DNA from: Longimicrobiales bacterium
GTDB taxonomy: Bacteria > Gemmatimonadota > Gemmatimonadetes > Longimicrobiales > Gaopeijiaceae
Direction of reading: 5' to 3'
Assembly: GCA_965202805.1 (NCBI GenBank)
Contig: OZ241869.1
Location: 1,664,001-1,728,000, forward strand
Length of the DNA stretch: 64,000 bases
Each line of letters starts with the position of its first letter. Position 1 is the first letter of the stretch. The notes under the pieces are model-generated. The model searched no databases and was not told the DNA's origin. It saw nothing but the letters and a program-made list of their open reading frames with translations. Positions 1 to 64,000 of this stretch are shown piece after piece. The translations under genes and the position numbers were made by a program.

Positions 1-1102
1 CCAGAGCCGATCCGGGCCCGCCGATCGCGGCCTGGCTGGCGATCGAAACGGTGGCCAGATCGATGCGGAAGAGCCACCCGATCCCGTACGCGACGACGAC
101 GTGGATGCCGATGATCGCGATCATGAAAGTGAAGATGGGCACGCCCGCGTCGACGATGGTCGCCAGGTCGGATGCCGCGCCCAGCGCTATGAAGAAGATG
201 TGAAGGGCGAAATAGGAGAGGACTTCCGCCCCGCGCAGTTTTCTCACCCACGGCAGCTGCGCCACGATGAGCGCGATGGTCGTGAGCCAAAGGACGTCCG
301 GCACCTCGCTCAGGAACCGGACCAGCTCGTACCAAAGTGACCCATCCGCCATGGAGGGGAGTACCTCGGCCAGCGCCTCGCTGATGAGCCGGGCCACCCA
401 CAGTGCGGCGAGAGGCAAGCCTCCCAGGATAGCAAAGTCCGTTATGCTGATGTCTGTGTCGGTCCAGCGACGGCGCATCGCCTCTTCCTGCGCCTCCTGT
501 TCCTCCTTTTCCTCGGGGTCCGTGGCCGGTAACTCCGCCAGCCCGGGCCCGCTGCGGCGAAGGAACATCGCCGCCAGGATTCCTGCCAGCCACACCTGAA
601 ACAGCAGGTACGGGACCGTCGACATGTTGTCGGCCAGCGCCGCGGCGGCGAAGGTGCTCGGTTCGACTTCGAGCCCCTGCCCGACGGCGGCGAAGTTCAT
701 CCCACCGCCCGCGAAGGCGGCGGAGAACGCTCCCGAGAGCTTCCACGTCTCCGGTCCGACCCATCCGGCCATGGTAGCGCCCGCGACCGCGCCGCCGACG
801 AAGCTGCCCCCGCACGCCGCGAGGTACGCGATCAGGAGCGGTCTCCCCGCGTTGGCCAATTCCTTCATCTGCGTGCCCATGATGACGAGCACGATCGCGT
901 AGGGTATGGCGAAGGTGAACACACCCTCGTGCGCCGGGCCGGTGTGCTCGATCACACCGACGTTGGCCAGCGTGATGCCGAGCAGGGTGCACACGACGGC
1001 GGAGCTGATCTTCTTGATGATGTCGTAGCGCTCTTCCAGCCAGCGTGCGAAGGCCACCACGGCCAGCATGAAGGCGACAACCAGAAGCGGATCTCGTAGC
1101 AT
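1..1102 (-). CDS. DUF819-family membrane protein (runs off the window start)
   Basis: Own translation from ATG at 1102: MLRDPLLVVAFMLAVVAFARWLEERYDIIKKISSAVVCTLLGITLANVGVI..., multi-TM; not in the ORF track because the stop is outside the window. Confidence 0.75.
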   Translation of the reverse strand, partial: MLRDPLLVVAFMLAVVAFARWLEERYDIIKKISSAVVCTLLGITLANVGVIEHTGPAHEGVFTFAIPYAIVLVIMGTQMKELANAGRPLLIAYLAACGGSFVGGAVAGATMAGWVGPETWKLSGAFSAAFAGGGMNFAAVGQGLEVEPSTFAAAALADNMSTVPYLLFQVWLAGILAAMFLRRSGPGLAELPATDPEEKEEQEAQEEAMRRRWTDTDISITDFAILGGLPLAALWVARLISEALAEVLPSMADGSLWYELVRFLSEVPDVLWLTTIALIVAQLPWVRKLRGAEVLSYFALHIFFIALGAASDLATIVDAGVPIFTFMIAIIGIHVVVAYGIGWLFRIDLATVSIASQAAIGGPGSAL

Positions 1103-1223
1103 GGCGCTCAGGGCTCAGGACACGGGGGCAGGAAACTGCGAAAGTGGCGCGGGTGGTCCCGGAAGACCATGGGTGCGCCCATCGGCGAACGCGATCCGGA
1201 CGGGCGGCTCCGGACGCCCGGCT

Positions 1224-2234
1224 TCATCCGGGCCGGACAAGGCCCTTCACCTCACCACCCTGCCGCGCCGCGACCAGGTTCCCGACCACGTCGTCGATCA
1301 TGCCGCGCTGCCCGCCACCGGTCCCGCCGCCCACATGGGGGGACAGGAGGACGTTGGGCGCATCGGCCAGCGGGCTGCCTTCGGGCAGCGGTTCGTGGAG
1401 GAAGGCGTCCAGCCCCGCCCCGGCGATGCGGCCGTCCCGGAGGGCGTCGACGAGCGCATCTTCATCGACCAGCCCGCCGCGCGCGGTGTTCACCAGGATG
1501 GCCGTGGACTTCATGAGCGCGAGAGCCTCGGCGTCGATCATGCGCTCGGTCTGGTCGGTATGGGGCGCGTGCAGGCTGACCACATCGCTCGCGGCGAGGA
1601 GTTCCCGGAGCGGCACGGAGCGCGCCCCGACCATCGCCTCGTGCTCGCGCGGCAGGGGCGTGCGCTTGTGGTAGACGATCTCCATATCGAATGCGCGCGC
1701 GCGGCGCGCGACCTCGAGCGCGATGTCGCCCAGCCCGACCAGTCCCAGCGTCTTGCCGTGGAGCTGCCAGACATCGGGGTAGCGCAGCCAGTTGAAGGCG
1801 ATCCTGCGCTCGGTGGTGCGCACGGGCTCGACACCGAGATCCGTGTACTCCGCGTCCCGGGTGCCCACGTGTCCCGGCACCAGCTTGCGGTAGAGGCCAA
1901 GCATCAGCGCGACGGTTTGCTCCGCGACGGCGATCGCGCCCCGGTGTGGTAGCACCGACACCGGTACTCCGGCCTCAGCCGCTGCGTCCCGATCCACCGC
2001 CCACGGCGCCCGCCCCTGCACCTGGATCAGACGCCGTCCGGCGGCCGCGCCGATCAGAGCCCCGCCGATCGGCCGCTTGGCGGTTACCAGCGCGTCAACG
2101 TCGATGGCGGCAGAGCAGAGTGCCGATTCATCCATCCGACCGCCCCAGACCATCTCGACTCCGGCTGCATCCGCAGTCTGCTGGAAGAGGCCCTGGATCC
2201 AGTCGGGGAGGGGTTCGATGTGGAGCGCTCGCAC
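1224..2234 (-). CDS. D-isomer-specific 2-hydroxyacid dehydrogenase
   Basis: GKTLGLVGLGDIA Rossmann motif, NTARGGLVDE, LDAFLHEP, LSPHVGG. Confidence 0.92.
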   Translation of the reverse strand: MRALHIEPLPDWIQGLFQQTADAAGVEMVWGGRMDESALCSAAIDVDALVTAKRPIGGALIGAAAGRRLIQVQGRAPWAVDRDAAAEAGVPVSVLPHRGAIAVAEQTVALMLGLYRKLVPGHVGTRDAEYTDLGVEPVRTTERRIAFNWLRYPDVWQLHGKTLGLVGLGDIALEVARRARAFDMEIVYHKRTPLPREHEAMVGARSVPLRELLAASDVVSLHAPHTDQTERMIDAEALALMKSTAILVNTARGGLVDEDALVDALRDGRIAGAGLDAFLHEPLPEGSPLADAPNVLLSPHVGGGTGGGQRGMIDDVVGNLVAARQGGEVKGLVRPG

Positions 2235-2477
2235 GGTGTTGGGATTCCGGTTGAGGTTTGAGTCGAGAATGCGGATCGGAGGCCCGCCGGAGATGCCGCG
2301 GCCGGAGCGCGAGCAACATAGAGAGCGGGGGCACTACACGCGAGTATCGCGGGCGACCTCCCGGGGAGACACGCCGGTGCTTCTCCCGCGTCCGGGATAC
2401 CGGCTAACGCATCGGCGTCGCGCGGAGCAGCCTCCCGCTGGGCACGAAGACTGGCGCCCTTCCGCGTCGCCGCGGAA

Positions 2478-2888
2478 TCAGGGGCAGCGGGCCTCCGGGA
2501 CGACGAGTTCCAGTTCCGTGTGGCGGGCGATCATCTCGAAGTCGCGATTGCGGGCGAGAAGGGGGCGGCCTTCGTCGATGGCGGCTGCGGCCACCATGCA
2601 GTCCACGATCGAGCGGATCGTGCAGCCGGCGCGGCGGCAGGTACGCTGGATGAGCGCCGCATGCTGGAACTCTCCCAGCGAATCAGGGACGAGGATCTCG
2701 AAACGCGAGAGCAACCGGTGCAGTTTCCGAGCGTCGGATTCCGTACGTGAGCCCGCCAGCAACTCCATCACCACGGGGGCTGGTGCGGCGATGGGTCTGC
2801 CCGACCTCACCGCGTCATCCAGGAACAGGTCGAACGGGCTCTCCGTTCTGCGCAGGTATTCGACCCAGGCCGAGGTATCGACGATCAC
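2478..2888 (-). CDS. vapC: PIN-domain toxin (VapC)
   Basis: MIVDTSAW...ELL...DCMVAA...RNRDF acidic PIN motif; overlaps the upstream antitoxin. Confidence 0.9.
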   Translation of the reverse strand: MIVDTSAWVEYLRRTESPFDLFLDDAVRSGRPIAAPAPVVMELLAGSRTESDARKLHRLLSRFEILVPDSLGEFQHAALIQRTCRRAGCTIRSIVDCMVAAAAIDEGRPLLARNRDFEMIARHTELELVVPEARCP

Positions 2889-3298
2889 CAGACGTCACCG
2901 GGACTCCCGTCCCGCATCTCGTCCAGATCCCCATCCCAGCCGACTCCTCGCATCGCGAGCGCCTCCTCCTTCGTCATGGGCACGATCGCCTGGCGCCAGA
3001 CGGCTTCCTTGACAGCCCTCGGCCAGTTGCGGAGCCCGTAGCGCTCTCGAATGGCTTCCAGATCGGCTTCCGGAAGCCTGACTTCGAGGGTGACGAAGGG
3101 GTAGTGGGCAGATTCGGAGGCCCGGTACTCCGGCCTGGCCACGCGCACCGAGGCGGCTCCTCCGCGCAGCTCCCGCTCACGCGCAGCGCGCAGCGTCCTT
3201 CGGACCCACGCCGACACCGTGACGCGATTGCGCCTCGCCGCGTCCCGGATCTCCTCGAGCTCCGCCTCCGACAGCACTACCTGAAGTCGCTTACTCAT
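2885..3298 (-). CDS. vapB: VapB-type antitoxin with two ribbon-helix-helix-like modules
   Basis: N-terminal MSKRLQVVLSEAELEEIRDAAR..TVSAWVRR; C-terminal YGLRN..AVKEA..MTKEEALAMRGVGWDGDLDEMR. Confidence 0.8.
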   Translation of the reverse strand: MSKRLQVVLSEAELEEIRDAARRNRVTVSAWVRRTLRAARERELRGGAASVRVARPEYRASESAHYPFVTLEVRLPEADLEAIRERYGLRNWPRAVKEAVWRQAIVPMTKEEALAMRGVGWDGDLDEMRDGSPGDVW

Positions 3299-3326
3299 AT
3301 CATGAGTATGATATACTTATCATGAG
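3299..3326 (-). promoter_or_regulatory. Putative vapBC promoter/operator
   Basis: AT-rich patch with two TCATGA palindromes; a -10-like CATACT lies 6 nt before the ATG. Confidence 0.5.
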
Positions 3327-3585
3327 CGGGATTCAAGCCGCGGATCCGGGCATCGTCCAGACCAGTTCCGGGCCGACTCAGCTCGAGGCAACGGGATGGC
3401 GGGCTGATCCGCCGCTCCGGTGGTGCTGGCAAGGTCGCGCCGGCCTCAGTAAGCTTGCCACGAGTCCCGGTCGGCCGGGATCCACCGGCAGAAGTTCGCA
3501 TCGTCGCGCCCGGCTGCGTCGAGGACCGCAAGCCAGGCTCGCGGGCTCCGAAACCACCCTCCTCCATCAAGCGGACGACGCCTGA

Positions 3586-5346
3586 ATGAGACCAGACGAA
3601 GGTCTCCGCTGCGAAGCCACCGACCCGGTGGAGCGGCCTCTCGCCGTCGGTCTCGGCCTGCAACTCGCCGTTCTGAGCCTCAATTCGGCGGTGCTGTTTC
3701 CCACCATCGTCTTCCGGGCTGCAGGCGCGGAGGCGTTCCTGCTGTGGGCGGTCTTCGCCGGCATGATGGCCTGCGGCATCGTCACGGCTGTGCAGGCGAT
3801 CAGGGTGGGGCGGTTCGGCGCCGGGTATCAGAGCCTCCACGGAGTCTCGTCGCCCTTCATCGCGGTCTGCGTCGCGGCGCTCGTGCAGGGGGGACCGCCG
3901 ATGCTCGCGGCCCTGGTCCTGGTGTCGGGGCTGGCGCAGGCGGCGTTTTCCGAGCGGCTGGCCCTGTTGCACCGCATCCTCACCCCCGTGGTCACGGGCA
4001 CGGTAATCATGCTCCTGCCGGTCACCGTCATGCCCATTCTCCTCCGCATGCTGAACGAGTTGCCGGCCGGGGCGCCGGCCGGAGCTGCTCCCCTGTCCGC
4101 GCTGGCGACGCTGGCCACAACCGTGGGGCTCCACCTGAAGGGAACGGGCAGACTTCGGCTCTGGGCGCCCCTGGCCGGGGTCGCGGCCGGATCGCTCGTG
4201 GGCGGGTTCTTCGGGATTTACGAAGTCGGGCTGGTGGCCGATGCGGCCTGGCTCGGGTTGCCCGCGGGTCGTCCCCCGGGGCTGGACCTGGATTTCGGCC
4301 CCGCGTTCTGGGCGCTCCTGCCGGCCTTCCTGTTCATCGCGCTCGTCGGGGCCACCAAGTCGGTCGGCGTGGCCGTGGCCACCCAGCGCGTATCGTGGCG
4401 CCGCCCGCGCGCCGTGGACTTCCGCGCCGTGCAGGGCGCGGTGGCGGCCGAGGGGGTCGGGAACGTTCTGGCCGGCCTGGCGGGCGCGATTCCGAACACC
4501 CTGCATCCCACGCCGGTCGCTGCGATCGAGACGACGGGAGTAGCCACCCGCAGCGTGGGCATCGCGGCCGGGCTCGCACTGATCCTGCTGGCCTGCGTGC
4601 CCAAGCTGGTCGCGGTGATTCTCGCCGTGCCGGATGCGGTGGTCGCCGCCTCGATCGCTGTCGTCATGTCCATCTTCTTCGTGGTAGGCATGCGCGAGGT
4701 GGTATCCGGAACCGGAGCCAATCCGCGAAACGGTCTCATCGCGGGCCTCTCGGTCTGGACGGGCATCGCCGTCGAGTTCGACCTGGTATTCCCGGACTTC
4801 TTCGCGGACTTCGCCGGCGGCCTCCTGGGCAACGGCATGACCGCGGGCGGCCTGACCGTCATCCTGCTGACGGCTCTGACGATGCCGCGTCTTGCACGGT
4901 TCAGCGGGCGCCTGGACGTGACCGAACTGCCCGCGATCAGAGATCTCATTCGCAGGTTCGCGCGCCGCCATGGACTGGAGGCGTCGGTGGAGCGCATGGA
5001 GGCTGCCAGCGAAGAGACCTTGCTGATGTTGCTCGAAGCACGCGGGGGAACGCCGGAAGGGGACGACCGCGAGGATGGAGGGCGCGCCCTCCTGGTCACC
5101 GCGTCCAGGGAAGCCGAGTACGCCGTGCTGCAGTTCAAGGCCGCCGCCCCGGGGCAGGAGGACCTGAACCTGCAGGATCGGCTCGCGCTGCTGGGGGAAG
5201 AGGCCCGGAGCGGACCCGAGGAGCAGGAGATCTCGCTGCGGCTGCTCCGGCACCTGGCATCGTCCGTTCGGCACCAGCAGTTTCGCAATGTGGATATCGT
5301 CACCCTGAAGGTTGCGGCCGGGCGGCGGTCCGGCGGGAAGCGCTGA
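3586..5346 (+). CDS. NCS2 (xanthine/uracil) permease with a C-terminal cytoplasmic HATPase/anti-sigma-like domain
   Basis: LGLQ, PVVTGTVI, AEGVGNVLAG, IETTGVATRSVG, GNGMTAG motifs, then ~150 aa hydrophilic tail. Confidence 0.8.
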   Translation: MRPDEGLRCEATDPVERPLAVGLGLQLAVLSLNSAVLFPTIVFRAAGAEAFLLWAVFAGMMACGIVTAVQAIRVGRFGAGYQSLHGVSSPFIAVCVAALVQGGPPMLAALVLVSGLAQAAFSERLALLHRILTPVVTGTVIMLLPVTVMPILLRMLNELPAGAPAGAAPLSALATLATTVGLHLKGTGRLRLWAPLAGVAAGSLVGGFFGIYEVGLVADAAWLGLPAGRPPGLDLDFGPAFWALLPAFLFIALVGATKSVGVAVATQRVSWRRPRAVDFRAVQGAVAAEGVGNVLAGLAGAIPNTLHPTPVAAIETTGVATRSVGIAAGLALILLACVPKLVAVILAVPDAVVAASIAVVMSIFFVVGMREVVSGTGANPRNGLIAGLSVWTGIAVEFDLVFPDFFADFAGGLLGNGMTAGGLTVILLTALTMPRLARFSGRLDVTELPAIRDLIRRFARRHGLEASVERMEAASEETLLMLLEARGGTPEGDDREDGGRALLVTASREAEYAVLQFKAAAPGQEDLNLQDRLALLGEEARSGPEEQEISLRLLRHLASSVRHQQFRNVDIVTLKVAAGRRSGGKR

Positions 5347-5347
5347 G

Positions 5348-6364
5348 GTGTTGACCTCAAGGCTCGTTCGCAGCGTCGCGCTGACGCCGTTCGCATTGCT
5401 CGCGGTCTCAGCCTGTTCACCTCCCGCGGATCGCGGGCCTGGAGACAGGTCGCTCGTCCTGGCGCACTTCATGTCGCCCCTGAGCAGCGTGCGCACCGAT
5501 GTCGTGGTCCCGTTTGCGGAGCGGCTGGCCGAGGTGTCCGGAGGCAGGCTCACGGTGACCGAATACATGGGGGGAGCTCTCGGCTCCTCGCCCCGCGGCT
5601 ACTACTCCCTGCTGCTCGACGGGGTGGCGGACATCGTCGCCACCCTCCCCGGATATACTTCCTCGGTATTCCCCATGACGACGCTCAGCATCTATCCGGG
5701 CGTCTGCGACAGTGCGATCGACTGCACCGCCGCGCTGCAGCGCGCGCGCCCGGTGCTGGAGGGCGAATACCGGGCCAGGGTGCTGGCGATCTGGTCCGCC
5801 ACACCCCCCGTGCTCATCACCCGCGACAGGCCGGTGCGCACGCTGGAAGACATGCGGGGGCTCAAGCTGCGGGTGTCGTCGCGGCTCGAGATGCCCTTTG
5901 TCGAAGCGCTGGGGGCGAGCCCCGTCATGCAGCCGGTCTCGGAGGTCCAGCAGAATCTGCACACCGGCGTGATCGATGGCGTCGTGATCACCGCGGGTGG
6001 CATTCCCGCGTATCAATTGCAGGAGGCGGCCGCCTACCTCACGACATGGCTGCCGCTGTCCGCCACTCCATTCGTCCTGCTGATGAATCGCGACACCTGG
6101 GAGGCCCTTCCCGCGCGGGAGCGGGGCTGGGTGGACCAGGCCGCGGACGCATCGCTGTCGCTGGCTGGGGCGAGGGGCTACGAGGCCACCAGCGCGCGGG
6201 GACTCCGGATGGCCCGCGAAGCGGGAGTCGAACTCATCGATCTTTCGGACCGGGAGAAGGCGCGATTCGAGGACGCTGTCGACGGCGTGTACCGGGCGCA
6301 ACTCTCCCGGCGGCTGGGCGACATGACCGTGGCCGAGGTCATCGAACTGTTTCGCAGGCAGTGA
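5348..6364 (+). CDS. dctP: TRAP transporter substrate-binding lipoprotein
   Basis: Lipobox VSAC; SGGRLTV..YMGGALG; PVRTLEDMRGLKLR; LHTGVIDG; GTG start inferred. Confidence 0.88.
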   Translation: MLTSRLVRSVALTPFALLAVSACSPPADRGPGDRSLVLAHFMSPLSSVRTDVVVPFAERLAEVSGGRLTVTEYMGGALGSSPRGYYSLLLDGVADIVATLPGYTSSVFPMTTLSIYPGVCDSAIDCTAALQRARPVLEGEYRARVLAIWSATPPVLITRDRPVRTLEDMRGLKLRVSSRLEMPFVEALGASPVMQPVSEVQQNLHTGVIDGVVITAGGIPAYQLQEAAAYLTTWLPLSATPFVLLMNRDTWEALPARERGWVDQAADASLSLAGARGYEATSARGLRMAREAGVELIDLSDREKARFEDAVDGVYRAQLSRRLGDMTVAEVIELFRRQ

Positions 6365-7026
6365 CGGATTACGGCCACAACCCGGACCGGGATCGCAAGG
6401 GGATCCGTGACGCGCACCGGGATCGCTCCGGGGTCCGTGACGGGGCCCGACGGGCGCTGACGGCCGCCTTCGCGATCGCCGGCGGGGCGGCGCTGCTCCT
6501 GCTGCTGGGCGTCACCGTGGCCGAGGTCATCGCGCGCCACCTGTTGGGGTTTTCCCTGCTGGGCGCCGAGGATCTGGCCACGATGTGCCTGACGGTCTTC
6601 GTGGCGGGCGCGGTGGTCTGCGCGGCACGGGAGGGCGGACACGTGTCCGTCGACCTCATCGGACGCTTCGGCGGCGGCGGGCTCAGGCGGACAACCGACG
6701 TGCTCTCGCGGCTACTGGGGACCGGGGCCACGGCGGTTGCGTCGCTGGCACTCTTCGCCAAGGGCGGTTGCGGCGTCGAGTGCGGCGAGGTCACGGGAAG
6801 CCTCGCCATCGTGCACACCCCGTTCTACTACGCGCTGGGGGTGTCCATGGCGACCTTGTCGCTGCTGCTGGCGTCCGGGCTGATCCGGGGGCCTGCCGCG
6901 CGCGGCGAGGGAGGCCTGCGCGCCGAGGGCAACCCGCGCGCCGAGGGTGGCCAGCAGGGCGAGGGCGGCCCGCAGGGCAAGGGCAACCCGCGCGCCGAGG
7001 GCGACCCGCAGGTCGAGGGCACATGA
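6361..7026 (+). CDS. dctQ: TRAP small permease
   Basis: Four TMs, EVIARH..GAEDL..GGHVSVDL; GTGA overlap with dctP stop. Confidence 0.85.
   Translation: MTDYGHNPDRDRKGIRDAHRDRSGVRDGARRALTAAFAIAGGAALLLLLGVTVAEVIARHLLGFSLLGAEDLATMCLTVFVAGAVVCAAREGGHVSVDLIGRFGGGGLRRTTDVLSRLLGTGATAVASLALFAKGGCGVECGEVTGSLAIVHTPFYYALGVSMATLSLLLASGLIRGPAARGEGGLRAEGNPRAEGGQQGEGGPQGKGNPRAEGDPQVEGT
6905..7020 (+). repeat. Imperfect 18-bp tandem repeat (about 6 units) in the dctQ 3' end
   Basis: cgcgccgagggcaacccg-like units encoding RAEGNP/QGEGGP. Confidence 0.8.
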
Positions 7027-8330
7027 TGGACGGACCTACCGCCGCCCTCATCGGGCTCGCCATCCTCTTCGTCCTTCTCCTGATCCGGGTGCCGGTCGGG
7101 CTGTCCATGCTGATCGCTGGCTCGGCCGGCATCGCCCTCATTCGCCCCCAGGCCGTGCTGCCCGTCATCGCGGGAGAGACGTTCGCGGTGTCATCGCGGC
7201 ACGCGCTCATCATCATCCCGCTCTTCATGCTGATGGGGAACCTGGCCGTGGTCTCGGGAATGAGCCGCGAACTGTACCTCGCGGCCAACCTCTGGCTGCA
7301 CCGCTTCAGGGGTGGCCTGGCCGCGGCTTCCATCGTCGCCAGCGCCGGGTTCTCGGCGCTCTCCGGATCGTCGCTGGCCGCCGCGCTGACCATGGGACGC
7401 GTCGCGGTGCCGGAAATGCGCCGGTTCAACTACGACAGGTCGCTCGCGACAGGGGCCGTCGCCGCCGGTGGAACCCTCGGCATCCTGATTCCCCCGTCGG
7501 CGGGGCTGGTGCTGTACGGCATCCTCACGGAGCAGAGCATCAGCCGCCTTTTCATGGCAGGATTGATTCCGGGGATCCTGCTCACGCTCTTCTTCGTCCT
7601 GACCGTCTTCGTGGTGGTGAAGCTGCAACCGCACAAGGTGCCGCGAGACAGGCCGGAGAACCCGCTCGCCGCGCGGGGGCGGGTGCCCGCGGGCGCCTGG
7701 TGGATCCTGGGGCTGGTGGCGGTCACGCTCGGCGGAATCTACGCCGGCATCTTCTCGGCCATGGAGGCGGCGGGCGTCGGCGCGTTCCTGATCCTGCTGG
7801 TGGCGCTGGCGCGTCGCTCTCTCACCCGCGATGCCATCCGCGAGGCCGTCCTTTCCACGCTGAAGGCGTGCGGCACCGTGTTCCTGATCCTGATCGGAGC
7901 CTACGTCTTCAAGGTGTTCCTCGGCTTCACTGAACTGCCGTTCGCCGCCGCCCGCTGGGTGGGTGACCAGGGATGGTCGGGGGGACAGGTGGTCGCACTG
8001 CTGCTGGCGATGTTCATCGTGCTGGGCACCTTCCTGGACGGGTTCGCAATGCTGGTCCTGACCATTCCGCTGGTGCAACCCATCCTGGCTTCACTCGGCG
8101 TCGACATGATCTGGTTCGGCGTCATGATCGTCGTCACCCTCGAGATGGGCCTGATCTCGCCGCCCGTCGGCCTGAACACTTTCGTGGTAAAGAGCGTGGC
8201 CCCGGACGTTTCAATGGGGGATATCTATCGCGGAATCATCCCCTTCTGGCTCGCGATGCTGGCGCTGCTGGCGCTGCTCGGGTTCCTGCCCGGAATCGCC
8301 ACCTTCCTGCCGGGGGCGATGTACGGGTAG
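7023..8330 (+). CDS. dctM: TRAP large permease
   Basis: IPLFMLMG, SGSSLA, GGTLGILIPPS, GLISPPVGLN. Confidence 0.93.
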   Translation: MMDGPTAALIGLAILFVLLLIRVPVGLSMLIAGSAGIALIRPQAVLPVIAGETFAVSSRHALIIIPLFMLMGNLAVVSGMSRELYLAANLWLHRFRGGLAAASIVASAGFSALSGSSLAAALTMGRVAVPEMRRFNYDRSLATGAVAAGGTLGILIPPSAGLVLYGILTEQSISRLFMAGLIPGILLTLFFVLTVFVVVKLQPHKVPRDRPENPLAARGRVPAGAWWILGLVAVTLGGIYAGIFSAMEAAGVGAFLILLVALARRSLTRDAIREAVLSTLKACGTVFLILIGAYVFKVFLGFTELPFAAARWVGDQGWSGGQVVALLLAMFIVLGTFLDGFAMLVLTIPLVQPILASLGVDMIWFGVMIVVTLEMGLISPPVGLNTFVVKSVAPDVSMGDIYRGIIPFWLAMLALLALLGFLPGIATFLPGAMYG

Positions 8331-8479
8331 TTGATGTCGCTGGCTGGCGCCGGGCCCTGGACCGCGAACGGGACGCGCGTCGCGATGCAGGCCGGCATCC
8401 CCGCTCCTTGTCTTGCGCGGTCAGGTAATGGCAAGATGTGGCGGTGCAGCCAATTGCCCCTCAGCGGATTGTCCAGATC

Positions 8480-8761
8480 ATGACCATGGATCGCAGAAAG
8501 TTCACCGCAGTCGCTGGCGCGAGCGCGATGGCGCTGGCGTGGGCGCAGGCATGTACCGAGGTCGCCGAGAGCGGGGAGGTATCGACCGCCACGGCCAACG
8601 CGCTTCTCGACCATCAGGGATCGCGGGGCATCTACGAGGACGCCGCGGAGCTGGAGCGGCTGAAGCGGGCCATCGCGAACACGATCAACGTGCAGCGGAC
8701 ACTGCGCGACTTCCCGCTCGACCCCGACGAGCCCCCCCTTATCGTCTTCTGGAGGGGCTGA
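8480..8761 (+). CDS. Small twin-arginine (lipo)protein, GatC/AtzG-like amidase partner
   Basis: MDRRKF + hydrophobic stretch + AQAC; C-terminal LRDFPLDPDEPPLIVF; 3 nt upstream of the amidase. Confidence 0.65.
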   Translation: MTMDRRKFTAVAGASAMALAWAQACTEVAESGEVSTATANALLDHQGSRGIYEDAAELERLKRAIANTINVQRTLRDFPLDPDEPPLIVFWRG

Positions 8762-8764
8762 GCC

Positions 8765-10234
8765 ATGCAGGAATCGACCTTCTTCCTGACGGTCCGCGAG
8801 CTGGCCGACCTGCTCGCCGACGGCTCCATCACCTCGGTCGAGCTGACCGAAGCCTACCTCGACCGCGCCGAGGAGCTGGACGTTCCTCCCTTCGAGCTGC
8901 CCAGCGAGCCGCGCACCGATCACAACGGCAAGCTGGCCACCATGGTCACGATCGCGCGCGACCACGCCCTCGAGGCCGCAGCGCGCGCGGACCAGGAGCT
9001 GGCGGCCGGCAATCGCCGGAGCATCCTGCACGGGATCCCCTACGGCGTGAAGGACCTGCTCGACACGCGCGGCATCCGCACCACCTGGGGCTCGGGCATC
9101 TTCCGCGACCGGGTTCCGGACCGCAATGCGGCGGTCATCGACATGCTCGAAGGCGCCGGCGCCGTGCTCATGGCGAAGAATTCGCTCGGGGAGTTCGCGG
9201 GCGGAAACACCAGTTCCGCGCTCAACCCGTGGAAGCTCGACCGCACCAGCTTCGGCTCCTCCAGCGGGACGGTCTCGGCCGCGGTGGCCGGCCTCATCGG
9301 CTTCGGCATCGGCACGGAGACGGGCGGTTCCATTGTATTTCCGGCCTCCGCGGTGGGCGCGTCGGGGCTGCGCCCCAGCTTCGGCCGCGTGAGCCGCTTC
9401 GGCTGCATGGCGCTCTCCTGGAGCCTGGACAAGATCGGTCCGGTCGGGCGCTCGGCGGAGGATTGCGGTCACATCCTGCAGTACATCGCCGGGCACGACC
9501 CCCGGGATCCCACCACGGTCGACCGCCCCTTCGTCTTCCGCGCGGATCCGGGCGCGATGCGCGGGCGGCGGCTGGGCGTGCATCGTCCCGAATTCCTGCT
9601 CTCGGGCTCAGAGAACACCCGGCGCGTCTTCCAGGAGGCCCTCGACGTCTTCGAGCAGATGGGCGTGGTGCTCGAGGATGTGGAATTGCCCCTCCGGCCC
9701 ACCGGGGCCCTCTTCACCACCATCGTCACCGTGGAGAGCGGCACCAACTTCCAGGCGCTCTTCGAGGACGGCAGCGCGGCCAACATGTTCTCGTTCAACG
9801 AGGACCGGCGCGCCAACTGGATGGCGGGGCGCATGATGCCCGCCGCCGACTATCTTACGGCCCAGCGCATCCGCAACCAGCTGGTGCGCGAAACCGACGA
9901 GATCCTCTCACGCTACGACGCGGTCATCGCCCCGACCTGGCCCAACGGCGCCGCCATGCGCGAGGTCAGCGAAGGCTGGCCCATCCCGGCGCGCAACGAG
10001 TGGGAGCCGCCCGACGACGTCAGCGTAGCCACCCCGCGCCTCAACTACATCGCCAACCTGGTCGGGCTTCCCGGGCTCGCCATCCCCTGCGGATTCGACG
10101 AGGACGGGCTGCCGCTGTCGCTACAGATCTGCGGCTCGTCGATGGACGACCAGGCCGTGCTGGACCTGGGGATGGGCTATCAGCGGGAGACGGACTGGCA
10201 CCTGCGGCGGCCGGAGTATCCCTGGAGGGAGTAG
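8765..10234 (+). CDS. Amidase-signature family enzyme
   Basis: LHGIPYGVKDL, GSSSG, GTETGGSI (Lys-cisSer-Ser triad). Confidence 0.93.
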   Translation: MQESTFFLTVRELADLLADGSITSVELTEAYLDRAEELDVPPFELPSEPRTDHNGKLATMVTIARDHALEAAARADQELAAGNRRSILHGIPYGVKDLLDTRGIRTTWGSGIFRDRVPDRNAAVIDMLEGAGAVLMAKNSLGEFAGGNTSSALNPWKLDRTSFGSSSGTVSAAVAGLIGFGIGTETGGSIVFPASAVGASGLRPSFGRVSRFGCMALSWSLDKIGPVGRSAEDCGHILQYIAGHDPRDPTTVDRPFVFRADPGAMRGRRLGVHRPEFLLSGSENTRRVFQEALDVFEQMGVVLEDVELPLRPTGALFTTIVTVESGTNFQALFEDGSAANMFSFNEDRRANWMAGRMMPAADYLTAQRIRNQLVRETDEILSRYDAVIAPTWPNGAAMREVSEGWPIPARNEWEPPDDVSVATPRLNYIANLVGLPGLAIPCGFDEDGLPLSLQICGSSMDDQAVLDLGMGYQRETDWHLRRPEYPWRE

Positions 10235-10238
10235 GGCT

Positions 10239-11249
10239 CTAGTTCCAGGACCGGCCCCGCATCCCCTCCACATCCAGGTTGCCGCCACTCAGCACACAGA
10301 CGGTACGGGTTCCCGAAGGCGCATCGACCAGCCCCTGGAGCAAAGCTCCGACCGGAGCGGCGGCGGCGCCCTCGACCACGACCTTGGCGCGGGTCATCAG
10401 CCACAGCATCGCGTCGAAGATCTGTGCGTCGGGCAGCGTCACGATCTCGTCGACGAAGCGCGACACCACCGAGCAAGTGTGGCTTCCGACCTTCTTGACG
10501 CGAAGTCCGTCGATGATGCAGTCGACCTCGTCCAGGACGATGCTCGCGCCCGCCTCGACGCTGCGCTTCATCCCCGGCGCTCCGGAAGACTCCACGCCGA
10601 CGATGCGGACCTCTGGATTGACGGACTTGGCCGCCATCGAGACGCCCGAGATGAGGCCGCCGCCGCCGATGGGCACGATCAGGAGTTCGGTTTCCGGGAA
10701 CTGATCCATGATCTCGAGGCCGAGGGTTCCCTGCCCTGCGATCAGCTCCGGGTCATCGAACGGGTGGATGTAGGTAAGCCCCTCGGATTCCACGAGTTCG
10801 AGCGCCTTCTCGTTGGCCTCGTCCCAGATGCTGCCGTGGAGGACGACGCGGGCCCCGTAGCCTTCGGTGGCCGCGATCTTGGAGCGGGTGGCGTTCTCGG
10901 CCATGACCACCACCGCGCGCACGCCGTACTGGCGCGCCGCGAGGGCCACGCCCTGGGAGTGGTTCCCCGCCGAGGAACAGATGACGCCGCGGGCGCGCTC
11001 CTCCTCGCTCAGCCTCGCGATCTTGTTCAGCGGCCCGCGCAGCTTGTAGGAGCCGCCGCGCTGGAAGAGCTCGGCCTTCAGGCGCACGTCGAATCCGGAC
11101 GCCTCGCTGAGCGACCGGTTCGTGAGCATGGGCGTGCGGTGGATGTAGGGAGCCACGTTCCTGTACGCGGCTTCGAAGTCGGCCCGGGCGAGCGTCAGCC
11201 CGGTACCGTTGACGGCACGCCCGTTCGCCGCGGTGTCCCCCTCCTTCAT
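10239..11249 (-). CDS. PLP-dependent threonine/serine dehydratase
   Basis: LKAELFQRGGSYKLRG, SAGNHSQG, PIGGGGLISG, LSGGN. Confidence 0.93.
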   Translation of the reverse strand: MKEGDTAANGRAVNGTGLTLARADFEAAYRNVAPYIHRTPMLTNRSLSEASGFDVRLKAELFQRGGSYKLRGPLNKIARLSEEERARGVICSSAGNHSQGVALAARQYGVRAVVVMAENATRSKIAATEGYGARVVLHGSIWDEANEKALELVESEGLTYIHPFDDPELIAGQGTLGLEIMDQFPETELLIVPIGGGGLISGVSMAAKSVNPEVRIVGVESSGAPGMKRSVEAGASIVLDEVDCIIDGLRVKKVGSHTCSVVSRFVDEIVTLPDAQIFDAMLWLMTRAKVVVEGAAAAPVGALLQGLVDAPSGTRTVCVLSGGNLDVEGMRGRSWN

Positions 11250-11399
11250 GTTCCCGCCCGGCCGGGGAGGATGCCGGTACCGCTGAAAAGCGCATGATGC
11301 ATGGAACGACTCCGGCGTGTTGAGCCAGTGCTCGGTGGGCGGGACGGAAAGACCGCGGGGCGATGCGACATTGGCGTTGGGCCGTCCACAATAGGCAGG

Positions 11400-12335
11400 T
11401 CACCCGGCCAGCGCCAGCATCCCGATGCCCGCGAAGACGAGCACGGCTCCGACGGTGCGAATGCGCCCGAACCGCTCTCCCAGAAGGAGCCAGCCCGCCA
11501 GGGCCCCGAAGACGATGCCCACCTCGCGGGCGGCTCCGGCGTAGCTGATGGGAGCGATCTGGAAAGCCCGAAGAACAAGCGCGTAGGCCACGAGGGTCAT
11601 GACGGCGATCATCGCGATGGGACGGAAGTGCGTGCGCAGGACCCGAAACGCCCGCTTTCCGCCCCGGGTCGCCAGCATGCCCACGAACGCCAGTCCGGAA
11701 AGCCCGAACACGAGCACCAGGTAGGGCATCGGCTCCCATTGCCGAACCGCCGCGCCATCCAGCGTCGAGTACACGGAGATGAAGAACGCGACCAGGAAGG
11801 CGGATCCCGAGCCCCGCGTGTGGGCGCGCAGTTGGCGCCAGCGATGCCCGGCGGGCGCTCGGATGGAGGAATCGGTACCTGGGCGAACGTCTTCTGCCGC
11901 TCCCGCCGTCGCCCCGGCGACGCGCGACCAGAGGGGCGCCCCGCCGAGCACGACGAGCCCGCAGAGGATCGTCGCGATCCCGACCACGCCGCCCGGCGAT
12001 GGCCGCTCGCCCAGGAAGAGCACCGCCCACAGCGCGAGCATCGCGGGGGCCGTCCCGCGCGCGACCGGGTAGACCAGCGAGAAGTCGCCGTCTCCGTACG
12101 CCCGCGCCAGGCACCCGTAGTACGCCACGTACACGACCGCGCTCGCGCCCACGAAGGGCCATACCCCCGCGGGAGGCGGCCACGCCGGCACCAGGGTCGG
12201 GATGAAGACGACCGCGCCGAGCAGCATCGCCCACGCCGCAACCAGAACCCGCTCGCTGGAGCGCTTGAGGATCAGGTTCCAGGAGGCGTGCAGGAGTCCT
12301 GCCGCCAGGACGAGGGCAAGGGCGGTTGGAGGCAT
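11400..12335 (-). CDS. DMT/EamA family transporter
   Basis: LHASWN, GDFSLVYPVARG, AAREVGIVFG. Confidence 0.9.
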   Translation of the reverse strand: MPPTALALVLAAGLLHASWNLILKRSSERVLVAAWAMLLGAVVFIPTLVPAWPPPAGVWPFVGASAVVYVAYYGCLARAYGDGDFSLVYPVARGTAPAMLALWAVLFLGERPSPGGVVGIATILCGLVVLGGAPLWSRVAGATAGAAEDVRPGTDSSIRAPAGHRWRQLRAHTRGSGSAFLVAFFISVYSTLDGAAVRQWEPMPYLVLVFGLSGLAFVGMLATRGGKRAFRVLRTHFRPIAMIAVMTLVAYALVLRAFQIAPISYAGAAREVGIVFGALAGWLLLGERFGRIRTVGAVLVFAGIGMLALAG

Positions 12336-12373
12336 GCCGTCGGCTCAGCCCGGATTCCTCCCGGCGGGCGGCT

Positions 12374-13915
12374 CTATTGCGTCGCGGGCGCAGGCCGACC
12401 GGAGGTCCGCAGGATGAAGTCGTCCAGGGTCTCCTTCCACTGCTGCAGCAGCGACTGCTCCACGTACATCATGTGGCCCGCGGCAAAGTCGGCGCGCTCG
12501 ATGTTGGCCCGCAGCTCCGGCGGCAGCCCCATGCGGTCCATGGTCCAGACGGCGGCGAAGTAGGGGGTCGCGAGATCGTAGATGCCGTTGATGAGGAGGA
12601 CCTTGAGGCTGGGATTGCGCTTCATGGCGGTGGCCAGATCGGGCGCGACGTTGGGCGTGCCTCCGCCCCGGACGAAGGAACCGCCGCCGCCCAGCCGTCC
12701 CCAATTCCAATTTCGCGTCCCGCCGCTGGGCACGTATTCGCGCTCGCCATCGTAGCCGAGCTCATCCCGCAGATAGCTGTTGAAGGCCGACGTGTACGCG
12801 GAGCTGATCGCGGTGGATTGCGGGTCGTGGGAGGGACGCACGCCGAGCGCGTCGCCGGCCGGGCCGGTGAATCGTGCATCCAGCCGCCCCACGATGCGGC
12901 CCTGGTCGCGCAGCAGTTCCGCCTCGTATGCGGGCGCGGTCACGCGCAGATCGGACTTGTCGATGAAGTCGCGGCTCAGGCCCGTGTAGCGGTGCATCCG
13001 GTCGATGACGCGGGCGCGGCGGGTCTCGTCCAGGGTCCCGCCCGCCAGCAGCGCGGTGGCGTACTCGGTGAGCGCCCATTCCTCCACCTCGGACATGAAG
13101 GCCTCCAGGTCGGGCGGAGTCTCGCCGGGAAGGGCGTCCAGATAGCGGGATGTGATGGCATAGGACGGGAGGTTGACGATGTAGGGCAGGTCATCGCCGG
13201 GAGCGAACTGGATGGTGTTGAACTGGAGCACCGAGGAGACCAGCATGATCCCGTTCAGATCGATGTTGGCGCGCTGCAGATGCCCCGCGAGCACGGCCGA
13301 GCGCGTGGTCCCGTAACTCTCGCCGAGGAGATAGCGGGGCGAGTTCCAGCGCTCATACTCGCTCAGGAAGCGGCGGACGAACTGCGCCAGCGAGCGCGCA
13401 TCCTCGTCGATGCCCCAGTAGTAGGACCCGGGCGTGTCGCCCAGCATGTGGCTGAACCCGGTCCCGATCGGATCGACCATGACGATGTCGGCGATGTCCA
13501 GGATCGTGTAGGCGTTGTCCTCCAGCGGATAGGGCGGCGCCCCCTGCGGGCCCACCTCGGGCGTGACCACGCGGCGCGGTCCCATGATCCCCATGTGCAG
13601 CCAGAAGGACGCCGACCCCGGTCCACCGTTGTAGGCGAAGACCAGGGGCCGTTCGCCTGACGGCGCGCCGTTGCGGCGGAAGTAGGCGGTGTAGAAAAGC
13701 TCGGCGGACGGTTCTCCGCTGTCGTCGGTCAGGGTCGTGCTCCCCACGACGGCGTCGTACTGAACCGTCTCGCCTCCGACCACGATCGAATGGCCGGTCT
13801 CCCAGCGGGAGGGCTCGGGACCAGGGCCGGAACTCTCGTTCTCCTGGGCCGCAGCCGACGGCGCGAGGAGCAGAATAAGGCACAGCGGCCACGCCAACAC
13901 GAATGGGTTTCTCAT
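12374..13915 (-). CDS. Secreted peptidase S10 (serine carboxypeptidase)
   Basis: Signal peptide from MRNPFVL; YNGGPGSAS, GESYG, DLATP, GHMMY. Confidence 0.92.
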   Translation of the reverse strand: MRNPFVLAWPLCLILLLAPSAAAQENESSGPGPEPSRWETGHSIVVGGETVQYDAVVGSTTLTDDSGEPSAELFYTAYFRRNGAPSGERPLVFAYNGGPGSASFWLHMGIMGPRRVVTPEVGPQGAPPYPLEDNAYTILDIADIVMVDPIGTGFSHMLGDTPGSYYWGIDEDARSLAQFVRRFLSEYERWNSPRYLLGESYGTTRSAVLAGHLQRANIDLNGIMLVSSVLQFNTIQFAPGDDLPYIVNLPSYAITSRYLDALPGETPPDLEAFMSEVEEWALTEYATALLAGGTLDETRRARVIDRMHRYTGLSRDFIDKSDLRVTAPAYEAELLRDQGRIVGRLDARFTGPAGDALGVRPSHDPQSTAISSAYTSAFNSYLRDELGYDGEREYVPSGGTRNWNWGRLGGGGSFVRGGGTPNVAPDLATAMKRNPSLKVLLINGIYDLATPYFAAVWTMDRMGLPPELRANIERADFAAGHMMYVEQSLLQQWKETLDDFILRTSGRPAPATQ

Positions 13916-14065
13916 GATGCCTCTCGTCAGGGGTGTCAGGGCTCGAGGGTGTGTCCTCTCGGGACTGGCTTTCCGTCTAATCTGCGGGGTGCGACGGGCT
14001 TGCCAAGTGCACGGTGATACCGTACACTCGTCGATGACAAGCGGCAGAGATCGCGCGGAGAGCAA

Positions 14066-14212
14066 TTGACGGACGATGATCGCACGATGATGGTCAGGTA
14101 CAGGGAGTGGGCACGTCAGCCCAAGGTGATCGTTACGGTGATCGCCGTCATGAGTATGTTGTTCATAGGCTACGGCTACATCGATAGCCTGGATTTGGAG
14201 GACTACCACTAA
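14066..14212 (+). CDS. Short ORF (48 aa) with one hydrophobic segment ending in a HigB-like DLEDYH tail
   Basis: Own translation LTDDDRTMMVRYREWARQPKVIVTVIAVMSMLFIGYGYIDSLDLEDYH*; TAATG overlap with higA. Confidence 0.5.
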   Translation: MTDDDRTMMVRYREWARQPKVIVTVIAVMSMLFIGYGYIDSLDLEDYH

Positions 14213-14517
14213 TGGACTTCAAGGGCGTACGCGTAAACATGACTCCGTCCCATCCGGGCGACTTTATTCGCACAGAAGTCATCGAGGACCTGGGGCTGAG
14301 CGTCACTCGGGCAGCTCAGATCCTCGGGGTACGGAGAGCGACGCTCTCTGACTTGCTCAACGGTCACGCATCGCTATCGCCCGAGATGGCGCTGCGCATC
14401 GAGAAGGCCTTTCAGGTGAGCATGGATTTGCTGCTCAGGATGCAAGCCTGGTACGATGCCGCCCGAATGCGCGCCCGGGAAGACGAGATCAACGTTCAGC
14501 GCTACGAGCCGGTCTGA
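14212..14517 (+). CDS. higA: HigA-family antitoxin
   Basis: PSHPGDFIR, HTH, LSPEMALRI, LLRMQAWYD. Confidence 0.92.
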   Translation: MDFKGVRVNMTPSHPGDFIRTEVIEDLGLSVTRAAQILGVRRATLSDLLNGHASLSPEMALRIEKAFQVSMDLLLRMQAWYDAARMRAREDEINVQRYEPV

Positions 14518-14566
14518 GGGAAACTTCAGCCGCGCCTTCCTGGCCGAGATTGTTGCTTCTCAGATA

Positions 14567-16006
14567 CTATGAACTATGCCGGTCAGATGTGCGGAATATC
14601 GTTTCCTCGAGAAACGGGTTGCGAAACACGCCCCCTGGGTCCAATCCCTCGCAAGCCGCTCTGAATTCCCGGATACCGGGATAACTGCGCTCGACCTCTC
14701 CCGAATTCAGCGGGAACCACTTCCCCCAGTGTAGGCGGGCATTGAAGAGGGGCGCCATGGTGGTTGCGAAGAAACGGGCGACGTTCAGGAAGGGCAGCCG
14801 TGGCTCGGTGAAGGTGATGAGGCTGATCGCATACCAGTCCTGCTCCTCCATACTGTGGCAGGATGCCATCGAAATCAGCGTATCGTCGGGACGGACCCGC
14901 CGGACGCAGATGGGATAGTGGTGACTGTAGGAACCCCGCACCCTCTCGAAGGAATCCCGCATTCCCAAGGCCCGGATCCGGTCGTCTACGCCAGCCGATA
15001 CCTCGTAATCGGCGCTGTCGGCCGCGCGCAGAACTTCCGACACGAAGTCGAGCGCCGACCTGAACTCCGCCCGCGGCACGAAGACCTCCATCTCCAGATG
15101 ACGGAAGAGGTCGTGGCGCATGAGGAGCTGACGGTCGCTGCGGTCGGTGACGCGCCATTTCGGGAAGATGCAGGCGGGGAGAAGACGCCGATAGAGGACG
15201 GCCACCAGGCGCCGGCTCCGCAGCAGGGAGGCGGTGAGCTTGATTCCGAGATGAAGCAGGACGTCGATGACGACCAGCCAGTACGCCCGGTAGAGCATCG
15301 CGACGCCCGACCGGCAGCTGTCATCCGCTACGCTCCGCTCGTGCTCCAGATACGCCCATGTGTGCGGGACGAGATAGAACTGCTGCAGGGGCGCGGCCGA
15401 CTCGTTGTCCAGGACCGCGTCCAGATCGGGGCGCCAGACGCATCGCTCACGAACGTAGTATTGCGGCACGCACTTGAGCGTGACCTCAAGGACTACCCCG
15501 AGGGCCCCGACGGAGCATCGCGCCGCCCGCAGGGCCTGGCCGGAATCGACCCTGCGCACTTCCGCCCCCCCTTCCTTCCCGTAACAGGCGATGCGCATGG
15601 ATTCCACGTAATGGGACATAGAGTGCCGTCCCGATCCGTGCGTACCCGTGGCGACCGCGCCTGCCACGGTCTGGCGGGCGATCAGGCCGAGGGACGGGAG
15701 GGTGAGGCCGCGGCGCGCGAGATGCGCCAGGAGCTCGGCGATGCGGCATCCTCCGCCCACGGAGACCCGGCGGCGGTCGGGGTGAATCCGGATTCGCCGA
15801 AAGTGGCGCAGGTCCAGGAGCGCATCGGAGGTCTCGATGCCGCCGTTCCAGGAATGGCCCGCGCCGATGACACGCACCATCCCGGTCCGGTGCTCGTCCA
15901 GGATGCGCAACACATCACTCTCGTCCCTGGGCAAGTGCCGCCTGCGCGGCTCGAAACAAATGTTCCTACCGAAGTTCCATACGTGTGACGCGCCTCTCGG
16001 CCGCAC
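14567..16006 (-). CDS. FAD-binding oxidoreductase, aldonolactone oxidase family
   Basis: VIGAGHSW, VAGAVATGTHGSG, RLHWGK, LDPGGVFRN. Confidence 0.88.
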   Translation of the reverse strand: MRPRGASHVWNFGRNICFEPRRRHLPRDESDVLRILDEHRTGMVRVIGAGHSWNGGIETSDALLDLRHFRRIRIHPDRRRVSVGGGCRIAELLAHLARRGLTLPSLGLIARQTVAGAVATGTHGSGRHSMSHYVESMRIACYGKEGGAEVRRVDSGQALRAARCSVGALGVVLEVTLKCVPQYYVRERCVWRPDLDAVLDNESAAPLQQFYLVPHTWAYLEHERSVADDSCRSGVAMLYRAYWLVVIDVLLHLGIKLTASLLRSRRLVAVLYRRLLPACIFPKWRVTDRSDRQLLMRHDLFRHLEMEVFVPRAEFRSALDFVSEVLRAADSADYEVSAGVDDRIRALGMRDSFERVRGSYSHHYPICVRRVRPDDTLISMASCHSMEEQDWYAISLITFTEPRLPFLNVARFFATTMAPLFNARLHWGKWFPLNSGEVERSYPGIREFRAACEGLDPGGVFRNPFLEETIFRTSDRHSS

Positions 16007-16008
16007 GG

Positions 16009-16806
16009 CTACGACCGCCCGGGCCTTCTCGGCAGCGATGACAGGAGCGCTCGCGTATACGGGTGTTCCGGTTCGCGGAAGAGCGCGTCCGTCATCGCCA
16101 TCTCGACGATCTTTCCTTCATTCATGACCGCAACCCGATCGCACAGGTGCTTGACCATCCTCAGATCGTGCGAGATGAAGATATAGGTCAGCCCGAACTC
16201 TTCCTGAATATCGGCGAGAAGGTTGACGATCTGCGCCTGGATGGAGATGTCGAGCGACGAAATGGGCTCGTCGCAAACGATCAGATCCGGCTTCAGGGCG
16301 AGGGCGCGCGCGATGCCGACGCGCTGGCGCTGACCGCCCGAGAACTCGTGCGGCAGGCGTCGGGCGAGCTTCGGATCCAGCCCGACGATGCTCATGAGTT
16401 CCGCCACCCGTTCCTGTCGCGGCCCCCGGCTCAAGCTCGTGTGCTCAAGCAGGGGCTCGGCGATGGAGCGGCCGACGCTCAGGCGAGGATTCAGCGACGA
16501 ATGGGTGTCCTGGAAGATCATCTGCATGCGCGGACGGAGTGCGCGCAGTTCCGTCGAGGATGCAGCCGTGAGATCGACGCCGTCGAAAACGATGCGCCCC
16601 GACGTGGGCTCGGTTAGCCGGAGGATGCTGCGGGCGACGGTGGTCTTGCCGCAGCCGCTCTCCCCCACCAGGCCGAGCGTCTCGCCGCGATGCAGCCGGA
16701 AGCTGACGCCGTCGACCGCGCGCACCGACCCGGTCTGACGCTGCATCATTCCACGACGCACGGGAAAGTGCTTCTTCAGGCCGATGACCTGGAGGAGGGG
16801 AGTCAT
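16009..16806 (-). CDS. Peptide ABC transporter ATPase (OppF/DppF-like)
   Basis: [20 protein letters not shown]; start MTPLLQV. Confidence 0.92.
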
Positions 16807-17864
16807 CTGGCCCACCAACAGGCAGCGCGCGCCCCCTTCCCTGCCGATAACGCCGTTTGTGCGCCCGAACGCGTCCGCGGCTCGCCCGAAGGTGCCCTCT
16901 TCCCTGCCGGCAGCAGTGGAGGTCTCTCCCGACGGCAGCGGTCGAAGACGTGCGGACACCGCTCCGCGAACGCGCACCCCTTGGGAAGCCGCGTCATGTC
17001 CGGTGGCTGACCCGGAATCGCAGTCAGGCGCCCCCGGCCGCCGGCGCCGAGCGCGGGCAGGGAGGCCAGCAGGCCCTGGGTGTAGGGATGAGCCGGCGCG
17101 TCGAACAGGCGGCGGGCCCCGGCCGTCTCGACGATGGACCCTCCGTACATCACCGCGACCCGGTCGGCCAGGTTTGCCACCACGCTCAAGTCGTGGGTGA
17201 TCCAGATCATCGCCATCTCGCGCGTCGCCCGCAGCTCGGAGACCAGGTCCAGGATCTGCGCCTGGATGGTGGCGTCCAGCGCGGTGGTCGGTTCGTCGGC
17301 GATGAGGAGGCTGGGCTCGCACGCCAGCGCGATGGCGATCATGACCCGCTGGCACATGCCGCCCGAGAACTGATGCGGATAGTCGTCGAATCGGGAGGCC
17401 GGCCGCGGGATGCCTACCGACCCGAGCAGTGCGATCGCGCGGTCGCGGGCGGCGCGCCGGCCCAGTCGGAGGTGCACCTCCAGACTCTCGGTCAGCTGCC
17501 GGCCGATGGTGAGCACGGGATTGAGGGATGCGCGCGGATCCTGAAAGATCATCCCGATCTCGGGTCCGCGCACACGTCTCATTTCTTCATCGTCGAGCCC
17601 CAGCAGGTCCCGGCCCTTGAAGCTCACCTCGTCGGCCCGGACGCGGGTGCGGTGTGGCGGAAGCAGGCGCAGCACGGAGAGCATGGTGGCGGTCTTGCCG
17701 CACCCGCTCTCGCCCACCAGGGCAAGGGTCTCGCCCCGGCGGACGGAGAAGCTCACGCCGTTGACCGCGTGCACGAGGCCCTGGTCGGAGAGGAACTGCG
17801 TGTGCAGGCCATGGACTCTGAGCAGATCGCCGCGTGATGGGTCCTCCGAGCGGTCGGGAATCAC
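16803..17864 (-). CDS. Peptide ABC transporter ATPase (OppD/DppD-like)
   Basis: [34 protein letters not shown]-terminal Cys cluster. Confidence 0.93.
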
Positions 17865-19075
17865 AGGTGACCTGCAGCCGCATCGGAGTGCCCGACCTCT
17901 TCGGCGATCTGTCGCCGGGGAGAGCCCGGATTGGCATCAGAGCGCCCCTCGCCCGTGTGGGTGTCGACGGCCGGCGCGGACACGCGGTACCGCTCCTCCA
18001 CCTCGCGCAACGCGACCCATTCCCCGCTCTCCATCGACGCGATGCAGGCGTGAACCACGAGCAGCGTCTTCAGATGATCGCGGGCGGTGGTCACGGGCTC
18101 GGCTTCGCCGCGAACGGCGCACAGGAACTCGGCCAGCAGCCCGCGCGTGTCGTCGATGAACGCCTCGCACGGTGTGAGCGTCTCCGGGACCGGCGTCTCC
18201 GCTTCCGCGTCTCCCTTGAAGTTGCTGCCGCGGAGTCCCAGGCCGCGATCGAAATCGACGCGCACCAGATCCTCGAACTGCTCGCGCTGAATCAGTGCCC
18301 CGCCTTCGAATTCGGTGCGCCAGCGGAAGTCCATGCGATTCCAGGCCGCAGTCCAGGTTCCCAGATAGTTCGCGCGAACTCCGTTCTCGAAGCGGAAGAG
18401 CACGGAGACGCAGCAGTCGTCCTCATAGGTGCTCCACGATGGCCGCCAGGTATCGCACACCAGCGAATCGACCTCCGCGTCGTAGCAGTAGCGCAGCAGG
18501 TCGAAGTGATGGATGCTCTGCTCCAGCAGCATCGGATGAGGCATCGTCATCACGTAGTCGTTCAGGTCGTGGCGGTTGCCGTCCCGCTGCCGATGGTAGG
18601 TGAAGTGGCCGTAGCTGAGGGGGCCGAGTTCGTCGCTCCGGGCATAGTGTCGAATCCGCTGTGACGTCGGGAGATAGCGGAAATTCATCCCGACCAGGAG
18701 ATGGCGTCCCGCGTCGTCGGCCCTGGCGATGAGGTCCAGAACTTCGTCCATCTCGTCGGAAAGCGGCTTTTCGCAGAGGACGTCGAGGCCTCGGTCGAAT
18801 GCCTGGCTCACCAGGGAATGATGGCTGTCCGGCGGGGTGGCGATGACCACGGCGTCGGCGGCGACGTGGGCGAGGGCCGAGGCGAACTCGCGTTCAACCG
18901 GGGCGTCCGGTGCGTGCCCGTCCCGGGCTTGTCGCGCACGTCCCTCGTCAAGATCCACGATGCCGGCCAGCATCGCGTCCGGGGCCTCGGCGATGACGCG
19001 CGCCCATTTGGCGCCGCGGACGCCCGCTCCTGCGAGGAGGATGCGCGCTTTGTCGCTGCCCGTTCGACCGTTCAT
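17861..19075 (-). CDS. Gfo/Idh/MocA oxidoreductase
   Basis: GAGVRG, VLCEKPL, IHHFDLLR. Confidence 0.9.
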   Translation of the reverse strand: MNGRTGSDKARILLAGAGVRGAKWARVIAEAPDAMLAGIVDLDEGRARQARDGHAPDAPVEREFASALAHVAADAVVIATPPDSHHSLVSQAFDRGLDVLCEKPLSDEMDEVLDLIARADDAGRHLLVGMNFRYLPTSQRIRHYARSDELGPLSYGHFTYHRQRDGNRHDLNDYVMTMPHPMLLEQSIHHFDLLRYCYDAEVDSLVCDTWRPSWSTYEDDCCVSVLFRFENGVRANYLGTWTAAWNRMDFRWRTEFEGGALIQREQFEDLVRVDFDRGLGLRGSNFKGDAEAETPVPETLTPCEAFIDDTRGLLAEFLCAVRGEAEPVTTARDHLKTLLVVHACIASMESGEWVALREVEERYRVSAPAVDTHTGEGRSDANPGSPRRQIAEEVGHSDAAAGHL

Positions 19076-19124
19076 GGCGCCCCATCTCGCAGGTAGCAGC
19101 TCTGCTGCTGGAGCGGGCCCGACT

Positions 19125-20306
19125 TCACGACTGTCGCGTCCTTTCGACGAAATGCCTCATCCGCCCGAGGGCTTCTTCCATGGAGGCATAGGGAGACAGC
19201 AGCGTGATGCGGATGTGCCGGTTGGCGGGATCGGCGAACATGGTTCCGGGGAAGACCATCACCCTCTCCTGTCGCAAAAACTCGAGGCAGAAGGTCTCGG
19301 CGTCGAGGCCCGTACTTGAGAGGTTGGCGTATACGTACATGCCGCCGCCCGGTCGACCGTACGAAATCCCCATCTCGTCCAGGCTCCGAAGCACGAGATC
19401 GAGCCTCCGCTCGTATTCGGCCAGCATCGCGGCGACCGCCTCATCCCCGCCTTCCAGGGCTGCCAACGCACCCCGTTGAAGAGCCGGGGGCGTGCAGATG
19501 CTCAGGGTGTGCTTGATCTCGACGGCGGGTTCCATGAACCACGCGGGCGCGGCCAGGTAGCCGACGCGCCACCCGGTCATGGCGTACGCCTTGGAGAAGC
19601 CGTTCACGGTGACGGTGCGGTCGAGAAGGTCGCCGAGGGTGCCCAGGCTGACATGCTCCCGCCCGCCGAAGATCAGCTTCTCATAGATCTCGTCGGAGAT
19701 GACGAGGAGGTCGTGCTCTTCGGCCAGTTCCGCGATGCGCGCCAACTCCTCGCGTGGCGTGAGGCCACCGGTGGGATTGTTCGGGTTCGCGATCACGAGG
19801 AGCTTCGAGCGCTCGGTAAGGGCGGCGCGGATGGCGTCTGCCCTGAGCGCGAAGTCGTCCTCCTCCAGGGTCGGCACCTCGACCACCCGACCGCCCGCCA
19901 GGTTGACCATGTAGTCGAAGGCGTTGAAGCGCGGCGTCTGGAGCACCACTTCGTCGCCGGGATCGACCAGCGCCAGGATGGAGATGAGGAGCGCTTCCTG
20001 GACGCCGTTGGTGACGATGATCTGGTTGGCCGGATAGTCGAGGCCATTGTCGCGTTTGAGTTTCCCGGAGATGGCGTCGCGCACCTCGGGGAGACCCGGC
20101 GGGGCCGTGTAGTGAGTGTAGCCGCCCGCCAGGGCTTCAGCGCCCGCAGCCACGATGTCGGGTGGCGTGTCGAAGTCGGGGTCGCCCCGGCCGAGCGCGA
20201 TGATGCCGTCGAGACCAGCGGACAGCTCGAGCATGCGCGTGCGGAAGCTGGACTTCACGCTGACGGCGCGGGCGGCCAGATGGGATTCGCGGACAGCCCG
20301 GGTCAT
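19125..20306 (-). CDS. PLP aminotransferase class I/II
   Basis: GDPDFDTP, NPNNPTG, DEIY, SKAYAMTGWRVG. Confidence 0.93.
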   Translation of the reverse strand: MTRAVRESHLAARAVSVKSSFRTRMLELSAGLDGIIALGRGDPDFDTPPDIVAAGAEALAGGYTHYTAPPGLPEVRDAISGKLKRDNGLDYPANQIIVTNGVQEALLISILALVDPGDEVVLQTPRFNAFDYMVNLAGGRVVEVPTLEEDDFALRADAIRAALTERSKLLVIANPNNPTGGLTPREELARIAELAEEHDLLVISDEIYEKLIFGGREHVSLGTLGDLLDRTVTVNGFSKAYAMTGWRVGYLAAPAWFMEPAVEIKHTLSICTPPALQRGALAALEGGDEAVAAMLAEYERRLDLVLRSLDEMGISYGRPGGGMYVYANLSSTGLDAETFCLEFLRQERVMVFPGTMFADPANRHIRITLLSPYASMEEALGRMRHFVERTRQS

Positions 20307-20346
20307 CGGAGTCGCGCCGGGCGTCGGTGTGTGGAGCAAACGTGCA

Positions 20347-21636
20347 TCAGGCCGCCCCGGCGGAAACCGGCGGGCGCGCGTACAGGCAGCTCCCGCGCAC
20401 GAAGGTCATCTGCACGCGCTCCAGGTCGCCGAGGTCGTCGAGCGGGTTGCCCTCCACCACGATGACGTCCGCCTCCTTGCCCTCCTCGACGGTGCCGATG
20501 CGCTCGTCGAGCCGGTTCATGATGGCGGCCTCGCGGGTCGCGCTCATGATGGCGGCGTGATTGTCGGCCACTACACCGACCTTGATCATGAACTCCATCT
20601 CCGGCACCACCACGCCGTGGCGCACCGCCGGGCTGCCCGCGTCGGTCCCGAAAACGATGCGCACGCCCGCGCGGGCCGCCCGCAGCAGCCCGTCGTAACG
20701 GCTCTTGTCGGCGACCAGCCGCTGGCGCTCCCTGATCTTCCACTCCGGGATGTTGTACTGGCGCGCGATCTCGGGCCTCGACTGGAGGAGGACGGGCGAG
20801 AAGGTGGTGATAATGGGAACCCCGCGCTCGACCAGCTTGCCGATGGTCCGGTCGGACATGCTGCCGCCGTGCTCGACCGTGTCGATGCCGAAGTCGACCG
20901 CACGCTCGATGCAGGCGTCGAAGGTGGCGTGGGCGGTGATGGGGAGGTTGCTGCGATGGGTCTCGTCGACGATGGCCTCGAGCTCCTCGTCGGTGAACTC
21001 CAGGAGGTCGTGGCACATCATGACCTTGATGAGATCGGCGCCGGCTCTGACCTGCTCCCGCACCGCGCGCCGCATCTCGTCGGCCCCGGTGGCCTCCCGG
21101 CAGCACCAGTAGGTATGGCCGCCGGTCTGGACGATCGCCTCCGCGACTATCAGCAGGCGCGGACCTGCGAACACCCCCTGTTCCACCGCCTGCTTGGCGA
21201 AGGAACCGCTCTGGTTCATGCCCAGGTCGCGTACCAGGGTGATCCCCGCTCGCAGGCACGCGAGCATGTTCGCGGCCGCCTTGTAGGCGCTGATCTCGGG
21301 GGCGTCTCCGAGCGACTGGGCGGCCAGGTCGTGGATGCCGTCCCATGCCAGGTGGGCGTGGCTGTTGATCAGCCCGGCCAGGATGGTTCCGCCGGTTTCC
21401 ACCACGGCCGGGCCGCTCGCAACCCGGGCGCCCGGGAGGGCCCCCTCATCGCCCGCTTCCCCGCCTCCCTCTCCGACGGACGTGATCAGGCCGTCCTCAA
21501 TCGTCACGTGACCGTTTTCGATCACTTCGCGCCCGACCCCGGTGATGACCCGTCCGCGCAACGTCACCGATGCGGGCTCCCTCGGGGCCAGATCCTGCAG
21601 GACCGGCTGGAACTTCCAGGCTGGTGCTTCGGGCAT
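20347..21636 (-). CDS. Metal-dependent amidohydrolase (prolidase-like)
   Basis: NSHAHL, IKVM, AHA, EHG, GTDAG. Confidence 0.9.
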   Translation of the reverse strand: MPEAPAWKFQPVLQDLAPREPASVTLRGRVITGVGREVIENGHVTIEDGLITSVGEGGGEAGDEGALPGARVASGPAVVETGGTILAGLINSHAHLAWDGIHDLAAQSLGDAPEISAYKAAANMLACLRAGITLVRDLGMNQSGSFAKQAVEQGVFAGPRLLIVAEAIVQTGGHTYWCCREATGADEMRRAVREQVRAGADLIKVMMCHDLLEFTDEELEAIVDETHRSNLPITAHATFDACIERAVDFGIDTVEHGGSMSDRTIGKLVERGVPIITTFSPVLLQSRPEIARQYNIPEWKIRERQRLVADKSRYDGLLRAARAGVRIVFGTDAGSPAVRHGVVVPEMEFMIKVGVVADNHAAIMSATREAAIMNRLDERIGTVEEGKEADVIVVEGNPLDDLGDLERVQMTFVRGSCLYARPPVSAGAA

Positions 21637-21646
21637 GGTGTTTTCC

Positions 21647-23053
21647 TCAGATCCCCAACTCTGCAAGCGCTCGCGCTCCGGCGTCGAGGTTGGTGAGCTT
21701 CATGCTGGCGTAGTTGGGCGAATAGATGACGCCGGCGGCGCCGGCCCCGTACGCCGCATGCACGCTCTCGTAGACGATCTCGGGCGTGCACGCTGCCTGA
21801 TCCGGGCTCGACCGCGGTGCGTCCACGCCGACGCCCATCAGCACCGGCAACTCCCCGTCGAGCGCTTCGATGGTGTCCCGGCATTGCCCGCCAACATAGC
21901 TCGCGGGCGACATGCCCACACCGAGCAGCTCATCCCACGGCGCCTCGTCGAGCCCCAGAATCCGGTACATGATCGGGGTCAGCTCCACGGGCACCAGATC
22001 GCGCAAAAGGGACGCGTGCAGCTGCTTCATCTCGTTGATGTAGATGCCGCCCGACTGATGCTGGTAGGTGATCGGCTTCACCCAGTCGGCGTAGTCCTTC
22101 GTTTCGGCCCACGGCCACTGCGCCTTGCGGAACGGGTTGAAGTGGTTGCGGTTCCACACGTTGAGCCCGAACTCAAGCGCCGGATCGCACCACTTGACGA
22201 GCCCGTAGAGCTCGCGGTCCAGGTCCTTGTTGCGCTCCACCCAGTGCCGCTCCAGGAGCAGGAACTCGGGGTTGTCGAGGAGAACCCGGAGCCCGGTGAT
22301 GAGCGCGCCATCCGTGAAATGCTCCCCCGCGCGCGCCTTCCTGAAATAGTCGTGAAGGGATGCGCACGCCCGTCGCGTTCCCTCGGGATCGATCCCGGCC
22401 CGGTCCAGGCTCGCTTGGCAGTGCGTGCAGAAGCATCCCGGCGCCATGCCGGTCACGAGCTGGTCCAGCGGGCTCCGCCGCTCGTTGCACCACATGATGC
22501 CGTCGATGTCGTAGCTCCGGCAGTGGTCCTCGATAAGCGCGTGCCACCACCCCCGGTAGTCGGGATGCTCGAGACACGGCGCGCCGCTGATCCGGCCCAG
22601 GTAGTCCACCTCCATGAGCTGCACCAGGTTGGGGATCTGCACGGTGTTGGCCGACCCGTGTCCGGCGTACTTGAAGAGCGGCTCCATCAGCTCCGGGATG
22701 ACCTTCATCCCGCGCTCCCGGGCACCGGGGATGACCATTTCCAGAATGTCCCGTCCGTGCATCCCCTCGTCCGGCGCGCGGAAGTCGGTGACGCGGGTGT
22801 TGCGGTAGAACTCGGGATGATGCGCGAGATAGGATCCGCCCTGGACCTCGAGCGGCTCGGGGACGCCGTGGTCGGGCCATCCGTCGATCTTCCACGAGAT
22901 GCTGCGCCCGATCTTGAGTCCGAGCCAGCTCACCGTTCCCAGAAAGACCACATTCACGCCCACGCGCTGTTGCAACGTGTCCAGCACGGCGTCCACGCCC
23001 TCGTCCACGAAGCTCGCGGGCCCGATCTGGACCCCTACGCACCTGTCGTTCAC
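21647..23053 (-). CDS. Conserved hypothetical protein, probable glycoside-hydrolase-like TIM barrel
   Basis: Good RBS (GAGGAGG); PCLEHPDYR..YDIDGIMWCNER..CFCTHC pattern. Confidence 0.65.
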   Translation of the reverse strand: MNDRCVGVQIGPASFVDEGVDAVLDTLQQRVGVNVVFLGTVSWLGLKIGRSISWKIDGWPDHGVPEPLEVQGGSYLAHHPEFYRNTRVTDFRAPDEGMHGRDILEMVIPGARERGMKVIPELMEPLFKYAGHGSANTVQIPNLVQLMEVDYLGRISGAPCLEHPDYRGWWHALIEDHCRSYDIDGIMWCNERRSPLDQLVTGMAPGCFCTHCQASLDRAGIDPEGTRRACASLHDYFRKARAGEHFTDGALITGLRVLLDNPEFLLLERHWVERNKDLDRELYGLVKWCDPALEFGLNVWNRNHFNPFRKAQWPWAETKDYADWVKPITYQHQSGGIYINEMKQLHASLLRDLVPVELTPIMYRILGLDEAPWDELLGVGMSPASYVGGQCRDTIEALDGELPVLMGVGVDAPRSSPDQAACTPEIVYESVHAAYGAGAAGVIYSPNYASMKLTNLDAGARALAELGI

Positions 23054-23078
23054 GGTCGAATGATCCTCCTCTTCCCCA

Positions 23079-23114
23079 TACTGGTGTCTACTGACAACTT
23101 ACTGGTGTCTACTG
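23079..23114. repeat. 15-bp direct repeat TACTGGTGTCTACTG x2, 21-bp period
   Basis: Copies at 23079-23093 and 23100-23114 in an intergenic gap. Confidence 0.85.
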
Positions 23115-23130
23115 GAAACATGTCGGGCGG

Positions 23131-23955
23131 TCACCGGCCCTTCAGCCTCGGATCCAGCATCTCCTGCAGGCTGTCGCCCAGGAGATTGGTGGCCATGACC
23201 ACGGTGAATATGGCGAGCCCGGGGAAGGTCGAAATCCACCACGCCCGCCCCAGGACGTCGCGTCCCACGGCGACCATCAGCCCCCACTCCGGGGTCGGGG
23301 GCTGCGCGCCCAGTCCCAGAAAGCTCAATCCCGCGCCCACGGATATCGCGTGTCCGAACTCGAGCGTCGAGAGCACGAGCAGAGGGATCGCGGTGTTCGG
23401 GAGCACGTGCCTCAGGATGATCCGGAGATCCCGCACCCCCAGGAGCCGGGCCGCGTCGATGTATTCCTGCTCGCGCACCGTCAGCACGGTTCCCCGCACC
23501 AGGCGCGCGTAGCGCGGGATCGTGGACACGCCGACCGCGACCATGACGTTCGTGATGCTCGGGCCCAAGGCCGCGATGACGACAAGGGCCAGGAGGATGC
23601 CGGGAAAGGCCAGCATCGCATCCACTACGCGCATCAGCACCGTGTCCACCGCGCCTCGGTAGTAGCCGGACACGAGCCCCAGCGCCGACCCCAGCACCGA
23701 GCCGATGGCGACGCTGATGAATCCGAGGATGAGCGACACGCGCGCGCCGTACACGACGCGGCTGAATACGTCCCTCCCGAGCCGGTCCGTCCCGAACCAG
23801 AACTCCGGCGACGGCGCCTCGCGTGCCCCGGAGACCGTGACCAGCGGATCGTGGGGCGAACCGAGGGCGGCGAAGATCGCCAGCAGCACCCACCCTGCGA
23901 GAATGGTGACGCCGGCGATGAAGCCGGGGCTGAGCGTGCGGCCCGCGATCGTCAT
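23131..23955 (-). CDS. Peptide ABC permease (OppC-like)
   Basis: FGTDRLGRD, EYIDAARLLG, LSFLGLG..PTPEWG. Confidence 0.93.
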   Translation of the reverse strand: MTIAGRTLSPGFIAGVTILAGWVLLAIFAALGSPHDPLVTVSGAREAPSPEFWFGTDRLGRDVFSRVVYGARVSLILGFISVAIGSVLGSALGLVSGYYRGAVDTVLMRVVDAMLAFPGILLALVVIAALGPSITNVMVAVGVSTIPRYARLVRGTVLTVREQEYIDAARLLGVRDLRIILRHVLPNTAIPLLVLSTLEFGHAISVGAGLSFLGLGAQPPTPEWGLMVAVGRDVLGRAWWISTFPGLAIFTVVMATNLLGDSLQEMLDPRLKGR

Positions 23956-24896
23956 GCCGGCGCCCCGTCCCGGATGCGCGGATCAAGCCAGGCCGCCAGC
24001 AGATCCACGAGCAGGTTCACGAGGACGTAGGCCGTGGCCATGAACAGCACGATTCCCTGCACCAGCGGATAGTCCTTCCAGAGGATCGCGCTCACCACCA
24101 GGCGGCCCAGCCCGGGGCGGCTGAAGACCGTTTCCGTCACGACGGCGCCCGCGAGCATGGCCCCAAACTGGAGCCCGAGGATCGTCAGAACCGGAAGGAA
24201 GGCGTTCCGGAGCGCGTGCCTAAAATAGACGATGCGCTTGGGCAGGCCCTTCGCCCACGCCGCACGCACGTAGTCTTCGACGAGGACCTCGAGCAGCGAT
24301 GCCCGCGTCAGGCGCGCGATCACTCCCGCGGACAGGAGCCCCAGCGACAGGCTCGGGAGCACGAGCGAACGGAGTCCCTCCGATCCCGCCGGCGGAAACC
24401 ACGGCAGCCAGAACGAGAACACGAGGATCAGCAGGAGACCGAGCCAGAAGAGCGGCAGCGACACCCCCGCGTAGGCGAGCACCCGGCTGAACCCGTCGAC
24501 CCACGAGCCCTGTTTGAGGGCCGCCATCACCCCTGTGGTAACCCCGATGATCACCGCGAAGAGAATGCCCCCCAGGCTGAGGGCGAGCGTCGAACCCAGC
24601 CTGTCGAGGATCAGGTCAAGGACGGGCTGGCGCAGTCGGACCGAGGTTCCCAGATCGGCCGTCACCGCGCCCCGCAGGAAACGTCCGTACTGCATGTGAA
24701 GGGGGTCGTTCAGCCCCATTTCCTCGCGCAGCTGTTCCTGCCGTTCCGGCGTCACCGACCCGCTCTCGGCCCCGGAGAGCATCAGCTGCACGGGGTCTCC
24801 CGGGAGGGCGTGCATGATGGAGAAGACCGCGACCGACACCAGGAGCAGCACGACCCCCAGCTGGGCCAGGCGTCCGGCGAGGTAGCTTGCGAACAT
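23952..24896 (-). CDS. Peptide ABC permease (OppB-like)
   Basis: LPGDP, DLGTS, DYVRAAWAKGL, ETVFSRPGLG. Confidence 0.93.
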   Translation of the reverse strand: MFASYLAGRLAQLGVVLLLVSVAVFSIMHALPGDPVQLMLSGAESGSVTPERQEQLREEMGLNDPLHMQYGRFLRGAVTADLGTSVRLRQPVLDLILDRLGSTLALSLGGILFAVIIGVTTGVMAALKQGSWVDGFSRVLAYAGVSLPLFWLGLLLILVFSFWLPWFPPAGSEGLRSLVLPSLSLGLLSAGVIARLTRASLLEVLVEDYVRAAWAKGLPKRIVYFRHALRNAFLPVLTILGLQFGAMLAGAVVTETVFSRPGLGRLVVSAILWKDYPLVQGIVLFMATAYVLVNLLVDLLAAWLDPRIRDGAPA

Positions 24897-24916
24897 GTGT
24901 GGTAAGGTGCTTCCTG

Positions 24917-25576
24917 CTACTCGACCCGGAGCGCGCAAGGTCGCCAGTTTCGAGTCCAGTGTTGATCCGTTTGGACATGGTCTCTGCGCACGCTCTTGCA
25001 TACGTTGCGAGCGAACTCCGATGAAGGAAACGCCTCGGCAAGACGCATCACCACACCTTCACGTTCTCCTCCGAGCACCGACTCCTTCCCGTGCTCACCC
25101 CGGATAAAATCCCGGATCTCGCCTACGGAGCCGAACTCACCCCGTTGCAGAATCGGTACAACGGGAATGGATCGGTCGGCAGCGAAGCGCTCCAAGGCAG
25201 CCATCGACTGGAAATCTCCCCGGGCATCCCTCAGAGCGAAGGCGTAGAAGGTTTCGTTCTCCCGCACTGCCCGATATTGGATGCTGTGTACGCCATAGAT
25301 GTCTTCTCCGTACAAGTAGACATCCGGTTCGGTTACTCTCCAGGCGTGGTGCTTCTTGACCATCGCCAACCATTTGTTGTTTGCTTCCGTGCCCACGGAG
25401 CGTCCGTATATCTTGCCACGGTGGATGAGTACGTTGCTTCCATCGAGCTTTTCCGTCACGACCACTGGGCACCCGACGAAGCGGCGGGGATCCCGATGGA
25501 CGGAATCGCCGCGACCAATGGCCGGAGAGTACGGCCAGTACGGGGTGCGCGGATACTTCAGCCTACCGGGAAGCAT
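24917..25576 (-). CDS. ATP-dependent RNA ligase family protein (Rnl2-like nucleotidyltransferase)
   Basis: KYPRTP, motif I TEKLDGSN, YGE, FYAF, REGVV, KSVR. Confidence 0.88.
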   Translation of the reverse strand: MLPGRLKYPRTPYWPYSPAIGRGDSVHRDPRRFVGCPVVVTEKLDGSNVLIHRGKIYGRSVGTEANNKWLAMVKKHHAWRVTEPDVYLYGEDIYGVHSIQYRAVRENETFYAFALRDARGDFQSMAALERFAADRSIPVVPILQRGEFGSVGEIRDFIRGEHGKESVLGGEREGVVMRLAEAFPSSEFARNVCKSVRRDHVQTDQHWTRNWRPCALRVE

Positions 25577-26078
25577 CGTCAGCCCGAGGTGTTGCTCTTC
25601 GTCGAGTTGAATGCTGAGGGCAGAGTTGTCGCACTCTGACTCCCAAGTCGTCAGTCAGTGCGCGATGTTCGTACCAGTCCGAATCGACCGCATTCACAAC
25701 TACGGCCTCAGCCTTCACAGCAACAGCCAGGAACTTCGCGTCCTTCTTGAGGTTGTTCGGAGGCAGCACCGGATCGTCGAAGTCCCTTCCTTCGCTGTCT
25801 CGGGGTTCAACCTGAACCTGGCGCACCTTTTCTTCATTGTACATGTTCTGCCATAGGTATTTGTAGAACGCTGAACCCGGCATTGGTGGACCGTCGTGAT
25901 CCGTCATCCGTCCATATTCGCCCATGATGAGCCGCTTGTCGTCGACGCAGACCACGCCCTCACGCTGAAGCCTGGCGAGTTCACCCACACAGCTGAGCCG
26001 GCAGTCCATTGCCGCGTGCGTGGCCAAGCCGTTGGCAACGACAAGAACATTCGTGTCCACTACTGTCCTATCCGCCAT
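25563..26078 (-). CDS. PIN-like protein
   Basis: VVDTNVL..EY..DAKFLAVA..DSDW acidic pattern. Confidence 0.7.
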   Translation of the reverse strand: MADRTVVDTNVLVVANGLATHAAMDCRLSCVGELARLQREGVVCVDDKRLIMGEYGRMTDHDGPPMPGSAFYKYLWQNMYNEEKVRQVQVEPRDSEGRDFDDPVLPPNNLKKDAKFLAVAVKAEAVVVNAVDSDWYEHRALTDDLGVRVRQLCPQHSTRRRATPRADDASR

Positions 26079-27504
26079 TCGACGCATCTTCCTTTTTTCG
26101 TCGCAGGGACGCCGAACTTATTGCGGCAATCTCTTCCATCTCGTTTCCGAAGAACTCGTCCGGCCAGTTCTCGATTTCTCCCCATCGATTCAGCTTCAGA
26201 TCTTCAAGCTTGCCTATGCCCTTCGAGATCGACGAGAAATAGAGATAAACATCTTCTGAAGAGACTGTAAAGGGAAATGAGGACCCTTTTCCTGGAACAT
26301 GAATCTCCCCTTCGGCCACGCGCCGCTGAAGCCGTTGCAACAAGTGCTGGCTATGCGACTCTACAATGATCTGAAGCTTCCGCTGTTTCGCAACACACAG
26401 GAACAAGTCCGCTAGGCGACTTTGCACAGCCGGGTGCAAGTGGATTTCGGGTTGTTCCAGCAGGACTATGGAATCCTCTGGAACGTAGTAGAGGAGAACG
26501 AGCACCGGAAGAACCTGGGACACCCCGAATCCTACATCCGTAAGAGTAGTCGATGCCTTGGACGAGTTGGCGGTCACGCGTGCTTGATAAAGGTTGGATC
26601 CAGTGCCAATCTCCTTCAGGGAAAAGTCATCGATCAACCCGAGCTCTCTGAGCCAATGCGCAATGATTCCCTGGAACGGCTGCTGCCAGGCCTTTTTCTT
26701 GAGCTGACGCTTCTCTCCCTGCGCCGTAGCCGCCAGAATGGCGTCGATGGCTCGCTCACCCCGGGGTCCGACATCGGCGGGGCTGGCGCCACTCCAATAG
26801 TACTGGCGCTGCGGATACTCCCTGAGCGGACCAAGATAGTATATGCGGTCCATCAGGTCTTCGTAGGCGAGTTCCAGATCGCTGAGAAAGTCGGCGTTCT
26901 GGTAAGACCACTTGATCTGCTGGGGAAACGAATGCGTCTTGACAGGAGGTGGAATCCGAGCGAACGGACGACCCTGGATACGCTTCAGGGCGAAGTCATG
27001 GTGCTGGCTGCTGATCTTGAGATCGTACGCACGTTTCCTGCCTTCGCCAGGCCCGGCTTTCAGCGTGAAGGACGAGTCGCCAAAAAGATAGGTCAGGCTG
27101 CGTGTAAAGAGGGTAGATGAGTGGCCGGAGTCGGACAGGCCGATCGCGCAATGCGTATCCATCTCCCGGCCTGCGAACTCAACTGGCCGTCCATCGGCGG
27201 ACTGGCCGCTGATCTTTAATCGGGTCGGCAGATGCCAAGCCAGTTTCCAACTGATCCTGGCGGTCGTTTCACGGCCATGAACCACCTCGGAAAAGCTGCC
27301 GAGGTTGGCAAGACTCTCTGGACCTCCGAAGTCCAGCACGATGCGCCGGTCAGTCGCTTCACGGGTCTGCTTCAGCAGGAGGAGGAACTGAATGAGGCTG
27401 CTCTTCCCTGCACTGTTGGCACCGAAGATGCCGGTGACGGTGGCAAACCGGACATGGAGCGCCTTCCATGCCTTGAAGTTTGTTAGCCGCAATCGTTTGA
27501 TCAC
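26068..27504 (-). CDS. Soluble ABC/AAA_21-type ATPase with a DUF3696-like C-terminus
   Basis: NFKAW, GANSAGKS, DVGFGVSQ, LLEQPEIHLHP, ESHS, GEIENWPDEFF. Confidence 0.9.
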   Translation of the reverse strand: MIKRLRLTNFKAWKALHVRFATVTGIFGANSAGKSSLIQFLLLLKQTREATDRRIVLDFGGPESLANLGSFSEVVHGRETTARISWKLAWHLPTRLKISGQSADGRPVEFAGREMDTHCAIGLSDSGHSSTLFTRSLTYLFGDSSFTLKAGPGEGRKRAYDLKISSQHHDFALKRIQGRPFARIPPPVKTHSFPQQIKWSYQNADFLSDLELAYEDLMDRIYYLGPLREYPQRQYYWSGASPADVGPRGERAIDAILAATAQGEKRQLKKKAWQQPFQGIIAHWLRELGLIDDFSLKEIGTGSNLYQARVTANSSKASTTLTDVGFGVSQVLPVLVLLYYVPEDSIVLLEQPEIHLHPAVQSRLADLFLCVAKQRKLQIIVESHSQHLLQRLQRRVAEGEIHVPGKGSSFPFTVSSEDVYLYFSSISKGIGKLEDLKLNRWGEIENWPDEFFGNEMEEIAAISSASLRRKKEDASNGG

Positions 27505-27599
27505 ATGCACTCTCCTGCGCATCCGGGGCGAACGGTCACGGGCAATCTAGCCCGATCCGCTGCTCTGGGGGAGCGCCATCGCGGGCCAGGGAGGGGCGA

Positions 27600-29000
27600 T
27601 CACACCGCGCCGTCTGTCCGTGCCGCAAGCACCCCCACCAGCTTCCCGACATCCCCCAGCTCGTCCACCCGCTCAAGCGCCCCCAGCGCCTTATCGATAC
27701 CCGCGTCGTCCATCACGAGACTCGCGCAGTCCCGGAACTTGGCGTGCAGCTCCTCGCGTGTCAGGGGCCGCTCCGGGCCGCCGGGATAGGTGTCCGCCTC
27801 GGTGTGGAGTTCGGTGCCGTCGCGGAGGCGGACGTCGATGGCGCTCCGCATGCGGTCGTAGCCGCGCGCGTCGATCTCCTCGTCGAACCGGACGGTCACG
27901 CGGCGCATCATGTCCGCCACCTCCCCGGAGAGGACGAAGTCGTCGTGGAACTCGCGGATTCCGGCCCGTCGGCGGAGGACGATGCTCGACAGGACGAAGG
28001 GGATGCAGAACTTCGCCTCCAGCTCGTTGGTGGGGACGGGATAGCGCAGCGGCTTCAGGATGTTGTGGCCGGCGCGGAAGGTGATACCGGCGACGTCGTC
28101 CGGCGTAAGGTCGTGTTCGGTCACGAGTTCGAGCATGGCGGCCATGCTCGGGTGGCCGAGGCTTCCCGAGGGGAAGGGCTTCACGGACACGCCCGGGTCG
28201 AGCAGGGTGTAGGGCGCGCCGAGGGCGCCGACCAGCCGCTCGGGCTCGAAGCCGCCGCCGAACACGCGGAAGAAGCCCCACGGCGCCTCCAGCGCATCGT
28301 TGCCGGCCGTGAAGCCGCGCGCCGCGAGGTCGACCGCCACGATGCCGTTCTCGGCGGCGCGCCCGGCGTGGAGCGGCTTGGTCATGGTGCCGAACCCGAG
28401 CCGGATCCCCGACGAGAGGCTCGCCGCGATGCCGAGCGCCATGGCGAGGTCGTCCGCCTCCAGCCCGGCCAGCCTGGCGGCCGTCGCACACGCCCCGAGC
28501 GTGCCGATGGTCGCGGTCGAGTGGAACCCTTCCCGGTAGTGCCGGGGATCGATCGCCTCGGCGATCTTGCACTCCACCTCGAAGCCGATGAGGAACGCCT
28601 CCAGGAACTCGGCGCCCGTGGCTCCCACCCGTTCCGCCATCGCGTACCCCGCCGACAGCGGCGCCACCGTGGGGTGCGTCAGGAGCCCGAAGATGCGGTC
28701 GGGGGCGTTCGAGAGCTGCGTGTCGTCGAAGTCCATCGCGTGGCCCGCCGTGCCGTTGGCGCGCGCCGCGAGCGAGGCCGGGGCGCGGGTGTGGGGCAGC
28801 CCGAAGACGGTCGCCTCCTCGTGCCCGCCCTGCGCCGCGATCTGGTCCTGCACGATGCGGGAGCAGTGGTCCGTGGACCCGGCGAGAATCACGCCCGTGC
28901 CGTCCAGCACGCAGCGCCGCCCCTCGCTCAGCAGCCGCTCCGGGAAGTCCCGGATGTTCGTTTCGAGGATGAAGTCGATGACCGCGCGTGTCGCGCTCAC
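27600..29000 (-). CDS. MmgE/PrpD family protein
   Basis: NGTAGHAMDFDD, GFHST, FGTMTKPLHAG, AKFCIPF; GTG start. Confidence 0.92.
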   Translation of the reverse strand: MSATRAVIDFILETNIRDFPERLLSEGRRCVLDGTGVILAGSTDHCSRIVQDQIAAQGGHEEATVFGLPHTRAPASLAARANGTAGHAMDFDDTQLSNAPDRIFGLLTHPTVAPLSAGYAMAERVGATGAEFLEAFLIGFEVECKIAEAIDPRHYREGFHSTATIGTLGACATAARLAGLEADDLAMALGIAASLSSGIRLGFGTMTKPLHAGRAAENGIVAVDLAARGFTAGNDALEAPWGFFRVFGGGFEPERLVGALGAPYTLLDPGVSVKPFPSGSLGHPSMAAMLELVTEHDLTPDDVAGITFRAGHNILKPLRYPVPTNELEAKFCIPFVLSSIVLRRRAGIREFHDDFVLSGEVADMMRRVTVRFDEEIDARGYDRMRSAIDVRLRDGTELHTEADTYPGGPERPLTREELHAKFRDCASLVMDDAGIDKALGALERVDELGDVGKLVGVLAARTDGAV

Positions 29001-30493
29001 TCTTGCTCCTTTGCTTGTCGTTTTCCGGAGATGAGACGGTTCCTGACCGCCGGGGCCGCGAAGCTGACCACCGCCAGCGCGAGCAGCACCAGGCTGATCG
29101 GGCTCTCGAGGAAGATCGTGTGCGAGCCCGACGACAGCGTGAGGGCCCGCCGATAGTTCGTCTCGATCATGGGACCGAGGATGAGGCCGAGCACCGCCGG
29201 CGCCAGCGGATATCCGGCCCGCAACATGGCGAAGCCGACGACCCCGAAGAAGAGGGCCACCCAGGCGTCGGCCGCGTTCCCGCGCAGCGCGAAGACGCCC
29301 ACGAGCGAGATGGCCACGACCAGCGGCATCAGGATCGACGGGCGCAGCCGCACGACGCGCGTCCACAGGGGGATCCCGAGGCGCCCCACGGCCAGCATGA
29401 GCAGCACCGCCACCAGGAACCCGGCGTAGAGCGCGTAGACGAGCTCGGCGCGCTCGGCCATGAGCAGCGGGCCCGGCGCGACGCCCTGCACGGTGAGGCC
29501 GCCGAGCAGCACGGCGGCGCTGGCCGAACCCGGAATCCCGAGCGCGAGGAGGGGGATCATGGCGGCGCCCACGCAGGAGTTGTTCGCCGCCTCGGGCGCC
29601 GCGATGCCGGCCGGCACCCCCGTCCCGAACCGCTCGCGGTCCTTCGAGACGCGCCGCTCCTCGTTCCACGCCACGATCGAGGCGATCGTCGCCCCGGCGC
29701 CGGGGATGGCCCCGATCAGCCCGCCGATCGCCGAGCCGCGCAGAATCGTGCGCCAGAGCCCGAACAGCTCACGGGCCCGGGGCAGCGCCCCCGTGATGCC
29801 GCCCCCGGGCGCCGTCGCCTTGCGCCCGCCGGCCGCCGCCTTCAGCGCCTCGGCGATGGCGAAGAAGCCGATCAGCATCGGCACCAGCCCGAGCCCGTCC
29901 ATGAGCATGTTGGTGCCGAGGGTGAGCCGCGGCGCCCCCGTGAGCACGTCCAGCCCGACTATGAAGAAAAGGAGTCCCAGCAGCGCGCTGATGATCCCCT
30001 TCAGAGGATCGCGTCCCACGAGGTTCGCGACGATCGAGAGGCCGAACACGCCGAGCCCGAAGTACTCCGCCGGCCCGAAGGCGATCGCCGCCCGCGAGAG
30101 CGGCCCGAGCGCCAGCACGAGGAGAATCGTCCCCAGAATCCCCCCGCTCATGGAGGAGAAGAGGGAAATCCCCAGCGCGCGCCCCGCCTCGCCCCGCCGC
30201 GTCATGGCGTAGCCGTCGAAGGTCGTCGCGAGCGCGGGCGAACTGCCCGGAACGCCGATCGCGATCGCCGTGATCGATCCCCCGTACTCCGCCGCCATGT
30301 AGATCGAGACCATCATCAGGAGCGCCGGCGTCGGATCGAGCGCGAAGGTCACCGGGAGGACGAGCGCGAGCCCCACCGTCGAACTCAAGCCCGGCATCGC
30401 CCCCGCGAACACCCCGAGCAGGCTGCCCGCCAGCAGCGCGGCGAGATTCCCCGGCTGGAGCGCCGTCAAGAGACCGTCGAGGAAGACCGACAC
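28997..30493 (-). CDS. tctA: Tripartite tricarboxylate transporter permease
   Basis: GAMPGL, EYGGSITAI, APEAANN, LGIPGS. Confidence 0.93.
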   Translation of the reverse strand: MSVFLDGLLTALQPGNLAALLAGSLLGVFAGAMPGLSSTVGLALVLPVTFALDPTPALLMMVSIYMAAEYGGSITAIAIGVPGSSPALATTFDGYAMTRRGEAGRALGISLFSSMSGGILGTILLVLALGPLSRAAIAFGPAEYFGLGVFGLSIVANLVGRDPLKGIISALLGLLFFIVGLDVLTGAPRLTLGTNMLMDGLGLVPMLIGFFAIAEALKAAAGGRKATAPGGGITGALPRARELFGLWRTILRGSAIGGLIGAIPGAGATIASIVAWNEERRVSKDRERFGTGVPAGIAAPEAANNSCVGAAMIPLLALGIPGSASAAVLLGGLTVQGVAPGPLLMAERAELVYALYAGFLVAVLLMLAVGRLGIPLWTRVVRLRPSILMPLVVAISLVGVFALRGNAADAWVALFFGVVGFAMLRAGYPLAPAVLGLILGPMIETNYRRALTLSSGSHTIFLESPISLVLLALAVVSFAAPAVRNRLISGKRQAKEQE

Positions 30494-30509
30494 GCCGCGC
30501 GTCGCCCGG

Positions 30510-30977
30510 TCAGAACCCGGCCGGCAGCGGCACGCCGAGCAGGACCATGAACACCAGGTAGATGAACCCGGCGAAGGCGAGCGGCACCGAGACCAGGGTC
30601 CGCCACGAACGCTCGCCCGTCAGCCACATGAGGCCGACGACGAGGAGGGGCACCGAGAGGACGGTGCCGAGCAGGGGCCAGATGAGGAGGAAGGCGGCGA
30701 TCCAGGTTACGGCGATCCATACGCCGAGGGGCTGGATGCGGGTGCTGGCACTCTCGCCCGATCCCTTGCGCCAGGCACGTAGCGCGAGCCAGGCCGCGCA
30801 GGCGATGAGGAGCGCCGCGAGCAGCCGGGGGAAGAAGGCCGGGCCCGGGGCGCCGTCGGTCAGCGAAGGGGGATAGCCGCGCGAGTCGAGCAGGACCGCG
30901 GCTCCGGCGGCGGCGAGCAGCCCTGCCTCCATCAGGAGACGCAGTGGCGGGCTTGCGCGCGCGGAGCGGCTACCCAT
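30510..30977 (-). CDS. tctB: Tripartite tricarboxylate transporter small subunit
   Basis: PGPAFFPR, four TMs, LGVPLPAG. Confidence 0.88.
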   Translation of the reverse strand: MGSRSARASPPLRLLMEAGLLAAAGAAVLLDSRGYPPSLTDGAPGPAFFPRLLAALLIACAAWLALRAWRKGSGESASTRIQPLGVWIAVTWIAAFLLIWPLLGTVLSVPLLVVGLMWLTGERSWRTLVSVPLAFAGFIYLVFMVLLGVPLPAGF

Positions 30978-32019
30978 CCAGGATCCCCAGCCGTCGCAGC
31001 AGGTCCCGGCTGGTCGTGACCTCCTCCGTCATCCAGGTCCCGAACGCGTCCGCATCCTCCATCGTCGCGTACTCGAGCGCGGCGCGCTCCATGTACTCCC
31101 GGAACCCTGGATCATCGATCGCGGCCAGAAGGCGGGCGCGGATGTCGGCCCGCGTCCCGGGGTCCAGCCCCGGCGGGCCCACCACCCCCCGCCAGTGGAC
31201 GGGCTGGAGGTCGTATCCCTGGTCCGCGTAGCTCGGCGTGTCCGGGAGCGCCTCGACGGGCATTGCGGTCCCCAGCACGCGCATCGTCCCCGCGCGCAGG
31301 TGCTCGCGCACGATATTGTAGTTCGTGTGCGCCGCGTCCGTGTGGCCGCCGAGCGCCGCGACCACCGCGTCCGCCGATCCCTCGTAGGCGATCCAGCGGA
31401 CATCCGGATCTCCCGCCGCCGCCCGCAACCGCACGAAGCCGAGGAAATGGGCCGACGCCGCGCCGAATCCGGACACCGACACCTCGCCGGGCCGGGCGTG
31501 GGCGGCCTCGAACAGGTCTCCCAGCGTGCGGAAGGGGCTGTCGTCCCGCACTGCGACGAGGAAGGGATCGATCTGGATGCGGAGGATGGGCGTGAAGTCC
31601 TCCGGCGCGAACGGGATCCGCCCCGTCGCCATGTTCACCGTCCCGCTCGCAGTGAACACGCCGAGCACATGGGGGTCCCCGGCGCGGCCCTGCATGTACT
31701 GCATGCCGGCCGCCCCCGCCCCACCCTGCCGGGTCATCACGGTCACGCGCTGCCCGTCGAAGTGCGCCGGCGCGACATCGGCCAGCGCCCGCGAGAGGAG
31801 GTCGGAGGGGCCGCCGGGGGTCGCCCAGGATACGATCTCGATGGGGCGGTTGGGGAAGGGGGCTTCCTCGCCGGACGGCGAACACGTGGCTGAGGCCAGC
31901 AGGACGAACGCAGCAGCGAGGAGGCGGGGGAGCCTGGGTTGGGACGGGGGCTTGCCGGTGCGGGAGAGGGCTGCGGTTCGTGGCCGTAGTGACGATGCGA
32001 CTGGTGCTTGGCTTTCCAT
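30970..32019 (-). CDS. tctC: Tripartite tricarboxylate transporter substrate-binding protein
   Basis: FPNRPIEIV..PGGPSDLLSR, GGAGAAG, WRGVVGPPG. Confidence 0.9.
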   Translation of the reverse strand: MESQAPVASSLRPRTAALSRTGKPPSQPRLPRLLAAAFVLLASATCSPSGEEAPFPNRPIEIVSWATPGGPSDLLSRALADVAPAHFDGQRVTVMTRQGGAGAAGMQYMQGRAGDPHVLGVFTASGTVNMATGRIPFAPEDFTPILRIQIDPFLVAVRDDSPFRTLGDLFEAAHARPGEVSVSGFGAASAHFLGFVRLRAAAGDPDVRWIAYEGSADAVVAALGGHTDAAHTNYNIVREHLRAGTMRVLGTAMPVEALPDTPSYADQGYDLQPVHWRGVVGPPGLDPGTRADIRARLLAAIDDPGFREYMERAALEYATMEDADAFGTWMTEEVTTSRDLLRRLGILDG

Positions 32020-32033
32020 GCGGGAGGGCTGTG

Positions 32034-33020
32034 CTAAGCACGCACGCGGGCAAACAACTCCGCTCCGCTGTCACAATCGATGATCGCATCTACGACCTCG
32101 TCGAGCCGATCCGCATCCGCCCTGTCTTCCAGGATTCGCGTCAGCCGCTCGGCCGTCTCCGCCCCGAATTTCCTGGTCGCGAAACGCCGCACCAGGAGCG
32201 CCCGCTCCCTGATGCGGCCCTGCTCCAAGCCCTGCTCCAGGCCCTGCCGGACCCCGTCGCGGTGGACCTGGTCCCTCAACTCCTTCGCTCTCTCGTACAT
32301 CTCCTCGTCCTCCGTGATGGACATCATCCCCGCCAGGTCCGCCTCGGAAATCTGCCACGCCTTCGCAGCCCCCGCTACCCACGAACGCAGCGCCTGGTGA
32401 AACTCGGCGAACTCTGGTCCGCGGAACCGACTTGCCAAACCCCGCAGGATCCGCTGCAGGTTCTCCGGCGTAGGATCCCGCTCCACTATCCCGAGCGAGG
32501 TCACCAGATCCCGCGACCCGGGATCCTGCTCGCCGATCCGCTGCAAGTCCAGCAGGAGATACCTGAAGCTCGGCAGATATTGCGCCAGCGGTTCCGTCAC
32601 GGGGGCGACGAGTTCGTTGACATCCGTGGCGGCCCGCCAGCGCGGCCGACCGTTGTAGACGGCGACCGGCAGCAGAGGCGGCAGCTTGTTGCCCGGTCTG
32701 ACCTCTCCCCGGCGGATCAGCTCCTCATAGGTGAGGCAGGTGTACGTGAGGATGCGGAGCGCCATGAACGGATCGTTCTCCGACTGAAACTCCAGGAGGA
32801 TCAGCAGGTACAGCCAGCCGCTCCGAAAGCGCACCTTGCAGAGCAAATCCGATCGGCGTTGGACCAGGCCGCCGCTGATGCGATTGGTCGGGAGGGGTTC
32901 CAGTGTGTCGAAGTCGAGTTCGTCGGCCAGCCCCTTGCCCACGAAGTTGCGGATGAGTTCCTCAACCGCCGCTCGGTGGGAAAAGACGAGTTTGTAGGTC
33001 TCGTCGTGCTTTCGAGCCAA
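32034..33020 (-). CDS. Rpn family recombination-promoting nuclease (PD-(D/E)xK-like)
   Basis: HDETYKLVFS, SDLL, LLEFQS..DPFMALRIL, PVAVYNG..W, QGLEQGLEQG, RKFG; TTG start inferred. Confidence 0.92.
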   Translation of the reverse strand: MARKHDETYKLVFSHRAAVEELIRNFVGKGLADELDFDTLEPLPTNRISGGLVQRRSDLLCKVRFRSGWLYLLILLEFQSENDPFMALRILTYTCLTYEELIRRGEVRPGNKLPPLLPVAVYNGRPRWRAATDVNELVAPVTEPLAQYLPSFRYLLLDLQRIGEQDPGSRDLVTSLGIVERDPTPENLQRILRGLASRFRGPEFAEFHQALRSWVAGAAKAWQISEADLAGMMSITEDEEMYERAKELRDQVHRDGVRQGLEQGLEQGRIRERALLVRRFATRKFGAETAERLTRILEDRADADRLDEVVDAIIDCDSGAELFARVRA

Positions 33021-33170
33021 TCCAGACTCCGGCGAGGCGGGGTTCGCGTCGCGGCCAGAGGGGCGTCCTGCGAGGCTGTGAGCCCGGAGCCGCCGGTAAG
33101 TATCGGATCGTCGGCTGGGCGAATACATGGCTCGATGGGCAGTAATTTTGTAAACGGTTGCTGATACTGG

Positions 33171-33179
33171 TGTTATGAT
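33171..33179 (+). promoter_or_regulatory. Extended -10 promoter TGTTATGAT facing the structured region
   Basis: TGnTATGAT in an AT-rich patch, with TTGTAA at 33148. Confidence 0.55.
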
Positions 33180-33229
33180 ATCCGCTAAGGTTGTTGTTCC
33201 CCTATCAGTTCGTTTTTTCTGAACGGGAT

Positions 33230-34590
33230 GTAGATCGACGCTCTCGAACGCTCTCGGAGTAACTGTTCGGTGAAGGCCGTGATTGGTCTAGACCCGGACG
33301 AGGACGGAGGCGCCTTGCAATTAGAGGGTTCGGTGTCGCCGGGGTTGGTCGGGGGCCGGCTCCGAGACTTCGCCCCCATGAGCGCCCGTCTGTGCGTGCT
33401 GGGGCGTGCCGCAAGCGCACGTGTGAAACCGGGATGCATGTGCGCGGAAACGCGATTCGGACGTGCGCGTCGGCCACCGCTCATCGCGTTGTCGGGCTTT
33501 GGGTTGCACCATGGCCTCCGGGGCGGCTGCGCCGCGCCGGAACTGGAGGCCATGACCGGAGCGACCCACCTCTTGCGATGCCTGGTGTGGCATCGGCGGA
33601 GGTTGGGATGTGCACTCCATCCCAACCTCCCCGGCGGGTCGCTCCAGCCCAGCAGTCCCTACGGGAAGGTTGTTGAGCCGGATGGAACCGGCGACCACGT
33701 TCGCGATACTCGGACCGAGACCGACATCGCGCGAGGGTGCGGTCGGGGACCTGCCCGAGGGCCAGGGTGACGGCGATCCGGCGCGCCGTCCCGCATGGAG
33801 CCGAACCGGCGCAACGGCGCCTACGCCCGCAGCCGCTTCAGCGGACGCCGGTTCCCTTTGTGTTCAAAATCGTGGACGAGGGTTCGCCGCCAGTTTGAGG
33901 CCCGGCCGAAGCGCTGGCCGCCGAGGGCGCGATCATGGCTCTCGTCCAGCACAGGTCCCGGGCGCGTCACGCCGCGGACGACCCGGGCCTTGCTGGGTTG
34001 GGAAGGGGGCTCGACCCCGGCGGAGGGACGGGCGGAGTCCCGTCCCGGAGGCCGGGGGGACCGGCGCCGAAGCGGTGGCAACGCCGACCGCGCCGTCGCC
34101 GGTCACGACGCGGACTCGCCCGCGAAATCCACGGCTTCGACGGGCGATGATCGGGGGGCGGCAGGAGAACATCCGGCAACCGGCCGGGTGGACGGGTCGG
34201 CCAGGCGGAAGCCGGGCGGACTCCCCTAACCGCGAACGCTGCCGGAGCGGGGGGTTTCCGGGGGGTTCGAAGGGGGGCGGCAGCACCCCTCGCCAGAGCG
34301 CGAATGTTATACATCGCGTAGGCTGGCCTAGGACCAGTAACGGGTCCAAAGCCAGCGCTGTGGACGCCCGCGAAGAGACCGCCGAAGGGCCAAGCGGCCG
34401 GTCCTCGAAAACGAGGTCCAAGGTCTCCCGGCTTGACCAACGGCCCGAGGCACGGCGGTCGTGGTCAGCCCTTCCAGCCGCCGGTTGGCCTGATCCGCGC
34501 TCGGGCGAGGAGGTCCGGGCCAAACGTCCACCCGCCCGAAACCCGGCTGCGGACGTCAATCATCTGGCGACGAACGAAGGGTCGATGGCG
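33230..34590 (+). ncRNA. Candidate giant (~1.35 kb) highly structured non-coding RNA, family unknown
   Basis: No credible ORF; dense nested stems, GNRA/UNCG loops, G-U pairs favouring the + strand, paired termini. Confidence 0.65.
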
Positions 34591-35275
34591 TAACGCTTGC
34601 CTTGATCGGAGACCGGTCCACTACCGATTTCACCAACTGGACGAACCACGGCGCCGCATGCGGCGAGACCACGACGCCCTTCACCAGGATCCCTAGGTTC
34701 ACTGGGATGTATCGGCCTCGCTGTTCGGCGACATCCGAATCGAGCGAAATGTCAAAAACGGGCCTCGTCTGTGTGTCTGGGTCAGGGTGAATTTCCCACG
34801 GCGGGCCGGGCAGGACTGCTCGCACTTCGTCCTCGCCTCGGTATTCCCGCCGCTTGTGGAAGAGCGGTGCCCACCCGAACCTTGGCACTTGCTGTTGACC
34901 GTAGTCGATGTACTTGACCTTTCCGAACGTCACCGGCAGGCTCGCGTCGATCACGCGAAGCGATTCCTGCAAATCATGAAAGGATGTACGTATCGCTACA
35001 CCTTCCTCCCCGGCGTACGAATTCCACATAAGGCTGGATTCGTGGCCAGCTTCCGTCCAGCAACTTACCAAGGCACTTCGAGCTATCTCGTTCAGCAATC
35101 TGAGCACCAAGCGCTCCGCTTGGCGGCGAAATCCCGGTTTGCGTGGCGGTGGGTGAGCGACGAAGCCTTCGTACCTGTCCTCCATGTCGCCTACCAAGGC
35201 GAAGAAGAGTTCCCGACGCTCCACCAGTGAACAGAACTTCGCGAAGCTCAGGTAACGCCATAGCGTGGCATTCAT
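34556..35275 (-). CDS. DUF2971-like hypothetical protein
   Basis: LWRYLSFAKF..LFF..EDRYEG..SCW..ESSLMWNSY..GVAIRT..VKY..FHKR..EDEVR; start uncertain. Confidence 0.7.
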   Translation of the reverse strand: MNATLWRYLSFAKFCSLVERRELFFALVGDMEDRYEGFVAHPPPRKPGFRRQAERLVLRLLNEIARSALVSCWTEAGHESSLMWNSYAGEEGVAIRTSFHDLQESLRVIDASLPVTFGKVKYIDYGQQQVPRFGWAPLFHKRREYRGEDEVRAVLPGPPWEIHPDPDTQTRPVFDISLDSDVAEQRGRYIPVNLGILVKGVVVSPHAAPWFVQLVKSVVDRSPIKASVTPSTLRSSPDD

Positions 35276-35516
35276 TTCAGGTTCCAACGGCTCCCAGCGT
35301 CGCCCGGTTGAAACGTCATTCGGATAGAGAGGGTGACTTCCTAAGGCCGCCCCGACTAGTGGCTTACCGTATCGGTAGGTCAATTTTGGTGCTAACCCCG
35401 ATCTGGTGGACGGATGACAAGTATGTGGGAAGTTTGGCGACTCATGGCCGAAGCTCAAGTTGCCACCGGCGGTGAGAGACTCGGCGAACACCCACTGCGG
35501 TGGCGGCGAAGGCATC

Positions 35517-36185
35517 TTAGCCTTCGCCCGCGAGATAGGCCGCCCAATCCTCCATGAGCCGCCGCCGGCGCTCGAACAGATCCGTCCGCAGGTACGCCGC
35601 CTCGACCTTGTTCTGCACGACATGCGCCAGCGCCGCCTCGACGACCTCCCGGGGATGGTCCGTCCTCTCGGCGGCCCAGTCCCGGAACGACGACCGGAAC
35701 CCGTGCGGCACGGCCGAGATTCCGCAGCTCAGGAGCAACCGCCCGGGCCGCTTTCTGTTCAACGGCTGCCCGCGCTCGGTGACGAATACGAACCGGCTCC
35801 CACCGCCCAGCTTGCGCGCCGCGTTGAGGATCTCCAACGCCCGACCGGAAAGGGGCACCCGGTGCTCCCGCGCGGTCTTCATCCGGCTTGCCGGAATCGT
35901 CCACACGCCCGCATCCTGATCAATCTCGCTCCACACCGCTCCACGGACCTCGCCGCCGCGCGCGGCCGTCAGTACCAGAAACTCGAAGGCCAACGTGTCC
36001 ACCTTCCCCGGCTTCGCCGCCCGCACCCTCGCGATGGCCGCCGCGACCTCGGCGTGAGGCAGGGCCTTGCGGTGCGTGACCACATCGTGCTGGGTGCCGA
36101 GCACCGGCAGGAGCCGGTCGCACGGGTTGTCCGTCCGCCAGTCCATGGCGACGGCCCATTCCAGCACGGCGCGGATGCGGAGACG
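35517..36185 (-). pseudogene. 5'-truncated P4-like tyrosine integrase
   Basis: TAARGGE, RMK, HRVPL, HGFRSSFRDW, LAH, AAY; arm-binding N-terminus absent. Confidence 0.88.
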
Positions 36186-36230
36186 GACAGAGGGGCCACC
36201 TCCGGATGGGCCGGAACCCCCTCCCCGTCT

Positions 36231-38585
36231 TCATCCTTCCGGCACCAGCGGCCATACGAGCGGAAGCACGGTCAGGACCACCGCCATGACCAGGAGAAAC
36301 AACGGGAATCCCGCCTTTATGAAGTCAACAAACCGGTATCCTCCGAAACCCATCACCAACAGATTGACCGGATGTCCCACCGGACTCATGAAGGCGCAGG
36401 AACTTCCTATCGCCACCGTCATCATCAGAGCCTGGGGCGAGAGCCCTTCACTGACGGCCGTGCTGAGTGCGATGGGCGACATGAGTACCGCTACCGCCGC
36501 CGTCGGCATTACCTGAGCTGAAAGAGCGGTAATCAGGAAGAGCCCCGCGACCACTGCCAGGGGACCGAAGTCCGCAATGGACCCCAACACCGCCTCGGCC
36601 ACCAGCGCAGCAGTTCCGGATTCCTGCATCGCCAGTCCCAGGCTGAGCATCCCCGCGATCAGGACCACCGCTTTCAACTCGATACACCGATAAGCCTCTT
36701 CCATGTTGAGGCAACCCGTCAGCACCATCAAAACCGCTCCAATCGGCGCCGCGACGAAGATAGGCAGAAGGCCCGAGACCACCGAAGTCAGGACCCCTGC
36801 CATGATTACGGCGCTGACGGGAGCTTTCCGGCTTCGTACCACCTCTGCTTCTTCGGTCACGACGAGGAAGTCCGGGTGTTCCACCAGGAGCGCGAGCTTG
36901 CTTCTGTCGCCATAAAGCAGAAACGCATCACCCGGGAGCAGTTTCATTTGCCGGAGCCCACTCCGGTAAATCTCTCCTTTCCGCCATATCGCAAGGATGG
37001 AAACACCGTAGTTCTCACGGAAATTGAGTTCCTCGATTGTCTTTCCCGCGAATGTCGTGCGTGGAGACAACGAAGCCTCCGCCAGGCCGACCGTGTCGGA
37101 CTCCAGTCGGCTCACATCCAGGGGACGATTATCGCCCACCGTCAATTCCTGGAGCGCCTTCAGGATCCTGAGATCCTCGAGTCGTCCCCGGAGCAGGAGA
37201 ACGTCCCCTCCCTCGAGTTTCGTATCCGGATCCGGCATGAGAAGCTCTTCATCAGCTCGCAGGATGCCCACAACCGTCAGGCCGAACGCATCGGCCAGCC
37301 GGGTTTCCGCGAGCAACTGACCGGCCAGCAGCGATTCTTCCGAGATCCTGACGCTTTGAATCCTGCGTTCCATCCGGTAGTGGGAAATCAGTTCTCTTGC
37401 CGACACCGAATGGATCGCTCCGAAGGTCTTGTCCCCCTCCAGTGCGGCAAGCCGCCCGCCTTTCGTCGCAACCAGCAGGCGATCCCCGGGAGCAAGAGTC
37501 ACTGACCGCAATCCCGTGCGATGTACCCGATCACCCCGCAGAATTGCGAGTACGTGCAGGCCACGAGTCCGGCGCAGATTCGCCCTTCGAACCGTCTGTC
37601 CGATCAGCGGTGAACCTTCTGCCAACTCCAGTTCCGCTACCTCGATGGAGGCATCCGCAATCCGCTCGAGAGCCCGATCTCTCGACTCGATCTCCAGGTG
37701 CTTCCATGCGCGCAGGCTTTCGAACCTCTCCAGGGTTCCTTCAACAACCATCTCGTCTCCCTCGCTCAGAACGAAGTCCGTCCCGGGAGCGAGGATCATC
37801 TGCCCGCTTCGTTGCACGGCCACCACGTTCAGACCCAGGGCCTGGCCCAACCGGCTTTGCTGCAGTGTCTTGCCTGCCAGAGTCGAGTTCCTGGGCGCTT
37901 TCAGCATTCCGACGATGCCACCCAGGTCGTAGAGTCCCCCCAAGTCCGCTGGAGCCGATTCCTTCTTCGGATCCCGGTTCGGAAACAGCCGCCGCCCCAG
38001 GAAGGTCATGTAAACGATTCCCGCAGCAAGCGCCGTCAACCCGACCGGTGTGAACGAGAACATCCCGAACGGCTCAAACCCCGCATCCCGCAACGCCCCG
38101 TTTACCAGGATGTTCGGCGCCGTTCCGATCAAGGTCGTCATCCCGCCAAGCAGGGATCCGAAGGCCAGGGGCATGAGCAGCTTGGATGGCGGCGTCCCTA
38201 TGCGGCGCGCCATATCCAGCACCACCGGCAGCATGAGGGCGGTGATCCCGATGTCGTTCATGATTCCCGACAGGAGGCCCACCGTGGCCATCATCACCGC
38301 GGTGAGACGGCCGACTCCATCACCCGATGCCGCCAGAACCCGTTGGCCGATGAAACGAGCGACCCCGGTCCGCGCAAGGGCTCCGCTCAGGACCAGGACT
38401 GAAGCGATTGTGATTACCGCCTCGTTGGCGAAGCCCATGATCGCCTCCTCGCCCTCGAGGATGCCCGTCACCACGAGTCCCAGCATCACCATCAACGCCA
38501 CCAGATCCACCCGGATCTTTTCGGTCACGAACAGGACCACCGCTGCTGCGAGAATCCCCCCGACTACAAGAACCTCCAGGTTCAT
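36231..38585 (-). CDS. SLC13/CitMHS permease with tandem TrkA-C domains
   Basis: PSKLLMPL, GGMTTLIGTAPN, repeated TrkA-C segments, SPVGHPVNLLV..GGYRF. Confidence 0.92.
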   Translation of the reverse strand: MNLEVLVVGGILAAAVVLFVTEKIRVDLVALMVMLGLVVTGILEGEEAIMGFANEAVITIASVLVLSGALARTGVARFIGQRVLAASGDGVGRLTAVMMATVGLLSGIMNDIGITALMLPVVLDMARRIGTPPSKLLMPLAFGSLLGGMTTLIGTAPNILVNGALRDAGFEPFGMFSFTPVGLTALAAGIVYMTFLGRRLFPNRDPKKESAPADLGGLYDLGGIVGMLKAPRNSTLAGKTLQQSRLGQALGLNVVAVQRSGQMILAPGTDFVLSEGDEMVVEGTLERFESLRAWKHLEIESRDRALERIADASIEVAELELAEGSPLIGQTVRRANLRRTRGLHVLAILRGDRVHRTGLRSVTLAPGDRLLVATKGGRLAALEGDKTFGAIHSVSARELISHYRMERRIQSVRISEESLLAGQLLAETRLADAFGLTVVGILRADEELLMPDPDTKLEGGDVLLLRGRLEDLRILKALQELTVGDNRPLDVSRLESDTVGLAEASLSPRTTFAGKTIEELNFRENYGVSILAIWRKGEIYRSGLRQMKLLPGDAFLLYGDRSKLALLVEHPDFLVVTEEAEVVRSRKAPVSAVIMAGVLTSVVSGLLPIFVAAPIGAVLMVLTGCLNMEEAYRCIELKAVVLIAGMLSLGLAMQESGTAALVAEAVLGSIADFGPLAVVAGLFLITALSAQVMPTAAVAVLMSPIALSTAVSEGLSPQALMMTVAIGSSCAFMSPVGHPVNLLVMGFGGYRFVDFIKAGFPLFLLVMAVVLTVLPLVWPLVPEG

Positions 38586-38629
38586 TTGGACGGGTCCCGG
38601 TTGTGTGGATGAGTGGGCGGTCTGAGCCC

Positions 38630-38978
38630 CGACACCGACACCTCGCCGGGCCGGACGTCGGCGGCTTCGAACAGGTCTCCCGGCGTGCGGGAGGGGCTGT
38701 CGTCCCGCACCGCTACGAGGAAGGGATCGATCCGGTTCCGGAGGATGGGCGTGAAGTCCTCCGGGGCGAACGGGATCCTCCCCGTCGCCATGTTTACCGT
38801 CCCGCTAGCTGTGAACACGCCGAGCACGTGGGGGTCCCTCGGCGCGGCCCTGCATGTACTGCAAGCCGGCGGCCCCCGCCCCGCCCTGCCGGGTCATCAC
38901 GTTCACGCGCTGCCCGTCGAAGTGTGGCGGCGCGGCATTGGCCAGCGCCCGTGAGAGGAGGTCCGAGGGGCTGCCGGG
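38630..38978 (-). pseudogene. Degenerate duplicate of an internal tctC fragment
   Basis: Near-identical to about 31470-31818, with substitutions and a frameshift. Confidence 0.9.
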
Positions 38979-39615
38979 TGGGTGCGGAGTGACGGTGCGA
39001 TTGGTCCTTGGTGTCTCATGCGGGGGAATATGACGCTCGCGACGGGAGTCGGCCACCGGGGCCGTTCGACGCAAATGCTGGACTCCGTTGGGGCGAATTC
39101 CTAGCCCGGACTCCGGTCGTGCGGACGATCAGTGCCCGTGAGGGAGCAGCTTGATCGTGGCAACTGCACACTCTCGTGGACTCGTCATGGTTACCCTCAA
39201 CCGAAAAGACTTCGAGCCGGCAGGCGTCGAAGCGTGAATCCGTTCGCGTGTCCCGGTTGATGGCACCGGCCGTCAGCGGACTCGGCCATCGGTCAATCGG
39301 CTTTGGCCAACCCCGGTCAATCTCCGACGCGCGACCGGGACGCGTGGTTTCGGCATCCGCGCTTGAAAAGGTAGGGCATTTGCTAGATCAGCGGAGTACA
39401 GATGGTACGAATCAATCCATCGCCATCCGAGTCGCATCTCGTACCGTGTCGCTCTAGACTTGTCGCCGAGCTCCCGTCCGCTGGATACCCTAGGCCCTGC
39501 ACCGACTAAGACCGGTTGCACGAGGTGGGGAAGGGTTGGTCATCTGCCGCACATGCCTTAGGATCCAGAGCCACTGTGAGTCAGAGAACTGCGCAGGTAG
39601 CCACGGAGCACACGT

Positions 39616-40167
39616 ATGGAAAGAAATATCGGACGAATCTGGACGGCGCTACTGGCCGTCGTGCTGGCTATCGTCGTCCTCGTCCAAGGTGATGCGTTGA
39701 CGGCCATCGAGATACCGGAAGGACAAGCGCCGTTTCGGACAGCGCTCGTTCAGTTGGGCATCCTGTACATCGTTGCCCTCTTCGTCGAACGCTCGCTTGA
39801 GGTCCTCATCAAAGCATGGCGCCAGACTGAGAAGACCCGTCTTGAGGAGGAAGCCCGATCAGCGGACGAGGCTGCCAAGCCGGTAGCCGAGAAGACGCTC
39901 AAGGAATACAGAGCGGGCACCCAGAGGCGCGCGCTTCTCGTTGGCTTGACGCTGGGGATTCTGGTATCGCTATCCGGGATTCGGCTCCTTGGCCCGATCT
40001 TCGAGTCCGGCACCGATGGTGCGTCGTTTCAGCGGGCTGTGTTCCACTTCACGGACATCACCTTGACCGCCGGGCTCATCGCTGGGGGATCGGCGACGAT
40101 CCATGAGCTGATGGCGCTGATCGACGATTTCCTGAAGACCAGCCGAAAGCGCGCGAAGCAATCTTGA
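39616..40167 (+). CDS. Hypothetical membrane protein
   Basis: RBS GGAG; 3-4 hydrophobic segments; LIAGGSATIHE motif. Confidence 0.75.
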   Translation: MERNIGRIWTALLAVVLAIVVLVQGDALTAIEIPEGQAPFRTALVQLGILYIVALFVERSLEVLIKAWRQTEKTRLEEEARSADEAAKPVAEKTLKEYRAGTQRRALLVGLTLGILVSLSGIRLLGPIFESGTDGASFQRAVFHFTDITLTAGLIAGGSATIHELMALIDDFLKTSRKRAKQS

Positions 40168-40645
40168 AGCCGGACAACGCCAGGGTTAGCCCGATTCCAA
40201 GAGCCGTTGCAGGTTCATCCACTCGGAAACGACGCCGAGCAGAGGTGCATCTGCCACGATGCAGACTATCGTGATGTGTACCGCAGCAAGTACTGGTGAT
40301 TGACGGTGACCCAACTCGCAACGTTGCGGAGCCAAGAGCCGAACAGAGCGAAGGGCATCCAGCGTACAAACCCCCTTCCCGACCCGACTCCTGGCACCTC
40401 TTGGCATCGGACGGCTTTCACCGTCGCTCCGGAGCAGTTTTCTTTCCCGAACGTTTCTGGATTCTCCGCGTGCGCTGGCAAGGTCGATTCTCGCCCCCCT
40501 TCTCCTCCATTGCGCAACCTCCCTCGGAGCCCGACCCCGCTCTTCTCAACCCCAACCAGCCCTTCCCCGCAATCGTCGCGAACTTCAACGTCATCTAAGC
40601 CACCAATCACGTAGCTGGTTCAAGATCAAAACGAGCGTAGCCATC

Positions 40646-42214
40646 ATGCCTCCACCACCGAAATTGGTATCTCTCAACATTTTTGCCATCCGAGACAACA
40701 TCACCGATGTCTTCAAGGATGACTATGACAGCCATCCAATAGTTCTCGACGAAAAACAGATAGGGACACTGTATGTAAGACCGAGCAATCCCGGCCCACC
40801 AGAATGGCTACGAGAGTTCTTCGGACGGACAGTCGATCCTGACTCATTGCCGTTGTTGCTGAACTCGACCAGCGCGGCCGTTCTCATGGTAACCGTCAGC
40901 ACGACGAGGTTCGCCGTCGCATTCGGGCATGGACGATACATGCTGAATCCAACAGCCATCGAACCAAGGTTCGGACTCCGAACTGCTCTAAATGGTGTCG
41001 ATGTCGATCAGGTACGGTCCGTTGACCGCAAGACACTCGACGCGGTATCCATGTACACTCGTGAACAGGCGAGTAGAGAATCCAGTTTCAATACGTTTGA
41101 CATGAACGTGCAGCGGGACCTATTGCGCTCCATCACCGGTAGGATGCTAGACGAGAATCTAGGCCTTACCGTCACGGGCAAGGATGCATTCCTGATCAGG
41201 TCCCGCGTAACGCTTCATACACTACTTTCCAAACTCGAAGAGTGGCACCACCTAAGCCAGGAAGATACATATAGGGAACGTTTCCCTTGGATCAACAACA
41301 TCGCCGAGATATCTGACAAAGCAACAAGAGATCGTTTGGATGATCGGTTAGTCGATATGCTCCACAGAGACGATACCGAGAGGATTTGGCTGGCACCACC
41401 CGAGATCATGTCTTGGGACAACGTGGACGGCTTCAAGTTTCGCACACCTAGAGCTGATGTCGTACCGGAATTGGATCTGCGTTCGTATTTCGAAGACAAG
41501 TATAGACCGCAAACAGAGGTAACGATCACGCAACTAAGGCGCGATAAGGTCTTTACACGGTCGAACAAGGATGATTCGGATGTTGACCGCTGGCGTGTGT
41601 ACCAATGCATTCATGCAGACATTGATGATGGAAGCGACAGATTCGTCCTGGACGAAGGCCAATGGTACCAGATTGATCCCGACTTCGCCGCCGAGTTAGC
41701 TGACTTTCGGGCTAGCTTGCCACGTACCGCGATTAGTCTCCCAGATTATGACGACGATGACGAAGCAGAATACAACGACCGCGCTGCCAAGCACTCGCAA
41801 CTACGGTTGATGGACAAGGACTTGGTGAAGGGTATCGAGGCTGAGGCGCGGAGCAGAATAGAAGTCTGCGACCTGCTTCATACTGAAGGCGCGTTCATCC
41901 ACGTTAAACGCTATAGCGGGTCAAGCACCTTGAGCCACCTGTTCTCTCAAGGTGCCGTGGCAGCAGACAACATGCGATTCAACCCGGACTTCCAAGAGAG
42001 GGTTGCGGGAAAATACCCTAACATAATCCTGTCCAATGGACGATTTGATGCCGATCGGCACGAGATCGCCTATGCGATTATTGCCAAACCAGGCAACGAC
42101 GATGTCCAACTACCGTTCTTCAGTCTCGTCAACCTGAGACTTTTCTCAAACATCATACGACGGACAGGCTACAGCAAGATCACGTTGACGATCATCCCGA
42201 ATCGTCGCGCGTAG
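40646..42214 (+). CDS. TIGR04141/DUF6119-like sporadically distributed protein
   Basis: FGHGR..IEPRFGLRTALN, DLLRSITG, GQWY, EAEYN, IEVCDL..HVKR..STLSHLFSQG, LPFFS; lower GC. Confidence 0.82.
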   Translation: MPPPPKLVSLNIFAIRDNITDVFKDDYDSHPIVLDEKQIGTLYVRPSNPGPPEWLREFFGRTVDPDSLPLLLNSTSAAVLMVTVSTTRFAVAFGHGRYMLNPTAIEPRFGLRTALNGVDVDQVRSVDRKTLDAVSMYTREQASRESSFNTFDMNVQRDLLRSITGRMLDENLGLTVTGKDAFLIRSRVTLHTLLSKLEEWHHLSQEDTYRERFPWINNIAEISDKATRDRLDDRLVDMLHRDDTERIWLAPPEIMSWDNVDGFKFRTPRADVVPELDLRSYFEDKYRPQTEVTITQLRRDKVFTRSNKDDSDVDRWRVYQCIHADIDDGSDRFVLDEGQWYQIDPDFAAELADFRASLPRTAISLPDYDDDDEAEYNDRAAKHSQLRLMDKDLVKGIEAEARSRIEVCDLLHTEGAFIHVKRYSGSSTLSHLFSQGAVAADNMRFNPDFQERVAGKYPNIILSNGRFDADRHEIAYAIIAKPGNDDVQLPFFSLVNLRLFSNIIRRTGYSKITLTIIPNRRA

Positions 42215-42274
42215 CTGCGGACAACCTCCGTCGCATCGTTGCGGCAAGTAGCGCAGGCTAACATGGACCCTGGG

Positions 42275-42804
42275 TGTACGTGTACGGTAACCACCTGACA
42301 CCCGGCGTCACCGAGATCAGGTCCTATGCTGCCTTCTTCACCTCCTTCCCGGTCGATGGTTTGCGGGTGCGGTTTCGGGGGATCTCGGCCTTGGACAACA
42401 CGTAGGGCGTCCGCCCCTCCATGCCGCGGCCTCGATGGGGTCGCCGCAAGCTGTAGGTCTCAAGATACACGTCCAGGTCCTTGCATTTCCTCGACGAGCC
42501 TCCTACTAGGTCCTTCGCCCCTTGATCCGGGAGATGCTCTTCGAGGAGCGTGCGGTGGACGCGCTCGATGAAGCCGTTGGGACTGGGGCCTCCCGATCTT
42601 CGTGGTTCGGTGCTCGATCCCCTCCAGTTGCAGGAAGAACTCGTAGAGATGCTCGTCCGGCCAACCGCAGTACTCGCGCCCGTTGTCGCCCAGGATGGTC
42701 CGAATCTGGAGGTCATGCTCCTCGGTGAGCTTGATCTCGCGCCTGAGGCCGGCCTAGCCACCCTCCCCTTCGAGGGAAATCGGTCAGGTGATTACCGTTC
42801 TACA
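42275..42804 (-). mobile_element. Internally deleted IS481-family element retaining both inverted repeats
   Basis: Ends TGTA..CGGTAACCACCTGAC and GTCAGGTGATTACCG..TACA; frameshifted NGFIERVHRTL..RPHRGRGMEGRTP. Confidence 0.8.
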
Positions 42805-43973
42805 CCAAACGGGTATACTTCATCACCTACTCTGATACATCTCATCGCTACAGGCACCGCGGCCGTGAGATCTTCGCGGTCAGCCCGACTCATATACTTA
42901 GATTCATCATCAGTTACTAGCTTAACTGCAGATGGTTGTTCGTCTCCTTTGCGACGGAATGGAAGGATAATCACGTCGTCCAGCTGGTGATCAACGACAA
43001 TCCACTCCCATATGATGTTGTCAGCTGTCTTTACGTCAACTAGCCCACCAATAAAATCAACTCCACTGATATCCTGCTCGGTCTCGAAGTGTAGGGTTAT
43101 TGCATAATGGTTTACGAATCGTACTGACGCCCAGTATGCAAGTTGATTGAGAGAGAGCGATAGCTTGAGCGGCTCTCGAGTCAGTTCCCGAAAACGATCA
43201 ATCGGTCCTCCAAGTGGAAGGGACACACACTTATCACCCATTATCACTATCCAGAACGGAGGTTTGCGCCGGTGGTTCATAATAATCAGTGGATCAACGG
43301 CGAGGTCCAGGTCCGCAAAGTCCATGCTGCGGCAACCCTTGATGATAACCTTGTCCGGATTCATGATTTGCTTACGCACTGGTCGTAGGGCACCACTCTT
43401 GGCGTACCGATACCCCTCACTACCCAGCAGGGAGAACAGCAACAGGTAGGCTGAACGTAACCAACTTACGGACACCTTGTGTGGATTGGGTTTCCTGATC
43501 CGAAAGCGGATTCCTCTCCTCACGTCCGCATCGGTGACGTTCGTGTCGGGGCCGATTGGGAGACGAGGCAGGCGCATTGTACTACCGCCGGGAAACTCGT
43601 TTATTGACGTTGGCAGTGGTTGTCTTGCAAACTTCGTCGCCGCTGCATCATCCTTTTGACGGATGTATCCAGATCTGATGCCCCATCCGAAGAAATCCAT
43701 CTCCACTTTCGTGCCCCGTCCAGATGCGTGATCATCTCTCGCTTCTTTCTCCATCTTTGCTAGCCTATCAAGGCGACTGCCCTTGTTGTTGCAATTCGCA
43801 CATGTGAGACATACAATCTTCCCACCAAGAGTCTTGGGTGGGGCATGCTCTAACGTCACCTCTTTTCCGGACGCCACTTGCGCTTCTGAAAAGGGAATGA
43901 GGCAAATCGGACACTCGGTGTTGCCCATGTGGAATAGGCTGAGTCTGCGCTCGCGGTCTGTCTTCTTTCCCAT
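42792..43973 (-). CDS. HNH-type nuclease domain protein
   Basis: CPIC..TLEHAPPKTLGG..LTCANCNN; low GC; stop lies inside the IS end. Confidence 0.8.
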   Translation of the reverse strand: MGKKTDRERRLSLFHMGNTECPICLIPFSEAQVASGKEVTLEHAPPKTLGGKIVCLTCANCNNKGSRLDRLAKMEKEARDDHASGRGTKVEMDFFGWGIRSGYIRQKDDAAATKFARQPLPTSINEFPGGSTMRLPRLPIGPDTNVTDADVRRGIRFRIRKPNPHKVSVSWLRSAYLLLFSLLGSEGYRYAKSGALRPVRKQIMNPDKVIIKGCRSMDFADLDLAVDPLIIMNHRRKPPFWIVIMGDKCVSLPLGGPIDRFRELTREPLKLSLSLNQLAYWASVRFVNHYAITLHFETEQDISGVDFIGGLVDVKTADNIIWEWIVVDHQLDDVIILPFRRKGDEQPSAVKLVTDDESKYMSRADREDLTAAVPVAMRCIRVGDEVYPFGVER

Positions 43974-44423
43974 GCGGTGTACCACTCCCTTTTCCTTTGA
44001 GGCGTTTCCAACCCGAACATTACCTGAAAGGGAGCCAGACGGCAACTAGAGCCCGGATTTCTCAAACCAATGAAGTTCCATCGGCTTCCGTAGTATTATA
44101 AGGTGAGGTATGCTAACAACTTAGGCATTCACGTCTCCTCTGGGGTGGTTGGCCGACGGGAATCGAAATTCGGAGGCTGGATCGGTCGCGCCTCGGTCGC
44201 TCTTCGCCCAGTGTGTTCACTAGGTAGTGCCTAGCCTCGAGCGAATCCAACACGCATGTCACGTAGGGCCTTGACCAGGAGAATGGGCGTTACCTGGGAC
44301 TCCGCGCAGGTGAGGTCTTGCAGCAACCCTTGACGGCGGACAATCCCGGCCTGGTCGTCCGATCGGACGTTGCTCGGAAACAGATGAGTATGGAGGTGCC
44401 GCCGGGGCCGGAGCCTGGGCCGG

Positions 44424-44628
44424 GCGGCGTGGGGGGCCTCTGGTCGATGCTCATAGCGCGAGTACATGGGCGTCTACCGCCGGATGAGCGTGAAGCATCC
44501 CCAGCGGTACATCAACGAGTTCACCGCGCGGCACAACATCCGCGAGATGGACACCGCCGATCAGATGGCGCACATCGTGGCGCGGTTGATCGGGAAGCGG
44601 TTGCTCTACCGAGAGCTGGTGGGGTAGA
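44424..44628 (+). pseudogene. IS1595-family transposase C-terminal remnant
   Basis: LWSML../REYMGVYRRMSVKHPQRYINEFTARHNIREMDTADQM..GKRLLYRELV*, frameshifted. Confidence 0.8.
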
Positions 44629-45246
44629 GTACAAAGCGAACCGCCCCCGGGCTGGCATCCCGAAGGCAGCTGCGTAAGAGGCGTGAAGCCATGCAGGAAG
44701 ATACTCTGGAGCGAGAGGCGGCGGAAGTCATGGCGGAGGCGATTACCCAGCCGGTAGGGTTCGCGTTGCCGGGGGGCTGGTGCTTTTCGGCTGATCGTCT
44801 ACGGGCTATTCGTGAAGAATCCATTCTGGGTGACGAGGAAAAGGCTGATCGCCGACATCACAGATGCGGTCGCAGAGCGGCTGAAAACCGTAAGTACGGG
44901 GCACCGATGAAAGTAGGGATGCGGGAACGTTTGCGATGACGCTCGGACTAGGCCGTCCGGTGGGTTGGCCATCCGACCGGATGGCATGGTGGTTCCCCAT
45001 GAGGTACCGCCTGCTCCCGGCAGGATCGCGGTCGATAGTATCCTGAAGAAAGACCCAGCTCGACGAGCACTACCCCCGAGCAGAAGCCATCTCCGAAGGT
45101 GACGCCCGAGCAACTGGCCAAGTCACTCCTGCGGGGCACCCGGCCCTACGAGAAGCCGAAGAAGACCGCGAAGGCCCGGACGCGATGAGCTTCGCACCAA
45201 GGTGGTGCGGGACCGAAGACGGAGATTACCGACACGGCAGAATCCT

Positions 45247-45999
45247 ATGAGCCGTCTCCCCTTGTACACCGAGAGAGCCACTTCCCTCGTTGGACTTGCC
45301 CTTCCGGTCCTGATCATGGCCGCATGCGATGATGAGCTCGTTGGGCCGGGTTGGCGGGACCGGCTCCTCGCAGCATCCGGAGCGCCGCCAAGCCAGGAGG
45401 AGTGGACAGCGATCCGCTCCTACCGGTTCGCGCACGACACGTTGACGATTCGCGTAGGGCAGCGCATTCCCATCGCCCGCCCCTGCGAGCCTAGACCGGG
45501 CCGCACATGCAGCCCCACGCCGTCTGATACTGCTGCAATCGCGACATGGATGAAGCATGTCGCGTTGACGACCTGCGCAAGGAATCCAGCTCCAGAGTGC
45601 AGGACAGATACATAACCCACGTGGGTCTGGCTTGGCGATCCTCCGCCCTGGGTACCGTGGACGGAAGCTGTTGACTCCGGGTTGGTGGCCGTGACGGACC
45701 GTGCGACGTTGGAAAGCCTAGCGGACGTCATTCCGCGCTGCCTGGGAAGTATCGAGTCGGTTCCGTCCGGCGGCGTCAAACTCGGAGTGCAAGGCTGCCT
45801 GCTGCTCATGATCTCGCGAAGCTCGTACGGCGGCGCCGTTGACGAGTCCTGCCTGCCTCCCGACCTGCCCGACTTCGGGTTTTGCAATCCGGGCTATATC
45901 GGCAGGGAACCAAGGTGGGGCTGGTTCGAGTCAACGATGCGGGGCGGGACCGGCAATCCGTTGTTCACAGACACGGTGGCTGTGCGAGTCCTGCCCTAA
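45247..45999 (+). pseudogene. Cys-rich lipoprotein gene interrupted by an in-frame TAA (45613-45615)
   Basis: Lipobox MAAC; the ORFs either side of the stop are in the same frame. Confidence 0.55.
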
Positions 46000-46152
46000 C
46001 GCGCGCCTGTCAACTTTGCGCTATAATCCCCCAACGAAACACCGCGGTTTCCCGCGTCAGTCTACGACTTCGCGGGGGCGATTACACCGTCAGAATCGCT
46101 TGGCCGCCGCCACCATGGACTTGCGGCTATCGCAACGGACGCGTCGAACTCG

Positions 46153-46611
46153 TCACCCCTCCAGAAGAGACCCCGTCTCCTCACCGGAGCGCAACGCGCG
46201 CCCGGCTTTGCGGGCGATCAGCAGGCTGGCCACGCCTCCGCCCGCACCAAGGATTGGCAGAATGCTGAACGGGACAATGGCGGCCCCGTTGGGCCAGTCC
46301 CCCCAACTGCCGCCCACAACGAGTCCTGCCAGCAGGAGGCCGCCCAGCACGCCCACCGAGGCGACCCGTGAGCAGGAAAGCTCGTCCAGCGAGCGGCCAC
46401 GCGCCGCGATCGCCAGAAGGGCCGAGAAGCTCGTACCGATCCCGGCGCCCCAAACGCCACCCGCGATGATCATGAACCCCAGCTCATCCTCGGCGCCGGG
46501 GAAGAACACCGCACTCACCAGGGCAACCAGAGAGAAGAACGCCGCGCCGATGGCGCCGAAGGTCAGCCCCATCCCAAGGACACCACGGACAACCCTCTTC
46601 CAGCGCGACAC
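46153..46611 (-). CDS. Hypothetical four-TM membrane protein
   Basis: AGGAGG RBS, GTG start MSRWKRVVRGVLGMGLTFG. Confidence 0.75.
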   Translation of the reverse strand: MSRWKRVVRGVLGMGLTFGAIGAAFFSLVALVSAVFFPGAEDELGFMIIAGGVWGAGIGTSFSALLAIAARGRSLDELSCSRVASVGVLGGLLLAGLVVGGSWGDWPNGAAIVPFSILPILGAGGGVASLLIARKAGRALRSGEETGSLLEG

Positions 46612-46798
46612 GGCGAGCCTCCTGCCTGTGGTGAATCGATGCCACCCGAGGATATCTGAGGTACGATCATGCGTGCAAACGGTTTCCGTCGCGTCAACCG
46701 TTGTAGAGGCTCCGCGTCTCGCCCTTCTCGCAGGCCGCGTCCCACCATTCCTTGGCGAACGACGCGACGCGCGCGCGGACCAAGACAGGCGCGTCAGC

Positions 46799-47110
46799 CT
46801 ATAAGCGCAACCTCCGGGCCTGCGCCAGCTCGTAGCTCGCCTGCATGCGCATCCAATGATCGGCCGTTCCCCACCCGAGGGCTTCCAGCGCGAGCGCCAT
46901 GTTCGCCGACACACCCGCCTTGCCGTTCAGTAGTCGCGACAAGGTCCCCCGCTCACAGCCGAGGTGCGCCGCCGTCTCGGTGACGTTCCATCCGACCTCG
47001 TCCATGCTTTCACGGATCAGTTCGCCCAGGTGCGGGGGGTTCAGCATCGCGCCCACGCGCTCGTTCCATTGGCCTGCTCGGTCTCCCTTCAACGGATGCG
47101 GCCTCTCCAT
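46799..47110 (-). CDS. higA: Orphan HigA-family antitoxin
   Basis: MLNPPHLGELIR, HTH, VSANMALAL, WMRMQASYEL. Confidence 0.9.
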   Translation of the reverse strand: MERPHPLKGDRAGQWNERVGAMLNPPHLGELIRESMDEVGWNVTETAAHLGCERGTLSRLLNGKAGVSANMALALEALGWGTADHWMRMQASYELAQARRLRL

Positions 47111-47137
47111 AGTATCACTTCACCCCCCGCCATAGTA

Positions 47138-47674
47138 TCACCCCTCGCCCCCGGCCATCAGCCCCCGCAACACCGCATCCAGCGCATCCTCCGCGAGCCG
47201 CTCGAGTTCCTCGGAGCGGCGGTTCTGGACCGGATGGGGCACCCACACGATCTCCGGTTCGAAGCCGAGGGAGGGGATCTGGAAGGAGGCCGCCTCGCGG
47301 AAGGCGGTGGTGGCGATCAGGAGGCCGGGGAGACCGCGATCGTCGAGGGCCTTGATGTCGTGCAGACCGCACGATACGCACGACCCTCAGTCGGCGAGCG
47401 CCTCCACGACCACGTCGGCGCCGGCGGCGATGTCGTCCAGGATCGCGTTCGTGGCGGGCTTGGCGTTGGTCGGCTTCGCGAAGCGAGCGGTGGCAATCCC
47501 CCGGGCGCGGAGCCGTGCCTCGAGGCAGTCGAGGAATTCGTCGGCGCGGGACTTGCCGATGTCGAAGAGCGCCACCGTCCTGCCGTCCAGCGACGCCGGG
47601 GGCCTGCACCGCGGACGCGTTGCGGGCGCGGTCTCGGAGGTGGGGTCGTGCAGGGTGACGGTGGACTCGGTCAT
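47138..47674 (-). CDS. UGSC-family selenoprotein (UGA at 47387-47389 read as Sec)
   Basis: ALAD-U-GSCVSCGLHD; frame stays open after TGA; SECIS-like hairpin follows. Confidence 0.9.
47357..47373 (-). promoter_or_regulatory. Bacterial SECIS-like hairpin
   Basis: TCGTGC-GGTCT-GCACGA about 13 nt 3' of the UGA. Confidence 0.75.
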
Positions 47675-49116
47675 TCGGTGATCTCTCTGGTAACGGGGTG
47701 CGATTCCTCGAACAGCCGCCCTCCCGGCCAGCCCGACAGGATGGCCGAGAACAGCCCGGCGGGACCCCCGGCTCGCAACAGCAGAAGGGCGCCGGGATGG
47801 AACTTCGGGATGCGCTGGCCCGCGCGGGAGGGGGGCATGCCCTCGGCGACGCCGTCGACGCCCGCCGCCACCTTCTCGCCCGGGAGCAGCAGCGCGCCCT
47901 GGAGCGCGCGGGTGATCCGGCTTCGGTCCCATCCCGCCTCGCTGTAGATGGCGTAGTGTTCGGGTGTCAGGACCAGAACGGCGGCGGCCCACTCGCACAG
48001 CTTGGGGTGTCCCACCGCCTGCAGCCCCATGGCCAGGGAGCGGGTGAGTTCGCCTGGCGTGCGCGCCTTCTGGTCGGTCACTCCCTGTATCCCGTCGCCG
48101 GCGAACACCGTCACCGCGCTCCTTCCGGGAGCGATTCCGCGCGAGACGGCCAGCGGTTCCCAGCCCTCGTCGCTCTCATCCTCTGCAAAGCAGAACGTGT
48201 ACTTGCCCGGAGAGCCCAGCGTCGCGCGGTCGATTTCGCCGGGCCGCCCTCCGCCCACATTGCGGACCACGAGGTTCACCGCGCGACCGATGGTCGCGTT
48301 GGCCCGGTTCCCCTGTCCGAGTGCGTTGAGTCCCGAGTTCATGCCGATGCGCTTCGCGATGGGGCCGTTGACGATGATCACCGGGCTCGAGAAGCAGGTG
48401 CTGCAGGTGACGCCGTGCAGGGTGAACCCCGGATCCAGCGCGGCCTCGAGGGCCGTCAGCACGACCGGCATGTATTCGGGGCGGCACCCGGCCATGACCG
48501 CATTGATGGCGACCTTCTCGACCGTGCGGGGCGCCAACTCGGGGGGGATCTCGCCGATGACCTCATGCGGGTCGCGGCGCGTGCCGCCCAGCATGCGCAG
48601 GATGCGCTCGGGCGTCGGCGGGACGACCGGGAGGCCGTCGCTCCAGCCGCGGTCGTAGCACGCCTCGATGGCGTCGGCGCCGGACGCGACCTCGACCGTG
48701 CGGGCGCGGATTCCGGTTTCGCCGAAGCGCACCCGCAGGGCCTCCACGACCCCCGGCTCCACCGAGCGGGAGCCACAGCCGGGCCGCTGGAGCGGCAGTC
48801 CCGTGCCCAGCGTGGGGATGGCCGTGAGCGCACGCCAGTCTTCACGAATCCAGCCGACCGCGCGGCCGGTCTCCGCACCGCCCTCCAATCGGATCAGCGT
48901 CGGTACCGTCTCGACGGCGAGGTGGAAGGAGCGCTCAAGGGCGCGGTCGTCCACGGCGGCGGCGGCGAGCTCGGGGCCCAGGAATCCGCCTGCGTCCTGC
49001 CAGCAGATGGTCAGCGGATGGCCGGCCCGGTGGATCTCGGCGAGGACGGGCACCGCCAGGTGGCAGGTCTCGCACTCGTCCTTCACGACGGCGACGTAGG
49101 TGGCGGACTCGGACAT
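47671..49116 (-). CDS. Thioredoxin-domain protein of the UGSC-associated family
   Basis: KDECETC, VPTL, PGCGS, GWSDGLPVVPPT, AINAVMAGC, GNRANATIGRA. Confidence 0.85.
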   Translation of the reverse strand: MSESATYVAVVKDECETCHLAVPVLAEIHRAGHPLTICWQDAGGFLGPELAAAAVDDRALERSFHLAVETVPTLIRLEGGAETGRAVGWIREDWRALTAIPTLGTGLPLQRPGCGSRSVEPGVVEALRVRFGETGIRARTVEVASGADAIEACYDRGWSDGLPVVPPTPERILRMLGGTRRDPHEVIGEIPPELAPRTVEKVAINAVMAGCRPEYMPVVLTALEAALDPGFTLHGVTCSTCFSSPVIIVNGPIAKRIGMNSGLNALGQGNRANATIGRAVNLVVRNVGGGRPGEIDRATLGSPGKYTFCFAEDESDEGWEPLAVSRGIAPGRSAVTVFAGDGIQGVTDQKARTPGELTRSLAMGLQAVGHPKLCEWAAAVLVLTPEHYAIYSEAGWDRSRITRALQGALLLPGEKVAAGVDGVAEGMPPSRAGQRIPKFHPGALLLLRAGGPAGLFSAILSGWPGGRLFEESHPVTREITE

Positions 49117-49220
49117 GAGGCCGTGAAAATGGGTTGCCGCCGATGGGCTGACAATCGCGACAGGAGTAAAGCGCGCCCCCCGCCGCCCCGCCGTCGGGGG
49201 CCACCACTCTCCGCCAGCCT

Positions 49221-49463
49221 CTAACCCGGCAACCTCAACGACACATGCAGGTGGTCGGCCGTGCCCACATGCCGGAGCGTGTGAAAGCCCATCGCCCGGA
49301 ACGCCAGTTCGGCGGCCAAGTTCCGCCATTCGGGCCGGTTGATGGTGCGAAGATCCAGCGCATGGACGAATCCGTCGTCCTGGCGGAAGTGCAGTGACGA
49401 CTCGTTAGCCGGGAGCCCCGCGCGAGCGTAGAACTCCGGCGTGCGATCGGCATCGGTGATCAC
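49221..49463 (-). pseudogene. Duplicate of the 3' end of the 50257-50991 gene
   Basis: Near-identical to about 50257-50499 (ITDADRTP...HVSLRLPG). Confidence 0.9.
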
Positions 49464-49766
49464 GCATGGACGCCGAGTTCAAGGAAGTCTGTTGCCGTTA
49501 CGATTCTGATGCCACGGAAGGGATCCAGGACGAGAAGGTCGGCATCTCCTGTGATTGTCCAGTCGGCACGACCGCAGACCGCCAGCTCAAGCACCTGGTC
49601 GTCCTTGGGATCGCGACAGGCTCGAATCGACTCGGTGATCTCTACCAGTTGAGCGTCCCGGAGCAGCAGTCCAAGAAACCGTTCTCGCTCACTCGGCTTG
49701 ACCTGTCGATCGAATTTCGGGCGAGATGGCACTGATGATCGCGTTCGTGTCAAAGACGCATCGCAT
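49460..49766 (-). pseudogene. PIN-family toxin with internal deletion/frameshift
   Basis: MRCVFDTNAIISA jumps out of frame to SRPKFD..CRDPKDD..ITGDADLL. Confidence 0.85.
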
Positions 49767-49769
49767 CAC

Positions 49770-49991
49770 CTAGTCTCTCAGGAGATCCTCCAGAATCTCG
49801 GGGGTCAAGCCACGGGCTCGCGCGTTTTGCGTGATCTCCGCCATGACATCGTGGAGGGACTCGTCGGTCCTCGTGACATCACGCAGACGAAGATTGAGGA
49901 GAAGATCTAGCTTGCGACGATCCTGGTCCGACGCGGATCGATAGGCGTCAGCGAGATCCGGATCCACGGCGATCGTGATTGTATCCGTCAC
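49770..49991 (-). CDS. Putative antitoxin
   Basis: 73 aa, GGAGG RBS, ARARGLTPEILEDLL, directly upstream of the PIN pseudogene. Confidence 0.8.
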   Translation of the reverse strand: MTDTITIAVDPDLADAYRSASDQDRRKLDLLLNLRLRDVTRTDESLHDVMAEITQNARARGLTPEILEDLLRD

Positions 49992-50256
49992 TTGAGTCCT
50001 CCCCCCCGAGATGATCTCGTGGTCGGTTGCCTCCGCGAAAACGAGTGAAAATATAGCTTGGGACAGCCCCTTGAAGCGACTCCCGTGGGAGCCCTCCTAC
50101 CTCGTCGCGCCGGGGCGTTTCTCGCTCAATCAGGGTTCCACTTCGCGCGCGGGCGATCCGCCCAGCGTTGGCCGGCCTTCGTACCCCATGATCCGCTCAA
50201 GCAGGCTCTTCATAGTATCATCTCTCGCCATGGCATAGTATCACCTCTGTTGGCTC

Positions 50257-50991
50257 TCAGCCCGGCAACCTCAACGACACATGCAGATGGTCGGCCGTGC
50301 CCACGTGGCGAAGCGTGTGGAAGCCCATCGCCCGGAACGCCAGTTCGGCCGCCAGATTCCGCCATTCGGGCCGGTTGATGGTGCGCAGATCCAGCGCGTG
50401 GACGAATCCGTCGTCCTGGCGGAAGTGCAGTGACGACTCGTTGGCCGGGAGCCCCGCGCGAGCGTAGAACCCGGGCGTGCGGTCGGCATCGGTGATCACG
50501 GCGTCGGCGTCGGCCAGGACGAAGACCGATACGCCCATCCGCAACAGGGGATGAAGGGCCGAGTATTCGGCTCGCACCTCTTCCGACTTCACGTTTCCAC
50601 CCGCGATGACCAGCAGCGAGTAGAGCACGAACGCGGCGGCGCCAAGGGCCGCGACCCGAATCGCGAACTTCCTGAGCCACTTCCCTGCCCCCAGGCGCCG
50701 ACTCGCGGCCCACGCGTAGCACGCCAGGAGCAGCGCGGTGGCGGCGGTCGAGACGGCCAGCGAGGGCCATGCCCCCAAGCCCCATTGCTGGTAGGCGAAG
50801 ACGCCTCCACGGACGAGGAGGATGAACGGCAACACAGCGAGCAGGACAGCCGTCACGCTCCACCGCACCACTCTGCCGAGGAAACGCCGCGGTTTCCTGC
50901 CGTCGGGCCGGTTCGCCTGCCCCGGTCCCATCGGCGCCTCAGGTCCGGTCGGCGTCCCAGGACCTGGATACTCGATTCTCAGCGTACTCAC
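50257..50991 (-). CDS. Hypothetical membrane-anchored protein
   Basis: Three TMs, then SLH..HALDLR..DHLHVSL (His/Asp pattern reminiscent of LAS metallopeptidases). Confidence 0.75.
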   Translation of the reverse strand: MSTLRIEYPGPGTPTGPEAPMGPGQANRPDGRKPRRFLGRVVRWSVTAVLLAVLPFILLVRGGVFAYQQWGLGAWPSLAVSTAATALLLACYAWAASRRLGAGKWLRKFAIRVAALGAAAFVLYSLLVIAGGNVKSEEVRAEYSALHPLLRMGVSVFVLADADAVITDADRTPGFYARAGLPANESSLHFRQDDGFVHALDLRTINRPEWRNLAAELAFRAMGFHTLRHVGTADHLHVSLRLPG

Positions 50992-51187
50992 ATATCCTCC
51001 GATGACCCTGTCCTTTCTCCGCCCCTACGGAGAAGTCGTCCGTACGCTTCGGGAGGGGCCGATGCGCTGGCGCCCAGCGAAACCAACCCCCCGAGTACTT
51101 CCGTACACCTTCCAGAGTGCGCGAGCCCCCCTGCAGCGGACAGGCGGTTCGCTCTGGGGGCGAATCAGGCGGGGAGTCACCGGTCGG

Positions 51188-52282
51188 ATGGGAACAGGCG
51201 CAAAGATAGTTGTCGGCACGATCGCGGTCGGAGGCCTGGGAGCCTCGGTGTTCGCAGTGGTCACGGCCGCGGGCGGCAGCGATGCGGAGGTGGACGCAGT
51301 CGCCGTGGAGAGGGGTGAGATCGTGGACCGCGCCCTCGCGGTCGGACGCATTGAACCGCTCGTCGAAGTAAGCGTGAAGTCACAGCTCGCGGGCGTCGTG
51401 CGCCGGATGTTCAAGGAGCCCGGCGAATACGTCCGGCAGGGTGAGCCTCTGCTCGAAGTCCAGCCCAACCCGACACCGATCGAGCTGGTCGAGGCGCGCC
51501 GCAACATCGAATTGCGCGAGATCGAGTTGCAGCAACTCGAGAGGCGTCGCGATCGGCTGGCTGCGTTGCGCGACCAGGAACTCGCATCGGAGGAGGCGCT
51601 CGAGGACGCCGAATATTCGCTCAGCGAGGTCTCGCTCCAGCTCCAGATCGCCCGGGAGCGCCTGGCCCTGCTCTCGGAAGGCCGCGTGACCATCGGAGAC
51701 GAGGCCGTGGAGACGGTCATCCAGAGCCCCATCCAGGGCTTCATCCTCGAGAAAATGGTGGAAATCGGAGATCCGGTGGTCCCGCTCACGACGTTCCAGG
51801 AAGGGACCGTCCTCATGACGATGGCCGAGATGGACGAACTGCTCTTTCGCGGAACGGTCGATGAGATCGATGTGGGCCGGCTGGCGGAGGGAATGCCGGT
51901 CGAGGTCACGATCGGGGCGCTTCCCGACACGCGCCTCGAGGGGCGGCTGACGAGGATTTCGCTCACGGGACGCGACGAGGAGAACGCGACCATCTTTCCG
52001 GTTGAAATCGCGGTCCTGCCCGCAGAGGGCACGTTGCTGAGAGCGGGCTATTCGGCCAACGCCCAGGTGATCATCGAGCGCCGCTCGGACATCCTGATCA
52101 TCCCGGAGCGCGTGGTCAGGTTCGAGGAAGGCGGAGCGTTCGTGACGGTTCGCGTGGGGCCCGAGGAGACCGAGGAGCGCGAGATCAGGACGGGTCTCAG
52201 CGACGGGATCAGCGTCGAGGTGCTCGACGGTCTGGCGGAGGGCGAGCGCGTCATGGAGCCCCCGCGGCGCGAGATCACCTAG
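51188..52282 (+). CDS. Efflux periplasmic adaptor (MacA-like)
   Basis: VSVKSQLAG, IQSPIQG, VDEIDVGRL, IRTGLSDG. Confidence 0.9.
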   Translation: MGTGAKIVVGTIAVGGLGASVFAVVTAAGGSDAEVDAVAVERGEIVDRALAVGRIEPLVEVSVKSQLAGVVRRMFKEPGEYVRQGEPLLEVQPNPTPIELVEARRNIELREIELQQLERRRDRLAALRDQELASEEALEDAEYSLSEVSLQLQIARERLALLSEGRVTIGDEAVETVIQSPIQGFILEKMVEIGDPVVPLTTFQEGTVLMTMAEMDELLFRGTVDEIDVGRLAEGMPVEVTIGALPDTRLEGRLTRISLTGRDEENATIFPVEIAVLPAEGTLLRAGYSANAQVIIERRSDILIIPERVVRFEEGGAFVTVRVGPEETEEREIRTGLSDGISVEVLDGLAEGERVMEPPRREIT

Positions 52283-52304
52283 GGCCGCGGGCAGTGGAGA
52301 AGCC

Positions 52305-53537
52305 GTGAGGCTCGTCGACGTGGTCCGGCAACTGTGGTCGGACCTTTCCGCTCAGCGCCTGCGCACGGTCCTGACCATCCTCGGGATCACCTGGGGCACG
52401 GTGGCGGTGGTCGTGCTGCTCGCTTTTTCGGTCGGGCTCGAAAGGCAGACGCTCAAGCGGTTTCACGGGCTGGGCGACCGGATCGTCGTGCTCTTCGGCG
52501 GACGCACCACGCTGGCCCACGCGGGGTTCAGGGAGGGCCGCACAGTCCGGCTGCGCGAGGCGGATGCCCGGATCCTCGCCCGCCAGATTCCCGACATCAC
52601 GATGATCAGCCCGGAGTACTCGACGCGCGAGGCCCCGGTCCGCCGCGGCCGGAACGGAGTCAATCCCAATATCACCGGCATTCATCCCGTCTATGGCGAA
52701 ATGCGGAACATCTTCCCGCTTCCGGGCGGCCGATTCATCAACGAGCGGGATCAGGCGGAGCGCCGCCGCGTCGTATTCCTCGGCGACGAGGTCGCTCGCG
52801 TGCTGTTCGGCGACGCGGATCCCGTTGGCGAACAGGTCAGGATCGGGGATTCCCCCTTCACCGTCATCGGCGTGCTCCAGCCCAAGATCCAGAACAGCTC
52901 CTACAACTCGCGCGACGAGGATCGGGTGTTCATTCCGGCGAGCACGCACGCAGCCCTTTTCGGCTCGCGCTTCGTCTCGAACCTGGTCTACCGGACGGCG
53001 GACGCCTCGCGCACCGCGGCGGTGGAGGCACGAGTCTACGAGGTGCTGGGCAGGAAGTACCGCTTCAATCCACGGGACGAGGACGCGCTCCAGGTCTGGG
53101 ACACGGCCGAATGGGAGCGCATGTTCGGCTTCCTGTTCCTCGGGTTCAAGCTGTTCTTCGCGATCGTGGGCACCTTCACGCTCAGCGTGGGTGGGATCGG
53201 CGTCGCGAACATCATGTACATCGTCGTGCAGGAACGCACGCGCGAGATCGGGATCAAGCGCTCGGTCGGCGCGACCCGAAGGTCCATCCTCTGGCAGTTT
53301 CTCGCGGAGAGCGTCCTCATCGTGGCTGTCGGGGCCGCGCTCGGCGTCCTTGTATCGGCGGGAATCGTGAAGGTGGTGTCTCTGTTCCCGATGAACGACA
53401 TCGTGGGCACGCCTGCCATCTCGCTCCAGGTGGCCGCTGTGACGATGGCGCTGCTCGCGTTCGTCGCGATGCTCGCCGGCCTCTTGCCCGCCCGTCGCGC
53501 CGCGGCGCTGGATCCCGTCGAATGTCTCCGTCACTAG
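52305..53537 (+). CDS. MacB/FtsX-type ABC permease
   Basis: GGIGVANIM..ERTREIGIK..GA, PARRAAALDP. Confidence 0.92.
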   Translation: MRLVDVVRQLWSDLSAQRLRTVLTILGITWGTVAVVVLLAFSVGLERQTLKRFHGLGDRIVVLFGGRTTLAHAGFREGRTVRLREADARILARQIPDITMISPEYSTREAPVRRGRNGVNPNITGIHPVYGEMRNIFPLPGGRFINERDQAERRRVVFLGDEVARVLFGDADPVGEQVRIGDSPFTVIGVLQPKIQNSSYNSRDEDRVFIPASTHAALFGSRFVSNLVYRTADASRTAAVEARVYEVLGRKYRFNPRDEDALQVWDTAEWERMFGFLFLGFKLFFAIVGTFTLSVGGIGVANIMYIVVQERTREIGIKRSVGATRRSILWQFLAESVLIVAVGAALGVLVSAGIVKVVSLFPMNDIVGTPAISLQVAAVTMALLAFVAMLAGLLPARRAAALDPVECLRH

Positions 53538-53590
53538 CACCGGCGCTGGCGCGTGCGCCGGCGCACCGCACCCGCCGGGTGGTCTGATCG

Positions 53591-54835
53591 ATGTGGAAGA
53601 TCCTCCTCGCAGACGTGCTCGGTGACCTGCGGGCCAACCGCATCCGCAGCTTCCTCACCATATTTGCGATGGTGTGGGGCACGATCTCGATCGTTCTGCT
53701 GCTCGCCTTCGGCCAGGGGCTCCGAACTCAGGTTTCGGAGGGCCTGCTCAATGCGGGAGAGCGAATCTTCATGGTCTACGGCGGCCAGACGAGCCTCGAG
53801 CACGAGGGTCTCTCGCAGGGACGCCGGATACGGCTGCGCGAAGAAGATCTCGACCTGGTCCTGCGTGCGATCCCGGAGTTCGAGTTCGGCAGCCCGTCCT
53901 ACGGGCGCAGCAGGACCCATCTCAAGGCGGGCGAGAACCAGACCACGACCTACATGGAGGGCGTGAACCCGATTTTCTCCGAGCTTCGGCGCATGTTCCC
54001 CGCTCCCGGCGGACGGTTCATCAATCAGCGCGACCTGGATCAGAGGCGGCGCGTGCTCTTTCTGGGTGACGAGATCGCGGCGCGCCTGTTCGGCAGCACA
54101 CCGCCCGTGGGACAGACGGTCCTGCTCGACGGGCTCTCCTTCCGGGTGATCGGCGTGATGGAATCCAAATTCCAGGATTCGAGCAACAACGGTCCGGACG
54201 AGAACCGCGCGGTGATCCCGGCCTCGACGTTCCGGAGCATCTATGGCAACGAATTCGTGAACCACCTCCTCGTGCGGCCGCGCAACGTGGCAGACGCGCC
54301 GGTCGCCAAGCGGGAGCTGTACCGGGTTCTGGGTGGCCGGCACAGGTTCGATCCTGCGGACGAACGAGCGCTCGGCATCTGGGACTTCATCGAAGACGAG
54401 AAGATCGTGGGTCAGATCGGCTACGGCATCCAGGTCTTCCTGGGGCTGGTAGGCGCCTTCACGCTGCTGGTCGCCGGGGTCGGCGTCGCGAACATCATGT
54501 ATGTCGTCGTGCGTGAGCGGACACGGGAGATCGGCATCAAGCTCGCCGTGGGCGCGCGCCGACGGCACATCGTCAACCAGTTCCTGTCGGAAGCGGTCGT
54601 CATCACGGTCGGCGGGGGTTTGCTCGGACTCGCCATCGCCTCGCTCCTGGTCGTCGGCATCGACAGCATTCCCAGCGAGAACCCGGCCATGGAGTACATC
54701 CTGAACCCGAAACTCTCGCTCCCGATCGCGTCGATCTGCGTCGGCATGCTCATGGCGATCGGGCTCGTGGCCGGAATCCTGCCTGCGCGCAAGGCGGCGC
54801 GTCTCGATCCGGTGGAGTCCCTGAGGTACGAATAA
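53591..54835 (+). CDS. MacB/FtsX-type ABC permease (paralogue)
   Basis: GVGVANIM..ERTREIGIK, PARKAARLDPVESLRYE. Confidence 0.92.
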   Translation: MWKILLADVLGDLRANRIRSFLTIFAMVWGTISIVLLLAFGQGLRTQVSEGLLNAGERIFMVYGGQTSLEHEGLSQGRRIRLREEDLDLVLRAIPEFEFGSPSYGRSRTHLKAGENQTTTYMEGVNPIFSELRRMFPAPGGRFINQRDLDQRRRVLFLGDEIAARLFGSTPPVGQTVLLDGLSFRVIGVMESKFQDSSNNGPDENRAVIPASTFRSIYGNEFVNHLLVRPRNVADAPVAKRELYRVLGGRHRFDPADERALGIWDFIEDEKIVGQIGYGIQVFLGLVGAFTLLVAGVGVANIMYVVVRERTREIGIKLAVGARRRHIVNQFLSEAVVITVGGGLLGLAIASLLVVGIDSIPSENPAMEYILNPKLSLPIASICVGMLMAIGLVAGILPARKAARLDPVESLRYE

Positions 54836-54858
54836 AGGGAGCGCAAGCCATGCTTGTG

Positions 54859-54892
54859 CCACGCCCATCCGCCGACCACGTCGTGGGCCGAG
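54859..54892. repeat. 34-bp exact copy of 56007-56040 (internal to the SBP gene)
   Basis: CCACGCCCATCCGCCGACCACGTCGTGGGCCGAG at both sites. Confidence 0.9.
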
Positions 54893-54899
54893 CGTGCAG

Positions 54900-54966
54900 T
54901 TGACATGCAAGTACACGCTTGCGTATCATCCAGCCTTGACATGCAAGTGGCTGCTTGCGTTAGACT
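54900..54966 (+). promoter_or_regulatory. Tandem duplicated promoter/operator
   Basis: TTGACATGCAAGT..GCTTGCGT twice (36-bp period), followed by TATCAT and TAGACT. Confidence 0.7.
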
Positions 54967-54971
54967 GGCAT

Positions 54972-55337
54972 GTGGACATTTATCGCGCGATCGCTGACCG
55001 CACCAGGCGGGCCATCCTGGATGAGCTCGTCGATCGGTCGGGTCAATCGCTCTTCGAACTCTGTGGGCGCCTGATCATGAAACACGGCATCAGCTCCTCG
55101 CGGCAGGCGATCTCGCAACATCTGGACGTCCTGGAAGCCGCCGGGCTCATTCGCACGAGGCGCGAGGGAAGGTCGAAGCTCCACTGGTTCGAGGGCGCCC
55201 CGCTGAAGGCGATCAGGGAGCGGTGGCCGGTCTCGACGGACCAGGACGCTTCACCGGACCAGGACGCTTCACCGGACCAGGATGCTTCACAAGACCAGGA
55301 CCCTTCACACTCAACGGATGAGGATATCGAGAAATGA
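54972..55337 (+). CDS. ArsR-family regulator with a DQDASP repeat tail
   Basis: AIADRTRRAIL, SRQAISQHLDVLEAAGLI..REGR; 18-bp tandem repeat near the 3' end. Confidence 0.88.
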   Translation: MDIYRAIADRTRRAILDELVDRSGQSLFELCGRLIMKHGISSSRQAISQHLDVLEAAGLIRTRREGRSKLHWFEGAPLKAIRERWPVSTDQDASPDQDASPDQDASQDQDPSHSTDEDIEK

Positions 55338-55729
55338 GAATCAACCTGACCGGCGTCTTCGTGGACGACCAGCAGAAGGCACTTCGTTTCTACACGGAGA
55401 CGCTCGGCTTTCGGGTAAAGCACAACATCCCTCTGGGAGAGCACTCCTGGATCACCGTTGTATCCGAGGAAGCTCCGGACGGGACGGAGTTGCTGCTCGA
55501 GCCTGCTGAACACCCCGCAGTCCGTCCATTCAGAACGGCGCTTGTGGAGGACGGGATCCCCAGTGCCAGCTTCGCAGTCGATGATATTGAAGCCGAATAC
55601 GAGCGCCTCGTAGCAAAGGGTGTGCGGTTCGTTCAGCCGCCAACGGACCTCGGGAGTGTCATTACCGCAGTCTTCGACGACTCATGCGGCAACTTGATCC
55701 AGATTGCGGAGGAGAAGCGTCAACCGTGA
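55334..55729 (+). CDS. VOC/glyoxalase family protein
   Basis: VDDQQKALRFYTETLGF, FDDSCGNLIQI. Confidence 0.92.
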   Translation: MRINLTGVFVDDQQKALRFYTETLGFRVKHNIPLGEHSWITVVSEEAPDGTELLLEPAEHPAVRPFRTALVEDGIPSASFAVDDIEAEYERLVAKGVRFVQPPTDLGSVITAVFDDSCGNLIQIAEEKRQP

Positions 55730-55757
55730 CGGGCCGGGAGGCCGCGCGGCGGACCCC

Positions 55758-57437
55758 TCACGGGGCCTCTTCCCCCACCAGATATGCATTGTGCACAAAA
55801 TAGAACTGTCCCTCCGACATCAGCTCGAAGTCGCGCACCTCGTCTGACACGGCATAGAAGATCGGCTCGCTCAGCGTCGGCAGCATGAGCGCGTTCTCCA
55901 TGATGATGCGCTGGGCTTCCTGGGCCAGCTCGCACCGGGCCTCCCGGTCCGGGATGGTCCTGAGCTGACCCACGAGCCGGTCCAGTTCCTCGTCCACGAA
56001 GCCGGTCCACGCCCATCCGCCGACCACGTCGTGGGCCGAGTTCCAGAGCATGTCCATCAGCAGCGGGTCGGGGCTGCGCTGGCGCTCGTACATCAGGTCG
56101 AAGTCGCGGTTGTTGACCATCTCGAGCTGCACCGGGCCGGGCACGATCTCGATGGCCACGTCGATGCCGATCGCGCGCCACTGGGCCTGGACCGCCTCGC
56201 CCATCTCCTCGCGGTCGAGGATGGTCCAGCGCACGCGGAGCGGCGTGCCGTCCTCCACGCCGGCGATGCCGTATGCCTCGCGGATTCCGTCGCCGTCCCG
56301 GTCCGTGTAGCCGGCCTCTTCCAGAAGCCGCCGTGCGGTCCCGGGGTCGTGCGGGTAGAGGTCCGCGTTCCCTTCCCAGTAGCACGGATGGACCGTGTTC
56401 AGCGGGCCGTCGGATGGCAGAAAGTGCCCGTCGTACAGCAGATCGTTGATCGCGGGCTGATCGGTTGCGTACAGCACGGCCTGCCGGACCCGCAGGTCGC
56501 TGAAGGGCGGACGCCGCACGTTCATGACCATCTGCAGCCCGGTCCCGGCCTGGTAGCCGGTCAGCAGCGAGAAGCCCTCCGCATCGCGGTAATCTTCGAT
56601 GTAGGCCGTGGGCAGATTCATGGCGATATGGGCGTTGCCGGTGCGGACGATGTTGCCCAGGACCGCCTCCTCGCCGATGAAGCGGACCGTGATCCGCTCG
56701 ACCTTCGCGGGACCCGCGTCGTTGCTGATGGAGTTCCAGCCGCCGTAGCCGTCCCAGCGCCGCACGGTTACGTGATCGTTGGGCACCCACTCCTCAAGCA
56801 GGAACGGCCCCGCGCCCACCAGGTGCCTGTCGAACTCCTCGATGCCCCACTGCTCCGCGGCCGCGGGAGACCAGATCGGGACCCTGCGGAAGGCGTCGAG
56901 GACTGTCACCCACGGCGCCTCGTAGTGGAGCGTGACGGTTGTGTCGTCGACCACCTCCACCCGCTCGACCGGCCCGATGTGGGCCGCCATCTCCCCGGAG
57001 CGCGTCGCCGGGTCGAGGATGCGCTCGACGTTGTACCTGACGGCCTCCGCGTCGAAGGGGGTGCCGTCCTGGAACACGACCCCGCTCTTCAGCGTGAACG
57101 TCCATTCGTCCGCGACATCGTTCGAGGACCAGCTCGCAGCCAGCGCCGGATGGAACTCGCCGTCCGGCCCGAGGATCAGCAGCGGATCGGTGATCTTGTA
57201 GTCGATGAGCCACGCGGTCTGGTACGGCTCGATGTGGCCATCGAGCGAGGCGGGCTCGCGGGAGGCGGTCCAGGCGATGATGAGTTCGTCGGGGGAGGCG
57301 CCGGGGCGGGACCCTCCGTCACCGCAGGCCACGAGCAACAGGGTGACCGCGAGCAGTCCCGCCGTTACCAGGCGCGGGACGCCATCCGGGATCCCCGATG
57401 CTACATCGCCAAGCCCGACTTCAACCGACGTCTGCAA
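55758..57437 (-). CDS. Peptide-type ABC substrate-binding lipoprotein (family 5)
   Basis: Lipobox LVAC, LAASW, FQDGTPFDAEAV, GAGPF, VRQAV; true start probably slightly downstream. Confidence 0.92.
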   Translation of the reverse strand: MQTSVEVGLGDVASGIPDGVPRLVTAGLLAVTLLLVACGDGGSRPGASPDELIIAWTASREPASLDGHIEPYQTAWLIDYKITDPLLILGPDGEFHPALAASWSSNDVADEWTFTLKSGVVFQDGTPFDAEAVRYNVERILDPATRSGEMAAHIGPVERVEVVDDTTVTLHYEAPWVTVLDAFRRVPIWSPAAAEQWGIEEFDRHLVGAGPFLLEEWVPNDHVTVRRWDGYGGWNSISNDAGPAKVERITVRFIGEEAVLGNIVRTGNAHIAMNLPTAYIEDYRDAEGFSLLTGYQAGTGLQMVMNVRRPPFSDLRVRQAVLYATDQPAINDLLYDGHFLPSDGPLNTVHPCYWEGNADLYPHDPGTARRLLEEAGYTDRDGDGIREAYGIAGVEDGTPLRVRWTILDREEMGEAVQAQWRAIGIDVAIEIVPGPVQLEMVNNRDFDLMYERQRSPDPLLMDMLWNSAHDVVGGWAWTGFVDEELDRLVGQLRTIPDREARCELAQEAQRIIMENALMLPTLSEPIFYAVSDEVRDFELMSEGQFYFVHNAYLVGEEAP

Positions 57438-57473
57438 GCCCTTCAGCCCTCTGCCTCGGCACGCCCGGGAGCC

Positions 57474-58883
57474 TCAATACGGCAGGAAGAACAGCGCCAG
57501 CGCGATGAAGGGGACCAGCAGGATCATCATCGTGATGCCGTAGCCGAACATGTCGCGGGCGCGCAGGCCCGTGATGGCGAGCAGCGGGATTGCCCAGAAC
57601 GGGTTGAACAGGTTGGTGTGCGCGTCGCCGACGGCGTAGGCGGCGATGGTCTGGCCGTGCGGGACGCCCAGTTCCGCCCCTGCTTGCATCATCGGGCCCC
57701 CGACGATAGCCCATTCGCTCCCCGCCGAGGGCACGAAGACGTTCAGGATGCCGCCCGTGATCCAGGTGACCACGGGGAAGACGTCGGGGTTGGCGGCCGA
57801 GATCTCGAGCAGGCTCTGCGTCATCGTATCCACGAGCCCGGTCCCGGTCATGATCCCGACGATTCCCGCATAGAAGGGGAACTGGAGGATGATGCCGGCG
57901 CTTCCCTTCACCGCGTCGGTGAACTCGTCCTGATACCTGGAAGGGCTGATGAACAGGAGCATCCCGATCATCAGGAACCCGAAGTTGAAGACGTTCAGGT
58001 CGAGAGCGCCCATCGGGTCCGTCACGAATTCCCGAACCAGCATCACGACGCCCGTCAGCGCGATGATTCCGCCCAGGATGCGGCTGTGGTTGATGCGGTC
58101 GGCCGGACTCGGCTTGGCGATGGCCGGCGCGGGGGGAGAAGCGTCGTCCGCCTCGTCTTCATCGGGAACGTAGCGCGCGATTCCGCGGCAATTCTGATCC
58201 GGCGGCGCGAGCAGATAGAGCATCAGGCACCCGTAGGCGAGCGCGAGCCCCGTGAGCAGCAGCGGATAGGGATGGAAGACCCACTCGCTGGCCGGGATCA
58301 CCCGGTCGACGATGCCCATCTGCATGAAGACGTTGTTGTCCGTCGCCTGCAGGAGGCCCGCGGAGCTGGACATGCCCCACCCCCAGGTCAGGCTCATGCC
58401 CATGTATCCCGCCACGGCGAGCAGCGGATAGTGGACAGCCATGCTCCTGCGGTGGGCCACCTTTCCCATCTCGCGCGCGAGGATGGCGCCGAAGATGAGC
58501 CCGAGGCCCCACGAGATCCATCCCGTCAGCATCGAACCCACGCCTACCAGCACCACCGCCTGGCGCCCGTTCCGGGGGAGCCGCACCAGCCAGAGAATAC
58601 CCCGCTTCACGATGGGGTGGTACGCCACCACGAACCCGGTCACCAGGATGATGACCATCTGCATGGCGAAGGTGAGCAGAACCCAGAAGCCGTCGTACCA
58701 CGCGAAGGCGATCTCGGCGGGGCTCGATCCCTCCGACAGCCAGGCCGTTACCGCGGCGACATAGGTGAGGATGATGGCGAACAGGAACGGGTTCGGCATC
58801 CATCGTTCGACGAAGTCCGCGATGACCTCACCGAACTTCTGTACGGGCGTAAGCCTGGGTTCTCCGGCGGGGGTCTGGGCCAA
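57474..58883 (-). CDS. atoE: Short-chain fatty acid transporter (AtoE family)
   Basis: ERWMPNPFLFA, FAMQM, QFPFYAGI, NVFVPSAG, PFWAIPLL. Confidence 0.88.
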   Translation of the reverse strand: MAQTPAGEPRLTPVQKFGEVIADFVERWMPNPFLFAIILTYVAAVTAWLSEGSSPAEIAFAWYDGFWVLLTFAMQMVIILVTGFVVAYHPIVKRGILWLVRLPRNGRQAVVLVGVGSMLTGWISWGLGLIFGAILAREMGKVAHRRSMAVHYPLLAVAGYMGMSLTWGWGMSSSAGLLQATDNNVFMQMGIVDRVIPASEWVFHPYPLLLTGLALAYGCLMLYLLAPPDQNCRGIARYVPDEDEADDASPPAPAIAKPSPADRINHSRILGGIIALTGVVMLVREFVTDPMGALDLNVFNFGFLMIGMLLFISPSRYQDEFTDAVKGSAGIILQFPFYAGIVGIMTGTGLVDTMTQSLLEISAANPDVFPVVTWITGGILNVFVPSAGSEWAIVGGPMMQAGAELGVPHGQTIAAYAVGDAHTNLFNPFWAIPLLAITGLRARDMFGYGITMMILLVPFIALALFFLPY

Positions 58884-59085
58884 GGTGCTTCCTCCCTCTG
58901 GCGTCTTCGGAGTTCAACTCGCCCGCGGGTCCCGGCTGCGGGGCGGCAACCCGGCAACATACGGAGCAGGCTGCTCCGGGAACAGTAAAGCGTGCGGGGT
59001 CTTGCCCTTGCCCGGAGCCCGGGGTGCAGGCACGATGGGAAGGATTCCCCGCTCGGCATCCAACCGCCCCAGCCAAGGTGGTGCC

Positions 59086-60273
59086 ATGTTCGCTCGCAAG
59101 ACGCCTTCGGCCTTCGCCTTTCTTCCCGATCGCCGAACCGGGCGACCATCTCCAACCGGGTTGCCGCTCGTGTTCGCGGTCCTGGCTGGTGCGACCGCGG
59201 CCTGCGCGGCACCGGATGATCCCGACTCTTCAGGCGCTCCCGATTCTGCCGGTGGGACGGCGGACGGGGTTCCGCAGTTCGAGCCCGTCGAAGGCTGGTT
59301 CCAGCTGCCTGAGGGCTTCGAGTGGGGGCAGGTGATCGGCCTCTTCGCCGACGCCAGGGGACACGTCTGGACCTCGAACAACAGCCGGATAGGGGAGTGG
59401 GACGCCGAGGGGAACCTGGTGCAGTCGTGGAACGCGGCGGGCCCGGACGGCGACTGGAGCACGATTCACGGACTCTTCGTGGACCACAACGACTTCGTGT
59501 GGACGAACGCGCGAGAGAGCCAGATGACGCTCAAGTTCACGCGCGACGGCGAGCACGTGATGACGCTCGGGCGCTTCGATGAAACGGGGGGCAGCAACGA
59601 CCCGACGCTCATGGGCAGGCCAGCCGAGATATGGGTCGATCCCGAGGACAACGAGGTCTTCATCGCCGACGGATACGGCAACCGGCGGGTGATCGTCTTC
59701 GATGGCGAGAGCGGGGAATACCTGCGCCACTGGGGCGCGTACGGGGAGCGGCCGGACGACGACTACGAATGGGATCCGATGTCGGGAGAGCCGTCCCGCC
59801 AGTTCCAGACCGCGCACGGGATCTTCGGTTCCCGGGACGGGCTCATCTACCTGGCGGACCGGGCCAACAACCGGATCCAGGTCTTCCGGCAGAACGGCGA
59901 ATACGTGATGGAGAAGATCGTGCGTCCGCTGTGCCCGCCCGAGGGCGAGCCGGTGCCGGATTGCGGAGGCTCGGCGACCTTTTCCGTCGGTTTTTCGCCC
60001 GACGAGGCACAGACCTGGCTCTACGTTGCCGACGGCGGTTCGCATGTGATTCTGGTCCTGCGGCGCTCGGACCTGGAGGTCGTGGATGAGTTCGGGGGGC
60101 CCGGAGTGGGTCCCGGAGAGTTCGGGCGGCCCCACAACCTGTCCATGGATCCCCAGGGGAACATGTTCGTGGCCGAAGCAGCCGGGCCCATGGTGGTCAA
60201 CGCCGCCGGAGACAGTGTCCAGGCCGGGTTCCGGGCACAGAAGTTCGCGGTGCGGGGAGCGGAGGGGACTTAG
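59086..60273 (+). CDS. NHL-repeat beta-propeller lipoprotein
   Basis: TAAC lipobox, FIADGYGNRRV, YLADRANNRIQVF, HNL. Confidence 0.85.
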   Translation: MFARKTPSAFAFLPDRRTGRPSPTGLPLVFAVLAGATAACAAPDDPDSSGAPDSAGGTADGVPQFEPVEGWFQLPEGFEWGQVIGLFADARGHVWTSNNSRIGEWDAEGNLVQSWNAAGPDGDWSTIHGLFVDHNDFVWTNARESQMTLKFTRDGEHVMTLGRFDETGGSNDPTLMGRPAEIWVDPEDNEVFIADGYGNRRVIVFDGESGEYLRHWGAYGERPDDDYEWDPMSGEPSRQFQTAHGIFGSRDGLIYLADRANNRIQVFRQNGEYVMEKIVRPLCPPEGEPVPDCGGSATFSVGFSPDEAQTWLYVADGGSHVILVLRRSDLEVVDEFGGPGVGPGEFGRPHNLSMDPQGNMFVAEAAGPMVVNAAGDSVQAGFRAQKFAVRGAEGT

Positions 60274-60316
60274 GAGGCGAGCGCCCGATGGATGGGGACG
60301 ACTCGGTGAATGACTC

Positions 60317-63046
60317 ATGATGACTTGGTTTGTGACTCACATCCGGTTTGGCTACGTGGCCCTGGCCGGCTGTGTTGCGCTCCTGGTCCTGGCCGGCCCC
60401 GTTGGGCTCGCGGCCCAGTCGACGGACGGCGCGCGCGGGCTCGATCGGGTGCTGGCGTTTCCGGCTGCGGTGGCCGAGGAGCGGCTCGATCCCGACCGGG
60501 GCGCGATGGGGGCATGGCAGCGCATTCTGAAGCTGCGCACGACCGCGAGCCTGCTCCATGTGACCGCCCATCCCGACGACGAGAACTCGGGCATGCTCAC
60601 GCTCGCCAGCCGCGGCTGGGGGGCGCGCACCGCCCTGCTGAGCCTGAACCGGGGGGAGGCCGGCGCCAACGCCATCGGCCCCGAGCTCTTCGACGGTCTG
60701 GGGCTGATCCGCACGCGCGAGCTGGTGCTGGCGGGCCGCTACTACGGCCTGGACGACCTCTATTTCACCACAGCGGTGGACTACGGCTACTCCAAGACGG
60801 TGGAAGAGGCCTACCGGAGTTGGGACCGGGAGGCCGTGCTGGAGGACATGGTGCGGGTGATCCGCCTGAACCGCCCGCTCGTGGTGGTGGCCCGGTTCCA
60901 CGGGTCGAGGCGGGACGGACACGGTCATCACCACGCGTCCGGGCTCCTGACGCCCGAGGCAGTGGAGGCGGCTGCGGATCCGGCCCGGTTCCCGCGACAG
61001 ATCGAGCAGGAGGGGCTTCGGCCCTGGCGGGCGCTCCGCACCTACCGCGGCGGAATTCGAGTGGACGAGCCGTTCCACGTGGAGGTGGATGCCCGCGGCG
61101 AGAGTCCGTGGGTCGGTACGAGCTTTCAGCGATGGGCCAGCCGGGGGCTCGGCCTCCAGCGCTCGCAGACTGCGGGACGGGTGCGAACCGGGGGCGGACT
61201 CTATAGATACGAGTTGCGTGATGCGGGCGGGAGCGCGGGCGCGCGCGGGCGAACCGATGGAGCTTTGCCCCCGGGTCAAGCCGAGGCTTCCTTCTTTGCC
61301 GGTCTGGACACGTCGCTGAACGGGCTTCCCGGCCTGCTGGGCGAGACGGCGAGCCCGGAGAGCGGCGCGTTGCTGGCGCAGCTTCAGGGACTGGTCGATG
61401 AGGTCATCGCCGGGTTCGACTTTCGCGCCCCGGGGCAGTCCGTGCCCGACCTGGTCCGGGGTCTCGGTCTCTTGCGCTCTGCGATTGCGTCCTCTGCGGC
61501 CGCGCCCGAGACCCGGTTCCATCTGCGGCTGAAGGAACGGCAGTTCGAAGACGCCATCGCCGCCGCTGCCGGCCTTCGCGTCGAGGCGGGACTGCCGGGT
61601 GGAGCGGCCGGCGCGGTGGTTGTGCCCGGCCGGACTCTGGCGGTCGGAATCGAGGTCGAGGCGTCCGGAGCTGCAGGTGTTCGAGTCTCGGAGGCCCGGA
61701 TCGTCGACCGGGTTGGGGTCGTGTTGGGCCGCACTGCCGGCTTTGCTCGCGCGGGGAATGGCTTTGCGGCCGAAATCGAGGTGCGGGTGCCCGAGGCGGG
61801 CGCCGATGCGATGGCCGCCGCTCCCTACTTCGCGCGCGACGGGCTCGCGCAGAACCACTACCAGGTGGCGGACTCGGCGGACCTGCACCTTCCGTGGCGG
61901 CGCCCCGCCCTGTCGGTTGCCGTCGACCTGGAAGTTCAGGGGACCACCGTGGTGCGGACCACCCCCCTCACCGCCCCCGTGCCCCGCCTGCCGTACGGGT
62001 CGGTGACGCGCCCGGTCGCGGTGCTGCCCGCCCTGTCGGTCGTGGTCGAGCCGGCCGTTCGGGTGGTCCCGGTGGAGGCCGCGGGCGCGCCCCTCCCCAT
62101 CCAGGTGCGCGTCACCGCCAACACTGCCCCTCTCCCCACCACGACCCGCCTGGAAGTCCCCACCGGCTGGGCCGCCGCGCCCGCCACCGTGGCGCACGAC
62201 TTCTCCCGCGCGGGCGAGGTGGGCGAGGTGGCCTTCGAGGTCACCCCACCGGACGGGTGGAGGGGCGCCGCTACCATCGAGGCGGTGTCGCGGGCGGGCG
62301 GACGCGAATACCGCACCGGCTACCAGACCATCGACCACCGCGACCTCCGGCTGGCCCGCCTGTGGCGCCCCGCCACCACCACCGTGCGGTCGGTGCCGGT
62401 CGCCCGTCTGGACGGCGCGCGCGTCGGCTACGTGATGGGCGTGGGCGACGAGGTGCCGGCCGGAATCGAGGCACTGGGCGCTCAGGTCGACCTCCTCGAC
62501 GCGGCCGCCCTCGCGGACCCCGCGTCGCTCACCGAACTCGACGCCATCGTGGTCGGCACGCGGGCCTACGCCGTGCGGCCGGACCTCCTCGAGCACAACC
62601 AGCGCCTGATCGAGTACGCGCGCGCCGGCGGCCACCTGGTGATCCTCTACCAGACACAGGAGTTCGTGCCCGGGGAGATGGCCCCCTACCCCGCCTCCCT
62701 CCCGCGCGGCGCGGAGGAGGTTTCGGAAGAGGACGCGCCGGTGCGCCTGCTCCAGCCGTCCCATCGGTTCATGACAACGCCCAACCGCATCACCGAAGCC
62801 GACTTCGACGGATGGGTCGAGCAGCGCGGATCCAAGTTCTTCACCGAGTGGGATGCCGCGTACACTCCGCTGGTGGAGACCCACGACCAGGGACAGGAAC
62901 CGCAGGAAGGAATCTGGCTCACGGCCGAACTCGGCGAGGGCCACTACACCTATCTCGCACTCGCCCTGCATCGCCAGTTGCCCTACGGCGTCCCGGGCGC
63001 GTACCGCATCCTCTCCAACGTGCTCTCCGCGGGTGCGGGTCGCTGA
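60317..63046 (+). CDS. Secreted PIG-L/LmbE family deacetylase, multidomain
   Basis: AHPDDE, RGEAG, HGHH; C-terminal GATase-like domain VGYVMGVGD. Confidence 0.9.
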   Translation: MMTWFVTHIRFGYVALAGCVALLVLAGPVGLAAQSTDGARGLDRVLAFPAAVAEERLDPDRGAMGAWQRILKLRTTASLLHVTAHPDDENSGMLTLASRGWGARTALLSLNRGEAGANAIGPELFDGLGLIRTRELVLAGRYYGLDDLYFTTAVDYGYSKTVEEAYRSWDREAVLEDMVRVIRLNRPLVVVARFHGSRRDGHGHHHASGLLTPEAVEAAADPARFPRQIEQEGLRPWRALRTYRGGIRVDEPFHVEVDARGESPWVGTSFQRWASRGLGLQRSQTAGRVRTGGGLYRYELRDAGGSAGARGRTDGALPPGQAEASFFAGLDTSLNGLPGLLGETASPESGALLAQLQGLVDEVIAGFDFRAPGQSVPDLVRGLGLLRSAIASSAAAPETRFHLRLKERQFEDAIAAAAGLRVEAGLPGGAAGAVVVPGRTLAVGIEVEASGAAGVRVSEARIVDRVGVVLGRTAGFARAGNGFAAEIEVRVPEAGADAMAAAPYFARDGLAQNHYQVADSADLHLPWRRPALSVAVDLEVQGTTVVRTTPLTAPVPRLPYGSVTRPVAVLPALSVVVEPAVRVVPVEAAGAPLPIQVRVTANTAPLPTTTRLEVPTGWAAAPATVAHDFSRAGEVGEVAFEVTPPDGWRGAATIEAVSRAGGREYRTGYQTIDHRDLRLARLWRPATTTVRSVPVARLDGARVGYVMGVGDEVPAGIEALGAQVDLLDAAALADPASLTELDAIVVGTRAYAVRPDLLEHNQRLIEYARAGGHLVILYQTQEFVPGEMAPYPASLPRGAEEVSEEDAPVRLLQPSHRFMTTPNRITEADFDGWVEQRGSKFFTEWDAAYTPLVETHDQGQEPQEGIWLTAELGEGHYTYLALALHRQLPYGVPGAYRILSNVLSAGAGR

Positions 63047-63066
63047 ACGGTGCATCAGTCGCCCAG

Positions 63067-63164
63067 CGTCCCAAGTCGACATCCCGGCGCCCGCGCACCG
63101 AAACGAAGCCAACCCTCGATCCGTCCCAAATCCACATCCCGGCGCCCGCGCATTGCAACGACGC
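63067..63164. repeat. Two-copy imperfect direct repeat, 55-bp period
   Basis: cgtcccaa.tc.acatcccggcgcccgcgca at 63067 and 63122. Confidence 0.8.
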
Positions 63165-63186
63165 CGGCACCGCACCCCGCTGACCC

Positions 63187-64000
63187 ATGGCCCTGACCTC
63201 CCTCGACTGGATCGTCGTCGCCGTCTACGGCGCCGTGGTGCTCGCCATCGGCTTCGGCATGGCGCGGCGCGCGAGCGGGAGCGTGGAGAACTACTTCATC
63301 GCCGGACGGTCCCTGCCGTGGTGGCTGGCGGGCACCTCCATCGCCGCGACCTGGTTCGCCAGCGACGCGCCCCTCGCCACCGCCGCACTGGTGCGCCAGC
63401 AGGGCATCTTCGGGAACTGGCTGTGGTGGTACGAGGCGGCCGGCATCCTCATGCTGACCTTCTTCTACGCCCGACTCTGGCGCCGCGCCGGGGTGCTCAC
63501 CGACGCCGAGGTGATCGAGATCCGCTACGGAGGCGCGCCCGCCCGCATCCTGCGCGGCTTCTCCGCCGTCTACCAGGGACTGATCAGGAACGCCGTGGTG
63601 ATGGGCTGGGTGATGCTCGCGATGGTGAAGTTCAGCAGCGTGCTGCTGGGGTGGGACCCCGCCCTCACCCTGACCGTCTGCGTCGGGCTGGCGCTGGCCT
63701 ACACGGTGGCCTCCGGGCTCTGGGGCGTCGTCGTCACCGATCTGATCCAGTTCATCGCCGGCATGCTCGGCGCGCTGACCCTCGCCGGCATCGTGCTGAA
63801 CCGCTTCGGCGGCCCCGCCGCCATGGCCGACGCCATCCGGGACGTCCCACAAGCCCCTCCCGGCGCCCTCGACCTGGTGCCAACCGCCGCGAACGCCTCG
63901 TCGCTCGAGATGGTCTCGTTCCTTTGCCTCATCCTCGTCCTCTGGCTGAGGAGCGGACAGGGCGACGGCTACGTGGCCCAGCGCCTGTTCGCGACCCGTG
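63187..64000 (+). CDS. Sodium:solute symporter (runs off the window end)
   Basis: LDWIVV..YFIAGRSLPWWLAGTSIAATWF..GLWGVVVTDLIQF. Confidence 0.9.
   Translation, partial: MALTSLDWIVVAVYGAVVLAIGFGMARRASGSVENYFIAGRSLPWWLAGTSIAATWFASDAPLATAALVRQQGIFGNWLWWYEAAGILMLTFFYARLWRRAGVLTDAEVIEIRYGGAPARILRGFSAVYQGLIRNAVVMGWVMLAMVKFSSVLLGWDPALTLTVCVGLALAYTVASGLWGVVVTDLIQFIAGMLGALTLAGIVLNRFGGPAAMADAIRDVPQAPPGALDLVPTAANASSLEMVSFLCLILVLWLRSGQGDGYVAQRLFATR

Follow-up and report, generated by a model that had tools for sequence, protein, structure and literature searches.

Recurring non-coding modules, one of them a conserved multi-hairpin element, make up a long intergenic gap in mobile-element DNA of a Longimicrobiales bacterium

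The long gap between an Rpn gene and the next gene on the contig raises the question of whether it holds one large RNA or something else. The original prediction read positions 33230–34590 of the window (the whole stretch of 64,000 nucleotides that was analysed) as a single, ornately folded RNA or ribozyme of about 1.35 kb, representing a new class and carried by an integrative element. We have now shown that the gap is a patchwork of non-coding modules, at least four in number (A, B, C and D), each of which recurs on its own, and not a single transcript or fold. Its truly and conservedly structured part is one module of 300 bases, module B. The features of the region are as follows.

32034–33128, − strand: Rpn/YhgA-like (Transposase_31) gene, the left neighbour (Pfam PF04754, E 1.6e-24)
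33180–33281, + strand: module A, a short repeat ahead of the Rpn gene (copies in the same genome and in the genus)
33331–33381, + strand: stretch also present before B at a paralogous locus (G000 3537754; blastn match beginning at 33331)
33377–33672, + strand: module B, a multi-hairpin element of ~300 nt (covariance model R1, 268.9 bits)
33682–33720, + strand: probable remnant of the start of a type IV secretion coupling-protein (T4CP) gene (ATG 13 nt past the GGAAGG that ends B)
33767–33865, + strand: module C, a short repeat with a GAACCGGCG/CGCCGGTTC hairpin (copies in the same genome)
33996–34297, + strand: core of module D, a sequence-conserved non-coding element associated with integrases (nhmmer)
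34298–34356, + strand: two hairpins ending D (34298–34319 and 34321–34356)
34556–35272, − strand: gene with low third-position GC (~0.42) between D and the integrase remnant (ORF; no match in Pfam or NCBIfam)
35529–36311, − strand: truncated P4-type tyrosine integrase without the arm-binding N-terminus (Pfam and tblastn)

The gap (33130–34555) is non-coding, as had been supposed. GC content by codon phase is flat from ~33000 to 34520, unlike the flanking genes with their strong third-position GC signal, no Pfam family was found for the four long shadow ORFs tested in the gap, and 1-nt indels separate the copies of D. The tblastx search of 33670–34000, which gave low-complexity noise only, also counts against coding. 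The left neighbour was correctly named as Rpn; seven to ten diverged paralogue fragments of this gene occur in the same genome. The right neighbour had been called DUF2971-like, a designation that the Pfam and NCBIfam searches did not bear out. The placement in integrative-element DNA was supported by the truncated integrase and by a low-GC tract extending from 32 to 47 kb of the window. The integrase remnant matches Pfam Phage_integrase (E 4.8e-15 for 35517–36167) and is 79% identical by tblastn to residues 147–396 of the 404 residues of the integrase adjoining D in locus L010. The extended −10 promoter proposed for the RNA found no counterpart in a consensus scan, which gave no sigma-70-type sites.

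The mosaic make-up is apparent from comparisons with related DNA. A blast search of its own genome breaks the gap into separate matches (33331–33669, 33767–33857, 34004–34364, 34005–34177 and 34201–34293). The gap is matched in 22 of 41 related genomes, including 16 of the 18 of the genus, and boundaries recur there at query positions 1–102, 316–490, 588–686 and 816–1151. The modules are found apart, with differing partners and at spacings of 79 nt, 137 nt, 335 nt or ~4 kb. At the paralogous locus of the same genome, B and D are 79 nt apart and the middle is absent, and the same arrangement was found in two further loci (L032 and L023). B and D frequently lie next to each other and point the same way, and the B-C-D composite occurs again in genomes G005 (twice) and G014, so the combination is not unique to the window locus. 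Copies of module A with 84–96% identity are present in the same genome (495885–495935) and in genomes of the genus, partly accompanied by the 5′ end of the Rpn gene (G006 and G012). Module C has copies of 78–84% identity at 3200718–3200809 and 3211849–3211940 of the same genome and in the G005 composites. The mosaic is not an assembly artefact, since independent unitigs of two runs tile 32900–34900 with 0–2 mismatches per piece and span the module junctions at single-copy depth.

The 11 complementary string pairs quoted for the giant RNA are all in place, and the 13-bp hairpin and the loops were found as described. The assertion that nested helices fill nearly the whole region failed in comparison with dinucleotide-shuffled DNA: one of 21 intervals of 200 nt was exceptional (33500–33699; z −8.45 on the + strand and −9.20 on the − strand), the remaining intervals had z between −2.67 and +1.71, and helix counts were at chance. 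Perfect inverted k-mer pairs within 33230–34590 numbered 598 for k=6, 66 for k=8 and 23 for k=9, against 580±36, 51±11 and 14±5, respectively, in 200 shuffles. Without 33500–33650, the pairs of k=7 and k=8 were slightly above the shuffle mean and those of k=6, 9 and 10 below it, and the observed count was reached by 68–152 of the 200 shuffles. The 6–9 bp helices of the region, both terminal closing pairs included, occur at the frequency expected by chance. The two outermost helices have their 3′ partners inside the neighbouring protein gene or at its stop codon, and the closing and long-range helices proposed earlier link segments that belong to independent modules. The ATGAGCG/CGCTCAT pairing was not seen to be retained in other copies (alignment judged by eye), and the TGGACGAG/CTCGTCCA helix carries an uncompensated change in G005. 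The 64-kb window gave no covariance-model match in Rfam at the gathering threshold, so that identity with a known family was not found; at E up to 10, 33000–34800 gave five junk matches (E 0.37–8.1; 13.6–19.5 bits against cut-offs of 42–87).

We therefore reject the single RNA or ribozyme of ~1.35 kb, a reading which is largely refuted and to which we assign only a very slight probability. It can call on a whole-region folding energy below that of shuffles (z −4.0 on the + strand), on the non-coding nature of the region, on its absence from Rfam, which would make it new, and on the frequent same-orientation neighbourhood of B and D and the repeated B-C-D composite. However, the − strand is the more stable one (z −5.0; 30 shuffles for each strand), so the stability of the whole region is not strand-specific, and the signal comes mostly from one palindrome cluster and is limited to 33500–33699. 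The chance-level helices, the outer helices reaching into a gene, the two pairings that other copies do not retain or compensate and the separation of the modules elsewhere speak against it as well. Among the listed sequencing runs that contain the region, none is recorded as an RNA run, which counts neither for nor against a transcript. The expected covariation among homologues was found as strong compensatory change within B, and not as co-linear conservation of the whole unit. Thus, what stands of a new large structured RNA is one structured, conserved element outside Rfam, B. Like GOLLD, ROOL, OLE and HEARO, the gap is long and non-coding, contains many GC-rich hairpins and is located in mobile DNA; it differs from them in its separable modules instead of one conserved unit, and their covariance models gave no matches at gathering in the 64 kb.

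Module B takes in the previously noted helices 33510/33545 and 33558/33636 and the 13-bp hairpin 33598–33630. Its alignment comprises 33 covariance-model matches, and its genus-wide copy numbers rest on DNA search of related genomes. Paired cells amount to 83.0%, a percentage inflated by taking the structure from the window copy, as against 36–43% with slid partners. Changes on both sides were found in 28 of the 58 pairs, a number reached by none of 500 shuffles, and the cells changed on both sides number 134, compared to 59 in shuffles and 19–50 when the partners are slid. Compensatory variation is strong in five of the seven helices. The structure was mapped by hand; RNAalifold on a plain MAFFT alignment or on the wide model alignment gave partial structures only. 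The architecture is multi-branched, with a 10-bp helix closing a domain with two hairpins. Segment 1 can form a helix with segment 2 or, alternatively, with segment 3, and these alternatives covary. A hexamer is present in three direct copies and one inverted copy; its classes GTGC(A/G)C, GGACA and GTACA co-vary at the four sites, one of which is a hairpin loop, and this co-variation persists in the copies of B whose inverted site is not complementary.

In intact loci, the order is TrbL/VirB6, VirB8, p305, B, T4CP and VirB11; one intact operon copy is located at 2036781–2041228 of the same genome. B is there the ~300-nt spacer from a putative winged-helix gene (p305 family) to the coupling-protein gene; its 5′ edge is the end of the upstream ORF, and its 3′ end is a hairpin followed by GGAAGG, a motif resembling a ribosome site. 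A promoter reading of TTGAC at the 5′ end was rejected because its TGA serves as stop codon for the gene ahead of B; the consensus scan gave no sites here either. An ORF of at least 495 aa begins 12–15 nt past B in 7 of 27 copies, and in the other 20 an integrase gene, a hairpin or another B comes next. A GC-rich, terminator-like hairpin comes after some copies, and convergent pairs of B ~100 nt apart occur. Orphan copies lie near relaxase or integrase genes; one (locus L119) abuts a gene of a MobA/VirD2-type relaxase. The element in the same genome has a MobC/NikA accessory gene ~9.5 kb from B, and two integrase-plus-relaxase units are without B. The p305 protein gave nothing significant in Pfam or NCBIfam. 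Its predicted structure is poor (mean pLDDT 62, pTM 0.44), and the Foldseek similarity to MarR-like winged helices is weak (best E 0.025). A winged-helix N-terminus of p305, which would favour a DNA-level role of B, is thus weakly supported.

The window copy of B appears to keep traces of both partner genes. The TGA at 33379–33381 aligns with the stop codon of the p305-family gene in intact loci, which suggests that 33331–33381 is a remnant of p305-family coding sequence. The ATG after B reads MEPATTFAILGP, to be compared with the M(K/R)xxTLxIIGAA that starts the ORFs of at least 495 aa after B in seven loci. Judging from this similarity, 33682–33720 is probably what is left of the start of a coupling-protein gene; beyond it, the copies differ by a 5-nt indel that disrupts the frame.

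Whether B works as DNA or as RNA is a matter of balance. Most likely, it would act as DNA, as a protein-binding, hairpin-forming cis site of the origin-of-transfer or recombination-site type, for which the adjacent winged-helix p305 protein would be a candidate binder; an mRNA leader is ranked a close second. The DNA-level site is favoured over the leader because G-U is not in excess over A-C and because the hexamer co-varies at four places. G-U and A-C were counted 64 and 66 times in all pairs, 27 and 34 times in well-supported pairs and 17 and 13 times in the seven operon-embedded copies, although such symmetric counts may merely reflect drift in dead copies. The window copy contains 57 Watson-Crick pairs and one G-U among its 58 pairs, so that the many G-U mismatches on the + strand reported for the region are not borne out in its real helices. 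B shares two traits with transfer origins, as it sits in a transfer module and carries conserved nested inverted repeats. With leaders it shares the compensatory retention of base pairs, and it lacks their strand-specific wobble, in which G-U is tolerated and A-C avoided.

Several features count against a role as DNA. A branched architecture of this kind is commoner among RNAs than among known transfer origins, the fixed orientation just upstream of the T4CP start and the GGAAGG end fit an mRNA leader, and the alternative, covarying pairing of segment 1 could be an RNA switch. The MobC/NikA gene of the element in the same genome, near which a transfer origin would usually be expected, is ~9.5 kb away, and B is missing from the two integrase-plus-relaxase units mentioned above. 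An intercistronic leader RNA of ~300 nt, in which the alternative pairings control read-through into or translation of the coupling-protein gene and the orphans, that of the window included, are relics or free small RNAs, is a serious possibility, though we think the odds are somewhat against it. Its constant place after the p305 stop codon and before the T4CP start, always in the direction of the operon, with the hairpin, GGAAGG and start codon following in 7 of 27 copies, the five strongly compensating helices, the covarying alternatives of segment 1 and the terminator-like hairpin after some copies all agree with it, as does the documented precedent discussed below. It is at variance with the G-U counts, which do not exceed those of A-C appreciably even in operon-embedded copies, with the almost purely Watson-Crick window copy, with hexamer direct repeats that are retained where the inverted partner is lost and with the convergent pairs, which leave no space for a regulated gene. 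Less probable still is a broader proposal that B, perhaps read through into D where the two adjoin, represents a new class of structured RNA of 300 to ~750 nt specific to conjugative elements of Palauibacter-like Gemmatimonadota. Its switching, covarying helices would gate coupling-protein expression, and the hexamer would be an RNA site for an element-encoded protein.

Known systems offer parallels for both roles. Zipper-type attenuators, long and structured, are described in the conjugation-operon leaders of pLS20-family plasmids (PMC13401043). B is similar to these attenuators in being a long, multi-helix non-coding stretch with alternative pairings inside a conjugation operon; it differs in lying between two internal genes and not ahead of the first one and in having no G-U bias expected of RNA. 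The pLS20-family plasmids are Gram-positive whereas the host of B belongs to a Gemmatimonadota lineage. B also resembles hairpin-forming DNA sites of mobile elements, such as oriT and the single-strand promoters of plasmid leading regions, in its nested inverted repeats, its repeated short motifs, its place in the conjugation module beside a coupling-protein gene, its orphan copies near relaxase or integrase genes and its symmetric mismatch pattern. It is longer and more branched than typical minimal origins, and the MobC/NikA gene of the element in its own genome is distant.

Module D spans ~33996–34356 with its 3′ hairpins. The core was found by nhmmer in 36 locus copies, which contain long invariant blocks with 1-nt indels, and a 23-mer of D occurs in 53 genome-contig loci, the titles of which are nearly all those of Longimicrobiales or Gemmatimonadetes metagenome-assembled genomes. 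The first hairpin forms in most of 27 anchor-bearing copies (−8 to −16.5 kcal/mol) from at least nine different stem sequences; in the second, the outer stem is conserved and the inner stem varies. A convergent P4-type integrase lies 0.27–1.5 kb downstream in 8 of 25 loci (Pfam). In our reading, D is a conserved non-coding block that reaches from the island edge to a convergent P4-type integrase gene, whose 3′ end it faces, and it ends in two terminator-like hairpins.

It was also considered whether D is a + strand RNA gene that serves P4-type-integrase islands as a chromosomal target like tRNA and tmRNA genes, its isolated 3′ fragments being displaced att repeats. We regard this as unlikely. 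The 3′ end does face the integrase gene in those eight loci, lepB, a housekeeping gene of like orientation, borders D on the other side in three genomes (G003, G016 and G017), isolated fragments have a common left boundary near 34255 of the window and covarying hairpins stand behind the core. The core has a predicted fold that is 97.6% paired, in which many + strand G-U pairs are invariant and C-to-U changes preserve pairing; this keeps a + strand D RNA conceivable. However, only 3 of 53 core pairs change on both sides, a number reached by 20 of 500 shuffles, and the folding stability is ordinary (z −0.2 to −1.7). A genome has several full copies, all with integrase homologues of their own, an arrangement that fits island cargo equally well, and some of the 3′ fragments carry unrelated 5′ parts. 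No same-orientation flanking repeat pair was found around D in G010, the sole genome compared by copy coordinates; locus L049, considered as a repeat partner there, proved to be another 3′ part of D with the 3′ end of an integrase. D was not recognised as tRNA, tmRNA or RNase P RNA either: neither the window nor 16 loci of D or B contained a tRNA or tmRNA by ARAGORN or Rfam, the alpha_tmRNA model did not match D, and the tmRNA and RNase P RNA of the genome are located elsewhere (529550–529902 and 3561047–3561414, respectively).

Taking the gap as a whole, we consider it quite probable that it is a mosaic left behind by integrative and conjugative elements that were nested or have decayed, with B as a DNA cis site, D as an integrase-side block and the locus itself inert. 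Decayed integrative elements include island ends beside tyrosine integrases as well as cis-mobilizable remnants, which keep only cis sites. The window resembles them in combining non-coding modules and a truncated integrase with the absence of transfer genes, and D in forming the integrase-proximal edge in 8 of 25 loci; no pair of flanking repeats could be assigned to D. With both partner genes of its B lost and only a truncated integrase next to D, the window locus probably has no activity of its own, except where factors supplied in trans act on it.

A new giant RNA resembling a ribozyme would have been an important discovery, and this reading does not survive. It leaves standing a lineage-specific family of structured cis-elements (B) within type IV secretion operons and the conserved integrase-side module D, both hosted by sponge-associated Gemmatimonadota that are uncultivated and for which mobile elements have hardly been described. 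In DNA of 70% GC, long lists of 6–9 bp helices are uninformative, and ornate RNAs can be mimicked by repeat mosaics. B is a clean case for distinguishing RNA-level from DNA-level structure, as its covariation is strong and its wobble bias absent. It could also help to mark conjugative and mobilizable elements, whether intact or reduced to decayed remnants, in these metagenome-assembled genomes. A pattern search of metagenomes with the closing helix of B yielded at least 124 stretches; true B was represented among 80 metagenome loci by only 14 strong matches (140 bits or more), located in 10 loci. Unrelated palindromic elements of 75–80 nt were present in 54 of the loci collected with this pattern.

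As originally predicted, the gap that separates the Rpn/Transposase_31 gene from its right-hand neighbour is non-coding: codon-phase GC is flat from ~33000 to 34520, the neighbouring genes show a strong third-position signal (the genome has 70% GC), and no Pfam family was found in the four long shadow ORFs examined. All eleven quoted pairs of complementary strings were also located at their coordinates. The right-hand gene had no match in Pfam or NCBIfam, which leaves its label "DUF2971-like" without support. The gap and its surroundings comprise the following features:

32034-33128, minus strand: Rpn/Transposase_31 gene (Pfam E 1.6e-24)
33180-33281: module A
~33377-33672: module B
33767-33865: module C
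~33941-34375: module D, with its core from 33996
34556: stop of the right-hand neighbour gene
35529-36311: truncated P4-type integrase (residues 147-396), of the same type as the integrases adjacent to D

The original prediction read 33230..34590 as one giant + strand RNA of no recognised family. In agreement with the latter point, Rfam gave no match in the whole window at gathering thresholds and, with the cut-off relaxed to E 10, no more than five junk matches in 33000-34800. Compared with 30 dinucleotide shuffles per strand, the 1361-nt region was more stable both on + (z −4.0) and on − (z −5.0), but the sole outlier among 200-nt windows was 33500-33699 (z −8.45 on + and −9.20 on −), the remaining 20 windows lying between −2.67 and +1.71. 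Perfect inverted k-mer pairs numbered 598 versus 580±36 in shuffles for k=6 and 66 versus 51±11 for k=8, and without 33500-33650 the counts were around the shuffle mean. On the 3′ side, the terminal helices pair with 34556 and 34581, at or inside the neighbouring gene. Since the inverted k-mer counts match those of shuffles and only one 200-nt window is exceptional, chance in a 70% GC sequence accounts for the 6-9 bp helices, terminal and long-range alike. The strings, the non-coding gap and one palindrome cluster were confirmed; a fold beyond chance across the region was not.

In a blast search of the genome itself, the gap split into separate matches, each with separate partners. Matches were present in 22 of 41 related genomes (16 of the 18 within the genus) and formed the recurrent blocks A, B, C and D. 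Only 79 nt separate B from D at a paralogous locus of the same genome, and likewise at L032 and L023, while in the related genome G006, B with its coupling-protein gene lies ~4 kb from a D fragment. The 3′ half of B, C and D form a composite that is found twice in G005 and again in G014. Unitigs from two runs cover the region in pieces with 0-2 mismatches each; their depth is raised over the repeated parts and single-copy where they cross from one module to the next. Although the runs may be the source sample, this ruled out an assembly artefact as the origin of the mosaic. With stability confined to one segment, helices at chance frequency and modules recurring separately, the single giant RNA was given up, whereas the integrative-element setting and a structured element, B, were supported. 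The preferred reading of the locus is a decayed mobile-element junction which keeps cis modules and a broken integrase.

Compensatory changes were obvious in the alignment of 27 B copies. The covariance model R1, built on the structure mapped from the window copy of B, found seven places in the genome itself and 33 matches among the fetched loci. In the R1 alignment, 83.0% of cells were paired versus 36-43% with the partners slid; this percentage leans on the origin of the structure in the window copy, whereas the counts of both-side changes (28 of 58 pairs, 134 cells), neither of which was reached by any of 500 shuffles, do not. Of the predicted helices, 33510/33545, 33558/33636 and the 13-bp hairpin belong to this conserved element; the ATGAGCG/CGCTCAT helix, judged by eye in the alignment, was not seen to be kept among the other copies.

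B begins at the stop codon of the p305 gene, which is conserved and also has truncated forms (262 aa). Members of the p305 family (262-398 aa; e.g. L138:570-1505, own genome 2037464-2038396) always precede B and matched no family in Pfam or NCBIfam; in these transfer systems, the family is a candidate for a new accessory protein. In 7 of the 27 copies, an ORF of at least 495 aa starts 12-15 nt after the end of B, and in the genome itself this ORF encodes a 680-aa coupling protein (T4CP) with TrwB/TraG-type domains. The gene order is TrbL/VirB6, VirB8, p305, B, T4CP, VirB11, with TrbI, MobC/NikA and ArdC nearby. The remaining B copies precede a second-type tyrosine integrase, a GC hairpin or a convergent second B. 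In the window, the sequence 3′ of B resembles the T4CP start at first and diverges further on. The second-type integrase (in Pfam, a catalytic domain only) adjoins B at 3213807-3215392 and 1109251-1111112 of the genome and in L117, L127, L134 and L135; at 3214108 it seems to take the place of the T4CP gene beyond the initial ~20 bases, as though the elements carrying it integrated at the B/T4CP junction. Convergent B pairs ~100 nt apart share a GC-rich hairpin between them (L119:2090-2791, L128:2382-3087, L135:2375-3081, L117:2463-3167).

B may act as an mRNA leader of the coupling-protein gene or as a DNA-level cis site of the transfer-origin or recombination type. A leader would fit its fixed orientation within the operon, the GGAAGG motif ahead of the start codon, the branched fold and one segment with two alternative partners, both covarying with it; leaders of conjugation operons are known to contain attenuators (PMC13401043). 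However, G-U mismatches occur as often as A-C mismatches (64 versus 66 overall, 27 versus 34 in well-supported pairs, 17 versus 13 in the seven operon-embedded copies), and the window copy is Watson-Crick in 57 of 58 pairs. Moreover, a hexamer differing by copy (GTGC(A/G)C, GGACA or GTACA) co-varies at three direct sites, one of them the loop of the 13-bp hairpin, and one inverted site, and the direct hexamers persist where the inverted site is non-complementary; they look like a set of protein-binding sites. The p305 N-terminus is winged-helix-like, a weak signal. Because of the missing G-U excess, the nearly complete Watson-Crick pairing, the co-varying hexamers and the p305 signal, we rank the putative DNA-level cis site slightly ahead of the leader, although a transfer origin in particular is disfavoured by the distance of ~9.5 kb between MobC/NikA and B and by integrase-relaxase units lacking B.

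Searches with nhmmer found 36 copies of D among the fetched loci. Its core has long near-invariant blocks with 1-nt indels and is therefore non-coding. An RNAalifold structure was compatible (97.6% paired), but both-side changes occurred in only 3 of 53 pairs of the core fold, a level reached by 20 of 500 shuffles, and the stability of the D region in 200-nt windows was not unusual. Two hairpins with compensatory variation, the first with at least nine different stems, form the 3′ end. Of 25 loci, 8 have a convergent P4-type integrase, with arm-binding, central and catalytic domains, 0.27-1.5 kb downstream of D, and lepB lies upstream in three species; in the window, an unrelated low-GC gene stands between D and the truncated integrase. 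A D-core 23-mer occurred in 53 loci, nearly all titled Longimicrobiales or Gemmatimonadetes MAGs, including Candidatus Palauibacter. Isolated D fragments share a left boundary, and no island-flanking repeat pairs could be assigned from them. Identity with tRNA, tmRNA or RNase P RNA was ruled out, and D may be an island end, a target gene or an RNA. In five of 32 copies (L018, L030, L033, L034, L035), D ends right behind the first 3′ hairpin and a shared, unrelated sequence follows, and in L028:1746-2744, outside those five, an IS110-family transposase adjoins D; a site-specific insertion hot spot in D is suggested.

Low-GC islets of the window (24917-27522 and 40646-44045) encode an RNA ligase, an AAA_15/AAA_21 ATPase with DUF3696, a DUF6119 protein and an HNH-like protein, possibly defence or mobile cargo. 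ARAGORN called a "tRNA-Stop" with anticodon tta at 502084-502165 of the genome and a one-piece tmRNA with the unusual predicted tag ANNHMAMAA at 529550-529902. Among the metagenome contigs L145-L224, 54 of 80 fetched loci carry palindromic elements of 75-80 nt (e.g. L145:389-487, L148:389-489) without an Rfam match; the two 10-mers of the B closing helix recur as their inner arms, and the outer arms add 12 covarying nt. One subfamily resembles REP-type repeats in its position, flanked by the 3′ ends of ordinary genes.
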